From: an uncultured Puniceicoccaceae bacterium
GTDB lineage: Bacteria > Verrucomicrobiota > Verrucomicrobiia > Opitutales > Oceanipulchritudinaceae
Direction of reading: 5' to 3'
NCBI GenBank assembly: GCA_963933835.1
Contig: CAWVVV010000002.1
Location: forward strand, 64,001 to 128,000
DNA length: 64,000 nt
The translations under genes were made by a program, and so were the position numbers. The first letter of the stretch is position 1, and each line of letters starts with the position of its first letter. This document shows positions 1 to 64,000 of this stretch, in pieces. The notes below the pieces were generated by a model. That model was not told the DNA's origin, made no database searches, and saw nothing but the letters and a program-made list of their open reading frames with translations.

Positions 1-604
1 CACCATCGAGAAGTCCCAGCGCGGCGTAGACCATAATCAAGGTGCCACTTCCCATGCTACGAACGCGATACTTGGAGAGCATAGGAGATAGCTTCTCAAG
101 CACATCAGGCTTGAGAGGAAAATGAATCCCAACAACCCCCTCCTTCTCTGTGAATTCCCTCTCCTTCGGCTGATAGCGGCGCTGATTGATTAAAACGCCT
201 TCACCCTCCCCGCCTTCGATCAAGCGATCGCCTCCGAAGTCATAGACAAAACCATAGATGGGCTCACCATTTTTTATAATCGCAAGGGAGATCGCACAGG
301 CCGGAATGCCGAGTGCAAAATTATTCGTTCCATCAATTGGATCAATGACCCAAGCGTATTTACTTTTTAAGGACAGAACTTCATCCGCGGGATTAGATTC
401 TTCAGAGCAGAAGTCGTCTTTTGCGAAATAGCGCCGGAGCTCGGCAGAGACATTTTCGGATATCGCAAAGTCGGCAAACGTCACGCGGGTGTCATCGACT
501 TTCCACTCACTCGCTACCTGACCGAACTGCTCACGGAAAAATGCGACCTGATTCTTTACAGCGATACGGGCCGCATTAACGCGGTGTTTCAAAGCGGTAT
601 CCAT
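1..604 (-). CDS. Inositol monophosphatase family protein (3' end runs off the window)
   Basis: Manual translation from ATG at 604: MDTALKHRVNAAR...TFADFAISE...CSEE...AWVIDPIDGTNNFALG...RSMGSG. WVIDPIDGT is the IMPase motif. Not in the ORF track because it is partial. Confidence 0.9.
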   Translation of the reverse strand, partial: MDTALKHRVNAARIAVKNQVAFFREQFGQVASEWKVDDTRVTFADFAISENVSAELRRYFAKDDFCSEESNPADEVLSLKSKYAWVIDPIDGTNNFALGIPACAISLAIIKNGEPIYGFVYDFGGDRLIEGGEGEGVLINQRRYQPKEREFTEKEGVVGIHFPLKPDVLEKLSPMLSKYRVRSMGSGTLIMVYAALGLLDG

Positions 605-609
605 CTATT

Positions 610-1776
610 CTAGCGACGAAATTTACCCGGGCGTCGAAAGACTGAACGTTGCTTTCTTTCGGGCGTTTTGCGCTTAGCTTTGGGCGCCTCAACGACAGGC
701 TCGATGTCGATAACAATAGGCTCAGGCTCGGCAACCGCTTCAACCGTTTCGCTCTCAATTTGAGGCGCTGGCGCTGAAGTATTCAACTGGTCTTCAATTT
801 CGACTAACTGTGCCGCTAGGCTGCTGTAGTCTGCTTCAGCCGAAGCCAACGCCTCGCCCAAGGCTTGATTCTCGTCCTTCCACGACAGCTCCTTCTCTTC
901 CCAAAGCGCGAGATCCGCCTCAAGCGTCGCAACCTCTTCCACGAGCTCCGGAGCAGCTTTGGGCTTATCCAGTTTCAGTAGATCGTATTTATCCTGCAAA
1001 ATGCGCCGCTCCTCGACAATCACATCGACGATCTGTTGCAGCCCTTCAATCCTTGTTCGAGCTCGATCAAGCTCCGCCCCAAGAGTCACGTTCGCGGAAA
1101 GCTGTGATTCGAGCTGATTACCCAGCCGCACGACCGCATTTTCAAGCTGCGCAATCTGCTCACTAGGACTTAAAGGTGCGCCAGCTTCGCCAGCGGCCTC
1201 GACCATCCCTTCGGCTAAGACAGAACGAGAACCCTCTGTATTCCAAAATGTGATACGCCACCACCCCGTCCGAAATTCATTCGGTGGGGCCTGCAAATCC
1301 GTAGAGGCAAGCATCTTGCCCTCTTCACCGTAAAACCAAAGTTGAAGCCAGCGCGCGGTCCAACCTTCTTCGCCAATGGATTCTCCTTTGAGTGGAAGTA
1401 AAATTGAGTAGAGATCCTGTTCAAACTCGAGGTCACCGCCCGCTCGTGTCAGCTCTATCGAGCGGTCGCCCAAACCCGTCGCTGCATCATAGACGAGCAC
1501 ATAGTTCAAATCGATCGACACCTCGACATCATCAACAACATCAAAGTAGCGGGCGCGTGAAGCCGCTTCATCGAGATCGACCGCATCAGCATCAATCGCG
1601 ACGCTATAGATGGCGGAAAAGACCATGCCCTCCCGCAGCGTAGGCGCGAGTTCAGCATCAATTTTCGTTAGCTTACCTTCGACCGCATAATCGACCCACG
1701 ACCCTTCCAAAGCGTCCTGCGCGCTCAAGCCCAGAGCGCAGACGAATAAGACCAGGACTGCTCGCAATTTACACAT
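610..1776 (-). CDS. Secreted hypothetical protein with a long coiled-coil and basic C-terminal tail
   Basis: 388 aa ORF with a signal peptide (MCKLRAVLVLFVCALGLSA), a heptad-rich E/L/Q region and a KAKRKTPERKQRSVFRRPGKFRR tail; co-oriented with neighbours. Confidence 0.75.
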   Translation of the reverse strand: MCKLRAVLVLFVCALGLSAQDALEGSWVDYAVEGKLTKIDAELAPTLREGMVFSAIYSVAIDADAVDLDEAASRARYFDVVDDVEVSIDLNYVLVYDAATGLGDRSIELTRAGGDLEFEQDLYSILLPLKGESIGEEGWTARWLQLWFYGEEGKMLASTDLQAPPNEFRTGWWRITFWNTEGSRSVLAEGMVEAAGEAGAPLSPSEQIAQLENAVVRLGNQLESQLSANVTLGAELDRARTRIEGLQQIVDVIVEERRILQDKYDLLKLDKPKAAPELVEEVATLEADLALWEEKELSWKDENQALGEALASAEADYSSLAAQLVEIEDQLNTSAPAPQIESETVEAVAEPEPIVIDIEPVVEAPKAKRKTPERKQRSVFRRPGKFRR

Positions 1777-1791
1777 CTTAGAAGAAACAGG

Positions 1792-2670
1792 CTACTCAGC
1801 GTTTTGGATCTGCTCGCGGATGCGCTCGATCTCGTTTTTCGCTTCAATCACCTGTTTAGTGATCTCAAGGTTATTTGATTTGGATCCGATGGTGTTAAAT
1901 TCCCGAAGAATTTCCTGCAGAATGAATTCCAACTTACGCCCGATAGGCGTCGTTTCATCCTTTTTAATCGTATCCATAAACTGGGACAGATGGCTTTCGA
2001 GACGTGTTTGCTCTTCTGCCACATCACAGCGATCGGCAAATATCGCGATTTCTTTCAAGACGCGCTCGTCACTCAAGTCGATCTCAAGTTCGGTCATACG
2101 CAAGCGAGCCATGAGCTGCTCGCGATAATCCTCAACCCGACGCGGCGCGACTTCGACAATCTTCTTAAGAAGCGACTGCAAGATATCGAGGCGCTGACAC
2201 AGATCGTCAGCAAGCGATTGCCCTTCAGTTGCACGCATTGCGACAAAGCCTCCCAGTGCTTCAGCAAGAGCTTCCTCAATGACTGGTGCTGCTGACTCAG
2301 GGTCGGCGATCGAACTATTCCCCTGTAATGCCAAAATCATCCGCAGGAGGACATCAGCCTGTGGCGGCCATGAGGAGCCTACTTCATCGGCCAATGCACC
2401 AAAACGGCTGAGTGACGCACGCACTTCAGCCTCGTTCCAGGTCAACCCTTTCGATTCACCCGCCGCTTGAACATTTAGCGAGGTGTGAACGCGGCCGCGC
2501 TGGGCTGCTTTCTTCACCGCCTCCACCATTGCAGGTTCGAGCGACGACCACTCTTTCGGGATAGAAAAGGTTGTCTCGAGGTTACGCCGGTTGACCGACT
2601 GTACCTCGACGGTTACGGAATAGCCATCTCCAGAGGCGGTGCCTCGGCCAAAACCAGTCATTGATATCAT
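1792..2670 (-). CDS. yicC: YicC/YloC family endoribonuclease
   Basis: MISMTGFGRG start, SVNRRNLE, GRKLEFILQEILREFNTIGSKS, EIERIREQIQNAE. Confidence 0.95.
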   Translation of the reverse strand: MISMTGFGRGTASGDGYSVTVEVQSVNRRNLETTFSIPKEWSSLEPAMVEAVKKAAQRGRVHTSLNVQAAGESKGLTWNEAEVRASLSRFGALADEVGSSWPPQADVLLRMILALQGNSSIADPESAAPVIEEALAEALGGFVAMRATEGQSLADDLCQRLDILQSLLKKIVEVAPRRVEDYREQLMARLRMTELEIDLSDERVLKEIAIFADRCDVAEEQTRLESHLSQFMDTIKKDETTPIGRKLEFILQEILREFNTIGSKSNNLEITKQVIEAKNEIERIREQIQNAE

Positions 2671-2715
2671 CGTAAAGTGGTACCGCTTGAGAGAGTGTTC
2701 GGGCGAGCGTAAAAA

Positions 2716-3471
2716 CTATCGACTTGAACGATGTTCAGTAGGCGGGAGAACGTTAACGAAGCTTTCCGGAAGCGGGTCCTCCACTTTAAATACTCCTTCG
2801 GGGGCTCCCTCGAGTGGAAACTGCAGTTGAGCGGCATGCAGAAAGAGTCTCTTTTTTCCACTTTCCCGAGCGTAGCGGCGATTGGATGCAAAGTCGCCAT
2901 ACGTGGCATCTCCCAAGATGGGAACCCGGCGCTGAGAGCATTGAATTCGGAGCTGATGCGTACGCCCCGTTTCCGGCTTGAGCTCAAGGAGACTCAATAC
3001 TGGAGGTTTAACCGAAAAACGGAGGGAACGCATTGCAGCCACTGCCGTTGCACCACCCCCTCGTTCAGTCCGAACACGTTCCCCTCGGGTATGATCTGTC
3101 TTTAATCGATCTCTCCAGATATCTTCACGCGTTTTCGTTTTTCCAATTACAATTGCGTAGTAAGTTTTCTTTACCTTTCGCTCGGCAAAAAGTTGCCGAA
3201 GCTCAGCAGCCTGAACCTCCGAGCTGGTCAAAAGGATGACCCCCGAAGTCGGAGCATCAAGGCGATGGAGAAGATGCCAAACAATGCCCTCTCCTTCAAA
3301 GAATTGCATCTTATGATTGTAGGGCAGCTTGAGCAGTGCCTTCGGGTCTACCTTTTCGTCATTCGGGTGCGATCGCACGCCGGATGGCTTGGCTAAAGCG
3401 AGAAGGCCCGATGGATGCGACTTCAGCACCCTGACGCCGCGACCGAGCGGCAGTTGATTACCACTGTTCAC
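2716..3471 (-). CDS. RluA-family pseudouridine synthase
   Basis: KPSG, HRLDAPTSG (catalytic Asp), TGRTHQLR, PILGDATYG, LFLHA. Start placed at GTG 3471, overlapping the upstream stop; the ORF track extends to 3525. Confidence 0.9.
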   Translation of the reverse strand: MNSGNQLPLGRGVRVLKSHPSGLLALAKPSGVRSHPNDEKVDPKALLKLPYNHKMQFFEGEGIVWHLLHRLDAPTSGVILLTSSEVQAAELRQLFAERKVKKTYYAIVIGKTKTREDIWRDRLKTDHTRGERVRTERGGGATAVAAMRSLRFSVKPPVLSLLELKPETGRTHQLRIQCSQRRVPILGDATYGDFASNRRYARESGKKRLFLHAAQLQFPLEGAPEGVFKVEDPLPESFVNVLPPTEHRSSR

Positions 3472-4624
3472 GTTTTGGATAAATAAAGGTGAAGACATAT
3501 TCGGTTTGATCCCCCATCTGCGCAATCATCTCGGGAGTCCACTTGAAGTAAGGGGCCGTTCCCTGAATCGAATCTGTCGCGAGGAACTCCTCAAAGCGAC
3601 TCACGCCAGAGTGCAGGATATTTAACTCCACCAGGGTCCCGTCTCGGTGGATAATAATCTCAAAAGTGATACGCTCGCCGGTGTAGGAGAGGGAACGATT
3701 CGCGTTTGCCAAGAGCGTGTTCCACTTCTGCTCGATCACCTCACGCACGCGCTCCCAATAAACGCTGAACTCGCTGTATCGAGCTTTCCATGAGGTGCGA
3801 CCGATGCGTTGGACACCGAGCTCAGACTGTCGCAGCGGGCTGTGTGCATTATCCAGAGCGAGGCGAGGCGTTTCGCGGCGTTCCTGTGCGTTGGACGGCT
3901 GGCTCTGTGGGCGCGGTGGAGAGAATTCAAAGGACTGACCGGTACCGTCGAGATCGCTTGTTATCTCCGTCGGCTGGAGGTCTTCGACCGGCTCAGTCTC
4001 CTCGACGAGCTCGATATTCTCGTCTGGATTTTCGCGGGCGAAGAGGCCTTCGGCTGCCTCCGGCTCTAAATCCAATGCCTCCGGCGGTGGCACCTCTTGC
4101 AAGTTCGCTGGTGCCGGCATCTGTGGTTGCGCAGGTTCTAGGGCGGGGCTTTGCGGTGAGGGCGGCGGTGCGACTGGCTCTGAAGACTGGAACGGGTTGC
4201 CCTGCACGAGTTGAATCGCGTTCGGCATATCACCGGCCATCGCGGGCGATTCATCTGCCGAGAGGGCGGTGACCCCTTCCTGTGCAGCGATTTGATCGCG
4301 GTCGGCAATGTTCAGAGTCTCGGGCGGAATACCGTCGATACCATCTGGCGCAGCGCGCACATAGCTCTCTTCCGGGTTTTCTTCCAATCGAGGCAACAAC
4401 TGCAGAGTCAATGTTTCAGCCGGAGGAACCCCGACCGACTTGACCTTGGGTAGACTGAGGGGAAGCACCGCCTGAGAAAGAAAACCTACAAAAACGATTG
4501 CGACGGCGGCGAGAATGGAGGCATCCCGATCCATCGGCTCGTCACGCAAAAGTTCCATCGCCGAGCCTGCTCTACTGGGATCAGCAGGGAAAGATTGGGG
4601 TTGGGATGGGGGCGAAGCGGACAT
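3458..4624 (-). CDS. TonB/TolA-like protein (single TM, Pro/Glu-rich linker, TonB-C-like domain)
   Basis: N-terminal hydrophobic helix, long P/E/Q-rich linker, C-terminal YWERVREVIEQKWN...IIIHRDGTLVELNILHSG...SIQGTAPY. Confidence 0.65.
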   Translation of the reverse strand: MSASPPSQPQSFPADPSRAGSAMELLRDEPMDRDASILAAVAIVFVGFLSQAVLPLSLPKVKSVGVPPAETLTLQLLPRLEENPEESYVRAAPDGIDGIPPETLNIADRDQIAAQEGVTALSADESPAMAGDMPNAIQLVQGNPFQSSEPVAPPPSPQSPALEPAQPQMPAPANLQEVPPPEALDLEPEAAEGLFARENPDENIELVEETEPVEDLQPTEITSDLDGTGQSFEFSPPRPQSQPSNAQERRETPRLALDNAHSPLRQSELGVQRIGRTSWKARYSEFSVYWERVREVIEQKWNTLLANANRSLSYTGERITFEIIIHRDGTLVELNILHSGVSRFEEFLATDSIQGTAPYFKWTPEMIAQMGDQTEYVFTFIYPKREQW

Positions 4625-4635
4625 GAGGGCGGCAG

Positions 4636-5262
4636 CTAAATTGCCTTGTGACGTGTAAGGCGCTTCGCCCAGCCGAGGCGTTCAAAAGTCGCGGCGAGGC
4701 ATTCGGTCGGCAGCCCCATAATATTGTCCACTGAGCCCTCCCAGTGATCGAGGATTAGGTCCCGCCCGGCCTCATGCTGGATACCATAAGCGCCAGCCTT
4801 ATCGAGCGGATCGACGATTTCGAAATAACGCTCGGCCACCGCAGCATCGAAAGCCTTGAAAACAACCCGACTCGTCTCGACGAAGTTCTCCTCTACACCC
4901 TGCTCACGCCATTGCAGCGAAACCGCCGTGTGCACGACGTGGGTCTGCCCCGCGAGCCGTAGAAGCATCGAGCAGGCCTCGGCCAAATCGGCCGGCTTAT
5001 GGAGCAACTCATCCCCCAGCGCCACAACTGTATCCGATCCGAGGACAGGTTGGGCAGGCCGCCGCTCCGCTGCCCAGCCAGCCTTCAGGCGAGCATTGTG
5101 CAAGACGACTTCGGTCGGACCCTCGTCAGTCGCGTTCCATTCATCGACATCAGCGGGTAATAGATCAGCGGCATAACCCATCTCCGTAATGAGATCGCGC
5201 CGCCGCGGGGAACCTGAAGCAAGGACAAGACGCACTTGCGAAACCGTTATAGGTCCACTCAT
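4636..5262 (-). CDS. maf: Maf-family nucleoside triphosphate pyrophosphatase
   Basis: LVLASGSPRRRDL, GSDTVV, KPAD, DKAGAYGIQ, NIMGLP. Confidence 0.93.
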   Translation of the reverse strand: MSGPITVSQVRLVLASGSPRRRDLITEMGYAADLLPADVDEWNATDEGPTEVVLHNARLKAGWAAERRPAQPVLGSDTVVALGDELLHKPADLAEACSMLLRLAGQTHVVHTAVSLQWREQGVEENFVETSRVVFKAFDAAVAERYFEIVDPLDKAGAYGIQHEAGRDLILDHWEGSVDNIMGLPTECLAATFERLGWAKRLTRHKAI

Positions 5263-6563
5263 CGAACCAACGAAAGAACATCACCCTCAGCGCGAGCGAG
5301 CGCGAGGCGAGTGAGCTGATATTGATACTCGGCCGCAACGAGACCATCTTCGGCGGTGGCCAAACTGGCCTGTGCTTCGACAACTTCGCTGTTGTTTGCG
5401 ACACCCTCTTCAAAGCGATTTTGGGCAAGCTCGAGTTCTAGCTCAGCGAGAGTTACCTGCCGACGGGCTAGCGCTATGCTTTTTACGGCCGTGGCGACTT
5501 GATTGATCGCGACGCGATATTCTGCCTCAATTTGCTTCTCGATCGAAGCAAGCGCGATCGTCTGGCCTCGGACCGCACTCGCCGCTTCAGCTTGATTCGC
5601 ATCGAGGCGGAAACCTTCGAAGATCGGCACCGAGACGGTCACGCCAACAGACCAGATTTCTTCAAAGGGGTCGTCGAAAACATCTGCCGCTCGGCCATAG
5701 GCGCCACTCAGCTCTACACTAGGTAACCACTGGTAATCGGCCGCCTTCTTGGCTAAGCGGTTACGCTCGAGGCGGCGCGTTTCTGTAACCACTTCTGGGC
5801 GACTCTGGAGCACGCGCTCAAAACGACCGTAGTCAAAATCGAGCAGAGCGCTCATATCCAAATCCACCGCAGCAAGTTCTAAGGGCCGGTCAAAATCCAA
5901 ATCGAGGGCACGCTTGAAGTTTGTTTCAGACTGGAAGATTTGAGTTTCGAGCTGGATCAAGCTGAGTTCACTAGCAGCTAGCCTGACCTCGGCGCGGGTG
6001 GCATCGAGCTGAGTTGCTGAACCTGCTTCGAGGCGGCGGGAAGCGATATCAAAGAGTGTCTGGTCGCGTTCGATCTGAGAGCGTATGGCAGCCGCCTGAC
6101 GCAAGTTGCGCTGGTGGTCGAAAAAAAGTTGTGCGATCGCCTGGCGGATGTCTTCGGCGGTCTGGTCGAGTTCGAGGCGCGCGATCTCGGTGTTAAACTT
6201 CGCCACCCGATAATCTGAATGGGTGTTAAAATCGAAAATTGAAAGCCGCGCACGAAGAAGGGCAGAGAAGCTATTGACGGTGGCTACGCTAGTCCCGCTT
6301 CCGAAATTAAAGTAGTTCTGTGACCTCGTCTGCGACGCATCCGCTGTCACCTGAGGAAGCAAATCCGCCCGCGCGCGACGCTGGGCCTGTACCGAAGTCT
6401 CGATCTGCTCCGCGCTGAGCAAGAGGTCGAAGTTTGCCTTCGGCGCTCGCTGAAGAGCATCCTCAAGGGTGTATCGCTGAACTCCTTGCCCGAAAACAGC
6501 CGGGGCCATGGGCGACAAGTAGAGAACGATAATGGCGGCAGTTCTGAGCTGGGATCTCATCAA
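5259..6563 (-). CDS. TolC-family outer membrane efflux protein
   Basis: Signal peptide and two OEP repeats (ARADLLPQV; ADYQWLPSV; VSVPIFEG; RFEEGVANNSEVVEAQ). Confidence 0.9.
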   Translation of the reverse strand: MMRSQLRTAAIIVLYLSPMAPAVFGQGVQRYTLEDALQRAPKANFDLLLSAEQIETSVQAQRRARADLLPQVTADASQTRSQNYFNFGSGTSVATVNSFSALLRARLSIFDFNTHSDYRVAKFNTEIARLELDQTAEDIRQAIAQLFFDHQRNLRQAAAIRSQIERDQTLFDIASRRLEAGSATQLDATRAEVRLAASELSLIQLETQIFQSETNFKRALDLDFDRPLELAAVDLDMSALLDFDYGRFERVLQSRPEVVTETRRLERNRLAKKAADYQWLPSVELSGAYGRAADVFDDPFEEIWSVGVTVSVPIFEGFRLDANQAEAASAVRGQTIALASIEKQIEAEYRVAINQVATAVKSIALARRQVTLAELELELAQNRFEEGVANNSEVVEAQASLATAEDGLVAAEYQYQLTRLALARAEGDVLSLVR

Positions 6564-6695
6564 TCAAAAATCAAAGAGCGGATAATGTGCTCACCCGCTA
6601 GGGTGAACAAGGCTGAAGGGAGCTCTTTCAATCGCAAGCCTGCGAAGAAATATTTCCCCTTGCGGACCCGTTGGCATGAAAAGAGTTTAGGTGTC

Positions 6696-7679
6696 TTGAA
6701 TCTGACGAACAGTCTTACCTACCGAGCCTACGGAAGCCCTGCAGACGTCCTTCATCTAGAAGAAAATGCGCTCCCGGCTATCGGAGCCACCGAGGTCAAA
6801 CTCCGCATGCTCGCCGCACCGATCAACCCCTCGGACTATGGCATGATCCTAGGAAAATATGGTGAGAACAAAGCGCTCCCAGCCATTGGCGGACGCGAAG
6901 GGGTCGGTGAAGTGATCGAGGTTGGAGACGAAGTTTCAACGCTCACAGTCGGTTCGCGCGTCATTTTTCCTGGCGAAGCTGGAACCTGGCAGACCGCCGC
7001 TGTCGTGCCGGCAGCTGGTCTTCGACAAGTCCCAGCAGATCTCTCGATCGAATTCGCCGCAACGACGATGGTAAACCCGCCAACAGCGTGGCGTATTCTC
7101 CGCGACGCAAACTTACCAAAAGGTTCGTGGGTGATTCAAAACGCGGCCAATTCCGCCGTCGGGCTCAATGTGGTCCAGATGGCACGTCACCTCGAGCTCC
7201 GGACCCTGAATGTTGTTCGCAACGAAAAGTGGATCGGCCCTCTCAAAGAACTCGGTGGCGATGTCGTCGTGACCGAAGAGAGTGGCTTTGTGAAGGATCT
7301 TTCTAGTCTGCTCGGAAACGAGCGGCCTATCCTCGCAATCAACTCCATCGGTGGAGAGAGTGCACTTCGCCAGCTCAAGAGCCTTGGAGCCGGCGGCACT
7401 CAAGTCACGATCGGAGCAATGACCTTTGATGCCATTCGCTTCCCCACCCGGCAGCTCATTTTCAACGACATCACCCTCAAGGGTTTTTGGATGGATCGCT
7501 GGTATCGGGATAATCTCGACACGCGTGTCCAGATCATGTTCGACAGTCTTTTCAACCTGGCAAAAGAGGGCATCATCGACACACACGTCGCAGCCAAGTA
7601 TCCACTTTCAGACTACAAAATAGCTCTCGAGGAAAATGACGAAACACGCCTCGGAAAAGTGCTTTTCGTCGGCAGCTAG
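6696..7679 (+). CDS. 2-enoyl thioester reductase (MDR superfamily, MECR/ETR-like)
   Basis: LAAPINPSD, GGREGVGEV, VNPPTAWRIL, QNAANSAVG, GKVLF. Start TTG 6696 chosen because the ORF-track start at 6486 overlaps tolC. Confidence 0.88.
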   Translation: MNLTNSLTYRAYGSPADVLHLEENALPAIGATEVKLRMLAAPINPSDYGMILGKYGENKALPAIGGREGVGEVIEVGDEVSTLTVGSRVIFPGEAGTWQTAAVVPAAGLRQVPADLSIEFAATTMVNPPTAWRILRDANLPKGSWVIQNAANSAVGLNVVQMARHLELRTLNVVRNEKWIGPLKELGGDVVVTEESGFVKDLSSLLGNERPILAINSIGGESALRQLKSLGAGGTQVTIGAMTFDAIRFPTRQLIFNDITLKGFWMDRWYRDNLDTRVQIMFDSLFNLAKEGIIDTHVAAKYPLSDYKIALEENDETRLGKVLFVGS

Positions 7680-7708
7680 TCTCCATCAGGCACGAAGGTT
7701 AAGCCCGA

Positions 7709-8686
7709 CTAGATAAGTCCTGGCTTCAACTTGCGCGCAGCCAAGAAAGCTTCTGGGTCAGCCACCCAATGCTTGGGGCTTGCTTCGCTGAGCGGAGTAC
7801 TTGGTGGCTCTGGAGTGCCTTTACGGTGGATCGGCGACGGTGGATCGCCTTCTAGAACGAGGCGTTTTCGACTGCGCTCAGTTGCTGGGTCAGCGACAGG
7901 GATCGCGCTGATAAGGGCCTGCGTATACGGGTGTAGTGGGTTTCCCATGACTTCAGTTGCATCGCCAAGTTCGACAATGCGACCAAGATACATCACGGCG
8001 ATGCGGTCAGCGAGGTATTTGACGACTGAGAGATCATGGGAAATAAAGAGCATCGTCAGATCTCGCTGCGCGACGAGCTCGCTCAAAAGATTGAGTATCT
8101 GCGACTGAATCGAGACGTCGAGGGCCGAGACTGGTTCGTCCGCAACAATGAGTTTCGGTTCAGGTGCGAGGGCGCGGGCAATCGCAACGCGTTGGCGCTG
8201 GCCTCCAGAGAACTCGTGCGGATACTTCCGCATCTGAAATGGGTTTAGCCCAACTGTGCGCATGAGCTCAGCGACGCGCTGCCGCATTGCTTCACCTTTG
8301 CATGGATGACGTAACGCCACTGCCTCCGCGAGCGTATCCAATACTGTCATACGCGGGTTGAGCGAAGCGTAGGGATCTTGGAAGATCATTTGAAATTCAG
8401 GACGCGCTGCACGCAATTGTTCACGCGACAAAGCGCCGAGGTCTTTGCCCTCAAAAAGCACCCGTCCGCTCGTCGCTTTTTCTAGCTGGAGTAAGGTCCG
8501 CGAGAGGGTCGACTTACCGCAGCCGGACTCACCGACGAGACCAAGAATCTCACCTTCCTGAATCTGCAGTGAAACGCCGTCGACCGCTCGGACTTCAGCG
8601 ACCGTTTTACGGAGCAGGGTTCCCTCCTTGATCGGAAAGACCTTGCGAAGATTCTCTAGTTCGAGAAGCGGAGCAGGTTCAGCCAC
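7709..8686 (-). CDS. oppF: Oligopeptide ABC transporter ATP-binding protein
   Basis: [48 protein letters not shown] 8686 overlaps the oppD stop. Confidence 0.92.
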
Positions 8687-9674
8687 GTGCAACCTCCATT
8701 CCTTTTGAGAGCACAACATCAGAGGAGCGCGCCCAATGCGTCGGCGAATGTTGCACAAGCGGCGGACGTTCTTCGAGCCAGCGCCCGCCATTGCTTAATC
8801 CTTCACGAAGCGCGAAAGGATCGCCCAAAATCGGTTTCGAGACATCCGGAGGCAATCCCGGCAGGGCATAGAGCCGTTGTCCCTTTTCTCCCCGAGACGG
8901 AATCGAACGCTGAAGGGCGATCGTGTAGGGATGCTGCGGATTTTCGAATATCTCATCAACTGTTCCCATTTCCATCACTTGCCCTGCATACATGACGAGA
9001 ACGCGATCACATCTGCCCGCGACGACTCCAAGATCATGCGTAATCAAAAGCATCGCAGCATTCTTTGCCTGTTGCCGGGCCTGAAGGAGGTCGAGGATCT
9101 GGGCCTGTACCGTCACGTCGAGAGCCGTCGTTGGCTCATCAGCAATAATGAGCTCAGGGTCTGAGATCAGAGTCATTGCAATCATGACGCGCTGACGCAT
9201 CCCGCCAGAGAACTGGTGTGGGTAAAAATGGATACGTTGAGCGGCTTCAGTCACGCCCACATTTTCGAGGGCCTCAACCCCACGCTCCCAAGCCTCCTTT
9301 TTTCCTAATCCTTGATGGATTCGCAGCGGCTCCACTAGTTGCATCCCTACTTTCAAATACGGATTCAGCGAGGTCATCGGATCCTGAAAGATCATCCCAA
9401 TTCGGCGACCTCGGATCGAACGAAAGGAAGCTTCGGATAAGGATAGGAGGTCAACCCCATCAAACTCGGCCGTGCCGGATTCGATGCGCCCAACTGGCTT
9501 GGGAACGAGCCCTAGGAGCGCCCGGCCAGTGACAGACTTCCCCGAGCCAGACTCACCCACGATCCCAAGCGTCTCGCCTCGCTCCAAGGCGAACGAAACC
9601 TCTTCAACGGCACGCACCACACCATCACGGGTGTGAAAGCGAACGCTGAGGTCTTTGACGTCGAGGAGTGGCAT
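8679..9674 (-). CDS. oppD: Oligopeptide ABC transporter ATP-binding protein
   Basis: GESGSGKS, FQDPMTSLNP, FSGGMRQR, DEPTTALDVTVQAQIL. Confidence 0.93.
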   Translation of the reverse strand: MPLLDVKDLSVRFHTRDGVVRAVEEVSFALERGETLGIVGESGSGKSVTGRALLGLVPKPVGRIESGTAEFDGVDLLSLSEASFRSIRGRRIGMIFQDPMTSLNPYLKVGMQLVEPLRIHQGLGKKEAWERGVEALENVGVTEAAQRIHFYPHQFSGGMRQRVMIAMTLISDPELIIADEPTTALDVTVQAQILDLLQARQQAKNAAMLLITHDLGVVAGRCDRVLVMYAGQVMEMGTVDEIFENPQHPYTIALQRSIPSRGEKGQRLYALPGLPPDVSKPILGDPFALREGLSNGGRWLEERPPLVQHSPTHWARSSDVVLSKGMEVARG

Positions 9675-9679
9675 GAGGG

Positions 9680-11020
9680 CTAGTTTTTACTCGTTTTCGG
9701 ATCGATGGCATCGCGCAGCCCATCACCGAGAAAGCTTAGGCAAAAGAGTGTTAGGGAGAAGAAGACGGCAGGAAATATCAGCGTCCAGGGATATACATCC
9801 ATCCGATCGGCGCCTTCGCTAATGAGAGAGCCCCAAGAGCTGAGGGGGGCTTGCACACCGAGGCCCAGAAACGACAAGACACTTTCCAGAAGCATCACTG
9901 CCGGAATCGTCAGCGTTGCGAGGACGATCACGGGCCCAAGCGTATTGGGAATTAAATACCGCAGGACAATCTTCCAGAATGGAAGCCCGAGCATGCGGGC
10001 CGCTTCAAGGAATTCTTGTCCTTTTAGAGTGAGCACTTGCGCTCGTACCACCCGCGCCATCGTAAGCCATTCAACCGCACCAATGGCGAGGAAGAGCAAC
10101 CAAAGACTCCGCTCAAAAACGGTCATGAGAAGGATGACAAAAATCGTAAAGGGCAGCGAATAGAGGATATCGACGATTCGCATCATAAGGTTGTCCACTG
10201 CCCCACCGACGTAGCCACTGATCGACCCGTAGAGAACCCCAATGATGAGCGCAACCAGCGCAGCCACGACACCGACCCCTAGGGAAACTCTCCCTCCAAC
10301 GAGGACGCGCACGAGAAGATCCCTCCCGAGCTCATCGGTACCAAACCAGTGACGCTCGCCACTCAAAGTGTAGATGAGGGGCACTCCCATGCCCTCCAAG
10401 GAGAGCGGATCACCTTCAAGGACTTCTTCTAGCGGCTTTGATGCACTCGCAAAAGCGCTACGCACGATCGAACGAATTTCATCGAGAGCGGAACGCAGGA
10501 CGACACGTTCCTCGCTATCCAAATCATAAATCGCGGTGCCTAAATCCGTCAGTCTTAACTCAGCCTCAGTCAGTGTGGATTGAGAGAGTTGAGCGCCCAG
10601 TGTCTCTGAGTCAGTGAAAGTAAAGCCGAGGTCGGCCAAACCCAATTGAACTAAGGGGGAACCGGCGGCCGTAAGCTCACTCCTTACTTGGTTTGAAATT
10701 TCGGGAAAAAGTCTATCGAGCGAAACCTTATCACCTAATTCTGATACAAAATGGCTGAACCCGAGCTGCCCATTCGAGGGATGATCGACGACTGACAGAT
10801 GCGCCCGCTCAATGATCCGTTCCATCGGCCGCGTGGCTCCGAGGCCTAGATTTCCATCGGCGAAGCCATAAGGAGACAAAAGCGGCCCGATCAAAGCAGA
10901 GAGAACCAATCCGAGCAGCACCACTCCACTTCCGAGTGCCATGCGATTTTGGCGCAAGCGCAACCAAGCGTCCTTCCATAGGGACGCTCCAAGCTCGATC
11001 TCTGTGGGAGGCGTAGGCAT
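9680..11020 (-). CDS. oppC: Oligopeptide ABC transporter permease with a large periplasmic insertion
   Basis: SLWKDAWLRLRQNRMA, HWFGTDELGRD, EAA loop EFLEAARMLG, FLGDGLRDAIDPK. Confidence 0.92.
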   Translation of the reverse strand: MPTPPTEIELGASLWKDAWLRLRQNRMALGSGVVLLGLVLSALIGPLLSPYGFADGNLGLGATRPMERIIERAHLSVVDHPSNGQLGFSHFVSELGDKVSLDRLFPEISNQVRSELTAAGSPLVQLGLADLGFTFTDSETLGAQLSQSTLTEAELRLTDLGTAIYDLDSEERVVLRSALDEIRSIVRSAFASASKPLEEVLEGDPLSLEGMGVPLIYTLSGERHWFGTDELGRDLLVRVLVGGRVSLGVGVVAALVALIIGVLYGSISGYVGGAVDNLMMRIVDILYSLPFTIFVILLMTVFERSLWLLFLAIGAVEWLTMARVVRAQVLTLKGQEFLEAARMLGLPFWKIVLRYLIPNTLGPVIVLATLTIPAVMLLESVLSFLGLGVQAPLSSWGSLISEGADRMDVYPWTLIFPAVFFSLTLFCLSFLGDGLRDAIDPKTSKN

Positions 11021-11940
11021 CAGAGTTGTGAGCGAAGACGCGGGTTAAGCCATGCCTGAAGTAGGTCGACGAGCAGATTAAGCAGAACAATGAGAACGGC
11101 GTAAACGAGGACGGTCCCCATCACGACGGTGTAGTCCCGATTGAAGGCACTGTTGATAAAAAACCGGCCAAGTCCGGGGATGAAGAAAATCGTCTCAATG
11201 ACAAAAGAGCCGGTCACCAGCCCTGCCAATGCTGGACCCATAAACGTAATGACAGGCTGGATACCTCCGATAAGGGCATGACGCAGGACAACGGTAGATT
11301 CCTTCAAACCCTTAGCTCGTGCGGTCAGAATGTAGTCCTGATCAAGAACTTCTAGCATGCCCCCACGCGTTAGCCGGGCAACGTAGGCGGCGTAGAAGAG
11401 CCCCAGCGTCGCCGCAGGCAGGATACGGTCGGCGGCGTAGACCCACCCGATCGGGTTAAGCCAGCTCAAGGTGAGTGAAAAAATGAGGATCAGGAGTGGG
11501 CCCATGACAAAGGTCGGGAGGCAAATCCCCACCATCGCCAAGCTCATCGGAATATAATCGAGCAAGGTATTCCGCCGCATCGCGGCAAAGATACCGACGG
11601 GCAAGCCGAAGCCCAAGGCAACGACTAGCGACCACATTGCGAGTTCCAACGAAACCGGGAATCCAGCCGCAATGAGTTCATTCACCGTTCTGCCAGGATA
11701 CTTAAACGAGGGCCCAAGGTCTCCCTGCAGTAGATTCGCCAAATTCCGACCATATTGAACAAGCAAAGGCTCATTCAAGCCGTAGTAAGCATTAAGCTCC
11801 TCGATCACCTCTGCGGGGGCTGCCTTCTCATCATCGAAAGGCCCGCCCGGCGCGCTGCGAACGAGAAAAAAGGTCGCGAAGTGGATCACGAGAAGAACCG
11901 GAATGGCCTGAAGAAGCCTTCTGAGAAAGAATCCGAGCAT
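11020..11940 (-). CDS. oppB: Oligopeptide ABC transporter permease
   Basis: APGGPF, GDLGPSFKY, DYILTARAKGL, PGLGRFF, NRDY. Confidence 0.95.
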   Translation of the reverse strand: MLGFFLRRLLQAIPVLLVIHFATFFLVRSAPGGPFDDEKAAPAEVIEELNAYYGLNEPLLVQYGRNLANLLQGDLGPSFKYPGRTVNELIAAGFPVSLELAMWSLVVALGFGLPVGIFAAMRRNTLLDYIPMSLAMVGICLPTFVMGPLLILIFSLTLSWLNPIGWVYAADRILPAATLGLFYAAYVARLTRGGMLEVLDQDYILTARAKGLKESTVVLRHALIGGIQPVITFMGPALAGLVTGSFVIETIFFIPGLGRFFINSAFNRDYTVVMGTVLVYAVLIVLLNLLVDLLQAWLNPRLRSQL

Positions 11941-13857
11941 CTATTCAAGCGGTTCGAGGTAAACGTACTTGTAGGGATGGCGGTCGAGCAGGTTTGGATA
12001 CCAGCCCTGCACACTCTCACGAATCAGCTTTGAAGAAACGTAGTAGTAGATCGGAAGGACAGGGAGCTCATCGAGCAGCACCGCCTCCGCCTGCTGGAAG
12101 AGCTCCATTCGTTCCTCCGGATCAAAACTCCGCGCAGCCCGATCCATCAGGCGATCGTACTCTGCGTTCTCAAATCCCGTCGAGTTATTGCCACTAGTGC
12201 TCAACCAAAGATCTAAGAACGTGCTCGGATCGAGATAGTCGCCAACCCAACCAGCGCGTCCGATATCGAACTCTATCCGATTTAAACTATCGAGGAAGAC
12301 CTTCCACTCCTGATTTTCGAGTATGATTTCAATGCCGAGCTCGTCTTTCCACATCTGCTGAATGATCTCGGCGATGCGTTTGTGCCCTTCGGATGTGTTG
12401 TAAAGCAGCTTGAGCTCGGGGAATCCCTCACCACCCGGATAGTCTGCCTCGACCAAGAGCTCACGGGCGCGCTCAGGATCATACGCCACCTTGTGCCTCG
12501 AATCGTAGCCTGCGGTATCTGGCGGCACGAAACTGTAGGCGGGCAGCTGTCCGCCACCGAGGAACCCTACAATCGCCTCTCGGTCGATCGAGTAGGCCAA
12601 GGCCTGTCGCACTCGTTTATCACTCATCGCCCTCCGTATCTCCAACTGATCCGATCCTGATCCCGCTTCAGGCGGTGACACATTCAAGCGGTAGTAGTAG
12701 ACTCCCAAATACGCATCGAAACGCTGGTTATTCGGATAGTGCTTTCGGTTAAATTCGATACGGTGCGCTGGAATTGTGCTGGTGACATGCACATATCCAT
12801 CCCGAAAAGCGCGCTGCTCGGTCTCGACGTTATCGATCGGGTAGAAGTAGATCTCGCGAAGGCGCATCGCTTCAGCGTCCCAATAGTCATCGCGCTTTAC
12901 GACGTGAAGATGTCGATTGATCTGCCAATCTTTGAGGCGATAGGGGCCGTTCGTGACAATGTTCTCCGGACGAGTCCAAGGCGAATCTCGCTGCGTTATA
13001 CCCCCATGCTTTTCAATCGTGGGTGGATGAACAGGATACCAAGAGTAGTGCGCAAGCATCCCAAGAAAGTATGCGGCCGGTTTCTCTAGCTCGATACGAA
13101 GGACAAAATCACTTTCAGCGATGACCCCCACACTGGCTGCTTCCCACAAATCATAGGGTTCTCTGCGAAATTGAACAAAGCGCTTTAAGATCTGTTCCCT
13201 AGTGGATGCGAGGAGCGCCGCAGGCCAGTCAAAGGCGAGCTCGCCACTGCCTAGTTGCTCAAGCTCTTCGAGACTCAGCTGATCAAGTCCTTTGGAATTG
13301 AGCGGATTCTCCGAGGTCGGATTCGGTCGAAAATCGACGCACGCTAAGTCGGCCCAGAGCACCGGAAACGCTTGGTCTTTGCCAAAAAGAATGCGCCCGA
13401 GAAAGCTACGGTTGTAGGCTTCGGCGTTGTCCATGAGGTAGAGCAAGTAGGCATATTTGGCCGCCATTTTCGGATTCAGCATCCGATGATAGGCGTATTC
13501 GTAGTCACTCGCTCTGACCGGATCTCCATTGCTCCACGTCGCATCGGGACGCAGATAAAAAGTGTAGGTTAAACCGTCCGGTGAAATTTCCCAATGCTCT
13601 GCACTGCTATCGGCGAGCGGCGCAATCGTTCTCGGATGGATACCGACGAGCCCCTCAAAAAGCGCCGAGATGATGTTATTCTCGCTCACACCGGTGACGA
13701 TGTGCGGATCAACGCCCTCCGGCTCAGTTCCATTTGCGTAATGGAAAACTTGATACTGATCACCTGTCTCGACATTCGAGATGCGCGCCTGCGCCCCCAT
13801 CACCCAAAGGGAGAGGAGCGAAACAAAGAAAGCGCTGCGCCAGCTAAAAAAATTCAA
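11941..13857 (-). CDS. oppA: Oligopeptide ABC transporter substrate-binding protein
   Basis: NGTEPEGVDP, LFEGL, DGLTYTFYLR..ATWSNGDPV, NGPYRL, RAGWVGDYLDP; TTG start. Confidence 0.93.
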   Translation of the reverse strand: MNFFSWRSAFFVSLLSLWVMGAQARISNVETGDQYQVFHYANGTEPEGVDPHIVTGVSENNIISALFEGLVGIHPRTIAPLADSSAEHWEISPDGLTYTFYLRPDATWSNGDPVRASDYEYAYHRMLNPKMAAKYAYLLYLMDNAEAYNRSFLGRILFGKDQAFPVLWADLACVDFRPNPTSENPLNSKGLDQLSLEELEQLGSGELAFDWPAALLASTREQILKRFVQFRREPYDLWEAASVGVIAESDFVLRIELEKPAAYFLGMLAHYSWYPVHPPTIEKHGGITQRDSPWTRPENIVTNGPYRLKDWQINRHLHVVKRDDYWDAEAMRLREIYFYPIDNVETEQRAFRDGYVHVTSTIPAHRIEFNRKHYPNNQRFDAYLGVYYYRLNVSPPEAGSGSDQLEIRRAMSDKRVRQALAYSIDREAIVGFLGGGQLPAYSFVPPDTAGYDSRHKVAYDPERARELLVEADYPGGEGFPELKLLYNTSEGHKRIAEIIQQMWKDELGIEIILENQEWKVFLDSLNRIEFDIGRAGWVGDYLDPSTFLDLWLSTSGNNSTGFENAEYDRLMDRAARSFDPEERMELFQQAEAVLLDELPVLPIYYYVSSKLIRESVQGWYPNLLDRHPYKYVYLEPLE

Positions 13858-13932
13858 CGGTTTGAGATTGAGTGCTCCAAAATGAAAAGCAAATGGATTG
13901 CCGAATAGACTGACCAGCTCAAGTTCATCTCT

Positions 13933-15834
13933 ATGTTCCCGAACATCCGCACTAGCCCGATTAGAGCCATAGCGTTCTCAGTCCTCATTTTCGCCACCGC
14001 AGGAGGGCTCCAAAGCAAGGTCCTCATCACGGAGGCTGATCAACTACCCCGCATCGCCTACCCTTTTGAAGGCAAGGTTCTCGATTTGATCGAGGATGAG
14101 GATGCCCTTGGGAGTTTTCTCGATGAGGCTCAGACCGAGATTGAGGCTCAACTCGACCGTTTTGATATCCAAGACCAGGCGACTGTCCGGCGTTATACCC
14201 AAATGCTGCGCACCTTCAGGATTCTCGACGGCGACCATGAAGCTGGACTGAACCTTCTGCTCGAGATTCGTGCCCTTCAAGATAAGCCTGCGGAGAAACT
14301 GACTTCGGGCCTTATTTCCGAGGCCCTTTTGCGAGCCTATATTGAAGACAAATTGAAGCCAGGCGCAGAGGGCGTCACGGCTGCCTTTGCCGAGCGCTAC
14401 ACGCCGGCAGTCGATCAGCTGCCATGGGAGATCGTCCAAGACAGTATCGAGCAGACCAATGGCGCTTTTCGCTACGTTTCGAAGAACCTCTACTATGGCT
14501 CGCTGGAGAGCAGCATGCAGGTAAGCGTCGACCAAAACGGGACCCTTTCGCTCGGCGATGTCTACCAGCTCGCGTCGATCAAATACATGGTCACACAAAT
14601 TCTTCCGTTGGCCGAAAAGACGTTTGAGATTACTAGTGCCTACATTGCTGCTAACCGCGTTGAGAAGGCTGACATCTGGATCGCCCGCAGGGTCGATCTT
14701 TCGAGCGAAGAAGAGCTCAGTCCGGTCGTCATCGCGGTCTGGGACAGCGGTGTGGATGCCGACATCTTTCTTCCACTAGGCCAGATGTGGGTCAATTCAG
14801 CCGAAGTCGTCGATGGCACTGACAGCGATGGCAATGGCTTTGTCGATGACCTCTACGGCCCTTCTTGGGATCTCAACAGCCGTCGTGCGGTCGGCAGCCT
14901 CTACCCTCTTAGCGAGGAGGAACTCGCCGCCTATCCAGAGAATCTCGATTTCACCAAGGGTCTGATCGATCTCGGGGCAGCGGTTGATTCTGAATACGCT
15001 CAGGCGACCGCAAAAACAATGTCCACGCTTGAGCGCGACGAAGTGAAAGCGTTCCAAGAACGCATCGGGCTCTATGGCAACTACACTCATGGAACCCACG
15101 TTGCGGGCATCACCGCAGCCGGAAACCCAGCAGCCCAGATCCTGAGCACCCGCATCACCTTCGGGCACACCGTGATCCCTGAGGAACCCACTCTCGCCGA
15201 AGCCATTCGCGGTGCCGCCGAGGCCGGAAAGACGATCGCATATTTTAAGGAGGCTGGAGTGCGCGTCGTAAATATGAGCTGGGGTGGCTCGCAGGCAGGC
15301 TTTGAACACGCCTTGGAGGCCAATGGAATCGGCGATGATCCCGAGCAGCGCGCAGAGATCTCACGCGTGCTCTTTGAAATCGGTTACGACGCACTCTACG
15401 AGGCGATGGCAAGCGCGCCTGAGATTCTCTTCATCGCCGCTGCCGGAAATTCCGATGGCGACGTGGATTTCAACAAGGTCATCCCCTCTTCAATCGAGCT
15501 GCCGAATGTCATGGTCGTAGGCGCAGTCGATCAGGCCGGTGATGAAACGAGTTTCACTAGCTACGGGAAAAACATCAGTGCCCATGCCAATGGCTTTGAA
15601 GTCGAAAGTTACGTCCCGGGTGGCCGCACCCTAGCCTACTCTGGCACCTCGATGGCCTCGCCCAATGTGGCCAATCTCGCGGGCAAGCTCATCGCCCTTG
15701 ATCCAAGCCTGACTCCGCGCGAAGTGATCAGTCTGATCAGACTTGGAACAGAAACCTCCGAAGACGGACGCCGCTTTCTCATTCACCCGCGAAAATCGGT
15801 GGAGATGCTTAGGCAGCGCCTTACGAGCAAATAG
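13933..15834 (+). CDS. Secreted S8 (subtilisin-like) serine peptidase
   Basis: Signal peptide; catalytic triad motifs WDSGVD, HGTHVAG, GTSMASP; oxyanion motif AAAGN. Confidence 0.93.
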   Translation: MFPNIRTSPIRAIAFSVLIFATAGGLQSKVLITEADQLPRIAYPFEGKVLDLIEDEDALGSFLDEAQTEIEAQLDRFDIQDQATVRRYTQMLRTFRILDGDHEAGLNLLLEIRALQDKPAEKLTSGLISEALLRAYIEDKLKPGAEGVTAAFAERYTPAVDQLPWEIVQDSIEQTNGAFRYVSKNLYYGSLESSMQVSVDQNGTLSLGDVYQLASIKYMVTQILPLAEKTFEITSAYIAANRVEKADIWIARRVDLSSEEELSPVVIAVWDSGVDADIFLPLGQMWVNSAEVVDGTDSDGNGFVDDLYGPSWDLNSRRAVGSLYPLSEEELAAYPENLDFTKGLIDLGAAVDSEYAQATAKTMSTLERDEVKAFQERIGLYGNYTHGTHVAGITAAGNPAAQILSTRITFGHTVIPEEPTLAEAIRGAAEAGKTIAYFKEAGVRVVNMSWGGSQAGFEHALEANGIGDDPEQRAEISRVLFEIGYDALYEAMASAPEILFIAAAGNSDGDVDFNKVIPSSIELPNVMVVGAVDQAGDETSFTSYGKNISAHANGFEVESYVPGGRTLAYSGTSMASPNVANLAGKLIALDPSLTPREVISLIRLGTETSEDGRRFLIHPRKSVEMLRQRLTSK

Positions 15835-17096
15835 CAGATCAAGCGCAAGGCACCGTGCGCTACGGCAGGCAGATTTTCTTCTGAAGATTGAGCATCGATC
15901 TTATCTTCGAGGCCCAGCTTCTTAAGGTATTTGCGATCAAAGGTGCTTCCAGCAGGCACGCGGCCCCCTGATTTACGCTCATGCTCAAGCGCATTGGCAA
16001 GGTGCACGGCGGTGAGAACGCTCGCGGACTCGCAAGGGCTCTTCATCGGATCGTGGTGCAAAGCAACGGCTTCGACGGTGGTACTCGGAAGCCCCCAAAG
16101 GTTAAGCAGATAGGCACCAGCCTCAGCGTGGGAAGCTCCCATAAGCTGCCGCTCTACCCTGTGCCGAGGCAACCCTTCACTCGATGCGATTTGGTTCGCC
16201 TGGACGTGTTCGCGGTGGCGATAGACGCTGAGAATGAGGTCCCCAATATCATGGAGAAGCCCTGCGGTGAAAGTTTCCTGGCGGAAGGCGTCTCCGTTGG
16301 GCAGAAAGCGGACAACAGCCTGCGATAGGCGACCCACTGCTAGCGAGTGCTTCCAATAGCTATGGATCGAAAGGAAAATGCCCCCTTGCTGCTCGAACTG
16401 CGAGAAAACGCCCGAAAGGAGCACAAGGGATTGAAGTATTTCAATACCCAGTAGGCGGCTCGCTTCACCGACGTCAGCGATCTTATTCGGGAGGCCAAAG
16501 AAACCGGAGTTTACGAGCTGTAGAACCTTTGCCGCGATCGCTGGGTCCATTTCGATCGATTTGACAAGAGCCTCGACGTTCGGGTCCTTCGATCGCAGCT
16601 CGCGGGTGATATCGAGATAAAGTGATGGCAGGCTCGGCAGGCTCTTGATGCCGCCTACGAGTGAACGCAGACTAGGCGAAGAGACAATATTGCGCAGATT
16701 AAGGGCGCGGTTGATCGCTTCGAGAAATTCCGCCGGAGGACTATTCTTCGAGATAAACTGATGGGCCGCTGATGCAGCTGAAACTGCCATCCGGCGATCG
16801 GCTTGGTCTGCCGTTAATATTCGGATCGTCGAAGGATCTTTCTCAGCAATCATCTCGAGCGCTTCGAGCCCGGTCTGCTCTGAGGAAATATTGAAGTCCG
16901 AGATGACGACATCGGCAGAAAACGAATCCAGAAGACTGAGTCCCTCGGCTGAGCTCCCAACGACGCGAAAATCCCATTCATCGGCGAGATCTGGGTGAGT
17001 ACGCTGAAGCGAGCGCATGAGCGCCGAATCACCATCTAGGATCAGAACCTTCACTTCGGTTGAGATCTTCTTTTCGACTGGAACAAGAGTTGCCAC
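15783..17096 (-). CDS. Response regulator with receiver + HDOD domain
   Basis: REC (DVVISDF, AHQFISK) followed by HDOD (LPSLPSLY, DPAIAAKVLQLVNSGFFGL, GLLHDIG, HAEAGAYLLNLWGLP). Confidence 0.9.
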   Translation of the reverse strand: MATLVPVEKKISTEVKVLILDGDSALMRSLQRTHPDLADEWDFRVVGSSAEGLSLLDSFSADVVISDFNISSEQTGLEALEMIAEKDPSTIRILTADQADRRMAVSAASAAHQFISKNSPPAEFLEAINRALNLRNIVSSPSLRSLVGGIKSLPSLPSLYLDITRELRSKDPNVEALVKSIEMDPAIAAKVLQLVNSGFFGLPNKIADVGEASRLLGIEILQSLVLLSGVFSQFEQQGGIFLSIHSYWKHSLAVGRLSQAVVRFLPNGDAFRQETFTAGLLHDIGDLILSVYRHREHVQANQIASSEGLPRHRVERQLMGASHAEAGAYLLNLWGLPSTTVEAVALHHDPMKSPCESASVLTAVHLANALEHERKSGGRVPAGSTFDRKYLKKLGLEDKIDAQSSEENLPAVAHGALRLICYLLVRRCLSISTDFRG

Positions 17097-17337
17097 GATA
17101 TTACTAGATATTTCGGCTCTTCTGCTCCCGCTCTTAAGTCGTCTTTCATCTTATTTTACCGTGAATCCCTGATGAAATTGTAAAATACACACTACACGCC
17201 GAATCAAAGATGCGTATCTATCTAACCTATTTGCGATTTAAGATAAACAATTAAAGAATTTTGAACACACCTAGCACAGTCGATCGATCCGGCATTTGCT
17301 GATTTACAATCAAGCCGTTGTTAATAAGTTTCTTCTT

Positions 17338-17634
17338 ATGATCACGCCCACTACACCCATCGCATTCATTCAAGGCATAGGCGCTCCGGAACTTCTCGTC
17401 GTGTTCCTCATCGTGCTGCTTTTCTTTGGTGCGAAGCGGCTTCCTGAACTCGCACGCGGCTTGGGCAAGTCGATGAAAGAGTTCAAAAAGGCGACTCAAG
17501 AGGTGCAGGAAGACTTCCAGGAAGCAATGGATACGGTAGATCCGTCAAAACCAGAAAAGCCGGTCGTAAATAAGCCGGCAGCCAATACGCAGCCCGCAAA
17601 CACGCCTGAGCAGGAAACGAGCGAAAAGGTCTAG
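17338..17634 (+). CDS. tatA: Twin-arginine translocase TatA/TatE subunit
   Basis: [38 protein letters not shown]. Confidence 0.93.
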
Positions 17635-17655
17635 CTCTGGCTACGCCAGCCTCCC

Positions 17656-18162
17656 CTACAGGAGCGCGTCGATTTCCGAAAGGAGCCCTGCAATCTCTAA
17701 AGGCTCCAAATCAATCAACGGGACTACGAGGTCCCGCTTTTCCGGCATATACCGGTAATGACCACGCCGATTCGCGAGCGGCTTAAGCACACGCCGGCGC
17801 TCGAGCATGACCGTGATGAGATTAAGGAAAACGAGGCGCTCCCGCTTCATTGATCCCGGCTCATCACCTTCGGTCGATTTTACTTCTTCGATCAGGCCGA
17901 GAAAGATTTCTTCCGCCGTCGCAAGTGATCGACGATTTTCATCGGAATCCGACGCCGGCTTGAATCGGTGACGCCAGCGACAAAAGACAGGCCCCGGCGC
18001 CGTCCAGTCCGAACGTTCTTCTTCGCGCAGATCAGCCCTTTCCAGAACACCCTCTTCTCCCCGATAAAGAATGCACTCAACTTCTTCGTCTTCAGCAAAC
18101 GCCACTCCGGAGACGGTCGACTGCTTTGCCACTCTTCTGATCGATATTCCCATTTTTCCCAT
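17656..18162 (-). CDS. Hypothetical protein
   Basis: 168 aa ORF with protein-like composition (ATAEEIFLGL...MLERRRVLKP) filling the gap between tatA and the phosphoesterase. Confidence 0.7.
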   Translation of the reverse strand: MGKMGISIRRVAKQSTVSGVAFAEDEEVECILYRGEEGVLERADLREEERSDWTAPGPVFCRWRHRFKPASDSDENRRSLATAEEIFLGLIEEVKSTEGDEPGSMKRERLVFLNLITVMLERRRVLKPLANRRGHYRYMPEKRDLVVPLIDLEPLEIAGLLSEIDALL

Positions 18163-18224
18163 TGCCGGATAAACCCGACCCTAGAGCATACGCAGGACGA
18201 CGGACTCCGTCGCAATCGAAATTT

Positions 18225-18896
18225 ATGTCACAGCGCACAGTCATCATAGGAGATGTCCACGGATGTATCGAAGAACTGGATCGTCTCCTCAAAAAGCTTT
18301 CGCTTGGACCAAAAGACCGCCTCATCTTCGCTGGTGATCTAGTCAACAAAGGTCCGGCGACGATCGCAGTGCTTAAACGGGCACGTGAATTGAAGGCAGA
18401 ATGCGTCTTAGGGAATCACGAAATCCGGCTCCTACGCTACCGCCAGGGCGAAAACTTCAAAACACAGCGACTGAAAGACATCAAGACGGCCCTTAAACTC
18501 ACCGAGGCCGATTGGGCATACCTCGAGGCCATGCCACTGCACATCGAACTGCCTGAACACAATGCGATCGTTGTGCACGGCGGCTTTCTCCCCGGTATTC
18601 CATGGCGCAAACAAGGCGAGGAAATCATTACGCGCATTCAGACAATCGACGAAAACAACGAGGCATGCAAACGGACGAAAGCACCTGACGTGCGCTATTG
18701 GGCCGAGAGCTGGGAAGGCCCTGAGTTCGTGATCTATGGCCACACCCCGCGGAGGGAGATATACAAAATGCGTGATTCGATCGGCCTCGACACTGGTTGT
18801 GTCTACGGTGGACACCTCTCGGCGCTCACCCTCCCCGAACGCTCCATCACCCAAGTGAAGGCTGGGCAGGCCTACGAAGCCTCGGCGAAATTTTAG
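18225..18896 (+). CDS. Metallophosphoesterase (ApaH/PrpE-like)
   Basis: IIGDVHGC, GDLVNKGP, LGNHE, VHGG, YGHTP, GLDTGCVYGG. Confidence 0.92.
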   Translation: MSQRTVIIGDVHGCIEELDRLLKKLSLGPKDRLIFAGDLVNKGPATIAVLKRARELKAECVLGNHEIRLLRYRQGENFKTQRLKDIKTALKLTEADWAYLEAMPLHIELPEHNAIVVHGGFLPGIPWRKQGEEIITRIQTIDENNEACKRTKAPDVRYWAESWEGPEFVIYGHTPRREIYKMRDSIGLDTGCVYGGHLSALTLPERSITQVKAGQAYEASAKF

Positions 18897-18996
18897 ATTT
18901 GGTATTAGAGAGCGTATTCAGAGTTGCGCCCGGCGACCAACTTAGGCCCATTGGATGGGACAGACCCTCGGGCAAATACCAAACTGGTAACGACTG

Positions 18997-20406
18997 ATGA
19001 TCAAGCACACGCCCCGTCCAAACACTCCGCCAGATGGCCAGCCATTGATCGACGCCTACACGATCGATGAGCTCCTGCACTGGCCGCGCGAAGCGCTCGA
19101 TAAACTCGACCCGGCTCGCCTCAAGGAAACTTCGGACTTCAGCATCGCGCAGCTCCTTGAGCGCATCGATCTCGACGAAGCACGCGATCTCCTGCGCCAG
19201 CTAAGCGTCGAGCGCGTTTCGGACATCCTCTCAGAGACGGACGACGAATCAGCGGCGGAGATTCTCTCTTCAATCCGGGAGCAACGCGCGACGCGCATTC
19301 TAGATAATTTCGATCCGGATGATGCCGCCGACATTGTCGCCGAAATGGCAGACGATGATCGCGAGCGCCTAATGGACACGCTCGACGACGTAGATCGCGA
19401 GGCGATTGAGACCCTCCTGACTTACGATCCGGAGACAGCCGGGGGCCTGATGACGACTGATCTCGATCTCGTCCTGCAGGACATGACGATCGATCGGGCG
19501 ATCACTGAAATCCGCAAAATCGCGGAGAATCACGAGGATCTGCACTATGTCTACGTAGTTGATGGCGAAAATCGCTTCCTCGGCACCGTGTCATTGCGCA
19601 AGCTGATTCAGGCACAGCCTCAACAGCGGCTCGCAGACATCATGCGCACGAACATCCGAAGCGTGGCCCATGCAGACATGGACCAAGAAGATGTCGCCCA
19701 GCGGATGGCGGAACACAACCTGCTCGATATGGCGGTCGTCGATGAGGGGAATCACCTTCTCGGCATCATCACTCACGATGATATTTTGGACGTCGTTCAG
19801 GAAGAAGCGACGGAGGATATCCTTATCATGGCGGGTGCGGGCGGCGATGAGACGGTCCATGACGACGTGCTCTACAGCGTGCGCAAGCGCCAGCCGTGGC
19901 TCTTTGTAAACCTAGGAACAGCATTCGTTGCCGCCTTTGTCGTCTATCTTTATCAGGATGAGATCAGTGCCCTTCCAATCCTTGCTGCACTGATGCCGAT
20001 CATCGCAGGCGTGGGCGGTAATAGCGGCCAACAAGCGCTCGCTGTAGCGATTAGAAGCCTCGCTCTCGGTCAGGTTCAGAAGGGCGAAGGGCGGCGCGTG
20101 ATTATAAAGCAAATGGCGATCGGCCTGATCAACGGCACCCTCGTTGGTTGCTTCGCTGCAGGCGCCGTTTTCCTCCTTTCACCAACCTTTCCCGAACGTG
20201 GACTGCTCAGCCTCGTTGTCCTCTTTGCGATGGTTCTAAATACGCTAACCGCAGGTTTGGCGGGAGCGTTCGTGCCCATTTTTCTCAGCAGTATCCGTCG
20301 TGATCCCGCCCAGAGCTCCAGTATCCTTCTCACCGCTATTACGGATACAGGTGGATTCTTTATCTTCCTCAGTCTCGGCAGCTGGCTACTCGAAATCTCT
20401 TCTTAA
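18997..20406 (+). CDS. mgtE: Magnesium transporter MgtE
   Basis: PDDAADI, YDPETAGGLMT, CBS pair, EEATEDI, GGNSGQQA, DPAQSS..LTAITD. Confidence 0.95.
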   Translation: MIKHTPRPNTPPDGQPLIDAYTIDELLHWPREALDKLDPARLKETSDFSIAQLLERIDLDEARDLLRQLSVERVSDILSETDDESAAEILSSIREQRATRILDNFDPDDAADIVAEMADDDRERLMDTLDDVDREAIETLLTYDPETAGGLMTTDLDLVLQDMTIDRAITEIRKIAENHEDLHYVYVVDGENRFLGTVSLRKLIQAQPQQRLADIMRTNIRSVAHADMDQEDVAQRMAEHNLLDMAVVDEGNHLLGIITHDDILDVVQEEATEDILIMAGAGGDETVHDDVLYSVRKRQPWLFVNLGTAFVAAFVVYLYQDEISALPILAALMPIIAGVGGNSGQQALAVAIRSLALGQVQKGEGRRVIIKQMAIGLINGTLVGCFAAGAVFLLSPTFPERGLLSLVVLFAMVLNTLTAGLAGAFVPIFLSSIRRDPAQSSSILLTAITDTGGFFIFLSLGSWLLEISS

Positions 20407-20411
20407 CCTAC

Positions 20412-21083
20412 ATGAGTTTGAAAAGTCCTCACACCCCCGTCCTTGCTCCATCAATACTCGCGGGCGACCACGCCAACCTTGTCTCTGCACTTCGCGTTAT
20501 TGAGACCACCGATGTTCAGTGGCTCCACCTCGACATCATGGACGGTCACTTTGTGCCCAACCTCAGCTTTGGACCCGCCACGGTGAAGTCACTACGGGGA
20601 AGCAACGCGGACCTCTTTTTCGATGTCCACCTCATGCTCAGTCGCCCTGACAAATACATCGACGCGTTTATCGATGCGGGTGCTGACGGTATTACGATTC
20701 ACGTCGAGCCCGACTATGACGTCGCTGGGACGCTGAAAAAAATCAAAGAGGCCGGGCTCAAGACAGGCGTTGCACTCAATCCAGGGACAGACGCCGAAGC
20801 CGCTTTTCCCTACCTCGACGACATCGACCTTGTGCTTGTTATGACTGTCTGGCCGGGCTTTGGCGGGCAGGCATTTATTTCTGACACGCTCGGAACGATG
20901 GAGAAACTATCGAAGCGCCGTGCAGAAATCGGGCAGCCCTTTCGCCTCGAAGTCGATGGTGGGGTTGATTTAAAAACCGCCCCGCTTTGTAAAGCAGCAG
21001 GCGTAGACACCCTTGTCGCCGGGACAGCCTTTTCCCGTGCTGAGGATAAAGCCGCCTTTCTCACCGAGATCGAGACAGCCTAA
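20412..21083 (+). CDS. rpe: Ribulose-phosphate 3-epimerase
   Basis: APSILAGD, HLDIMDGHFVPNLSFG, DVHLM, MTVWPGFGGQ, EVDGGV. Confidence 0.96.
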   Translation: MSLKSPHTPVLAPSILAGDHANLVSALRVIETTDVQWLHLDIMDGHFVPNLSFGPATVKSLRGSNADLFFDVHLMLSRPDKYIDAFIDAGADGITIHVEPDYDVAGTLKKIKEAGLKTGVALNPGTDAEAAFPYLDDIDLVLVMTVWPGFGGQAFISDTLGTMEKLSKRRAEIGQPFRLEVDGGVDLKTAPLCKAAGVDTLVAGTAFSRAEDKAAFLTEIETA

Positions 21084-21165
21084 CAACACCCCATCGTCTT
21101 GTCGCCGGCGGGGAAGAGGGAAATTTGAAGTTGCAGTTCCAACTCAATTTCTATGCTGAATAAGC

Positions 21166-21528
21166 ATGCTCCCTTGGTTGGTTCGCCCAACGAAAGCCTT
21201 TTGAGGCCTCGTGACTCTTTTCATTTTTCCATGCGCTGCCTTGCCATTGCTCGGCCAATACCAGGACTTCTGGGAAGACTTCGACTCTTCTCGCAGTGCC
21301 TCAGTTTCGCTGTCGCACGACAGTAGCATCTTCGGAAATTCGAGCGACGTAGCAGATACGATTATACAAGGATCACTTCGCGGAGCACTGACGAAAGACT
21401 TCAATTTCGCGACCTTCGGCATCGAAGCCAACGCCGCCTTCGCTCAGTTCTTTGAATACGATGACCTCAACTACGAGGACATCACATTCAACAGGCTCCT
21501 CAACGACTTCCGGCAAAACTTCTTCTGA
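21166..21528 (+). pseudogene. 5' stub of a secreted, probably outer-membrane beta-barrel protein, with an internal TGA
   Basis: From ATG 21166: MLPWLVRPTKAF*GLVTLFIFPCAALPLLG-QYQDFW...SVSLSHDSSIF...FAQFFEYDDLNYEDITFN, then it reads into the antisense of the neighbouring stub. In-frame TGA at 21202-21204. Confidence 0.6.
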
Positions 21529-21699
21529 TACTACTGGTTGAGCTGCTACTGGCTCCTCCATCACTTCTCGTGGAGACACCGGAACAGCCGTTCTCTCCGC
21601 GTTTGGAAGTTTTCGTATTTCTACGACTTCAGGCAGTTGGCATCCGCCGAGAATCGCGGCACAGATAAGGCAAAGAATAACTCGGGAGGCGATTAACAT
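21373..21699 (-). pseudogene. 5' stub of a lipoprotein
   Basis: MLIASRVILCLICAAILGGC lipobox, then a P/E/V-rich linker to ...EVVEEPV, after which it reads antisense through the other stub. Confidence 0.6.
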
Positions 21700-21816
21700 C
21701 AGACTCGAAAATTTGGTGGGCAAAGGACAAGTGGCAACTATTCAATCATCGGTAATCTAGCGTCCGAGCCCAATCAATTGCAGCGCTTGGCTGGGCAACT
21801 TTGCTGAGGCCCTTTA

Positions 21817-22911
21817 TTGACAGTCTGCTGCCATTTAGCTACTGCGGTAGGGGTGGGGACAATTGTTAGGGGCAAAGCAAGACCGTGGACTTGGGGCATT
21901 TTAGCTCTCGGATTACTGGGGGCTGCGGGGCTCAACTTGATGGCTGGATCACTCTCCATCGGGCCAGTCCAGATGATCGCGATCCTACTCAGGCCGCTAC
22001 TGGATCTCGGGGATGTGGGCGCGCACACGAGCGCTGAAGCTGCGGTCGTCTGGAACCTACGCCTCCCTCGTGTTCTAGGCGGTATGCTGGTTGGTGCTGC
22101 CCTTGCGAGCGCGGGCGCTGCCACGCAAGGCCTCTTTCGCAATCCGCTCGCCGACCCAGCACTGATTGGAGTCACCAGTGGCGGAGCGCTCGGAGCGCTC
22201 TTTGGTATCCTTGGCATCGGGATGCTGCCCACCCTTCCACTTTTGCTCAGTCGATTCGCCGTCCCGGGAGGTGCGCTGATCGGAGCCATTTGCGTAGCCC
22301 TGCTCATTTACCGACTGGCGACGTCACACGGGCGCACTTCAGTGACAACGCTCCTTCTCGTGGGGGTTGCGATCAATGCGCTCACCGGGGCCGTCATTGG
22401 CTTGGCCATCTACGGATTGGCGAGCTCGGAGGACCTCCGTAGCTTTATTTTCTGGAGTCTCGGAAGCCTCGAACGTCTTACGTGGATGGAGCTTGGAATT
22501 GGATTTGTCATCATCCTTCCAGCTGCCGTTGCCCTCCCCTCCTTTGCACGGTCTCTAAACCTTCTACTCCTCGGGGAAGCCGAGGCCTTTCATCTTGGGG
22601 TTCCCGATCGCACGACGCGGCATATCATCACCATCTGTGCCGCCCTTGCTGGAACGACCGTGGCACTCGTCGGCACGATCGGCTTTGTGGGACTCATCGT
22701 TCCACACTTTGCACGCCGCGTTGTCGGCCCCGACCATCGAAAGCTCATCGCTGCCTCCGCCACCGGAGGTGCTATTCTCATCCTCATCGCCGATACCATT
22801 GCCCGCACCATTGTGGCGCCCGGCATCCTTCCGATTGGGGTTTTAACAGCGCTCGCAGGTGCGCCTTTTTTCCTCGTTTTGCTTCGCCAAAAAACAAACT
22901 CAAATGATTGA
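21817..22911 (+). CDS. hmuU: FecCD-family (heme/iron-siderophore) ABC permease, HmuU-like
   Basis: VWNLRLPR, QGLFRNPLADP, FWSLGSL, LGEAEAFHLG, IGFVGLIVPH, GAPFF. Start uncertain; GTG at 21853 is plausible. Confidence 0.85.
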   Translation: MTVCCHLATAVGVGTIVRGKARPWTWGILALGLLGAAGLNLMAGSLSIGPVQMIAILLRPLLDLGDVGAHTSAEAAVVWNLRLPRVLGGMLVGAALASAGAATQGLFRNPLADPALIGVTSGGALGALFGILGIGMLPTLPLLLSRFAVPGGALIGAICVALLIYRLATSHGRTSVTTLLLVGVAINALTGAVIGLAIYGLASSEDLRSFIFWSLGSLERLTWMELGIGFVIILPAAVALPSFARSLNLLLLGEAEAFHLGVPDRTTRHIITICAALAGTTVALVGTIGFVGLIVPHFARRVVGPDHRKLIAASATGGAILILIADTIARTIVAPGILPIGVLTALAGAPFFLVLLRQKTNSND

Positions 22912-23725
22912 AGCGAACGCACTTTGTTTTGCCTACTCAGGCCGTAAAAAGTCGGTTCTAGAGAACGTCGACTGGGCAATTTCCGGCGGTGAGTTTGAAG
23001 CGATCGTCGGACCTAATGGCTGCGGTAAAACAACTTTGCTTCGCCTCCTTGCCGGTGAGCTATCGCCACTGAGTGGTCATATACAACTAAAAGGGAAACG
23101 CCTCGGAGACTACCCAAGTGCCGAGTTGGCTCAGCACCGATCCGTCCTGACCCAATCGCCTCGTCTAGACTTCGACTTCAGTGTTCGCGAAGTCGTCCTC
23201 ATGGGCCGCAGTCCTTTTCTTGCCACCACCTCACACAGTGAAAATCTCGCGGCCATCGATGCTGCGCTGAAGGCGCTCGACCTCGAGCACTTTGCCCACC
23301 GCATCTACCCAGAGCTTAGTCGGGGCGAAAAACAGCGGGTCCAGTTGGCACGCGTCCTAGCCCAGCTCAACACCAAGGACCCAAAGCAAGGCCTGCTCCT
23401 TCTCGACGAACCGATCAACCACCTCGATATCGCACATCAGCATCTGACCTTAGGCTTAGCCCGCGAAAAAGCGGACGCTGGGCATGCTGTCGTCGCCGTG
23501 CTACACGATCTCAATCTCGCACTCCAATACGCCAGCAGAGTCACCGTGCTCCACGAGGCCTCGGTCTACGCACAAGGGGTGCCCGCGGACATCTTCGACC
23601 AAGCCTGTCTCGCCAGGGTTTTTCAGATTAAAGGGGAGCGCATCGTCGACTCAGCAGGCAATCCATACATCCGCACCCATGGCCTAGTTCAGGACACCAC
23701 TCTGAACGAGCGAGATTCGTCTTAA
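22904..23725 (+). CDS. hmuV: Heme ABC transporter ATP-binding protein, HmuV-like
   Basis: GPNGCGKTT, VVLMGRSP, LSRGEKQRVQLARVLAQL, LLDEPINHLD, VLHDLNLA. Confidence 0.85.
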   Translation: MIEANALCFAYSGRKKSVLENVDWAISGGEFEAIVGPNGCGKTTLLRLLAGELSPLSGHIQLKGKRLGDYPSAELAQHRSVLTQSPRLDFDFSVREVVLMGRSPFLATTSHSENLAAIDAALKALDLEHFAHRIYPELSRGEKQRVQLARVLAQLNTKDPKQGLLLLDEPINHLDIAHQHLTLGLAREKADAGHAVVAVLHDLNLALQYASRVTVLHEASVYAQGVPADIFDQACLARVFQIKGERIVDSAGNPYIRTHGLVQDTTLNERDSS

Positions 23726-23789
23726 ACAAAAGCAGACGCGTCATTGACCTCCCCTTTTCAAATCGCCAACTTCTCCCGTATTTCCCAAA

Positions 23790-23865
23790 GGGCCCTTAGC
23801 TCAGTGGTTAGAGCACGGGACTCATAATCCCTTGGTCCTCGGTTCAAATCCGAGAGGGCCCACCA
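23790..23865 (+). tRNA. tRNA-Ile2 (anticodon CAU, lysidine-modified type)
   Basis: 76 nt cloverleaf: GGGCCCT/AGGGCCC acceptor stem, discriminator A, encoded CCA, loop CT-CAT-AA, GGTTCAAATCC T-arm. The sequence resembles ileX-type tRNAs rather than initiator Met (paired G1-C72). Confidence 0.88.
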
Positions 23866-23917
23866 TTCTGCAAAGCAGAACAATGAAAACGCAATTTACC
23901 CTGCGCAGCTAGAATCC

Positions 23918-23931
23918 TGCATAATTATGCA
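23918..23931. promoter_or_regulatory. Perfect 14-bp palindrome TGCATAATTATGCA, candidate operator upstream of the glycoside hydrolase
   Basis: Self-complementary sequence in an AT-rich intergenic region about 40 bp before the ATG at 23973. Confidence 0.4.
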
Positions 23932-23972
23932 TTATTAGCATTTGCGTTATCAGTCTTTTGTGACAGCTTTAA

Positions 23973-25427
23973 ATGATGAATACCCCACCCCTGCTCTCCA
24001 CTGTACTGAAACTGAGTGCGATTGCTCTAATATCTGCCGCGACGCTCTCGGCTTCGCCTGAGAAAAGTTGGAAGCGCGGCGTGAGTGCAAATACGCTTAA
24101 CAGTGCGCAGGTTGCCAACTTCGAGCCAGGCATCTCCTGGATCTACAACTGGGGAAAAAGTCCGAACAATCTCGATTTGAATGGGGAGATCGAATTCATC
24201 CCCATGGTTTGGGGAGACAATGCAGGCACCCTCGCTAGCGTTCTTTCATACCTAGAAGGTGGTGCGACTCCCTCCGCGATCTTCTTTCTAAATGAGCCCA
24301 ACTACATCACGCCACTCGGCTCATTTGTTACTCCGGAGAGATCGGCCGCTTGGCTCAGCGAAGTAAAAACAACGCTCTCCGCTTTCAACATTCCGATCAT
24401 CGGTCCACACATGGCACTCGGTGGACCAACCGAAGATTCGATCACGGCCTTTGATCCGATTCAGCAGCAGATGGTCACGTACACGACTGCCCAATCCTTT
24501 CTCGATGCCTATGATTTCTACGTTGGTAACAATGGGGCCGATGCTCTCTCCTTACACTCCTACTCAAATAATGAGATTCAATTCTGGGTCGACACGATGT
24601 TTGAGCGGACGGGCGAACCGGTATGGGTTACAGAGTTCGCATTCGCTGCAGCGTCGGAACTCGGCGAGATGCGTGAATACATCGTCAAGACGCTCGATTT
24701 TTTAGAACACTCACCCAAGGTCGCTCGCTACGCTTGGTTTAAGGGTGATTGGTATCCCCAGAATTCACTCTTTAGCTTACTGAATTCACGGTCTGATACC
24801 TTGAGTCCGACCGGTGAGCTCTATCTCAATTACCCAACTTACGATCCAGATTATTACTACGCTGTTCCATCACAAATCCCAGCGGAGGATTACATTACAA
24901 GAGACAACATGTCGATCGAGATTGCGGACACCGTAGAAGGCATGGGAGCTCTGAATGCTCCGACCCGAGGAGCATCCTCAGCCACTTACCAAGTCGATGT
25001 TCCTTCAGCAGACACCTACAAGATCAAGGTACACACTATAGGGGCCCAAACAGTGCACGCATTCATCGAGACTAACTTAACGATTGGGCTCTTGGGAGGC
25101 ACCCAAATAGCGGCCATCTCCAGCACGTTGTTGGGTGAGACGCGTGATGTGGACTTTGATCTCGATTTACCTGCGGGCGAGCAAACGCTCGAACTCCAAA
25201 GCAGTGGCACTGGGGTAAAGATTGATTGGTTAGAAATTTCAACAGGGGCCACCTGGGCAGGGTTCCCTATCAGTGATGGAAATTTCGGCGATACGGGTGA
25301 TTTTATCGGTTGGCTCAGTATCCTCTTTGCCCCTTGGGTCTACTCATTCGACTTCAATACCTTTGTATATCTCCCAGAGTCAGCCGTTAAGCAAAACGGT
25401 GCGTGGATGTATTTGATAAGGCAATAG
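23973..25427 (+). CDS. Secreted glycoside hydrolase (GH128/Glyco_hydro_cc-like) with a CBM-like domain and a Trp-rich C-terminal domain
   Basis: KRG, SWIYNWG, EFIPMVWG, FLNEPN (acid/base), SLHSY, PVWVTEF (nucleophile), RYAWF; then IPAEDY...LPAGEQTL...IDWLEI (CBM6/35-like). Confidence 0.85.
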   Translation: MMNTPPLLSTVLKLSAIALISAATLSASPEKSWKRGVSANTLNSAQVANFEPGISWIYNWGKSPNNLDLNGEIEFIPMVWGDNAGTLASVLSYLEGGATPSAIFFLNEPNYITPLGSFVTPERSAAWLSEVKTTLSAFNIPIIGPHMALGGPTEDSITAFDPIQQQMVTYTTAQSFLDAYDFYVGNNGADALSLHSYSNNEIQFWVDTMFERTGEPVWVTEFAFAAASELGEMREYIVKTLDFLEHSPKVARYAWFKGDWYPQNSLFSLLNSRSDTLSPTGELYLNYPTYDPDYYYAVPSQIPAEDYITRDNMSIEIADTVEGMGALNAPTRGASSATYQVDVPSADTYKIKVHTIGAQTVHAFIETNLTIGLLGGTQIAAISSTLLGETRDVDFDLDLPAGEQTLELQSSGTGVKIDWLEISTGATWAGFPISDGNFGDTGDFIGWLSILFAPWVYSFDFNTFVYLPESAVKQNGAWMYLIRQ

Positions 25428-25444
25428 AGCTCCGCTGCAGAGTC

Positions 25445-25912
25445 CTAATCCTCTTCTAGCGGTTCGTCGGGAAGCGTCGTAGCCGACAATCCGTTCGCGT
25501 CAAGATAGTCCTGCAAAATCAATGCTGCCGCACGGGAGTCAATTTCTCCTGACGCCCGCACCTTTCGATCGCGTTTACCCTTCCGACCGGTCTCTTCCAT
25601 TCCCTGCTGAACCGCGATAGTCGTCAGTCTTTCATCCATCCGATGTATCGGCAAATCGACTACAGCTTCCAGCCGTAAGATGAACTCGTCCACCTCGCGA
25701 GCCTTAAAGCCGACGCTACCGTTCATATTGTAGGGATAACCCACTACAATCGCTTCTACGCGGCGACGCTTAACGACCTCAGCGATCCCGCTTAGTCTTG
25801 CGGCTTCGTCATGCTGTGTCGCGGGCTCGATCGGATAGGCCATGCCGAGCTCATCACCGAAAGCGAGCCCGATGCGTTTCTCACCGTAGTCGATGCCTAG
25901 AAAGCGTCCCAT
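25445..25912 (-). CDS. ruvX: Holliday junction resolvase-like / pre-16S rRNA nuclease RuvX (YqgF)
   Basis: LGIDYGEKRIGLA, IVVGYP, DERLTT, IDSRAAALILQDYL. Confidence 0.94.
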   Translation of the reverse strand: MGRFLGIDYGEKRIGLAFGDELGMAYPIEPATQHDEAARLSGIAEVVKRRRVEAIVVGYPYNMNGSVGFKAREVDEFILRLEAVVDLPIHRMDERLTTIAVQQGMEETGRKGKRDRKVRASGEIDSRAAALILQDYLDANGLSATTLPDEPLEED

Positions 25913-25922
25913 TACAAAACTC

Positions 25923-27011
25923 CTAAGTCAGGTGCTTCGTTGCATCGTCCGACGAGAGCCCTTTGACCAGTTTCTTGATCTCTTGAGCCTGATCCTTCGG
26001 ACAGACGAGGGTGGCATCAGGGGTTTGCACAACGATAAGGTCCTTCACCCCGATAAGTGCGACGGTGTGGCCGCTTTCGGACAGGACAATATTACCCTCT
26101 GCATCGAGAAGAGAAGCCAACCCGCGAACGACGTTTCCTGCATCATCAGCAGGGTAATGCCGTGCAACCGCAGGCCACTCACCAACGTCATCCCAATCAA
26201 AAGCCGATTCGACCACTCGAACCGTCTTCGCTTTCTCCATAATGGCATAATCAACCGAGATTTTCTCAAGGGTCGAATAATGGGTCGCCAGCAATCCGTC
26301 GAGCGCCTCCCCAGCCTCCAGACCTTTATCAATCGCCTGGAGAGCTTCCCATAGAGACGGGGTAAAGTTTTCGAAGCATTCGCTGATTACCGGCACCCGC
26401 CAGAAAAACATTCCCGCATTCCAGTAGAAGTCACCTGAGGCAACGTAGCTCTCAGCTGTCGCCTGATCGGGCTTTTCCTTAAATTGGGCAATTGCATGAA
26501 CGGGTTCGCCACCCGCTTCACCAATCGTCTCCGATTTCTGGATGTATCCGTACCCAGTTGCTGGATACGTTGGCTTAATACCAATTGTGACAAGAGCGTC
26601 CTCTGCCTCAGCAGCGGCAAAAGCTGCACCTAAAATGCGTTGAAAACCCTCCGCATCATGAATCACAGCATCGGCCGGCAGCATCGCAAAGCAGGCATCG
26701 GGATCGCGATGCTTGACGAGGAGCGTCGCAAGGCCGACCGCCGCTGCCGTATCGCGGCCAATCGGCTCGGCAATGACATTCTCCGCAGGAAGCATCGGGC
26801 AGACTTCTTTGACCGCTTCAGCTTGCTCAGAATTCGTGATGATCAAAACGCGTTCTGGCGGCACGAGAGCCCCCAGTCTTTCGACAGTCTGAGTCAGCAT
26901 CGGCTTATCACCGACAATCGGGAGGAGGTGCTTAGGACGAGCGAGGCGACTTTGTGGCCAAAACCGCTCTCCGCGACCTCCAGCCATGATTACAACGTAG
27001 CGTTTTTTCAT
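25923..27011 (-). CDS. manC: Mannose-1-phosphate guanylyltransferase
   Basis: IMAGGRGERFWPQSR..PKH, EPIGRDTA, GYGYI, FKEKPD, WNAGMF, ISVDYAIME, WDDVGEW. Confidence 0.94.
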   Translation of the reverse strand: MKKRYVVIMAGGRGERFWPQSRLARPKHLLPIVGDKPMLTQTVERLGALVPPERVLIITNSEQAEAVKEVCPMLPAENVIAEPIGRDTAAAVGLATLLVKHRDPDACFAMLPADAVIHDAEGFQRILGAAFAAAEAEDALVTIGIKPTYPATGYGYIQKSETIGEAGGEPVHAIAQFKEKPDQATAESYVASGDFYWNAGMFFWRVPVISECFENFTPSLWEALQAIDKGLEAGEALDGLLATHYSTLEKISVDYAIMEKAKTVRVVESAFDWDDVGEWPAVARHYPADDAGNVVRGLASLLDAEGNIVLSESGHTVALIGVKDLIVVQTPDATLVCPKDQAQEIKKLVKGLSSDDATKHLT

Positions 27012-27113
27012 GATAGAATATGTAGGCTGTAGATCGGACTGAGCCGTATCAAAAACAAATTTTCTCCTAGAAAATAAGCCCCTTTCATTCCTCCGGCGGA
27101 TGGTAAGGCTCCG

Positions 27114-27302
27114 TTAATTGCCCAAGCCGAAGCAATCCCGAGGTTGGCCGTTTGTAAAGATGACCTCGTCGATTTCGTGCAGCTTTACACGTCCAGTTCC
27201 TGCCAGCTCCACTAAGTCGGCTTCGTCCAGAAATTCAAAAGGCGGAGAGCGCTTTAGAAAATCGACCATCCGCAAGGCAATGCTCGCTGCCTTCATACTC
27301 AA
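27114..27302 (-). pseudogene. Remnant of a cyclic-nucleotide-binding domain protein (cNMP-CBS-DUF294 type N-terminus)
   Basis: VDFLKRSPPFEFLDEADLVELA...EVIFTNGQPR is a typical cNMP-domain start, but the ORF stops at 62 aa. Confidence 0.7.
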
Positions 27303-27357
27303 GGGGTTTGAGGGGGTGACATGGCTCTAAGCTACTCTAACGATGAAGGGAGTAAAA

Positions 27358-28269
27358 CTAGATCGTAGGGGTTTGTAAATACCCCATAACATCACCCATC
27401 TTGCCGTAGAGTTCAATCCCGTCCGCCGAAGCTGCCTTCAGGTCTTCCGAAAACTCCACCGCTTTGTGCGGAAATACTGTCACTACACATGAGCCGCCAA
27501 AAGCGAAATAGCCTTTCTCGTCTCCAATCTTCGCTGCGACACCTTCAGCTGCGGTTTGATTGATACTGCCGACATTCGTCGCGCCAATCTCGATCATCGC
27601 CCATGTGCCCAGCCTCGGATCTTCCATCACCGTAACAGTGCGCTTATTCGATAGAAGGTAGCGGATGTTGTGCTTAAGCGCGATCGGATGCACCGAGTAA
27701 AGGGGTCCTTCCAGCGTAGCCTGCGCCACGATTTTACCCGACCAAGGGAAGTGAAAACGATGATAGTCGATCGGCGCTAGACGCGATATCACGGCATCGC
27801 CCTTGAGTAGGTCTCGCCCGCCCCCAAAGGTGAGCGGGCCCATCAAGGTCGCTAAGGTAAACGGTTCGTTTTTTGCCCAGACCTTGCTCGGCTTTTTGAG
27901 ATCTGGGACGAGGCGGTGGCGGCCATCAGCGGGAAAGGCGATCGTATCCGGGCTGATCGGCAAGGGCCGAACCTCCGGTTTAAGCTGACGGGTGAAGAAG
28001 TCGTTGAAGCTCGTGAACTCGTCCACCGCCTTGCGCGCTTCGCTCATATCGATCCCAAACTCTTTGACGAAGCCCTCGATAAGCTTGGCCGAAGAGGGCT
28101 TCCCCATCTTCCTGCCATACCACCGGCTAAAGAATGCCCGTGACGCCAGTGCCTGCGTCGTCAGCCGTCCGAGCTTTTTCTCATAAGCCCAGCGCAGCCA
28201 TTTCTCGCCATAGATCGGCTCTTGCACACGACGACCCTCATAACGGTCAAACAGCTCCCAACCTAGCAT
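27358..28269 (-). CDS. psd: Phosphatidylserine decarboxylase
   Basis: SFNDFFTRQLK, PADGR, RLAPIDYHRFHFP, NKR, IGATNVGSI, FAFGGSCVV (GGS autocleavage motif). Confidence 0.93.
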   Translation of the reverse strand: MLGWELFDRYEGRRVQEPIYGEKWLRWAYEKKLGRLTTQALASRAFFSRWYGRKMGKPSSAKLIEGFVKEFGIDMSEARKAVDEFTSFNDFFTRQLKPEVRPLPISPDTIAFPADGRHRLVPDLKKPSKVWAKNEPFTLATLMGPLTFGGGRDLLKGDAVISRLAPIDYHRFHFPWSGKIVAQATLEGPLYSVHPIALKHNIRYLLSNKRTVTVMEDPRLGTWAMIEIGATNVGSINQTAAEGVAAKIGDEKGYFAFGGSCVVTVFPHKAVEFSEDLKAASADGIELYGKMGDVMGYLQTPTI

Positions 28270-28440
28270 AAGGCACTCAGAACGAAGCGCCCATCCAGCT
28301 TTGTCAAACAGGCTTCTTGAAACCGATAAACTGCCTTAGGACGAGACTGATGGCTGAGCCAAATTGGCCCGCTCCCAAGGTGGTTTTCCCTAGGAGTTGG
28401 ATGCTTTACAGTGCTCTCTCAACAGGCTTTAATCGTGAAC

Positions 28441-28545
28441 ATGAAAGCTTGCCTACTACTGACTCTTTTCCTTCTCAGTGTAAGTGCTTACGGCGCTATC
28501 GATATGTTCATCAAAATCGAAGGCGTCGAGTTCATCTGCCATTAG
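28441..28545 (+). pseudogene. 5' stub of a signal-peptide-bearing Hcp (T6SS tube)-like protein
   Basis: Manual translation MKACLLLTLFLLSVSAYG-AIDMFIKIEGVE-FICH*. AIDMFIKIEGV matches the conserved Hcp N-terminus. Too short for the ORF track. Confidence 0.6.
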
Positions 28546-28740
28546 GCCGTGGTCACTGGGTAGACCAACGAGCTCAAAGTTCGAGCGTGTCTCATCCATT
28601 AGCGGGACGAGAGGCGCTACAAGCTCTTCAGCCATTTGGCCGAATTCAATATAGGAACTCGGCAAAGTTTCGTTCGAAGCTGGGGCAAATGCGGGAATGC
28701 AAAGGCCCAAAAAGAGGAGAGGGCTCGTTAATCTAATCAT
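28456..28740 (-). pseudogene. 5' stub of a secreted protein
   Basis: Signal peptide MIRLTSPLLFLGLCIPAFA; the last ~25 codons are the antisense of the Hcp-like stub. Confidence 0.5.
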
Positions 28741-28814
28741 GGTAGGAGTCCATCTATCTGATCAAGCGATTCGTCCTACCTCAAACTCTAAACGAGAGAG
28801 CGTCGCTAAATGCC

Positions 28815-29477
28815 CTACGCCTTATTCGTCTTTCGGGCAGTTTTTCGGCCTGCATTCAAAGTGCGGCAAAACGCACAGGCGGCCTCCGTCCCATCGCACA
28901 CACGGCGGGCGTAACAGTCTTCACGTCCGTAGTAGATCATCTGAAGATGGAGAGCGTTCCACGACTCACGCGGAAAGAGGCGTTTGAGATCTTTCTCCGT
29001 CTGAGCAACCGATCTTCCGCTGCTCAATCCCCAGCGCTGAGCGAGGCGATGGATGTGCGTATCAACCGGAAAGGAGGGCTCCCTGAAGGCCTGCGCCACG
29101 ACAACTTGGGCTGTTTTGTGCCCCACTCCGGGAAGCTTTTCGAGTTCTTCGAGGTTCGCGGGAACCTCGCCGTCGTGCTCTTCGATGAGGATCTCCGAAA
29201 GCCCCTTAATCGCCTTTGCTTTTTGCGGGCCAAGCCCACAGGGCCGGACGATTTCAAGGATGGCCTCTACCGGATTGCTAGCCATCTCAGCCGGGTTGTT
29301 CGCGAGCGCCCACAGCTTAGGCGTGACAAGATTTACGCGTGCATCAGTGCACTGAGCAGAGAGTAAAACGGCGACGAGGAGCGAATACGTATCGCTGTGA
29401 TCGAGCGGGATGGGCGGATCCGGATAACGGCGGACCAGCTCACTAAGAACATAGTCGACCCGCTCGTTCTTGGTCAT
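28815..29477 (-). CDS. nth: Endonuclease III
   Basis: LLVAVLLSAQCTDARVN, HhH LPGVGHKTA, FPVDTHIHR, C-terminal four-Cys cluster. Confidence 0.95.
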   Translation of the reverse strand: MTKNERVDYVLSELVRRYPDPPIPLDHSDTYSLLVAVLLSAQCTDARVNLVTPKLWALANNPAEMASNPVEAILEIVRPCGLGPQKAKAIKGLSEILIEEHDGEVPANLEELEKLPGVGHKTAQVVVAQAFREPSFPVDTHIHRLAQRWGLSSGRSVAQTEKDLKRLFPRESWNALHLQMIYYGREDCYARRVCDGTEAACAFCRTLNAGRKTARKTNKA

Positions 29478-29493
29478 CGGGCGCGGAGGCGAG

Positions 29494-30351
29494 CTAGGCG
29501 CTGGCGCGATTCGCCATGAACGCCTTCAAAAAGCCAATGACGCGCTCGCGCAAGTCGTGACGATGAACGATCTGGTCGATAAGTCCTCGACCAAGGAGGA
29601 ACTCTGCGCGTTGGAAACCAGCAGGCAGCTCTTCGTTGGTGCCTTCCTTGATCACGCGGGGACCGGCAAAACAGATAAGGGCCTCTGGCTCTGCGATGTT
29701 GAGGTCGCCAAGCGTCGCGAAGCTAGCAGTGACGCCACCGGTCGTCGGGTGGGTAAGAATCGAAATATAGGGCAGGTTAGCATCGGCGAGGCGCGCCAGT
29801 GCTGCACTCGTCTTGGCCATTTGCATCAGGCTGTAGATTCCCTCCTGCATACGCGCGCCCCCTGAGGCGGAAATGATAATGACGGGGCACCCGAGTTCCA
29901 AACCACGCTCAATCGCGCGGGTAATCTTCTCCCCGACGGCTACACCCATCGATGCGCCACCGAAGCGAAAGTCCATGACGGCGAGTGAAACTTCCAAGCC
30001 CTCCATTTTACCTACTCCGCAGATCACCGCCTCTTTTAGGCCGGTCTTCTTTTTATAGACTTCGAGGCGATCTGCGTAGGCTTTGTGATCCTTAAATTCG
30101 AGGCTATCGACCGCGGAAATTCCCGCATCGAACTCCTCCCACGTGCCTTCATCGATGAGCGACTCGATCCGGTGGGGGGCATCGATCGGGAAGTGGTGAC
30201 CACTCGCCGGAGACACCATCAGATTCTTTTCGAGCTCCTTGGTGTAAACAAGGCCGCCGTTCTTCGGATCCTGAGTGTAGAGATCCTTCGGAATGTCTTT
30301 CTTCCGGCTGGGTGCGATCGTGGAATATTTCGGTTTCGAGAAAAAGGCCAT
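29494..30351 (-). CDS. accD: Acetyl-CoA carboxylase carboxyltransferase beta subunit
   Basis: [46 protein letters not shown]. The N-terminal Zn-finger Cys residues are replaced (QDPKNG...VSPASG). Confidence 0.95.
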
Positions 30352-30384
30352 GGTTTGTGGGAAAATTGGGTGATTCTAAAAGGA

Positions 30385-30987
30385 CTAGCCGTGAGCAAAT
30401 GCCAGAACTTTGAGAGATTTGGCTCCAGCATTTCGCAGGACGCGACAACATTCGTTCATTGTAGAACCAGTCGTAAAAACATCGTCTACAACAACGTATG
30501 TCAAATCCGCTCTCACCACAGCCTCAGGCGAAAGGGCAAACGCTCCGCGGACGTTTTTCATCCGATCAGCTCTAGGCAAGCGCGTCTGGGTGCCCGTCCT
30601 TCGACGGCGCAAAAGAAGGTTTTCGATCCCTGCAACCGGAAGCGTTTTCGCTAGTGCGCGGGCAAGGACAACACTCTGGTTGAACCCACGTTCCCGCTCG
30701 CGCGTTCGATGCAGTGGCACTGGAACCAAAACTGCGCAGCGACCAGAGGTAAAGACGGGCTCCAACGCCTCGCAGTGTTCGCACGCCTGCCCAGCTCCAA
30801 TACCGGGATACGGGTGCCCGCAGATCTCGCAAACTGGGCCTCGTATCCAATCAATGCGGTCGGCGCAATTCTCGCAGAGAAACTTCCAACGCGCTGCCTC
30901 TGGGACAATTTCACCGCAGTGCTCGCAGTCGCAGGGAAAGACGACATCAAGCGTCCGCCGAAAGCCCTGCCGCAAAGGCTCAATCAT
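30385..30987 (-). pseudogene. comF: ComF family protein with an apparent in-frame internal deletion
   Basis: Double Zn-ribbon N-terminus and PRTase C-terminus (LVPVPLH, RGFNQ, VDDVFTTGST) are present. The middle LIH.LKY helix segment is absent: GRCAVL is joined directly to VPVPLH. Confidence 0.75.
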
Positions 30988-31720
30988 ACTTCACCCACTC
31001 TAGCGAAAGCCCCCGAGCGGGCGCGGTGACGATTACCCTACTCGGCTTCGCGGACGCGCGGATAGCAGCGACCTCGTCGACCGACAATTTGCCCAAACCG
31101 ACGTCGAGAAGGCAACCAGCAAGGCGACGAACCATCTTGTATAAGTAGCCGCTTCCCTCGGTTCGCAGCGTCAGGCGAGGTCCCTCGCGCGTGACCTCAA
31201 GGACTCTCAGGTCCTTCACCGGGTCACGCGGCTTATCATCTCGGCCATTGGCACCAAAAGCGGTGAAATCGTGCTTACCGATCAGCACCTGCGCGGCCGC
31301 ATTCATCGCTTCGAGGTCGACGCGTCGTTTCCCTAAGGAAAGGCAATAACGGGTTTCAAAGGGCAAGGCGTCACCTTCATAAAAACGATAGATGTAGCAT
31401 TTCCCGATCGTCGAAAAACGCGCATGAAAAGCATCCTCAACGATCTCCGCCTCGTAGACTCGAATCGTCTCTGGGATGCCCGTCTTCAGAGCATTGATTA
31501 GATCGGTCGGGCCGTGGCTCCAGTCACCATCGAAATGAAAGACCTGACCGCGGGCATGCACTCCGCTGTCTGTTCGTCCAGAGCCCTGAATTCTGACTGC
31601 TCGATCGAAGAGAAAGCTCAGCCGTTTTTCGAGAACCTGCTGGACTGTATTCCCGCTTCGCTGCGCCTGCCAGCCATCAAAGCTGGATCCCTCGTAGGCA
31701 ACGGTGCACTTCCAACGCAT
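30980..31720 (-). CDS. truA: tRNA pseudouridine(38-40) synthase
   Basis: AYEGSSFDGWQ, GSGRTDSGVHARGQ, FHARF, GKHDFTAF, GYLYKMVRR, TAPARGL. Confidence 0.95.
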   Translation of the reverse strand: MRWKCTVAYEGSSFDGWQAQRSGNTVQQVLEKRLSFLFDRAVRIQGSGRTDSGVHARGQVFHFDGDWSHGPTDLINALKTGIPETIRVYEAEIVEDAFHARFSTIGKCYIYRFYEGDALPFETRYCLSLGKRRVDLEAMNAAAQVLIGKHDFTAFGANGRDDKPRDPVKDLRVLEVTREGPRLTLRTEGSGYLYKMVRRLAGCLLDVGLGKLSVDEVAAIRASAKPSRVIVTAPARGLSLEWVKYD

Positions 31721-31737
31721 AAGACCGCGCGGTGAGA

Positions 31738-31902
31738 TCAACCACCGAAGTCGATCTGCAAGTCCCAGTCACGACGCGCGGCTTCAGCCTCGATTGACGG
31801 TTTCAAGACTTCACCGAGCAAGTCGGAACCTACAAGGCGGACATTAGCAGACGTCCAAGTTGAAAAAACGAAGAGGCCGAGGAAAACGCGATTAAATTTC
31901 AT
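31738..31902 (-). pseudogene. 5' stub of a PstS-like substrate-binding protein
   Basis: Manual translation MKFNRVFLGLFVFSTWTSA-NVRLVGSDLLGEVLKPSIEAEAARRDWDLQIDFGG* (54 aa): signal peptide plus the first strand/helix of a PBP-type fold, ending where GGS is expected. Confidence 0.6.
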
Positions 31903-32019
31903 GGGGCACTGATTCTAAAGAATGTAAGGACAAGCCTTGGCGATAGAATCAGCCCTGAGCAAGAAAAACTCCCAATGCATCAAAGACCTCAACCCATCCG
32001 GGTCGCTTGAATAAAAGGC

Positions 32020-32283
32020 TTACTCGACGACTAGACGCATGTAGCGAGGGGCGTTCGCTATCGGTCGGTGACAATCCGTCACAACTACTTCGCGGCGACC
32101 ATCCGAGCCTGACTCACTGACATCGATGCCCACCGCCTCGATCAACCAAACATTGTCTCCTTGGCTCAAGCGGGCCGCATCGACCCAGGTGGAGCCCAGA
32201 TCACCTGTAACTTGTACCACGTAGACAACTGTCGGATCCCACCTCCGCGCAAAGCTCAGCGTGACCCGACCATCTGGCGACAT
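32020..32283 (-). pseudogene. Orphan C-terminal domain of a lost secreted protein
   Basis: DGRVTLSFARR...YVVQVTGDLGSTW...RYMRLVVE resembles the terminal domain of verrucomicrobial extracellular proteins. No signal peptide; in-frame TGA just upstream. Confidence 0.55.
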
Positions 32284-32514
32284 GCCCGGCTGCGCGATGA
32301 AAGGCTGGGGCGAGGTTGGAGACTGATTTCAGCCTCGTGAAAAATCCGCTGCATGACGCGCGCTCCCCAAGGGTATCGTAAAGAAGAGTCCCCTTTCGAA
32401 GATTGTGCATCCAGGCAGTGTTTTTTGCCGTAAAATTGTTAAAGAAACGAATCCGCTTTCCATCCCCGTTTTAGACCGTAAAAAATAACGTCGGCGCTTT
32501 TGCTCCTGACCCCC

Positions 32515-33078
32515 ATGGCTCCAACGCAGGCTCACTCATCCCCTGAAAGCTGCCTCCAAAAGGTAGCCTCCGGCGACGCATCTGCCTTTCGCGAACTCTA
32601 TGACGCCTTCGCACCCCAGCTCATGGGACTCGCCTACCGCATTCTTGAGCGCCGCCCGGAAGCCGAAGAAGTCCTCCAAGACACCTTCGTCCAAGTCTGG
32701 AAAAGCGCCTCCCGCTTCAATCCCAAGCGTAGCTCAGTCAAGACTTGGCTCTTTCTCATCACCCGCAGTCGCGCTATCGACCGCCTGCGTCGCCTTCGCG
32801 GTCAAGCTCACCTCACTTCCACCCCGTTCGACGAAACCTACGATAAAGGCGTCGAATTCGATCTCCCCTCTGACACCGATCGCGAAAACCATCCTGCCCT
32901 CCGCCGACTGAAAGCGCTCTCACCCCGGCAGCGCGAAACACTCGAACTCGCTTTCTTTGAAGGCTACACTCACGCCGAAATCGCCAACCTGAAAAACACC
33001 CCGCTCGGCACCGTGAAATCCGATATCCGCCGCAGCCTCCAGCGACTCAATACGAAAGGAGGCACCTCAAATGCCTAA
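32515..33078 (+). CDS. ECF RNA polymerase sigma factor (SigK-like)
   Basis: GDASAFRELYD, AEEVLQDTFVQVW, WLFLITRSRAIDRLR, AFFEGYTHAEIA, PLGTVKS. Confidence 0.93.
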   Translation: MAPTQAHSSPESCLQKVASGDASAFRELYDAFAPQLMGLAYRILERRPEAEEVLQDTFVQVWKSASRFNPKRSSVKTWLFLITRSRAIDRLRRLRGQAHLTSTPFDETYDKGVEFDLPSDTDRENHPALRRLKALSPRQRETLELAFFEGYTHAEIANLKNTPLGTVKSDIRRSLQRLNTKGGTSNA

Positions 33079-34165
33079 CTCCGAACCAGACAACGACGAT
33101 CTGCGCTACCTCCTCGGCGAGCTTCCCGCTAAATCTGGGGAGACGCTTTCCGATCCTAGCCTTCGTCAAACAAGCGACGAACTCACCTCATGGGCCGACC
33201 ATGAGATCACCCCACTTACGCCCAAAGGTCGTGTCTGGGAAAACATCGAAGCACAGGTCAGCCAGCAAAAGACCGCCCCCGTCATCTCAATTTTCACCCT
33301 CCGTATTTGGCAGGTCGCAGCGCTTCTCTTCCTCGCCCTCAATCTCTTCTGGCTCGTTCTATCCTTCCAAGAAGGCACCAGCAGAAGAGGAAATGCAATC
33401 GCCTCGAACCCATCCACGACGGGCTCAGAAGCTTCGAGCGATCGCGGTTCGACGCCCTCAAACACGACGACCAGCTCCGGAGAAACGGGCGCTGAGGGCT
33501 CCCGCGTTCAGACGCTCGAAACCGCCCTCAGCCAGCGCCAAGCTCAAGTTGAAACTCTCCAGCAGGCCCTCTCCGCCGCGCACGCCAACGCCCAATCAGC
33601 CGATGCCGATCACGCCCAGATGCTTTCTCAACTCGACGCCTTCTTCCTCCCCGTCGATGGGAAAGCCCAGATCACGCTCCTTGCGATGGCCGCCGATCGC
33701 TCTCCCTTCACCCAAGCTGACTTCGATGCGCTCCTCCCGCCAAATGAAGCTGCGTTCGCCGGTGATTTTACAGACGGTTTAGGTGCGGCTCCCGGTGCCG
33801 CTCTAGGTAGATTAGCCGACCCTGACACCATTTTGCCTGCACCGTCAGCCGTCGCCGTCTGGCGTAACGACCTGCAAGAGGGCGTCGTCAACTTTTACAA
33901 CATGCCCGACCTTCCAAATAGCGCTATCTACGAGCTCTGGGCACAAGACAGCAGCACGGGCGAACCGATCAAGTTCGGCGATCTGCCAGTAGACTCAGCC
34001 AACGACTTCAGTATCGTCGTGACGCATGATCAGGACGCGAACTTCAGCCCAGCGAACTTCACCGTGACGATCAGGTCCGAGGTCACCAACGATGTTCCTG
34101 CGATCATCCTCTGGGGTCCCGGAAATCCTGAGGCAGAACCCATCGGTGACATCGCCGAGCCTTAG
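33071..34165 (+). CDS. Anti-sigma factor (RskA-like; TM helix, coiled-coil, C-terminal RskA domain)
   Basis: Overlaps the sigma stop; YLLGEL, P...VWENIEAQV, single TM, AVAVWR...NMPDLP..IYELWA. Confidence 0.8.
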
Positions 34166-34237
34166 ACGCTAAATATCGTATTCGTTAAAACTCCCGTTTG
34201 CGAAATTCTGGAAAGCCATTGAGAGTCGACGATTCGC

Positions 34238-37200
34238 ATGTCGACCACCGCTCCAACACACATCCGCCTCCGCGGCGTTCGCCAGAACAACCTCAAGAAC
34301 TTCGACCTCGATCTCCCTCTCGGGAAGCTCGTTGTCGTGACAGGGCTCTCGGGTGCAGGAAAGTCTTCCCTCGTTTTCGAGACCCTCCACGCCGAGGGAC
34401 AGCGGCGCTACGTCGAGACGTTCTCTCCCTACGCCCGTCAGTTTATGGACATGCTCGACCGGCCTCAGGTCGACTCGATTGAGAACATTCGCCCCTCCAT
34501 CGCGATCGAGCAAAGCAACACCGTTCGCACCTCCCGCTCCACCGTCGGCACGATGACCGAGCTGACCGACTACTACAAAGTCTGGTTCAGCCACGTCGCT
34601 GAACTCTTCGACCCTGAGACCGGCGAAAAAATAGAAGACGACAACCCTGCCTCGATCTGGACCAAGGCCCGCATAGCTTTCCCGAGCAAAGGCGTCCTCC
34701 TCGCCTTTCGCCTCAAGCGCCCAGAAAAAATGTCATGGGCCGAGCTCCTTGAGCCCCTTTCCAATCAAGGCTACAGCCGCATCGTCGCAGCGGAAAAACT
34801 AGCCCGCCTCGATGGCCTCGACCCCGCCAGCCTCGCCGCTGAGGGCAGCATTTTCGTCATCCAGGATCGTCTCAAGCTGACTCCGAAGAACCGCACCCGC
34901 TTCATCGAAGCTGCGACCGCGTCACTGCATTTCGGACAAGGTCAGATCTATCTACTGAGCGCAAACGGCGCCGAGACCCTCGACCACTACGCCGAAGGCC
35001 TCCACCTGCCCGGCAGCGATGTGCGTTACGAGCCCGCCACGCCGAACCTCTTTTCCTTCAACTCCCCAGTGGGTGCTTGCTCCGCCTGCCGCGGCTTTGG
35101 TCGTGTAATAGAAATCGACGACAATCTCGTCATTCCTGACCGCAGCCTCAGTCTCGTCGACGGCGCTATCCGAGCCTTCCAAGGGGCGGTCTATTCAGAA
35201 AGCCTACGCGACCTGCTTCGCGCCTGTAAGAAGCACAACATACCGACCGATATCCCTTTCGGAAAAATGCGGAAGGCCCATCAGCGCTTCGTCTATGATG
35301 GAGAGCCCGGCTACGATACGGACAAATCGAAAAAATGGCCGAAGGGCTGGTATGGCGTTCGCCGCTTTTTCAAGTGGCTCGAAAACAACACCTACAAGAT
35401 GCACGTCCGCGTCTTTCTCTCAAAGTACCGCGCCTACGTTTCATGCCCTGAATGCAAAGGAACGCGGCTCAAACCCGACGCCCTCAACTGGCGCTGGAAG
35501 GGCCACCGCCTCCCCGATCTCTACGAACTCCCTGTCCGCGATCTCCTCGCCCTCTTCGAAGCTGAAAAATCGGTCGAAGATACCACCGACCGAGGTCTTG
35601 CCGTCGCCACCGGCGCCATCCGCTCCCGTCTCCATTACCTCGATCAAGTCGGCCTTGGCTACCTCACCCTCAATCGCAGCTCACGCACGCTTTCCGGTGG
35701 CGAAACCCAACGCGTCAATCTCACCGCCTGCCTTGGCACCGCGCTCGTCGACACCCTCTTCGTTCTTGATGAGCCCTCTGTTGGCCTCCACGCCCGTGAC
35801 ATCAATCGCCTCATCGGCATTCTCCGCCAACTCACTGCTGCCGGAAATACCGTCGTCGTCGTCGAGCACGATGAATCAGTCATGCACGCCGCTGACGAAA
35901 TCCTCGAAATCGGCCCGCGACCTGGGAACGAGGGCGGCGAAATCATTTTTCAAGGGCCCGTCAGCAAAATGCTCAAAAACAAGGCCTCGCTCACCGGTGC
36001 CTACCTCAGCGGTCGCGAGCAGATTGAGCTCCCATCACAACGGCGCCCGGTCAAACTGAAGGGACGAAACGCTACCCCAGCGCTTAATTTCAAAGACGTC
36101 CACAAACACAATCTTACAGGCATCGACCTGCATTTTCCACTCGGACGCTTCGTCGCTCTCAGTGGAGTCAGCGGCTCTGGAAAATCCACTGTCCTGAACA
36201 ACGTCATCCACCAAGGCCTCCTCGCCCGTGCCGGAAAAGCGGTCGAAGAACCCGCCCGTATCGGGAAAATCACTACACCCAATGAAATTGGGGAAATCGT
36301 TCTCGTCGACCGAACTCCGGTGAGTAAGACACCGCGCTCGACACCCATTCTGTTTGTGGATGCGTGGGATCACATCAGGACTCTCTTCGCTTCGACCGAG
36401 GACGCACTCGCCGCCGGACTTATCACGAGCCATTTTTCCTTCAATAGTGGCCATGGTCGTTGCGATCATTGCCAAGGCCTCGGGCACGAGCGCATCGAAA
36501 TGCAGTTCATGGCCGACGTCTACGTCACTTGCCCCGTCTGCGAAGGAAAGCGCTTTCGTGACGAAGTTCTCGAGATCACATGGAACGGCAAAAATGCCGC
36601 TGACGTGCTAGCCTTCTCAGTCGACGAAGCCATCCTCTTTTTCGCCAAGCAAACCAAGATCATCGCGTGCATACGGCCATTGACCGACGTTGGCCTGAGC
36701 TACCTGCCACTGGGTCAGCCACTGAACACGCTCTCGGGTGGTGAATCCCAGCGCCTCAAACTCGTGAAGTTCCTCGGGCGCTTTGCCGGCGAAAGCGAGC
36801 CTGCCCTGCTTCTCCTCGATGAGCCCACCACCGGCTTACACCGCGCCGACATTAAGCGGCTCCTCGTCGTTCTCCAGCGACTCGTCGACGCAGGTCATTC
36901 CCTCGCTGTCATCGAACACCAGATGGATGTGCTCAAATCCGCCGACTGGATCATTGAGCTCGGCCCCGAAGCAGGTGACCGCGGCGGCGAGGTCGTTTAT
37001 GCCGGAACACCCGAAGGCATTCTCGACGTAGATACAGAAACGGCACGCTTCCTCAGTGAAGAACTGGGAGGAGGCTCCCTCGCAGTCGCTGAACCGCAGT
37101 CACCATTCATCACTCAACATGCATCCTTTGGACGCAAAGCGGCGCTCAGCGTCATCGGCGCCCGGCAACACAACCTGCGCGACATTTCAGTTGATATCCC

Positions 37201-39820
37201 CCACGGCGAATGGACCGTCGTCACCGGAGTCAGTGGCTCTGGAAAGTCCTCTCTCGCCTTCGACATTATTTTTGCCGAGGGGCAACGACGCTTCATGGAG
37301 TCGATGTCTCCGTGGGCGCGTCAATACGTCGAGCAGCTTCCTCGGCCCGACATCGACTCGCTCACCGGGATCGCCCCCACGGTCGCGATCGAGCAACGGG
37401 TAACACGGGGAAGTCGCAAGTCCACCGTAGCGACGATCACCGAGGTCGCCCAATACCTTCGTCTCCTCTACACGCGCATCGGGATACAGCATAGCCCGAA
37501 AACGGGCGAGCCCCTCATCGCCCTCAGTCGTTCCGCCCTACTCAAAAAACTCGAAAGCACAATCGGTGAACGTTCACCTAAGAAGGGCGAGATGCTTTAC
37601 CTCTACGCCCCGCTCATCCGCGGGCGCAAAGGCCACCATCAGCCTATTGCGGACTGGGCTAAAAATATCGGCTACGATCTTTTGCGCTGTGATGGGCGCC
37701 CCGTCCGCGTCACAAAATTCAAGAAGCTCGACCGCTACAGTGAGCACGATGTAGAAGTCGCGGTCGGCGCTCTCCAAATTGAAAAAGAAGGAAGCGCCTA
37801 CAGTGCTACCCTGCGCGGCGAAGGCATCAGCCTTTCGAAGCTCCTCGACGAGACCCTGCGCCTCGGCAAAGGGGCCGCCTTTCTCGCTGATGCTCAAGGG
37901 CGAAACATCGCATGGTATTCGACGAAGCGGACCGACCCCACAACCGGAGAATCGTTTCCCGAACTTGATCCAAAGCACTTTTCTTGGAACAGCACTCGAG
38001 GCTGGTGCACAAGCTGTCGCGGCCATGGCCAACTCCATCAATGGATGCTTGATGACGAAAAGTTTGAGAATCTCCCTCTCGATTTCGTTGATGGTAAGAC
38101 TTGCACTGTCTGTAAAGGCAGTCGACTGAATCCACAGTCGAGTGCAGTGTATTTACATTGTCACGACGGCACCCAACTCAGCCTTCCACAGCTTCTCGGT
38201 CTAGCGCCATCTGCCCTTCTCAAAACACTTTCCAAGCTCAAGCTCGACCGGCGCGGCAAAGCGATCGTCAAGGATCTGCGCCCCGAAATTGAAGAGCGCC
38301 TCAAATTCATGGATGAGGTTGGCCTGAGCTACCTCACCCTCGACCGATCAACCATCACCCTCTCTGGCGGTGAAGCGCAACGCATCCGGCTTGCCGCCCA
38401 ACTTGGATCAAATCTATCGGGCGTTCTCTACGTCCTCGATGAGCCTTCAATTGGGCTCCACGCCCGCGACAACGACCGCCTGCTCGACTCTCTCGCCCGT
38501 CTTCAGAAGAAAGGAAATACGCTTCTCGTTGTTGAGCATAATCTAGAAACGATGCGGCATGCTGATCGCATCATCGACCTTGGCCCTGATGCCGGGATCA
38601 ATGGTGGGCATATTCTTGCGAATGGGAAACTCGAAGCGCTCATTCAGAATAAAGACTCCCTTACCGGACACTATCTCAAAAATGGTATCCAACATCCACT
38701 ACGCGGCCAGTATCGGACGCTTCCACCCAAATACAGCGCTCGGCGCAAAACCACTGCCGACGAGTGGATCGTCCTGAAGGAGCCTCGCCTGCGCAACCTT
38801 AAGGGCGGACAGCTCACCCTTCCTAAGGAACGCCTGATCGGTATCTGTGGCGTATCCGGCGCAGGTAAGTCCACCCTCATCCGCGATCTTCTCATTCCTG
38901 TCGTCGAGCGCGCCATCCGTTTAAAGAAAGACATCGTCAAAGGGAGTGCATGGCCGGGTCTCGACTTTGGTGAGCTACGACACGCCAACGTTTTCCGAAC
39001 CGTCGTCGAAGTTGACCAAAGCCCGATCGGCAAAACACTTCGCTCTACACCAGCAACCTACATCGGAGCCTTTGATCTGATCCGGAAGTTCTTCGGCCAG
39101 ATCCCTGAGGCAAAGATGCGCGGCTTTGGTCCCGGCACCTTTTCTTTCAACACCAAAGACGGACGCTGCCCAGAGTGTAAAGGGGCCGGAAAAATTAAGC
39201 TCGAGATGAGTTTCATGCCCGACACCTATGTCGAGTGTGACGCTTGCAGAGGAAAACGCTACGGAGCTGAATTGCTCGACTTGACTTGGAACGAAAAGAA
39301 CATCGCTGACATCCTCGCAATGAGCTTTGAAGAGGCGGTCGGGTTCTTCCACTTCCATACCCGCTTGGAGGCCATGATGCAGCTCATGGTTGAAACCGGG
39401 CTCGGCTACTTGGAGCTTGGGCAAAGCAGCCCTACGCTCTCCGGCGGTGAGGCTCAGCGCCTCAAACTCGTGAGTGAGCTGATCAAAGGCCTGCCTACCT
39501 TTACCGAGCGAAAGCACGGTATCGTATCCAAAAATCTATACGTTCTCGAAGAACCCACGATCGGCCTACATCTGCGCGACTGTGAACGCCTCATCGAACT
39601 CCTTCACCGTCTCGTCGACCAAGGGCACACCGTCATCCTTATCGAACACCATCTCGACCTCATTGCCGAAGCCGATTACCTCGTCGAAATCGGACCGAAT
39701 GGCGGCGATGGTGGCGGCAAGATACTGTATCAAGGAAGTGTAGACGGACTTTTAAAAGCCAAGAGTTCACCCACAGCACCGTTTCTACGACCACTCCTGT
39801 CTCGAACAGGAAAGAGCTGA
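34238..39820 (+). CDS. uvrA: Double-length excinuclease ABC subunit A
   Basis: 1860 aa with four Walker A motifs ([16 protein letters not shown] x2, GVSGAGKS), four LSGGE signatures and CxxCxGxG Zn fingers. Confidence 0.95.
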
Positions 39821-39901
39821 ACACCGCTTTTTCTTGAATAAGTAGTCAAAACTTGGAGCGGTGGCTACGCCTTCTACGACTCCCCACTCTTACGACGACT
39901 C

Positions 39902-40339
39902 ATGGCTAAACATCGGCTATTCCTAATTGAGGACGAAGAACTCCTCTGCGAGCTCTTTACAGACTACGCCGTTACGATCCCAGAGATCGAATTTTTAGGC
40001 TTCGAAAATGACGGCCTGACCGGTGTTGAGAAGGCGATCGAACTTAAGCCCGATATCGTTGTCCTCGATATGCGGCTACCTAGAACAAACGGGATTGAAG
40101 CCTTACACCGACTGCGCAAAGAGCTGGGAGATATCAAAATCATCATTTTCACCGGCACCGTGAAAGAAGAGACCGTTCACCTCGCATATAGCCAGGGGGC
40201 GGATGCCTTCGTCGAAAAGGCCCTCGGCCTCGCCTACTTAAAGGAAGCCATCCTCGCCGTTATTCTCGGCGAACGCTACGTTACCGAGGGTATCTCAGCG
40301 ATTTTGAAATCTTTTAAGACGGAATCGGAACAAACCTAG
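39902..40339 (+). CDS. NarL-type receiver domain protein lacking an HTH
   Basis: LIEDEEL, PDIVVLDMRLP..NG, IIIFTG, GADAFVEK, GERYV; stops at 145 aa. Confidence 0.8.
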   Translation: MAKHRLFLIEDEELLCELFTDYAVTIPEIEFLGFENDGLTGVEKAIELKPDIVVLDMRLPRTNGIEALHRLRKELGDIKIIIFTGTVKEETVHLAYSQGADAFVEKALGLAYLKEAILAVILGERYVTEGISAILKSFKTESEQT

Positions 40340-41046
40340 AACCGCCCCTTACGCTTCTTCTTTTTCTTTTTCGGAGGGGGCAGCGCGGCTAAGCGTTTGG
40401 CTTCGGCTTTCTGCAGTGCTCCGGCTTCTAAATGAAGAAGGAATTTGTCTTCGAAATAGTCGTTGCCCGAGAGGGCTCCTAAGTCGTGCACCTGAAAAGG
40501 CTCAATGCCTAGGTCTGCCAACTCCTCACGATAGAGGGTTCCTTTCAAATATAGCACGCCTTGAGGGAGGGCCTCGCTGCCGCCCGGGCGCAGATTCTTC
40601 GTGATCCAGCCAAGGAACTTGGGCAGTGGGCTCACCGCGCGACCGAGAATGAAATCCCATTTCGATTCGAGCGACTCGGCTCGCTTGTTGATCACTGAGA
40701 CATTTTTCAGCCCGAGAGCCTCAACCATTGCCTGCACTGCCTTGGTCTTTTTTTCGACCGAGTCACAGAGGAAAAATTGCACCTCAGGAAAGCAGATCGC
40801 GAGCGGGAGGCCTGGCAGCCCTCCGCCCGTTCCGACATCCAGAACACGAATGCGGGGCGGAAAATCAACGATACTGGCGATGAGCAATGAGTGTGTGAGG
40901 TGGTGCACCTCAAGCGCGTCGATGTCCTTTCGCGAAACAAGATTCAGCCGCTCGTTCCACTCACGAAAGAGCGTCGCCAGCTCATCCATCTTTGCCGATT
41001 GCTCCGGCGTGATCTTCGCATACACGCTCGCCCAAGGATAACTCAT
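40336..41046 (-). CDS. rsmG: 16S rRNA (guanine527-N7)-methyltransferase
   Basis: WNERLNLVSR, HHLTHSL, LDVGTGGGLPGLPLAI, RAE, GRAV, LKG. Confidence 0.95.
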   Translation of the reverse strand: MSYPWASVYAKITPEQSAKMDELATLFREWNERLNLVSRKDIDALEVHHLTHSLLIASIVDFPPRIRVLDVGTGGGLPGLPLAICFPEVQFFLCDSVEKKTKAVQAMVEALGLKNVSVINKRAESLESKWDFILGRAVSPLPKFLGWITKNLRPGGSEALPQGVLYLKGTLYREELADLGIEPFQVHDLGALSGNDYFEDKFLLHLEAGALQKAEAKRLAALPPPKKKKKKRKGRF

Positions 41047-41096
41047 GACCGCACTCTGAAACTCCTACACAAAGCGTCAAACCGCTTTTGTACTGT

Positions 41097-41212
41097 TGAA
41101 TAATGAATGATGAGAGATGAATGAAAAACACCTACAGCCCTCAGGGTGAATTCACGAAAATCCCATCGCCAATCGCATCATTCACCATTCAGCATTCAGC
41201 ATTCATCATTTA
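41097..41212. repeat. Inverted heptamer arrays (4 x TGAATGA-like, 5 x NCATTCA) forming a long hairpin
   Basis: tgaataa tgaatga tgagaga tgaatga (41097-41124) faces tcattca ccattca gcattca gcattca tcattta (41178-41212). Confidence 0.8.
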
Positions 41213-41221
41213 AAGTTTTCC

Positions 41222-42376
41222 ATGAATCCCGACGAACTCTCCCGCTACAGCCGCCAGATCATCCTTCCCCAAATCGGAGTCGATGGGCAACAGGCGCTGC
41301 GCGATAGTCGTGTGCTGCTCATTGGGATGGGTGGGCTCGGAAGCCCTGCTGCGCTCTACCTCGCAGCAGCCGGTGTCGGCACCCTCGGTCTCGCCGACTT
41401 CGATACCGTCGCAGGGCACAACCTCCAGCGCCAAGTCCTTCACGACCACGCTCGGATTGGAGACGCGAAGATCGATAGCGCTGCTGACCGCCTCCGCGCG
41501 CTCGACCCAACGATCCAGCTCGAACTCCACCCCGCTGGGGTCAACGCCGAGAACATCGTCGGGCTCTTCTCGAACTACGACCTCATCCTCGACGGCACGG
41601 ACAACTTTCCTACCCGCTATATGAACAACGACGCTGCGACGCTCTCGAAGAAGCCGCTCGTCTATGGCAGCGTGTTCCAGTTCGAAGGTCAGGTCTCAGT
41701 CTTTCACTCAGCCGCAGGCGGTCCCTGCTACCGCTGCCTCTTTCCCAAAATGCCCGACCCCGGCACTGTCCCAAATTGCGAGGAAGCCGGCGTCTTTGGT
41801 GCCCTCTGCGGCGTGGTCGGAAGTTGGCAGGCAATGGAAGCGATCAAGGTCCTCACGGGCACAGGCGAACCGCTCATCGGGCGCCTCCAAATTATCGACG
41901 CCCTCAACGGTGAGACTCGCCGCATCCGCCTCAAGCCCGACCCAGAATGTCCTTGCTGCGGCGAAAATCCGACCCTCACAAAAATCGAGGCGGCTAACTA
42001 CGACTGGTCCTGCACGACCGAATCCGAAGAAAACAAAACAACCATGTCCCAAAGTCCTCCTACACTCCGAGAAATCTCTGTCCAAGAAGCCGCCGCCGAG
42101 AAGGCCGCGGGTGCCCTCCTCCTCGACGTCCGCGAAGACTTCGAGCACGCCATTGTTCAAGTCGAAGGCAGTCGTCTCCTCCCCATGAGCAAAATTCCGG
42201 ATGCCGTCGAAGGCCTGCCTAAAGACCAGACCATTCTCTGCCTTTGTCACCACGGAGCTCGCAGCCTGCGTGTTGCCAGCTTCCTCGCTCAACACGGCGT
42301 CAAGGATTCCGTCAACGTCGCTGGCGGCATCGACCAATGGGCAGCCCAGCTAGATCCAGATATGGCGAGATATTGA
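41222..42376 (+). CDS. moeB: Molybdopterin-synthase adenylyltransferase with C-terminal rhodanese (MoeB/MoeZ type)
   Basis: RYSRQIILP, GMGGLGSP, NLQRQ, DGTDNF, PCYRC, NCEEAGV, rhodanese LLDVRE...CHHGARS. Confidence 0.94.
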   Translation: MNPDELSRYSRQIILPQIGVDGQQALRDSRVLLIGMGGLGSPAALYLAAAGVGTLGLADFDTVAGHNLQRQVLHDHARIGDAKIDSAADRLRALDPTIQLELHPAGVNAENIVGLFSNYDLILDGTDNFPTRYMNNDAATLSKKPLVYGSVFQFEGQVSVFHSAAGGPCYRCLFPKMPDPGTVPNCEEAGVFGALCGVVGSWQAMEAIKVLTGTGEPLIGRLQIIDALNGETRRIRLKPDPECPCCGENPTLTKIEAANYDWSCTTESEENKTTMSQSPPTLREISVQEAAAEKAAGALLLDVREDFEHAIVQVEGSRLLPMSKIPDAVEGLPKDQTILCLCHHGARSLRVASFLAQHGVKDSVNVAGGIDQWAAQLDPDMARY

Positions 42377-42383
42377 GGAAATG

Positions 42384-42510
42384 TGAATGATGAGTTACCC
42401 GAATGATGAATAACTCATTACAACGCTTCATTTCTGTAGCCACCGCATCACAGGGCTTAGCTTCATTACATCACGCGCACTACCTGTCCCATCGCCGCAA
42501 ACTCATCATT
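42384..42510. repeat. Second degenerate heptamer/inverted-repeat element downstream of moeB
   Basis: tgaatga tgagtta ... gaatga tgaataa; perfect 11-bp IR AATGATGAGTT (42386-42396) / AACTCATCATT (42500-42510); shares TCCCATCGCC with the upstream element. Confidence 0.65.
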
Positions 42511-44647
42511 ACCCCTGTCCCTCTTTCCACACCTCAATTACCTTTAGAAAGGTCGGTCCGACGGTCTTTGCTTTGCCTGGGCCGATGCCAGGAAGGAGCT
42601 GGGCCTCGGCTTTTGTTTTAGGCCGGTTAATCGCGAGTGCTTCGAGGGAGCGGTTGGTTAGAATCGTGTAGGCGGGCACGTTGCCACGGGCTTTCGCGAG
42701 CTGGGCACGTTTGCCCTTCAGGGCATCGATCAGGCTCTTGTCGATATCGCCATCGAACTGAAACGCCTTGCGACTGCTGGAACGGGTGCTTTTGGGGGCC
42801 TTCTTCCCGCGTGGCTCTACAGGCCAGACGAGCTCGGGCTTTAACTTTCCAAACATGACCGCCCCACCCATTGTTGTGAGGGTGACCATTGGACGGTTTC
42901 CGCCCGTTGTCATAACAAACCCAGCACGCAAGCAGGCGTCATACAGCTCCCTGATAAAGGCAAGTCCCTCCGGAGAAAGAATCCCGTAGGTCGAAAGTTT
43001 ATTGAGTCCAAATTGCGCCATTTTCTGGTCCGTGCTGCCGGCCAACATCTGTAGGATAAGGCCTTTGCCAAAGCGAGGCACCCAATCCTCACCGCTGCGC
43101 TCACTCATGCGCGCAATGCCACTCAGCAGCTTGCGCGCAGTCTGCGTCTCGGCGTCGGTCAAGACCCGCACCTTTACGTCGGTCGTTGCCCTGCACTCAT
43201 CGCAATGATGACAGGGCTCTGGATCTTCTTCACCAAAGTAGCGACGTATCCAGATTTGACGACATTCGAGCGCCCCTGAAAAAGCGATCATGGAGTCAAG
43301 TTTACTTCGATCGCGTCGCTCTTTTTCATTTAAAGCGGCTTCATCGAGCGCGAGTTTAAAGGGCAATATTTCCGGCTTTACGAGGCGAGTGCCACGCATG
43401 CGCTCACCAGGGATGTCGAAGCGCTCCAGAACCCCGAGATCACTCAAGGTTTTGAGCGCCGCGCCCACCGCCATGCCATTCTTGCTCCCAACCGCCTCGC
43501 TTAGATCCTGAATCGTAAGGCGCACTTCTTTGGCTTCATCGGCTATTTCGAGGAGCTGGCCATAAACACTGCGGATGAATTCCGGTGTCGGGTTTGCCCC
43601 ATCGATGAAGAAATCCTGCGTCCGGCGATCGGCGTAGTTATAAAATAAGACACACTTCGAAGGCAGACCATCGCGGCCCGCGCGGCCCGCTTCTTGATAA
43701 AATGCTTCCACGCTCCCAGGCAGCTCGAAGTGAGCGACAAACCGTAGATCCGCTCGATCGATACCCATCCCAAAGGCATTTGTAGCGACGGCGACATCAA
43801 CGCGCTTCGAGATGAATTGGTTCTGCAGATCTTCCCGCTGCTCATCACCCAGTCCTCCATGATAAGCGACATGAGAGACGTCCCACTCAGCCAGATGTTT
43901 CGAGACCTCCTCCACCCGCTTGCGCGTCGCACAGTAAATGATGCCGGTTTTTTGCTGTCCAATCAGGCGACTCAACTGGGCAAACTTATCTGCCCTCTTC
44001 GCCACATCGCGCACTTCGAAATTCAGATTCGGGCGCCCAAATCCACTGATAAAGATCGCGGGGTCCTTCAGGTCGAGAAAGCGTTTGATATCCTCCTGTA
44101 CCTCGGGTGTGGCCGTCGCCGTAAATGCACTCACGGGCGGGCGTCCTATCGCCTCGAGTCTCTCGCCAACACGCAGGTAATCCGGACGAAAATCATGTCC
44201 CCACTGAGATACACAGTGCGCTTCATCGACCGCGACGAAGCTGATTTTGACCCGTTTTAATTCTTCGACAAAGCGATGATGGCGAAACCGCTCAGGAGCG
44301 ACGTAAACGAGTTTATAGGCCCCATCGCGCATCCTATCGATCCGCGCGTTCTGCTCTGCGGGCGGCAGACTACTGTTGATAAAGGTCGCTGGAAGTCCGC
44401 GCGCGGTGAGGGCATCAACTTGATCCTTCATCAGCGCGATGAGTGGCGAAATGACCAGTGTCACCCCATCAAGGACGAGCGCGGGCAACTGATAGCAGAG
44501 TGATTTACCCCCGCCCGTCGGCATGATCGCCATTGTGTTACGTCCATCCGCAATCGACTGCACAATTTCCTCCTGCCCCGGCCGAAAAACCTCGAAGCCA
44601 AAATGCTCCGCCAGCGCACTGTGCAAATCTGCTGATTGAATGTTCAC
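42509..44647 (-). CDS. recQ: ATP-dependent DNA helicase RecQ (with RQC and HRDC)
   Basis: MPTGGGKSLCYQ, DEAHCVSQWGHDFRP, ATNAFGMGID, QEAGRAGRDG, CR...C..CDEC, HRDC VPAYTIL. Confidence 0.95.
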   Translation of the reverse strand: MNIQSADLHSALAEHFGFEVFRPGQEEIVQSIADGRNTMAIMPTGGGKSLCYQLPALVLDGVTLVISPLIALMKDQVDALTARGLPATFINSSLPPAEQNARIDRMRDGAYKLVYVAPERFRHHRFVEELKRVKISFVAVDEAHCVSQWGHDFRPDYLRVGERLEAIGRPPVSAFTATATPEVQEDIKRFLDLKDPAIFISGFGRPNLNFEVRDVAKRADKFAQLSRLIGQQKTGIIYCATRKRVEEVSKHLAEWDVSHVAYHGGLGDEQREDLQNQFISKRVDVAVATNAFGMGIDRADLRFVAHFELPGSVEAFYQEAGRAGRDGLPSKCVLFYNYADRRTQDFFIDGANPTPEFIRSVYGQLLEIADEAKEVRLTIQDLSEAVGSKNGMAVGAALKTLSDLGVLERFDIPGERMRGTRLVKPEILPFKLALDEAALNEKERRDRSKLDSMIAFSGALECRQIWIRRYFGEEDPEPCHHCDECRATTDVKVRVLTDAETQTARKLLSGIARMSERSGEDWVPRFGKGLILQMLAGSTDQKMAQFGLNKLSTYGILSPEGLAFIRELYDACLRAGFVMTTGGNRPMVTLTTMGGAVMFGKLKPELVWPVEPRGKKAPKSTRSSSRKAFQFDGDIDKSLIDALKGKRAQLAKARGNVPAYTILTNRSLEALAINRPKTKAEAQLLPGIGPGKAKTVGPTFLKVIEVWKEGQG

Positions 44648-44979
44648 TAATAGTAAGGAGTGCAGTCAGCTCGATGGATGCAAAACGTAAAGACGCCTTA
44701 TCGCCTTGATTGGCTCTAGGCTTCATTTTCCCAGCGGCTTTTTCATCTAAAAGTGCCTTGGTAAAGCCTAGCAATACCTCCAAGGCGGGATAACACTAGA
44801 GAAACCCTCACCATTCCAACTATTACAGCGGGGGGATGGGTCGATTTATGGAGTGAACCTTTTTGAAAGCTTCAAAGGCAAATCGAACCCCATAAAGCAT
44901 TGAGTCCTCAGCGCATGAACCCACACAACCGCCGACATCAGTATTGCACCCTTCGGACGCAGGGAATGCTTCACAGCGA

Positions 44980-47900
44980 ATGAAGTTTGATGACGAAGAG
45001 GGGTTGCTAAAGCGGATCGGGAGCGTCCTAAACGCGTTCCGGCCCGATTGTACGATCATCCGAGGCCGACACTTGACGGGTCAAAGAATCACCTTTCTTC
45101 GATGCGGAGGGACGCATCCGGTCGAAAATAGATTCTTCATCGGTAAAATCCTGAGTGAGCTCGATGAGGAGCGACCCATCGGCAAAATTCCGTTCTGGCG
45201 CCTTAGGAAAATCGCCAAGGAGGCCAAGGTTGATTTCACCCTGATCCACCTCGATCAAGCGCTCGCGTGGGCGGCCGAAACGCTCATCAAACGCGCTGGA
45301 TCCGAAGTCTTCCGAACCCCCCTTTTCCTCGAAACCGTCGTCGATCTCAGCGACGAGAAAAAGTTGCTTTCGGGGAGTAATTTGAAGCGGGACATCCAAA
45401 GGATTCAGAAAAACGCCTTCTCGATCGAGCGCACTACTGAGCCGGCAGATCTCCTGACTTTCATCCGAAAATTTCGCGATCCATATGTCGCAAAAAGACA
45501 TCCCTTGGATGCGCCCTCCTATCGCTATGATCCAGCCATCTTTACCAAGAAATCATTAGAAGGCAGCGGATTCTCCCTCCTCAAAATAATGCATGAGGGA
45601 CAATGGGTTGCAGGGGAGGTTATCGCCGATTCCTTTCAAGGGCGACCCGCCCTCTGGGAGCTAGGCGTAAAGGACGGGGATACGCATCTAGTAAGGCAAG
45701 GTGCCCTCGCCGCAGCCTATTGGCTGAGTATCGAGTTTCTGATCCAGCAAGGCGCCCAGTCCGTGTCCTTCGCTCGTATGCGCCCTTACATCAACGAAGG
45801 GGTCTTGAAATATAAATCCAAGTTCAAGCCAACGGTGACAAACAACTCATCACGGCGAGTGCTGATCGTCCCCAATCTCTCTTCGCGGATCACACGTGAT
45901 GTCCTTGTCGAAGAGCCTTTCATCATCGAAGAAGGCGGAAAACTAATCCCGCTCGGTTTCAGTAAAAGCCACTGCGTATCTGATGGACTTGAACCGCACT
46001 CCGTCGCCCTTCACCGATATAAAAATCTCGAAGCGGCTCGCCTGATAAAGTTGCCCGAAAACACCTCTACGACAAATTCAGCTCAGCCCTCCCAGCGGAC
46101 ACCCGCCTCTACCCATAGCGACTACCCGCGCGATAAATGTATCCACGATCTATTCTGCGAAAATGCTCTCCAGCACCTTGATCAGGCGGCAGTTCGATAC
46201 GAAGAGGAGATTTTAAGCTATGCGCACTTACTCGAATCCTCTGAGCGCTTAGCTCAAAATCTCCGCCAGAACGGAATCGGCAATTCCGATGTCGTAGCTG
46301 TCTGTGCAGATCGCTCGCTCCATTTGCCGACATGGGTTCTCGGTGTCCTCCGAAGTGGTGCGGCCTATTTGCCCCTCGATCCGGCACTGCCAAGCGAGCG
46401 CTTACAATTCATGCTCAAGGATGCGGGTGCACGTGCACTCATCGTTGATGAAAAAACCAAAGAGCTTTTCAAGGGGGCCACGCTCCCTTGCCCATTAATC
46501 GTGGGTTCCAAAGCTATCTCAAGAGAGTCAAACTCCGACGCGTCGGTGCTTCCAAACGACACCACTTCGTCTGACCTTGCCTATATCATTTACACCTCTG
46601 GATCAACTGGGCTCCCCAAAGGAGTCGAGATCGAACACCGCAACATCGTTAACTTAGTATGGGACATGAAAGAACGCTTAGGCCTCCGTCAGAAGGAGAG
46701 CGTTCTCTCCATCGGATCCTTCGCCTTTGATGTCACTCTGCCCGATTGGTTTTGGGCGTTCCTTACCGGAGGAACCGTCATCATTGCCGATGAACAATCA
46801 ATTAAGGACCCAGCGCGCCTTGTCCCATTGATTTCCAAACATCGACCGACTCACATCCAAGCGACACCCGGCACGTGGGAAATGCTTCTAAAAGTCGGAT
46901 TGCCAAGCTACCGACCACTGCGACTCGTAACGACAGGAGAACATGTCGGCGAAGCCCTACGGGAACGCCTCCGGAATCTTTCAGATGAAGTGTGGAACCT
47001 CTACGGCCCGACTGAAACGACGGTCTGGTCTTCAGCTTGCCACCTCGGCCACGACCACTCGGCCGAATCAATCGGAACCCCGATTGCCAACACGCAGTTC
47101 CACATCGTCGGCGACAATGGCCAACCCGCATCTGATAACGAGCGAGGCGAATTATGGATTGGCGGTGAAGGCGTCGCTCGAGGTTATCTAAGCCGTATCG
47201 AATTAACCGATGAGCGCTTCGTCACTCCCGATTGGGCACCCGGGCGACTCTACAGAACGGGCGATCTCGTCGAATGGAATCCCGAAGGCGGTGTCCGCTA
47301 CCTTGGCCGAATTGATGACCAAGTAAAAATCCGAGGCTACCGCATCGAACTCGGAGAAATCGACGCAAAGCTTTCTGAGCACTCCGATGTGCAAGTCAGC
47401 CAAACGCTATTGGTCGAAGGAGAACACAGCCCCCGCCTCGTCAGCTTTGTTGTCCCAAAAAGTAACGACACTGACCCGAAGGATTGGAAAACGTTTCTTC
47501 TTAGCGAGCTCCCAGCCTACATGGTGCCGGCCCGCTTCATCCCACTCAAAGCGCTGCCACTCACTCCGAACGGAAAGATCGATCGCAAAGCGCTCCAAGC
47601 ACACCTGAAAACAACCCCTGACGGCTCGGTGAAAACGAAACTGAACGCCTTAGAGCGGAAGGTCGCTAATGTTTGGAGGAGCGTACTCAAGGGGCCCCAG
47701 ATCACGTCTACGGATACGTTTTGGGATCTGGGCGGAGACTCTCTCTCGGCCGTCCATATGCTCTTGGAGTTGAAGCAACGCCTTGGACTGGAAGTCCCTT
47801 ATGAACGCCTCTCTGAGAACCCGACCCTGAGTGAGTTTTGCGCTTTCTGCACTCAGCGAAAGAAGGCACCTCAGCGGCTGCGAAGCCTCCGCTCCGGTAG

Positions 47901-48717
47901 CGACCCAGTGGCCACCCCCATCCTCTTCACCCACGGGCACAACTTCTGTAACACCATCGACGAGCTCAGCCCCGTTATACATAGCCTCGACGCTTTCCAT
48001 CCGATCTGGGGCCTGAGCGGTCATGGCGAAGACGGGCGGTGCTGGAGCTATCAGACGCTCCCCGATATGGCGGCCGAAGCACTTGAGCTTATTAAAGGTG
48101 CCCTTCCTCCCCAACGCATCATTCTTGCAGGCTACTGCATCGGTGGGCTACTGGCCTACGAACTCGCGAAACAACTATCCGAGGCAGGCTACGAGATCGA
48201 GCATGTCATCATGATCGATACGGCGACACCTGAATTGCGCAATACCTCCATCGCTGAAGGCACCCTTCAGCGTCGCCAAGAGCTCAAGGACGGCCTGCGC
48301 CACCGCTCTTTGTCCACCCTCATCGAACGCATCATCACCCGCGTGAAGTTTGAACGGAAATACTTCCAAAACTCATTTTGGCGTCATGTAGCACCTTTCT
48401 GGATACGTTTTTCACCACTCCCATCTCAAGCACGCACACCTTACTATCAATCGATCCAATCAGCCGCCTTCACCAGCTATGAACCTGGGAAACTCGATGC
48501 ACCGGTTCACCTCATAAAGACGGATCAAAACAGCTGGCCACCTGATTACGGATGGGGACCGCATTGCCCACAGATCGAAGAGAGCTTTCTCAGCGCCCCC
48601 CCCCATCACGAAATGGTCTCAAAAGAGCAAGCCCCTCGGCTTGCGAAACATATTCCCATCGTTCTAAAAGCGAACAACTTAGAACAATGCCGCCCTAATA
48701 GCGTAGTGGTGGGGTAA
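44980..48717 (+). CDS. Stand-alone NRPS-like protein: GNAT/FemAB-like - adenylation - thiolation - thioesterase
   Basis: A-domain cores YIIYTSGSTGLPKG, NLYGPTETT, YRTGD, GRIDDQVKIRGYRIELGEI, LTPNGKIDRK; T domain LGGDSL; TE LAGYCIGG...IDT...HHEM; N-terminal ~350 aa ending RPYINEGVLKYKSKF. Confidence 0.9.
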   Translation: MKFDDEEGLLKRIGSVLNAFRPDCTIIRGRHLTGQRITFLRCGGTHPVENRFFIGKILSELDEERPIGKIPFWRLRKIAKEAKVDFTLIHLDQALAWAAETLIKRAGSEVFRTPLFLETVVDLSDEKKLLSGSNLKRDIQRIQKNAFSIERTTEPADLLTFIRKFRDPYVAKRHPLDAPSYRYDPAIFTKKSLEGSGFSLLKIMHEGQWVAGEVIADSFQGRPALWELGVKDGDTHLVRQGALAAAYWLSIEFLIQQGAQSVSFARMRPYINEGVLKYKSKFKPTVTNNSSRRVLIVPNLSSRITRDVLVEEPFIIEEGGKLIPLGFSKSHCVSDGLEPHSVALHRYKNLEAARLIKLPENTSTTNSAQPSQRTPASTHSDYPRDKCIHDLFCENALQHLDQAAVRYEEEILSYAHLLESSERLAQNLRQNGIGNSDVVAVCADRSLHLPTWVLGVLRSGAAYLPLDPALPSERLQFMLKDAGARALIVDEKTKELFKGATLPCPLIVGSKAISRESNSDASVLPNDTTSSDLAYIIYTSGSTGLPKGVEIEHRNIVNLVWDMKERLGLRQKESVLSIGSFAFDVTLPDWFWAFLTGGTVIIADEQSIKDPARLVPLISKHRPTHIQATPGTWEMLLKVGLPSYRPLRLVTTGEHVGEALRERLRNLSDEVWNLYGPTETTVWSSACHLGHDHSAESIGTPIANTQFHIVGDNGQPASDNERGELWIGGEGVARGYLSRIELTDERFVTPDWAPGRLYRTGDLVEWNPEGGVRYLGRIDDQVKIRGYRIELGEIDAKLSEHSDVQVSQTLLVEGEHSPRLVSFVVPKSNDTDPKDWKTFLLSELPAYMVPARFIPLKALPLTPNGKIDRKALQAHLKTTPDGSVKTKLNALERKVANVWRSVLKGPQITSTDTFWDLGGDSLSAVHMLLELKQRLGLEVPYERLSENPTLSEFCAFCTQRKKAPQRLRSLRSGSDPVATPILFTHGHNFCNTIDELSPVIHSLDAFHPIWGLSGHGEDGRCWSYQTLPDMAAEALELIKGALPPQRIILAGYCIGGLLAYELAKQLSEAGYEIEHVIMIDTATPELRNTSIAEGTLQRRQELKDGLRHRSLSTLIERIITRVKFERKYFQNSFWRHVAPFWIRFSPLPSQARTPYYQSIQSAAFTSYEPGKLDAPVHLIKTDQNSWPPDYGWGPHCPQIEESFLSAPPHHEMVSKEQAPRLAKHIPIVLKANNLEQCRPNSVVVG

Positions 48718-48777
48718 TCTTGCTGAATGAATAGCGGTGCATCAGGTCAGGTTGTGCTCGAATACGGGCGCCATCAC

Positions 48778-50142
48778 TCAGCGGACATCGAGATCGGGCC
48801 ACTGCGCGAGTTTTCGGTGCAGGGTGCGGCGGGACATGCCGAGGAGTTTTGCGGCCTGAGTTCGGTTGCCTTTTGCCTCGACGAGGGCGTTACGCAGGAG
48901 GCGCTTTTCGTTCTCTTCGACGGAGAGCGGATTCTGAGCAAAGCTTGAATTTTCCGAACCGACCTTACCCATCGGATCGAGAAACTTGGGATCGAGATCG
49001 TACTCGGTGAGCTTTCCGCCGCGCTTCATCACGATGATGTTTTCAGCGAAGTTACGCAGCTCACGAATGTTACCCGGCCAGCGGTATTGCTCGAGGGCAT
49101 GCATCGCCTTGGCATCAAGTTCGAGCGGCTCGGTGTCATTTTCCTCGGCGTAGATGTCGATGAAGTGGCGGACGAGAAGCGGGATGTCGTCAACACGAGC
49201 GCGCAGTGGCGGCATGTCGAGGGTGACGACGTTGAGCCGATAAAGGAGATCGTCTCGAAAGGTGCCTTTCTTCGCCATATCGACGAGGTCTCGGTTCGTC
49301 GCTGCGACGAGGCGCACATCAACTTTGATCGTCTTGGTGCTGCCAAGGCGTTCGAAGCTTCGGGTCTCGAGAAAACGCAGAAGCTTCACCTGAGTGGACG
49401 CATCGATTTCGCCAATTTCATCGAGAAAGAGGGTGCCACCATCCGCCGCCTCGAAGCGACCGATGCGACGCTCATTCGCTCCCGTAAAAGCCCCACGCTC
49501 GTGTCCGAAGAGCTCGCTTTCAAGCAGACTGGCCGAAAGCGCAGCGGCGTGGACAGGCACAAATGGACCGCGATTGCGGTCACTGTTCTGGTGGATCGAC
49601 TGAGCGATGAGCTCCTTGCCCGTTCCCGTTTCTCCTTCGATAAGAACGGAGGCACGTGACGGAGCGACCCGCTTTACTTTTTCGATAACATCTTCGAGCG
49701 CCTTCGAGCCGCCAATGATACCCTCGAAGCTAAACTTGCGGTCAAGGCGCTCCTGAAGCTCAACGACGACTTTCTCGGTCGTGCGTGATCTGAGCGCACG
49801 CTGGATCAGCAGTTCCAGCTTCTCGATGTTTACCGGCTTGGTCAGAAAATCATAGGCCCCGCGCTTCATCGCTTCTACCGCGGTCTCCACGTTCCCATAG
49901 GCCGTCATCATGATGACGATGGGGGCGTGAGGCAGCGCAATGACCTTGTCGATGACCTTCATCCCGCTTTCACCGGTCATTCGAAGGTCTGTCAGGACGA
50001 TATCAAAGCGCTCAGACTCGAAGAGGTTGAAGGCCTCATCGGCGTTCGCCGCGAGGTAAACGTCATAGGTGTCTTCAAGCGCGAGATAGAGCCCTTCACG
50101 GGTGTGTTTCTCGTCGTCAACAATAAGCAAACTGGCTGGCAT
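48778..50142 (-). CDS. Sigma-54-dependent response regulator (NtrC/AtoC family)
   Basis: REC ([19 protein letters not shown]), [38 protein letters not shown], Fis HTH. Confidence 0.95.
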
Positions 50143-50231
50143 GGAGAGTATGGTGCGACATTATGGCTCATTTACAAGCCAAGAATAGAGAGGCCTCAAC
50201 ATTGAGACATTCAGGCGCTAAAGCGCTACTC

Positions 50232-50738
50232 CTAAAAGGCGACTAGCCACTCTGACGGGGCATCGCCCATCTCGACCATTGCTTCGATAAACCCTTGAGC
50301 AGAAGCAGGATCTGAATGATACCAAACCGCGAGCAGACCTAGAAAAACATCTGGCTGCTGTCGAGCGTTGCCGACCTGCTCCTGGACCAGAGCCGCGGTC
50401 TTAACCTCCCCAACAACGCGGAAAAAGCGCTCGGTTAAAACACGGCGAGACGCGGCATCAGGCAGTGCCGCTAGCGCCACGATCACCGCATCGAGCTGAG
50501 CGGGGTGACGATCCTGTGGCCGGTAAGAGTAAAGCAGGCCCCAATCCAAGGGCTCTCCGACGAGCTGCTCAAAAAGCGCCTGCGCCTCGCGCTCAGATGA
50601 CTTCAGCCCGGATTCGGCACCCGATCCGGGTTCAGCGTGGAAAGCAAAGGCTGAAAAAAGTCCCATCGTGTAAACGACACCCAGCGAGAGAAGCCAAGTG
50701 ATGCCCAGAACGATTGGAGTCATAGTAGATCTTTTCAT
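50232..50738 (-). CDS. Hypothetical membrane-anchored protein
   Basis: 168 aa, N-terminal hydrophobic helix, ATGA overlap with the upstream gene. Confidence 0.65.
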   Translation of the reverse strand: MKRSTMTPIVLGITWLLSLGVVYTMGLFSAFAFHAEPGSGAESGLKSSEREAQALFEQLVGEPLDWGLLYSYRPQDRHPAQLDAVIVALAALPDAASRRVLTERFFRVVGEVKTAALVQEQVGNARQQPDVFLGLLAVWYHSDPASAQGFIEAMVEMGDAPSEWLVAF

Positions 50739-51223
50739 GATGCCTCGGGTGGAGTGAAGAAGCCAGGGATCCGGCCTTCGTCGAAATCGATCAAATCGCA
50801 GACGGATTTGATTTCACCGATTTTACTGGCGCACCCCATCGCGGCGAGAGCGTCGCCAAGGAATTCAGCCCCGGCCTCGGTCATGCCTTTTTGCACCACT
50901 TCGCGGTTCCACTTGATCACCTGCACGTCATCGGGAAACAGCTCAAGAAGCGCAGTGGCGAGAGCAGCATCGTCGTCTCCAGCAGCCTCCACCGCGGCTA
51001 GGACAGCCTTTGGTTCGACATCCAGATGCATGCAAAGAAAACGATCAAAGCCACGGCAAAAGTTCTTTTGGTAGCTCTTTGGCAGCCCACCTTTGAGCGA
51101 TAGCCGACACTTAGCGATGAAGCGCGGCAGGTGGAGCAGACCTGTCGCGGCGTGCGGCAGGTAAGGCGAAGGAAGATACCAAGCGACCTCTCCAGTAGAT
51201 CCTTGAATGGGTTGATCTGACAT
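50735..51223 (-). CDS. DUF5069-like protein
   Basis: LPSPY...GLLHLPRFIAKCR...GFDRFLC...WN...DLIDFDEGR; start at ATG 51223. Confidence 0.75.
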   Translation of the reverse strand: MSDQPIQGSTGEVAWYLPSPYLPHAATGLLHLPRFIAKCRLSLKGGLPKSYQKNFCRGFDRFLCMHLDVEPKAVLAAVEAAGDDDAALATALLELFPDDVQVIKWNREVVQKGMTEAGAEFLGDALAAMGCASKIGEIKSVCDLIDFDEGRIPGFFTPPEAS

Positions 51224-51363
51224 GGCGAAGAATCGAAACGCCCACCGCCAGAAGCGCGAATTCTTTTTCAACTCAGATCTAGACGAAAACAGACTGACCT
51301 TTGACAGCAGGCGGTGAGCGCGTTGAGTAGACACTGGCCTGCTCAACTTGGCCACCTCCGTTC

Positions 51364-53109
51364 ATGAACACAATTTGGCGCGTCTCTTCCTATCTTTTCA
51401 AACACCGCTTGCTCTTCATCCTCACCCTGACCTTCGCGATCGGGACGGTGGCGATGGAGTTAGCTGTGCCATGGATGGTGCGCTCGATGCTCAACCAGGT
51501 CGAAGCCGAGGCGAATTACTCCCAGCTCTGGATCGGCGCCGGCATCATCGCTCTCCTCTACTTTGGAAGCGCGGTTTTCAACGGCCTACGGATCGCGATC
51601 AACAATACTCTAGAGCAACGGGTCCTCTTGGAAATGCGGCGGGATATCCATCAGAAACTCCTCTGCCTCCCGATCTCATTTTTCGACCAGCGCAAGAGCG
51701 GCGACATCTCTTCCCGCGTGATCGAAGACGTGGCCAGCGTAGAACGCGCCCTGCTCGACGGCACCGAAATGGGCTCTAGGTCGATCGTCACCATCGTTGG
51801 TGTCACCGTCCTGCTTTTCATCCTTAACCCTACCCTCGCGGCCCTAGTTTTCCTCCCCGTTCCACTACTCATTGTCGGAGGATATTACTACGCCAAAGGC
51901 TCACGAAAGGTCTGGAAGCGCGTGCGCGAGGCCGGCGGCGATCTGAACAGCCTTCTCGTAGAAGATATTCAGGGCAATCGCCTCATCCAGACGTTCGGCC
52001 TACAGGCGCGCGAAGGCGCGCGATTCAACAAGCTTGCCCACCTCTACAAGGACCTAAACTTGAGCGCGATGTTTCGCTGGTCGGTCTACAGTCCAACGAC
52101 GAGCATGGTGACAAATCTTGGCTTCGTCGCGATCATTGGCCTCGGCGGTTACTTCATCCTCCAGGGGCAAGCAGGCTTTGGTTTTCCAGACCTTGTCGCG
52201 TTCCTCCTTTACGCCTTTCTCCTCTACGGCCCGATCAGCCAGCTCCATAGCATTAACCATATGATCACGGCAGGGCGGGCATCGGGTGATCGTGTATTTG
52301 AAATCCTAGACGCCCCCGTCGATATCGAAGAGCCAACCAACCCCAAGCCATGGCCCGAAGGCTCGATCGAAATCAAATTCGATAACGTCACCTTTCAGTA
52401 TCCCAGTCGCCCAGAGGTGCTTGAAGACTTCGAGCTCACTCTTCCTGCAGGCAAGGTAACCGCACTCGTAGGACATACTGGCGCGGGCAAGAGTACCGTC
52501 GCAAACCTCACAATGCGCGCCTATGATGCGACAAGCGGCGCAGTCCTGCTCAACGGCGTCGATGTGCGCGAGCTCAGCCTGCATGAGCTACACTCCCAAA
52601 TCGGACACGTTGCTCAAGATCCTTTCCTCTTTGAAGGAAGCGTCGAAGACAATCTGCGCCTCGCCAAAGAAAATGCTACCCTAGAAGAGATTGAAGCAAG
52701 CCTACGCGGTGCCTGCGCGTGGGAATTTGTTCAAGCCCTGCCCGACAAGCTAGATACAAATATCGGTGAAAAGGGCATTGGTCTCTCCCAGGGAGAAAAG
52801 CAACGCCTCACCATCGCCCGTGTTATTTTGAAGAATCCGCCCTTCGTCATACTCGATGAAGCCACTGCGAGTGTGGATACGATAACCGAAAAAGAAATCC
52901 AGACTGCCCTCGAAAATCTCACCGCGCAGCGCACCGTGTTGATTATCGCGCACCGCTTATCGACAGTGCGCAAAGCCGATCAGATCGTCGTGCTCGACCA
53001 TGGGAAGATCATCGAAAAAGGAACCCATGACGAACTCTGCGTCCTCGACCGTCACTACGCGAAACTCTGGAATATTCAGAGTGATTTTATTGTCGAAGAC
53101 ACGGGGTAA
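51364..53109 (+). CDS. ABC exporter, fused permease/ATPase (MsbA-like)
   Basis: Six TM segments, FFDQRKSGDISSR, GHTGAGKST, LSQGEKQR, LDEATASVD, IAHRLST. Confidence 0.93.
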   Translation: MNTIWRVSSYLFKHRLLFILTLTFAIGTVAMELAVPWMVRSMLNQVEAEANYSQLWIGAGIIALLYFGSAVFNGLRIAINNTLEQRVLLEMRRDIHQKLLCLPISFFDQRKSGDISSRVIEDVASVERALLDGTEMGSRSIVTIVGVTVLLFILNPTLAALVFLPVPLLIVGGYYYAKGSRKVWKRVREAGGDLNSLLVEDIQGNRLIQTFGLQAREGARFNKLAHLYKDLNLSAMFRWSVYSPTTSMVTNLGFVAIIGLGGYFILQGQAGFGFPDLVAFLLYAFLLYGPISQLHSINHMITAGRASGDRVFEILDAPVDIEEPTNPKPWPEGSIEIKFDNVTFQYPSRPEVLEDFELTLPAGKVTALVGHTGAGKSTVANLTMRAYDATSGAVLLNGVDVRELSLHELHSQIGHVAQDPFLFEGSVEDNLRLAKENATLEEIEASLRGACAWEFVQALPDKLDTNIGEKGIGLSQGEKQRLTIARVILKNPPFVILDEATASVDTITEKEIQTALENLTAQRTVLIIAHRLSTVRKADQIVVLDHGKIIEKGTHDELCVLDRHYAKLWNIQSDFIVEDTG

Positions 53110-53215
53110 AGCAGAGGCGCAAAGATATTTTCCCTCGCTCCCTATCTATTGATCCTCATTTTGGAGCCTTCATCGGATAAATTCGTCAGTTTTACCTAAA
53201 ATCAACGCGCAACAG

Positions 53216-53494
53216 ATGCCAGAAGAACTCACCAAAAATCTCAAGGTAACGAGCAAGATGGGCCTCCATGCCCGTCCCGCCGCGATGATTGTGCGGATCG
53301 CAAACAAATACGCGGCCGAGGTCTATGTCGAAAAAGATGATGAGCAAGTGAATGGGAAAAGCATTATGGGCCTGATGATGCTCGCAGCAGGGCAAGGTTC
53401 TACCCTTCGCTTTATGGTCGCCGGGGAAGGCGCTGAGGAGATGCTCAAGGACCTCGAAGAGCTTTTTGAGAGCGAGTTCGACGAGCAGGCTTAG
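53216..53494 (+). CDS. ptsH: Phosphocarrier protein HPr
   Basis: GLHARPAA (His15) and NGKSIMGLMML (Ser46). Confidence 0.93.
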   Translation: MPEELTKNLKVTSKMGLHARPAAMIVRIANKYAAEVYVEKDDEQVNGKSIMGLMMLAAGQGSTLRFMVAGEGAEEMLKDLEELFESEFDEQA

Positions 53495-53510
53495 TCAGCC
53501 CCAATATCTA

Positions 53511-54986
53511 CTACATCGGGGCGATGCGGCCGCGCTTAATCGCAGCCTTCAGGGCGGCAATCGTGATATCGAGGGTACGAATTCTTGCGTGCATTTTCGA
53601 CACAGAGGAAACGAGATTCCAAGGAGCGTTCTTTGTGTTCGTATTTTCCACCATCTCATTCACCGCTTGATCGTAGAGATGACTCTTCTCGCGATTCCGC
53701 CAATCGTCTGGAGTGATCTTCCACTGCTTAATGGGGTTCTCTTCTCTTGCCCGGAAACGCTCGAGTTGGGTGTCCTGATCAATATGGAGCCAGAATTTTA
53801 GAATCACTGTTCCAAAATTAGTGAGCTGCGCCTCCATTTCATTGATTTCCTGGTACGCCTGCTGCCACTCCTTGTTCGTGCAAAAGTCTTCGACGCGTTC
53901 GACGAGCACACGGCCATACCACGAGCGGTCGAAAATGGTAATTCTTCCACGCGGAGGCAGCTGTTTCCAAAAGCGCCAAAGATAGTGGTGCGCGAGCTCT
54001 CGCTCCGAAGGTGGACCGACACCGATGACTTTAAAACTGCGGGGATCAATCCCCTGAAGGAGGCGTTTAATGCAGCCCCCTTTACCTGCAGCATCCGATC
54101 CGCAATAAACGAGTACCACAGGAATCTTCTGCGCATTGATCTGGTGAACAAGCTCATACATCTCCGACTGGCGTTCCTTGAGCATTTGCTTGTACTCAGA
54201 GCGATCCAAGTCCGAAGTCAGGTCGATCTCTGAAAGATAATCTCGGCCAGTGTATGGTATCCACTTATCCCTTACACTCTGTTTTTCTTCTGAAGCCTTA
54301 CGCTTCTCTATCGCCGCGCGAAAACTCTCGATGAGGATTTCGTAGAGACGCTGGGTTCCCTTTTTCAGGTCGTCCGTCTCGATCACAGACCACTCTGCGC
54401 CGGGGTGCTTCGTCGACTGCATCATCGATTCTACTTGAGCGCGGTAGGCGGCATACTGCTCATGCCGCCGCCAGTCCTTTTTCCTCACCCGCCAAGCCGT
54501 CTTTGGATTGTTTTCGAGGGCCTTAAATCGGCGCGCCTGCTCTTTTTTCGAGCTCACGAGAAAGACCTTGATGAGGAGGGTGCCCGCATCGACTTGGTTA
54601 CGCTCAAAGCTCACAATGTCTTTCCAATATTGATCGAGCGTTTTTTCGGGCAAGCCGCCTTCGGCCCATGCATCAAGGACCCGATAGTAGGCACTCCGGT
54701 CAAAAAACTGAACATCGCCCTCGAGAGGGAGGTTGTTCCACATATCCCACAGTAGCGGATGCTCTTGGAGATGTCGTTCACTTGCATGGACAGCGCGGAT
54801 GGAATAAACCCGTGCATCCAGCTCAAGTAGAACCCGATTCAAGACATGCCCCTTACCACTGCCGTCGATGCCTTCGATCACTACAATCGATGGCAACCCA
54901 AGGCCTTTTGCCTCGCGCTGTAGCTCGCCTAATTCGATCGCAAGGTCTTTGGGGCGCTTCGAGGGGGTCTCAACTAGTTCACTCAT
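53511..54986 (-). CDS. Two-domain polyphosphate kinase 2 (polyP:AMP phosphotransferase-like)
   Basis: Two PPK2 domains: EGIDGSGKG...FDRSAY and GSDAAGKGG...FDRSWYGRVLVERVE. Confidence 0.9.
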   Translation of the reverse strand: MSELVETPSKRPKDLAIELGELQREAKGLGLPSIVVIEGIDGSGKGHVLNRVLLELDARVYSIRAVHASERHLQEHPLLWDMWNNLPLEGDVQFFDRSAYYRVLDAWAEGGLPEKTLDQYWKDIVSFERNQVDAGTLLIKVFLVSSKKEQARRFKALENNPKTAWRVRKKDWRRHEQYAAYRAQVESMMQSTKHPGAEWSVIETDDLKKGTQRLYEILIESFRAAIEKRKASEEKQSVRDKWIPYTGRDYLSEIDLTSDLDRSEYKQMLKERQSEMYELVHQINAQKIPVVLVYCGSDAAGKGGCIKRLLQGIDPRSFKVIGVGPPSERELAHHYLWRFWKQLPPRGRITIFDRSWYGRVLVERVEDFCTNKEWQQAYQEINEMEAQLTNFGTVILKFWLHIDQDTQLERFRAREENPIKQWKITPDDWRNREKSHLYDQAVNEMVENTNTKNAPWNLVSSVSKMHARIRTLDITIAALKAAIKRGRIAPM

Positions 54987-55131
54987 GGCAGCTCTACGCT
55001 AGCTATGGTCGCACGGACGAGCCTACGGGCAATTCAAAAAAGCGCCCTGTTCGCGCATCTCGAGGCCTTATCAAAAAAATTCCCCACTTTGAAGGATTGG
55101 CAAAAGCTCAGAAGCGCGTATGTAAACTTAA

Positions 55132-55956
55132 ATGTCGAAGGAAATACATCCGCCAAAAGCATACAAAAACGATGACTTTTTAAACAGCGGTGCAGCACGA
55201 AATATTCGTGTTCTCTGCGAAATGAGTGAGCCCGAGGCGCGCTTCAAAGAAGAGAACATACAGGACACCCTCGTCTACTTCGGTTCCGCGCGCTCGATTC
55301 CTGAAGTAGAGGCTAAGGCCAATCTCGAAGGGCTCGAAAAGGCACTGAAAGACCCTGCAAACCCATCCACAGCCGAAACCGGCGCGATCAGTAAGGCTAA
55401 AGCACAGCTCAAGCTAGCTCCCTACTACGATGCTGCAGTCGAACTTTCCTCGCGAATGACGAAGTGGTCGATTGCGCTGCGGAACCCCCAATTGCGCTTC
55501 ATCTCGTGCACCGGTGGCGGACCGGGAATGATGGAAGCTGCGAATCGCGGAGCCCAAAACGCAAAGGGTGCGAGTATCGGCCTCGGGATTAGCCTGCCCT
55601 TCGAGCAAGGGCTCAATCCCTATGTCACGCCGGATCTAGCTTTCGAGTTTCACTACTTTTTCGTTCGCAAATACTGCTTCGCCTATTGGGCAAAAGCCAT
55701 CGTCGTTTTTCCCGGAGGCTTTGGGACGATGGATGAACTCTTTGAACTCATGACGCTCATTCAGACCGGCAAGATTTCAAAGAAGATGCCGATCGTCCTC
55801 TTTGGCGCGAAGTTCTGGAACGACATTCTCAACTTCGATGCTTTCGTTGAATGGGGTGTCATCTCGCCGAGTGATCTCGATTTATTCAAGATCGTAGATA
55901 CGGTAGAGGAAGCAGAAGAGTTTCTCATCGCAGAGCTCTCCGCTCTCTATCTTTAA
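55132..55956 (+). CDS. LOG family nucleotide monophosphate nucleosidase
   Basis: FGSAR, TGGGPGMMEAAN, LPFEQ, YFFVRK, PGGFGTMDE. Confidence 0.93.
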   Translation: MSKEIHPPKAYKNDDFLNSGAARNIRVLCEMSEPEARFKEENIQDTLVYFGSARSIPEVEAKANLEGLEKALKDPANPSTAETGAISKAKAQLKLAPYYDAAVELSSRMTKWSIALRNPQLRFISCTGGGPGMMEAANRGAQNAKGASIGLGISLPFEQGLNPYVTPDLAFEFHYFFVRKYCFAYWAKAIVVFPGGFGTMDELFELMTLIQTGKISKKMPIVLFGAKFWNDILNFDAFVEWGVISPSDLDLFKIVDTVEEAEEFLIAELSALYL

Positions 55957-55986
55957 ATGAAAGACTCGTAAGGAAGAAGCACACGC

Positions 55987-56409
55987 ATGCGGCTTATCCA
56001 GCAATCGGGCGCGATCGTCGGGCTCTCAGTTATCCTAGCTTTGCTGGTCGCTTTCGCCCACCCCAAGGCTCCCTCCGCCCCTTGGCTTACACCGGCAGAT
56101 ACCTACCGCGTTGGATTCGAAGCGCTTGAGAATCTGGATACAATCATCTGGGTCGATGCGCGCACCAAAGCCGCCTACGACAGTGAGCATGCGCCGGGAG
56201 CTATTCATCTCAACGAAGACAATTGGGAAGGCGCTTTCTTTACCCTACTCGAAGGGTGGACGCCCGAACAGACGATCATCGTCTACTGCAATGCAAAGGA
56301 CTGCCATGCGAGTGAAGTCGTCGCTCAGCGCCTTCGCCGTGATCTCGATATTGATGACGTTTACTATCTCGAAGGCGGCGGGGACAGCCTGAAGGAGCTC
56401 CTGAGATGA
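55987..56409 (+). CDS. Membrane-anchored rhodanese-like protein
   Basis: N-terminal TM, WVDAR...Y...HAPGAI, IVYCNAKDCHAS, LEGG. Confidence 0.85.
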   Translation: MRLIQQSGAIVGLSVILALLVAFAHPKAPSAPWLTPADTYRVGFEALENLDTIIWVDARTKAAYDSEHAPGAIHLNEDNWEGAFFTLLEGWTPEQTIIVYCNAKDCHASEVVAQRLRRDLDIDDVYYLEGGGDSLKELLR

Positions 56410-56807
56410 CCGGGGGCTTAACGATCTTTTGTCGGTTTTTTCTAAGCTTCTTTTTCATCCTTTCGGGTATTGTTAAGCTACTCGACCCCGGACGCTTCTA
56501 TCTCGATGTGAAAGCCTTCGAGCTCTTGCCCTTGAACGTCGCTTATGGCGTAGCGCTATTTTTACCCGTCTTCGAGCTGGTTGCGGCGGCAGCTCTCTGG
56601 ATTCCGCGGCTGCGGCGGGGGGCTGCGGCGCTCCTTGGGCTTAGTATCCTAAGTTTTATGGGGGCACTACTGATGAGTCACTTCAGGGGCCTCAATCTCG
56701 ATTGCGGCTGTTTTGGAGACTGGCTGATCTTTCCGTCGCTCAGCGCTCATATCGCTTTTAATACCGGGCTCGGACTCATGGGCCTGTGGCTTTTGCGAAG
56801 CAAGTAG
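56406..56807 (+). CDS. MauE/DoxX family membrane protein
   Basis: SGIVKLLDP, LPVFEL, GLNLDCGCFG; ATGA overlap with the rhodanese gene. Confidence 0.85.
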   Translation: MTGGLTIFCRFFLSFFFILSGIVKLLDPGRFYLDVKAFELLPLNVAYGVALFLPVFELVAAAALWIPRLRRGAAALLGLSILSFMGALLMSHFRGLNLDCGCFGDWLIFPSLSAHIAFNTGLGLMGLWLLRSK

Positions 56808-56910
56808 GTGGGCAAAGGATCTGGTAAACAGTGCCGAAAAACGTATCGATCTGCAAAATCAGATTTCTCTCCTTCCGGAAGTAAAGCCACCTCTACCAGA
56901 GCTTGATCCG

Positions 56911-57333
56911 ATGGAAAAGGTCCTCTTGAAATTTTCGCCGCAGTTTCAACGCAAATGGGCAGACCTAGAATTAGCGGCAGAAAACCAGGTCAAACTGAGG
57001 CACAAACTTTCATGTGATGAAAAAATATTGTCAGAAAATCTAACTACACAACTGAACAACTTTGTCGCTGCTCTTGTAAGCTTTGAATCCGCCGCGCTGA
57101 AGAATCCGACGCTGCCCGTTTTTAAACCTTCTGCTGATCCTCAAGCGGGAGACCTCGTTGTCGTTTCAGAAAATGACGATCGATGGACAGAATCGAAGGG
57201 ATTGCTCCCAGACAACTTGCAGCAATACCGCTCCAATAAAGCCCCTGTGAACACACCTCGCTTCTTTTGCCGACTCACTCTGACGCCCGAATCCAAAGAG
57301 CTGGCCGCAAGTCGTGAGAAGGTCTACTTCTGA
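56911..57333 (+). CDS. Hypothetical protein
   Basis: 140 aa ATG-started ORF, AT-richer than neighbours, no recognisable motif. Confidence 0.5.
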   Translation: MEKVLLKFSPQFQRKWADLELAAENQVKLRHKLSCDEKILSENLTTQLNNFVAALVSFESAALKNPTLPVFKPSADPQAGDLVVVSENDDRWTESKGLLPDNLQQYRSNKAPVNTPRFFCRLTLTPESKELAASREKVYF

Positions 57334-57857
57334 TCAGAAAAGCGCCGCCACAAATATACAAATGAAGGCGCAAACTCAGGTTCTTGCGCTTGGAGCGTGG
57401 TTTCAAGGCGCCCCAACTCGAACCATTCGCCTCGCTCAATTTCTTCGGGGTGAAGAATAAAGGGGCCTTCGGACTCCGCTTGGTAGGCGCGGACAAATTC
57501 GTTTCCAGTTTCGCGACAAGCGTCGACGCGAAGAACCTCTGTGGGCACACTGCTCAGCTCGATGCCGATTTCTTCGCGTGTCTCTCGCACGACCGCCGCT
57601 CCATAGCCTTCGCCCGCATCCAGATGGCCGGAAGTTGAACTGTCCCAGAGGCCGGGCGCGACGTCCTTGCTCATCGAACGCTTCTGCAAGAATACTTCAC
57701 CTGCTTGATTGAAGACAAAGAGGTGAATTGCTCGATGTAACAGACCTTCACGGTGGACGATCGAACGCAGCTCTTGGCGTACAACGGTGTTTCGCTCATC
57801 GACAACGTCGAACCATTCGTCTCCGACTGGAGCCTTCGGAAACACACACTCGCTCAT
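57324..57857 (-). CDS. NUDIX hydrolase (IPP-isomerase/YfcD-like)
   Basis: VHREGLLHRAIH, LQKRS..KD..PGLWD, Nudix box GHLDAGEGYGAAVVRETREEIG. Confidence 0.9.
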   Translation of the reverse strand: MSECVFPKAPVGDEWFDVVDERNTVVRQELRSIVHREGLLHRAIHLFVFNQAGEVFLQKRSMSKDVAPGLWDSSTSGHLDAGEGYGAAVVRETREEIGIELSSVPTEVLRVDACRETGNEFVRAYQAESEGPFILHPEEIERGEWFELGRLETTLQAQEPEFAPSFVYLWRRFSDQK

Positions 57858-57859
57858 CC

Positions 57860-58564
57860 TTACTGCGACGAATCTACCCCGCGGAGGTGTGCATGTGCAA
57901 GCGTTTCGTCCTTTTCAGACACCTTCACGACGATTTCACCTTCCGTCGTATCTCCAATGTAAGGAAGGGCGGCCGACGCTAACAAGGGCAGGTATTTTCT
58001 CAAATCTGAGCTCTCGTCGATCAGACGCATTTGAATCGTCCAGACCTCATTCCCCGAAGTATCATGCGCAATCAAGACCAGCGACTTCTCATAGACTGTA
58101 ACATTATAGGCAATGTTGCGGTAACCCGCGAGCTCACGCCGGGGTGGCACATAAATACTCGTGCGGACGTAACGCACAATTTTGCCGTTTTGGCCGCGCA
58201 CAGGCGTCGAAATTGAGCGAGATCCACCCCGCGAACGGTAGTAGAGCGGCTCCGAACGCAATTCCGTCGTTGTTAAGGGATCAGATACTTTTGCCTGAAA
58301 TGAGACAATGACGTCGGTCTCATCTGGATCCACCGCTAGGGACCAACCGCGCGCCACCAGCGTCTTGGAAATAAGATTTGAGGCCTCTTGATATCGCAGG
58401 CGCGATCCGGGTTGTGAGCCCATTGGCTCCTCCAATACAAATGTCTTTAGCGACTCCGCCTCTGTAGCCGCCAATGCATCGACCTGAACTCGATAGGTCG
58501 TGGTGCAGCCTACAAAAAGGCCTAGAAGAAAACTGGCCCCGGAGATTCGTATCAAATTTTTCAT
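57860..58564 (-). CDS. Lipoprotein (DUF4136-like)
   Basis: MKNLIRISGASFLLGLFVGC lipobox; Y.VQVDA; C-terminal VW.....DESSDLRKYLPLLA. Confidence 0.7.
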   Translation of the reverse strand: MKNLIRISGASFLLGLFVGCTTTYRVQVDALAATEAESLKTFVLEEPMGSQPGSRLRYQEASNLISKTLVARGWSLAVDPDETDVIVSFQAKVSDPLTTTELRSEPLYYRSRGGSRSISTPVRGQNGKIVRYVRTSIYVPPRRELAGYRNIAYNVTVYEKSLVLIAHDTSGNEVWTIQMRLIDESSDLRKYLPLLASAALPYIGDTTEGEIVVKVSEKDETLAHAHLRGVDSSQ

Positions 58565-58689
58565 GGAAAACCTTTCAAAGTCTATAGAAGAGCAGCATCG
58601 GACAGACACCCGAACAAACACCTTTTATGAGATCGGCGCAAGCGTCATCGCGATTGCCATCGGCCGGAGGAAGGCTTCTTATACATCCC

Positions 58690-59007
58690 ATGATTCTTTA
58701 TTTGCTACCGGTCTTCGTCTTAACGACGGGGATATTTGGCTTTGGGGCGTATTTTGCCGGCGGCTATGTCTTTGAAGTGACCGCAGCACAGCTCACGCGC
58801 ACCTGCCTCTGGCTCCTCCTTTCCCTTGTCGTTGCGCCTCCCGCCTACTTCAGCGTTTACATGCTCGCGCAGCCCAAGAAAGCAGGCGATCCGCCCGTCA
58901 CGCCGGACGCTGCCGCGATTCCTGCGCTATGGCTAGCCGTCCTCATTATCGGAATCCTTTTCGGACTCTGGCGGGCAAGAGCGAAGCGCCTGCGCGAAGA
59001 CGTATGA
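58690..59007 (+). CDS. Small membrane protein
   Basis: 105 aa with three hydrophobic segments; ATGA overlap with the next gene. Confidence 0.65.
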   Translation: MILYLLPVFVLTTGIFGFGAYFAGGYVFEVTAAQLTRTCLWLLLSLVVAPPAYFSVYMLAQPKKAGDPPVTPDAAAIPALWLAVLIIGILFGLWRARAKRLREDV

Positions 59008-59705
59008 TCGAGTCCCTCAGCGCAATTGACGGGGCTGGCGCAGCCTTTGTCGCAGGATTAGTTAGTAGCCTCCACTGCACCGCGATGTGCGGCCCAGTCG
59101 CGCTCCTGCTCGCACCCAAACCAGGCGAACACGTCAGTTTCATTACCCTGACCGCCACCTACCAAATCAGCCGAATACTTGCTTTTACTATTGGAGGCCT
59201 GATCGCTGGCGGCCTCGGCATGATCGCATTGAACTGGACCTCACTCTACGAAAGTTCAGCCGCACATTACCTGCCATGGCTCCTCGTAGTCTTTTTTCTA
59301 CTACTTGCTTTCCGCTTTGACCGAATTGGACTCGGATCGAAGCTCGTCGGCGGTTTATGGGGAAAACTCACCCGTCGGTTTTTTAGACTACCAAAGCCGA
59401 TCGCAGCCGCGGCCGCAGGGCTCCTGACACCCTTTCTGCCTTGTGGCCCGCTTTATCTCGTTCTCAGTCTCGCACTGATGAGCCAATCACCTCTAAGGGG
59501 AGCGGAATTTCTGCTCGCATTCGGCTTGGGCACCCTCCCGCTTCTTTGGTTTGCGCAGCATCAATACCACTTTTGGCAGCAACGCATCTCGCCCAAACGA
59601 ATCGATCAAGTCCAACGAGCAGTGGCGCTTGTCGCAGCCAGTGTTATCGGCATTCGTCTTATCCTTTTTGATACCACCAGCACTGGGCTTTTTTGCGGTA
59701 ATTGA
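59004..59705 (+). CDS. DsbD_2 / TauE-SafE family membrane protein (cbb3 oxidase assembly-associated type)
   Basis: GLVSSLHCTAMCGP, Y..SRI, LPCGPLY, FGLGTLP. Confidence 0.88.
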   Translation: MIESLSAIDGAGAAFVAGLVSSLHCTAMCGPVALLLAPKPGEHVSFITLTATYQISRILAFTIGGLIAGGLGMIALNWTSLYESSAAHYLPWLLVVFFLLLAFRFDRIGLGSKLVGGLWGKLTRRFFRLPKPIAAAAAGLLTPFLPCGPLYLVLSLALMSQSPLRGAEFLLAFGLGTLPLLWFAQHQYHFWQQRISPKRIDQVQRAVALVAASVIGIRLILFDTTSTGLFCGN

Positions 59706-61486
59706 TTCTACCTTCCGTGTCTAAAGGTAACCCAATTTCTCTGCCCTGTATCCACTGCGGGACACCGTATTCTCCGAGCAAGCATCTGCCTGAGGGATAT
59801 TGCTGCCACGGCTGCTCCTACGTCCACCACCTCATCACCGACGAAGGTCTGGAGCGCTTTTACGATCTAAGAGGCGAGGCAGTTCAACCCGTCGGCAGTG
59901 TTCCTATGCACGATCAGTCCTTTGAATGGCTTCGTGACAAACAGGCCGAGCTCGAAGCGGATGCTCAAGCGGGTGTCGTTCTTAAAGCCAGTTTCCACCT
60001 TCAGGGCATCTCTTGTGTTGGCTGTGTCTGGCTCATCGAAAAACTCTTTCTCAGGCACGACGGTGCAGTACGGGCGACAGCAGAATCACAACGCGGCGAA
60101 CTCCGTCTACATTGGATCGCGGGAAAGCTCAGCCTCGCCGAGGTGGCCAACGAGCTGCAACGTCACGGCTACCTCCTGAGTCCGGAAAGCACGGTCGCTC
60201 AAAGCGCCTCGCGTGAGCTCCTCACCCGCCTCGCCCTCTGTGGAGCCTTTGCCCTCAATAGTATGCTCTTCACCCTTCCTCGCTACCTCGGGCTGGAAGA
60301 CGACTTCCCTTTGGCGAACCTCTTTTCGCTCCTCACTCTTCTCTTCTCGACGCTAAGTCTCGTCACGGGCGGGAGCTACTTCATGACCCGCGCAGTGCGA
60401 GCACTTCGTCGCGGGGTGATGCATATCGACCTTCCGATCGCACTAGGTCTGCTCTTCGCCTACCTTGGATCGCTCATCGGTTGGTTTTTGGGCGAGGAAC
60501 GCTTTCTCTCCTTCGACTTTGTTGGCGTCTTCACCTTTCTCATCCTTGCTGGGCGCTGGCTACAAGAACGTGCCGTGGACTGCATTCGCAGCCAGATTGC
60601 TCGGCACTATGCTGAACCCAAAGCGGTCACTCGACTTACGCCCCTCGGAGAGGAGCGCGTTCCGCCTCAAGCCCTCGCCATCGGTGATGAAATCGAAATC
60701 GCTCGCGGCGAAACAGTCCCCGCCACTGGCGAACTGGTGAGCACAGAAGCGAACTTTTCCCTTGAGTGGATTAAGGGTGAACCCGAACCGCGCCACTTCC
60801 CTCAGAACAGTGTCGTGCCCGCTGGAGCCGCCTCGCTGGAACGCGCAACCGCTCGACTACGGGTCACCGAGCCCTGGAACGGATCTCTTCTAGCCCAACT
60901 CTTGAAAGCGCCGGAGAGCGCAGACGGCTCCAAAACGATGGAACGCGTCTTGCAGACTTACCTCTCCGTCATCCTCGCTTTAGCTGTGATCGGAGGTTTC
61001 GTATGGGGTTTTCTACTACACGATCCTTTTAGTGCATGGAACGTCGCGCTCAGTGTATTGATCATTTCTTGTCCTTGCGCCCTCAGCCTCGCCCTTCCGC
61101 TCATCGATGAGCTTGCTATCACTCGCCTACGAGCGCGCGGCGTTTTTGTGAAAAACTACCGCCTTTTCGGCAATCTCACGCAGATTCGCAAGCCCGAGGC
61201 GCTCGAAGAGGACGTGGACCTATACATTCTGAGCCATCACCAGCGGGGCATCCTCGACCTAATCCGAGTTAGTAAAATCCGCATGCGCGCTGTCCGCGTC
61301 AGCCTCAGCTTTGCGATCGCCTACAACATCATCGCGGTTGGCTCTTGCCTCGCAGGACATATCAATCCTCTGCTTGCGGCCATCCTCTTGGCGCTCAGCT
61401 CCCTTTTGACGCTCGGGATTGTCCATATTTCCTTCGCGGGAGAACTGGCTTCGACGGACCCGAATGAGGATGGCCATAGCCTTTGA
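59702..61486 (+). pseudogene. ccoI: CcoI/FixI-like Cu-translocating P-type ATPase lacking its P and N domains
   Basis: C.HCG...CC.GC N-terminus, HMA C..C, A domain and CPCAL are present. DKTGT, HP and GDGxND are absent: LTQIRK joins PEALEEDVDLYIL and then the last two TM helices. Confidence 0.8.
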
Positions 61487-61512
61487 CAGCTCGGCTTCCA
61501 GCGACGTATAAT
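61483..61512 (+). promoter_or_regulatory. Perfect consensus sigma70 promoter TTGACA-N18-TATAAT
   Basis: TTGACA at 61483-61488 and TATAAT at 61507-61512, followed by ATG at 61528. Confidence 0.75.
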
Positions 61513-61527
61513 ACATTCGTCGCTCAA

Positions 61528-63628
61528 ATGTCCTCGATTTGCTCTCATAAGGCTTTCTCAAGATCGGTCACGCTTGCCTGTATCGCAGTCGCGGCCGTCT
61601 TTCCCTTGTTGGTTCGGGCAGAAGACCCGCAGGTGAGTATTCACAAGGATGTGAGCGAAACATACCTCCAATGGCAAGGAGTCGATGGCGTCGTTTATTG
61701 GCTAGAATCTGCGAGTGACATGGCGAACTGGCTACCACAGCCCGGCGTGACTTTAGGTCAGCCCGATATCGCGGCCAGTGGATAGCTCGGCTCCTACCAC
61801 ATTTTACCGCCTTACCTCTCAACCGTGGATTCTCGGGGAAGCCTTCGAGAGTGATCCACAGCCACTGGGGTGGTTGAATGTGAGTTCTTCGCAAGAGGCC
61901 TTTTCGAACCAAGTTTGGCCTGCCACAGGCTTCGCGACTCCGGTGAGTCAGATCTGGCAATCGCCTCCCCTACCGCTGCCTTCAGGTGAGTACTTTCGAG
62001 TCGATTTTCAATATCGCGGCAGCGCAACTGCTTGGATCGCGAGCAGGGCCTTCAACTCGAACCTCAATTGGGGGCGCTATCCTTCCAGTCATGCTGACCA
62101 AGGCCAGCTACTTGAAAATGACACTGAAAGCTGGCCCGCAAACAACAGTTGGGCCGACGGTGTTTTTGTTTCCAGAACAAGTAAAGATGCGCTCTCAACC
62201 GCTATTGAGTTATCGGGCCAAGGGAGCGATTTCGATAATGTCGTCGTGACCACTGTCTCCGACGGCGACGCCCTCGCATGGGCTGATCAGGTTTTCGCTC
62301 AAATGCCATCCTTGAGCTACACGCCACCCGCTGGGCGTCATCAATACCTTAATAGCACCCTTTCATTACTACAAAATGGTTCGCCGGTTAAAGCCATTTT
62401 CGTCGGCGACAGCCTTATGCAGGATTCAGCTAACTCTATGATTGATGTTCTGCTAGAGCGCAGGTTTCCGGGAACACGTGTAGAAATCCAAGCAGCAACC
62501 GGACAAGGGACAGGCATCAACAAGTGGGATGATGACATAAGTTACAACTGGCCCGATCAGGATCTAGATCTAGACAATGCCGTGATTGAGCAACGCCCAG
62601 ATCTCGTTTTGCTCGGAGGCATCAGTAACAATTTCACTGATTGGGACACGAGCTTTCGTGAGCTCATCGGGAAAATCCGCACGCGCTCTATCGCCCGTTG
62701 GGGTTCAGCACCCGATATCCTGATTATGACCGGACCGCCTTTCTATAGCCCTCAAGGCACATACAATACAGACCTCGCGACTATCGCCACAGAAGAGGAA
62801 GTCGCCTTTTTAGACCTCTACACGGCCGTCCTAAACTACGCCTCACCCAGCTTCACAATCAGTGATCTGAAACGGGACACCTATCATGCAAACACCTTCG
62901 GGAAACAACTCTTTGGACGCATCCTCCTCGAGTGGTTAGAGCCGGAACCTGCCCCTGCTTTCCACTATGCGAGTTCAGAGACGATCATTCTTGAACAGCA
63001 ATTTTCCAGAAATCCAGAGGGATGGGAACACGCGCAAACTCTTATTCAAAACGGGGAACTGATTGCAGTTGATGACACCCGCTGGTCGCAGGCAGTCCTA
63101 CCACTGGATTCAGAGCTGCCGATGACTGACCGTATCTGCAACTTCTACTGGGAAATGCGCACTGACCCAGATGCAGGTGAGGATGTCAGTGCACTCCACC
63201 CAAAGCTTTACGTTACACGTGAGGAAGATCGTTTTGAACAGATAAGTCTTAACACAATCATACGCGCAGCGTGGTTTTGGCTGTTCTACGTTGATCCTGG
63301 ATTCCTCGTAGACCACCCGCATGAACGCCACCCTCGGGCTATACCGGGTTTCTTTTCTGATGCGCTTACGACCGAGAAGTTTCGTATTCGCACTGAACCT
63401 GTCGATGGCAACACGCTCCTAGCACAGTTCCAATACTATGACTCTGCGACAGAGGATTGGGCTGATTTCACGGATACTTTTATGCCCGAGAGTTCCGTCG
63501 ACATACTCATCGACATCTCGAGTGACCTCGAAGGTTATTCGACGATCCGAGGACTGAATTTCATGTTCCCTCATGCCGTCGTGAGCGTGCAAGCAACAGC
63601 CCTCACTTGGGAGCCAATCGTCCCCTAG
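61528..63628 (+). pseudogene. Secreted SGNH/GDSL hydrolase split by a frameshift near 61775-61785
   Basis: Frame 1 (61528-61785) carries the signal peptide and YWLESASDMANW. Frame 2 (61778-63628) continues VDSSAPTTFYRL and has the SGNH blocks FVGDSL, GQG, GGISNN, DTYHAN. Confidence 0.75.
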
Positions 63629-64000
63629 CGGGTGCGTTCCACGAAACCAGTTTTGCGGTAGACTTTTCCGAGCGTTTTGTATGCGCGCTTCTGAGCTGCC
63701 TCAGCACCGGCTTTGAGCACCTCATTCAAGTATGCCTTATCACCCGCGACTTCGGCGTAGCGTGCCTGAATTGGGGTGAGCATTTCCACAACTGCTTCAG
63801 CAACAGCCGCCTTGAAGGGACCATACTGCTGGCCCTCAAACTCTGTCTCCAAATCCTGGATACTTTTGCCCGTGGCTGCGCTCAGGATTCCGAGAAGGTT
63901 GGTCACTCCCGGTTTATCGGGCCCGGCACGCACTTCACTTCCAGAATCGGTCACTGCACTCTTGATCTTCTTCCGAATCACATCGGGCGGATCGAGGAGA
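63625..64000 (-). CDS. trpS: Tryptophanyl-tRNA synthetase, C-terminal part (5' end outside the window)
   Basis: LLDPPDVIRKKIKSAVTDS, DKPGVTNL, YGPFKAAVAE, GAEAA. Confidence 0.93.
   Translation of the reverse strand, partial: LLDPPDVIRKKIKSAVTDSGSEVRAGPDKPGVTNLLGILSAATGKSIQDLETEFEGQQYGPFKAAVAEAVVEMLTPIQARYAEVAGDKAYLNEVLKAGAEAAQKRAYKTLGKVYRKTGFVERTR

Follow-up and report, generated by a model that had tools for sequence, protein, structure and literature searches.

A predicted Fem-fold GNAT domain fused to adenylation, thiolation and thioesterase domains in an uncultured Puniceicoccaceae bacterium

A single gene in the 64,000-nucleotide stretch of DNA analysed here (the window, from an uncultured marine Puniceicoccaceae bacterium) encodes an N-terminal domain (N-domain) followed by adenylation (A), thiolation (T) and thioesterase (TE) domains. 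This architecture is conserved in relatives, and the catalytic residues of all four domains are intact. We tentatively favor, at somewhat less than an even chance, the reading that the protein is a single-module NRPS in which a Fem-fold domain replaces the condensation (C) domain. The A domain would load a small residue, probably glycine or alanine as its pocket code suggests, on T; the N-domain would then probably extend this residue at its amine with one drawn from a host aminoacyl-tRNA, and the resulting dipeptide would probably be handed by the TE to an acceptor, most likely a cell-envelope sugar or lipid. In a variant of the final step, the dipeptide would leave free, in linear or cyclic form. 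Hallmark residues suggest tRNA as the donor. That the T-bound residue is the acceptor is suggested by the fusion in C-domain position, together with the precedent of PacB in trans. For the TE, the Cys nucleophile, the basic lid and the context of the nearest A-T-TE relative suggest transfer in preference to hydrolysis.

Gene architecture, distribution and selection

The open reading frame runs to 48717 from a TTG at 44944 or an ATG at 44980. The ATG start, giving 1245 aa, is backed by homologues P0003, P0158 and P0159, which likewise open with MKFDDE (Table 1). Pfam places AMP-binding at residues 394-737 (E 1.6e-85), AMP-binding_C at 793-866, PP-binding at 894-956 (E 5.2e-12) and Thioesterase at 1025-1088, with no condensation domain anywhere in the 1245-aa protein and no family in residues 1-360. 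NCBIfam also leaves the N-domain without any family, while TIGR01733 scores the A domain at 403.8 bits against a cut-off of 317.4. Open reading frame and Pfam thus agree with the first-pass annotation, which had described an N-terminal domain joined to complete A, T and TE domains without a C domain, and all the motifs quoted there were found in the sequence. Because the N-domain is missed by domain scanners, genes of such architecture are filed as plain A-T-TE. The protein contains no transmembrane segment (top 19-residue hydropathy 1.28), no sigma-70 site was found upstream of the gene, and no informative repeats emerged. A tblastn search of the host genome with the protein returned no second NRPS module, just four weak AMP-binding matches.

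Table 1. Features of the gene in window coordinates
Feature	Position	Strand	Residues	Description	Basis
Fem-fold GNAT-A-T-TE(Cys) gene	44980..48717	+	1245 aa		ORF, Pfam, homologue starts
N-domain	44980..46053	+	1-358	predicted FemABX/MprF-type tandem GNAT; most proteins of its family stand alone, at ~380 aa	
Basic helix	45379..45417	+	134-146	NLKRDIQRIQKNA; position of the tRNA-binding helix of Fem/MprF/Ate1 enzymes	
Tyr278-Lys279	45811..45816	+	278-279	inferred equivalent of FemX Phe304-Lys305	two-step alignment
Adenylation domain	46120..47604	+	381-875	code D-V-P-Q-V-T-L-V-W-K; glycine clade (quick tree) plus L239P and G301T	
Thiolation domain	47647..47853	+	890-958	Ser921 of GGDSL at 47740-47742	
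Thioesterase	47902..48669	+	975-1230	triad Cys1053-Asp1080-His1209; lid basic and aromatic	
Poly-C tract	48596..48604	+		C9 here, one shorter or longer elsewhere; its last base is also the first of the His1209 codon	

As previously annotated, the gene sits between recQ and an NtrC-type regulator; recQ is divergent, and the regulator, a sigma-54 response regulator, is convergent. A functional tie to either neighbor was rejected: the orthologues of these two genes in five relatives have other neighbors, and the flanks in genome G905 differ. Since G000 and G905 have zero flanking genes in common, the gene looks self-contained. Separately, stand-alone members of the N-domain family adjoin recQ in three genomes (G342, G880 and G1094). 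RecQ in these cases is 42-45% identical, compared to 66% for the orthologue, and the adjacency is treated as coincidence because it involves a different RecQ.

The fusion is neither a chimera nor a deletion artefact. The whole gene is spanned by single contigs in run X1 (44499-48754; possibly the source of the window) and run X2 (44000-48921), and in run X3, from a second study, a contig covering 44480-46952 bridges the junction between N-domain and A domain. In addition, the same four-domain layout occurs in five further clusters, giving six clusters at 90% identity with N-domains 40-75% identical. The architecture had not been recognised as characterised in the first-pass annotation, and our literature search, confined to the main text of papers outside subscription, likewise found no fusion of a Fem-fold GNAT with A-T-TE.

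As judged from its divergence from the G905 gene, the gene is under purifying selection, with dN/dS of 0.19 in the N-domain and 0.10 in the A domain; dS is saturated in T and TE, where dN is 0.18 and 0.24, respectively. A search of 36 other genomes from the host's family did not find the gene, for which reason a role as substitute for MurC/MurD was rejected, and an A-motif scan of metagenomes gave matches from the host species alone. Plasmids and viral contigs gave no match, and no RNA holder of the gene was listed.

Predicted fold and candidate donor of the N-domain

The fold predicted for the N-domain is a tandem GNAT, with FemX, Sbb17/Sba18 and MprF as its nearest matches, consistent with the earlier suggestion that it resembles the Acetyltransf_6/FemAB GNATs. 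In a Foldseek search with the predicted model (pLDDT 92.8, pTM 0.89), a check proposed in the first-pass annotation, all matches listed to rank 23 were MprF/aaPGS, Sba18/Sbb17 or FemX (best E 9.6e-9). VIA-align gave Z 13.5 against FemX 6SNR (253 aligned, rmsd 9.2, residues 8-310), 13.2 against Sbb17, 13.1 against FemXWv and 12.4 against FemA. The structural similarity is remote (10-16% identity, rmsd 7-13 Å), and the margin of the Fem-type matches over acyl-CoA tandem GNATs, of which MshD was best (Z 10.9, rmsd 5.5) and VipF scored Z 10.7, is only about 2.6. Searches of PDB sequences with the N-domain (phmmer) and with the family profile found nothing significant. Acetyltransf_6 (PF13480, gathering cut-off 22 bits) does not match the window N-domain; it matches 14 of 26 stand-alone homologues at E<=0.05, nine of them at or above the cut-off, and two fused homologues below it (P0004, 19.2 bits; P0155, 16.3 bits).

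A basic helix and an aromatic-Lys pair are hallmarks of aminoacyl-tRNA transferases (PMC9351520, PMC12945691, PMC6103681). The family shows both, as do 6/6 fused proteins. The helix, at residues 133-144 in the predicted model, was aligned to FemX and Sbb17/Sba18 by way of L011. Across 136 family rows only one other 13-mer region is comparably basic, the helix having a median net charge of +3 and five K/R. Lys279 is conserved in 135/136 rows and preceded by Tyr/Phe in 128; its equivalence to the FK of Staphylococcus aureus FemX comes from a two-step alignment via L011 to 6SNR, the weak step of which has E 0.00029 over the whole sequence and 0.29 over the stretch. Motif A, [QR]xxGx[GA], is the mark of acyl-CoA-dependent GNAT acyltransferases, and was found at aa 231-251 in 3/136 rows.

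The fold proposed in the first-pass annotation has stood, and none of the three outcomes named there as refuting came about. Of its mechanisms, aminoacylation of the T-tethered residue is the one we favor, and the acyl-CoA branch is disfavored because motif A is so rare while the tRNA hallmarks are kept. In that branch the N-domain would cap the T-bound residue as an N-acyltransferase using acyl-CoA or acyl-ACP, much as the formyltransferase of LgrA does, to yield an N-acyl amino acid. The MshD and VipF matches would agree with such a role, as would PaaK-like acyl-CoA ligases being the commonest neighbors of the family, and the F-A-T arrangement is a known analogue (PMC10510592); we nevertheless regard it as improbable.

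The unnamed family to which the N-domain belongs has over 1,100 proteins, and its genomic contexts bear on both donor and acceptor. We considered 76 loci of stand-alone members that were chosen by one motif and are only 20-30% identical, with the closest clade (P0005-P0011, P0015) left out. Polysaccharide-type genes occur in 33 of these loci, a recurrent polysaccharide gene is lacking in the other 43, and carboxylate-activating ligases are neighbors in 26. The commonest neighbor is a PaaK-like ligase (13/76 loci; adjacent and co-oriented in six), to which one member, P0121, is fused; L074 and L086 are two loci where such a ligase is adjacent. In L040, L085, L183 and L189, stand-alone members lie near A-T-TE genes whose A domain lacks Asp235, the paired genes converging, diverging or having a further gene between them. 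In locus L028, a single gene run holds three stand-alone copies together with a GT2 and an NRPS that has a glycine code and a Cys TE. The ligase pairing and fusion and the Asp235-less neighbors are explained no less well by a thioester donor or by an external acceptor.

The main alternative, unlikely though credible, is that aminoacyl-S-T is itself the donor. The Fem-fold domain would then move the T residue to an amino sugar, a lipid-linked glycan or a lipid, with A-T standing in for the synthetase-tRNA pair and the TE editing or making a second transfer. Besides the repeated ties to carboxylate activators and the Asp235-less neighbors, the mildly acidic T domains (net -2 to -5) would suit this role, and LysX offers a precedent for an activating enzyme fused to a transferase (PMC6103681). 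However, the fused proteins keep the basic helix at family level (net +1 to +4), a full and conserved TE would be superfluous, and the four split cases, with their varied gene orientations, give no sign of coupling. Section 7 of PMC12945691 describes no carrier-protein donor for a Fem-fold enzyme, and for the one-protein Dlt-like form of this scheme, as put forward in the first-pass annotation, the protein offers no membrane or flippase part. Prediction of an N-domain complex with T gave a median of 0.07 (runs 0.32, 0.07 and 0.01), values that weigh neither for nor against this reading.

We consider it quite unlikely that two transferases serve one external acceptor. A-T-TE(Cys) would add a glycine-like residue to an envelope precursor, and the Fem-fold domain, bypassing T, would add a tRNA residue to the A-T-TE product or to another amine of the same molecule. 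Both halves do occur alone in polysaccharide loci (the stand-alone relatives, and A-T-TE(Cys) in G244), L028 brings them together, and FemX, Orf11 and DhpH use free small acceptors (PMC12945691). Yet the exact C-domain position of the Fem-fold domain would be left unexplained, and in both readable genomes no acceptor-making gene accompanies the fused gene.

The boldest form of the idea that a Fem/MprF-fold domain stands in place of C is that the whole family gave up aminoacyl-tRNA and now draws on thioesters, acyl or aminoacyl, bound to T or CoA, and that the fused protein is a one-gene, AcpS-primed, phase-variable system for envelope aminoacylation. A switch of this kind would explain the repeated pairing and fusion of the family with adenylating enzymes, and we see it as unlikely though credible.

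Loading, priming and release

The A-domain code is invariant in all fused sequences. Its closest codes are of the glycine type DILQLG[ML]VWK, and we take DILQLG(L/M)(I/V)WK to denote glycine-activating A domains; the window code departs from it at 5/10 positions. Among 231 related A domains, Pro239 occurs in seven and Thr301 in nine. A preference for D-alanine was considered, since Thr301 may correspond in position to Cys269 of DltA. In D-alanine ligase, DltA Cys269 is the stereo-determinant (PMC4176424). Asp235 (Asp584) and Lys517 (Lys866) are present in 6/6 fused proteins; with Asp235 retained, the residue on T would be expected to carry its alpha-amine free.

Ser921 of the T domain is likewise conserved in 6/6 fused proteins. 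No PPTase of the Sfp/EntD type was found in the two readable host genomes, which are 97-98% complete: PF22624 and PF17837 are unmatched in G000, where the one PF01648 match is AcpS, and G905 has one short match, with PF22624 unmatched. G905 carries an intact gene alongside AcpS alone. In the favored reading, T would be primed by the host AcpS.

The nucleophile of the TE is a Cys (GYCIGG), which the first-pass annotation had not remarked on. A linear cycle of loading, extension and release needs a complete TE triad, and 6/6 fused proteins have one. Cys TEs are less common, and in ObiF1 the Cys favors non-hydrolytic release (PMC6668435). The lid carries a net charge of +7 to +16, compared to +3 and +5 in two control TEs. 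The closest A-T-TE match in 400 genomes of the phylum, in G244 (35-36%), is C-less with a glycine code and a Cys TE, and its gene is placed in an exosortase locus. This locus, the polysaccharide-type loci and the basic lid point to a cell-surface sugar or lipid as the likely acceptor.

The first-pass annotation also made no mention of the poly-C tract, the length of which differs among records; we compared it with control tracts. The TE His is missing through frameshift in 5/7 protein records of the host species, and the TE is frameshifted in 3/3 runs where a contig spans the tract. Compared with five relatives, the in-frame allele carries an extra proline. The G905 protein (P0156) is free of the poly-C tract. 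It is likely that the tract switches the TE on and off in the host species. Alternatively, the family may be real and the copy of the host species unprimed or decaying, with T never phosphopantetheinylated and the frameshifts reflecting relaxed selection in a 1.94-Mb genome. AcpS as sole PPTase of a 97%-complete genome, the frequent frameshifts, the additional proline and the failure to find the gene in 36 other genomes of the family would all agree with decay. We find this improbable, given that all domains appear to be under purifying selection, that Ser921 is universally kept, that the G905 gene is intact with AcpS alone, and that the differences listed within the gene across four runs are two substitutions and the tract.

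Either main reading would represent new amide formation on an NRPS carrier within one polypeptide. Should tRNA be the donor, the protein would be a natural example of PacB chemistry in cis. It would offer a soluble enzyme of 1245 aa for studying handover between Fem domain and carrier, and a possible stand-in for C domains in engineering. Should T be the donor, it would be a Fem-fold enzyme working without tRNA, of which we found no description in the literature searched. In addition, the gene provides a biochemical entry to a large protein family in surface-polysaccharide loci and to the Cys-TE NRPSs of such loci.

Comparison with known systems

FemX/FemABX (1NE9, 4II9, 6SNR, 1LRZ) and MprF/aaPGS (6LV0, 4V35, 4V36) are the best structural matches and have the basic helix and aromatic-Lys in common with the N-domain. 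They differ in that the N-domain finds no PDB sequence match (phmmer, profile), the structural match stops near residue 310, leaving about 45 further C-terminal residues, and flippase or transmembrane part and peptidoglycan gene context are absent here.

The AlmEFG system also uses an activating enzyme and carrier for envelope aminoacylation. DltABCD and LysX are similar in employing an activating enzyme for this purpose, Dlt with a carrier in addition, and LysX fuses activator and GNAT transferase (PMC6103681). Unlike in Dlt, there is a TE, and no MBOAT, DltD or flippase in the protein or among its neighbors; against DltA models the protein falls well short of the cut-off, at 258 of 560 and 258 of 476 bits (TIGR01734 cut-off 559.85).

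The peptide on which PacB acts is reportedly T-tethered. PacB works in trans, extending an NRPS peptidyl chain with Ala taken from tRNA, and PacB/Pac2 and NpsN (pacidamycin, napsamycin), DhpH-C, DhpK, VlmA and Orf11/Sba18/Sbb17 resemble the N-domain in their double-GNAT fold, tRNA-binding helix and catalytic Lys (PMC12945691). The likeness to PacB extends to the addition of a residue to an NRPS-made chain, and Sbb17 and Sba18, at 12-14% identity to the N-domain, rank near the top of its fold matches. In contrast to this group of free-standing enzymes from multi-gene Streptomyces clusters, the domain here is joined in cis to A-T-TE, in a gene that stands alone.

LgrA (F-A-T) similarly has an N-terminal non-C domain ahead of A, acting on the T-bound amine (PMC10510592), but this is a formyltransferase using formyl-THF and more modules follow, whereas a Fem-fold domain and direct TE release are found here. 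Finally, AB3403 (4ZXH), a C-A-T-TE(Cys) protein, shares the glycine-clade A domain and the Cys TE, and is described with glycine (PMC10510592). In both AB3403 and ObiF1 there is a C domain, and a carrier lies upstream, whereas in the protein described here a Fem-fold domain occupies the C position.

Architecture, reality and distribution of the fusion

The first-pass annotation had described an A-T-TE protein without a condensation domain, and a Pfam scan of the frame agreed: AMP-binding, PP-binding and Thioesterase domains are present, Condensation is absent, and residues 1-360 match no family. Its N-terminus, MKFDDE, is common to the fused protein and three homologues. The suspicion that the fusion might be a chimera, or missing from relatives, was not confirmed. 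Single contigs of sequencing runs X1 and X2 cover the whole gene, a contig of X3, a run from a second study, bridges the junction between N-domain and A domain, and the same layout occurs in at least six 90%-identity clusters (the window's species, with seven protein records; P0154/P0158; P0155; P0156; P0157/P0159; P0004), a lower bound obtained by scoring the 7,999 candidates with most shared words. The fused protein is real and its architecture conserved. Across clusters, identity to the window protein ranges over 40-75% (N-domain), 60-88% (A), 46-87% (T) and 40-78% (TE), and the six fused N-domains form one branch (SH-aLRT 100) in a quick tree of 34 rows; judged by sequence, the fusion is a small but real family. 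P0003 and P0157, each on a 3,742-base contig, correspond to the beginning and the middle of the fused protein and are probably pieces of a single copy of the P0159 gene that is broken or was mis-assembled.

Distribution of the fused gene is patchy. It was found in none of 36 other genomes of the window organism's family, none of 46 in family f3 and 1 of 401 in family f22 (G905), with no additional copy among 400 genomes of the order or 400 of the phylum. G905 encodes P0156 between genes unrelated to those flanking the window gene (HD hydrolases, GH43, methylguanine methyltransferase, dehydrogenase). Between the two genomes, the N-domain has a dN/dS of 0.19 and the A domain one of 0.10; for T and TE dS is saturated, with dN 0.18 and 0.24, respectively. 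The window's genome, 1.94 Mb in 10 contigs and 97% complete, gave no second NRPS module by tblastn, and the sources carrying the window's DNA are marine metagenomes.

Coordinates of features in the window, its genome (G000), other genomes (G905, G244, G398) and loci of relatives or neighbours (L-numbers)
Feature	Position	Strand	Remark
Fused gene	window 44980-48717	+	single ORF, 1245 aa counted from ATG
Poly-C tract, variable length	window 48596-48604		just before TE catalytic His
UvrA-like ORF	window 34238-39820		double length, 1860 aa; recognised by eye
Six further C/G runs of 9-11 bases	G000:C1:121526, 321376, 325000, 382387; C3:140756; C4:129537
AcpS-type PPTase of G000	G000:C6:30001-30276 (L014)
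AcpS-type PPTase of G905	G905:C16:62441-62719 (L192)
Second GNAT-fold locus of G000	G000:C1:497754-501167 (L156)		match precedes 242-aa ORF of no known family
A-T-TE genes adjoining stand-alone members	L040:5050-7554, L085:1-1635, L183:10941-13577, L189:3039-5690		two phyla
G244 A-T-TE(Cys) without C domain, glycine code	L142:11806-15466		within exosortase/sugar-nucleotide locus
G398 NRPS/PKS genes, terminal Cys TE	L144-L145, L012		continue into polysaccharide cluster with FemAB-type gene

The N-terminal domain and its stand-alone relatives

A search among 50% representatives returned 1,104 relatives of the N-domain at E<=0.001, and 134 of the best 150 of these are 300-450 aa long. Acetyltransf_6 matches weakly in 14 of 26 relatives scanned, nine of them reaching the cut-off or above, and the ESM Atlas returned clusters without a name (15-36% Acetyltransf_6, score 0.96-0.97). 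The only Acetyltransf_6 match in the window's genome is a 246-aa frame at L156 (32.6 bits). The annotation's GNAT/FemAB-like call stood up to Foldseek: for the AlphaFold2 model (136 rows, pLDDT 92.8), the matches listed to rank 23 are MprF/aaPGS, Sba18/Sbb17 and FemX. VIA-align gave Z 13.5 against FemX 6SNR (253 aligned, rmsd 9.2), 13.2 for Sbb17, 13.1 for FemXWv, 12.4 for FemA and 11.8 for MprF, above 10.9 for MshD, the top acyl-CoA tandem GNAT; for this predicted fold the matches are distant and the lead over the acyl-CoA GNAT is moderate.

Aminoacyl-tRNA transferases are recognised by a basic helix together with a catalytic Lys, according to PMC9351520, PMC12945691 and PMC6103681. In the N-domain family, helix 134-146 has a median net charge of +3, and Lys279 is kept in 135 of 136 rows, preceded by Tyr or Phe in 128. 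Aligning the N-domain profile with the FemAB-type protein of L011 (E 7e-13) matches both features, and this protein in turn aligns them to FemX and Sbb17/Sba18, a weak step. Aminoacyl-T as the donor, the main rival reading, seems unlikely. The motif used as the mark of acyl-CoA enzymes occurs in 3 of 136 rows; acyl-CoA capping appears very improbable.

A GTDB motif scan gave 115 stretches, 80 with flanks. The 76 loci retained (L015-L093 after dropping three duplicates and two that are not members, with L009 and L010 added) are non-independent, picked by a single motif, and hold distant relatives. Their neighbours include PaaK/F390-like ligase (13), GT4 (10), GT2 (9), DegT aminotransferase (8), an unnamed 350-aa protein (7), hexapeptide acetyltransferase (7), epimerase (6), GNAT (6), asparagine-synthase-like (6) and TupA ATP-grasp (5) genes; 33 of 76 loci have a polysaccharide-type neighbour and 26 a carboxylate-activating ligase. 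A PaaK-like gene lies directly beside the stand-alone member, co-oriented, in six loci, and P0121 fuses an N-domain-type domain with GNAT and a PaaK-like ligase.

Such fusions include P0121, P0052, P0077, L024:1691-4081 and L078:7716-9509, the partners being GNAT plus PaaK-like ligase, an unnamed ~330-aa domain, flavin amine oxidase and GNAT; the ~330-aa partner resembles M29-type aminopeptidases by eye and has no Pfam or NCBIfam match. The member recurs with the 350-aa protein (L018, L031, L038; also L034, L036, L064, L079), joined in three loci by an Asp/Glu/hydantoin racemase, and with MurF-like and PaaK-like ligases (L049, L074, L086, L031, L017), some of these modules adding asparagine-synthase-like, DegT and beta-keto-acid cleavage genes. 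Two or more family matches occur in 15 of 76 loci, two of these being fragmented ORFs; loci often hold two to four copies (L019, L024, L028, L073, L081, others), resembling FemX/FemA/FemB, which add successive residues.

The four A-T-TE neighbours of stand-alone members all have a Ser TE, and Asp235 is missing in 3/3 readable A pockets; a PaaK-like ligase is also encoded in L040, and a MurF-like one in L189. L028 combines an NRPS with glycine code and Cys TE, GT2 and three stand-alone copies. G244 holds the top A-T-TE match of the phylum sample, which lies near an Sfp-type PPTase and exosortase; NRPS-driven polysaccharide decoration may be a separate system.

Substrate, release and priming

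The pocket code D-V-P-Q-V-T-L-V-W-K is identical in 7/7 fused sequences aligned, DILQLG[ML]VW being the commonest codes in 231 A-domain alignments drawn from the 115 nearest non-fused proteins. The pocket's top PDB matches are 5U89, 8WWW and AB3403, the last solved with glycine (PMC10510592). Because Pro239 (7/231) and Thr301 (9/231) are rare in the nearest clade, the putative substrate is assigned only as a small amino acid, narrowed no further; since Asp235 is kept, an alpha-amino acid would be expected.

Ser921 and Cys1053-Asp1080-His1209 are retained in 6/6 fused proteins. A Cys TE nucleophile is less common, and that of ObiF1 acts in non-hydrolytic release (PMC6668435). The TE has a basic, aromatic lid with a net charge of +7 to +16, against +3 and +5 in two control TEs, and no transmembrane segment was found in the fused protein. 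The reading of two transfers onto one external acceptor is rather unlikely.

AcpS is the single PPTase in both the window's genome and G905; G244 and G398 have a longer second PPTase near their NRPS, and a PF22624 match is absent in G746, a genome with a stand-alone A-T-TE. Either AcpS primes T or the fused protein is inactive; AcpS of this order may prime peptidyl carriers.

In the seven protein records of the window's species the poly-C tract is in frame in two, shifted one way in three and the other way in two; the tract is one C shorter in X1 and X5 and one C longer in X2 (runs overlapping the protein records). A frameshift there loses His1209, and the in-frame allele has one additional Pro relative to five relatives. 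The tract is absent from the G905 gene. Two of the further runs were compared across sequencing runs and were invariant: C10 and G9 kept their length in two and three bridging contigs. Because this control is small, phase variation, relaxed selection and sequencing slippage are all retained as explanations, although we lean towards real variation; the tract is a candidate for a phase-variation switch or for decay. That the copy is unprimed or decaying, as the lone AcpS and shifted alleles might suggest, is improbable.

Proposed mechanism and known systems

Our preferred reading, held tentatively and at somewhat under even chances, uses each conserved feature once. The A domain would load a small amino acid onto T; the Fem-fold domain, standing in the place of a C domain, would add a residue donated by aminoacyl-tRNA; and the Cys TE would hand the dipeptide to an envelope acceptor or release it. 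Donor, acceptor and product are what we infer.

The fused protein is apparently undescribed, as the annotation had supposed: the fusion was not found in the literature searched (subscription papers and supplements were outside its scope), the available parts of PMC9030710, PMC8842026, PMC2922099, PMC13721732 and 10.1101/2025.01.14.632903 describe no such protein, and the terms "NRPS", "fused" and "PCP" are absent from the text of a 2026 review on these enzymes. It does not qualify as a Dlt system, and as a canonical NRPS module it is incomplete. By three criteria of sequence and predicted fold, the N-domain would belong to the aminoacyl-tRNA transferase class. LgrA, with its F-A-T layout, is nearest in build, and PacB, which acts in trans with an NRPS, is nearest in working.
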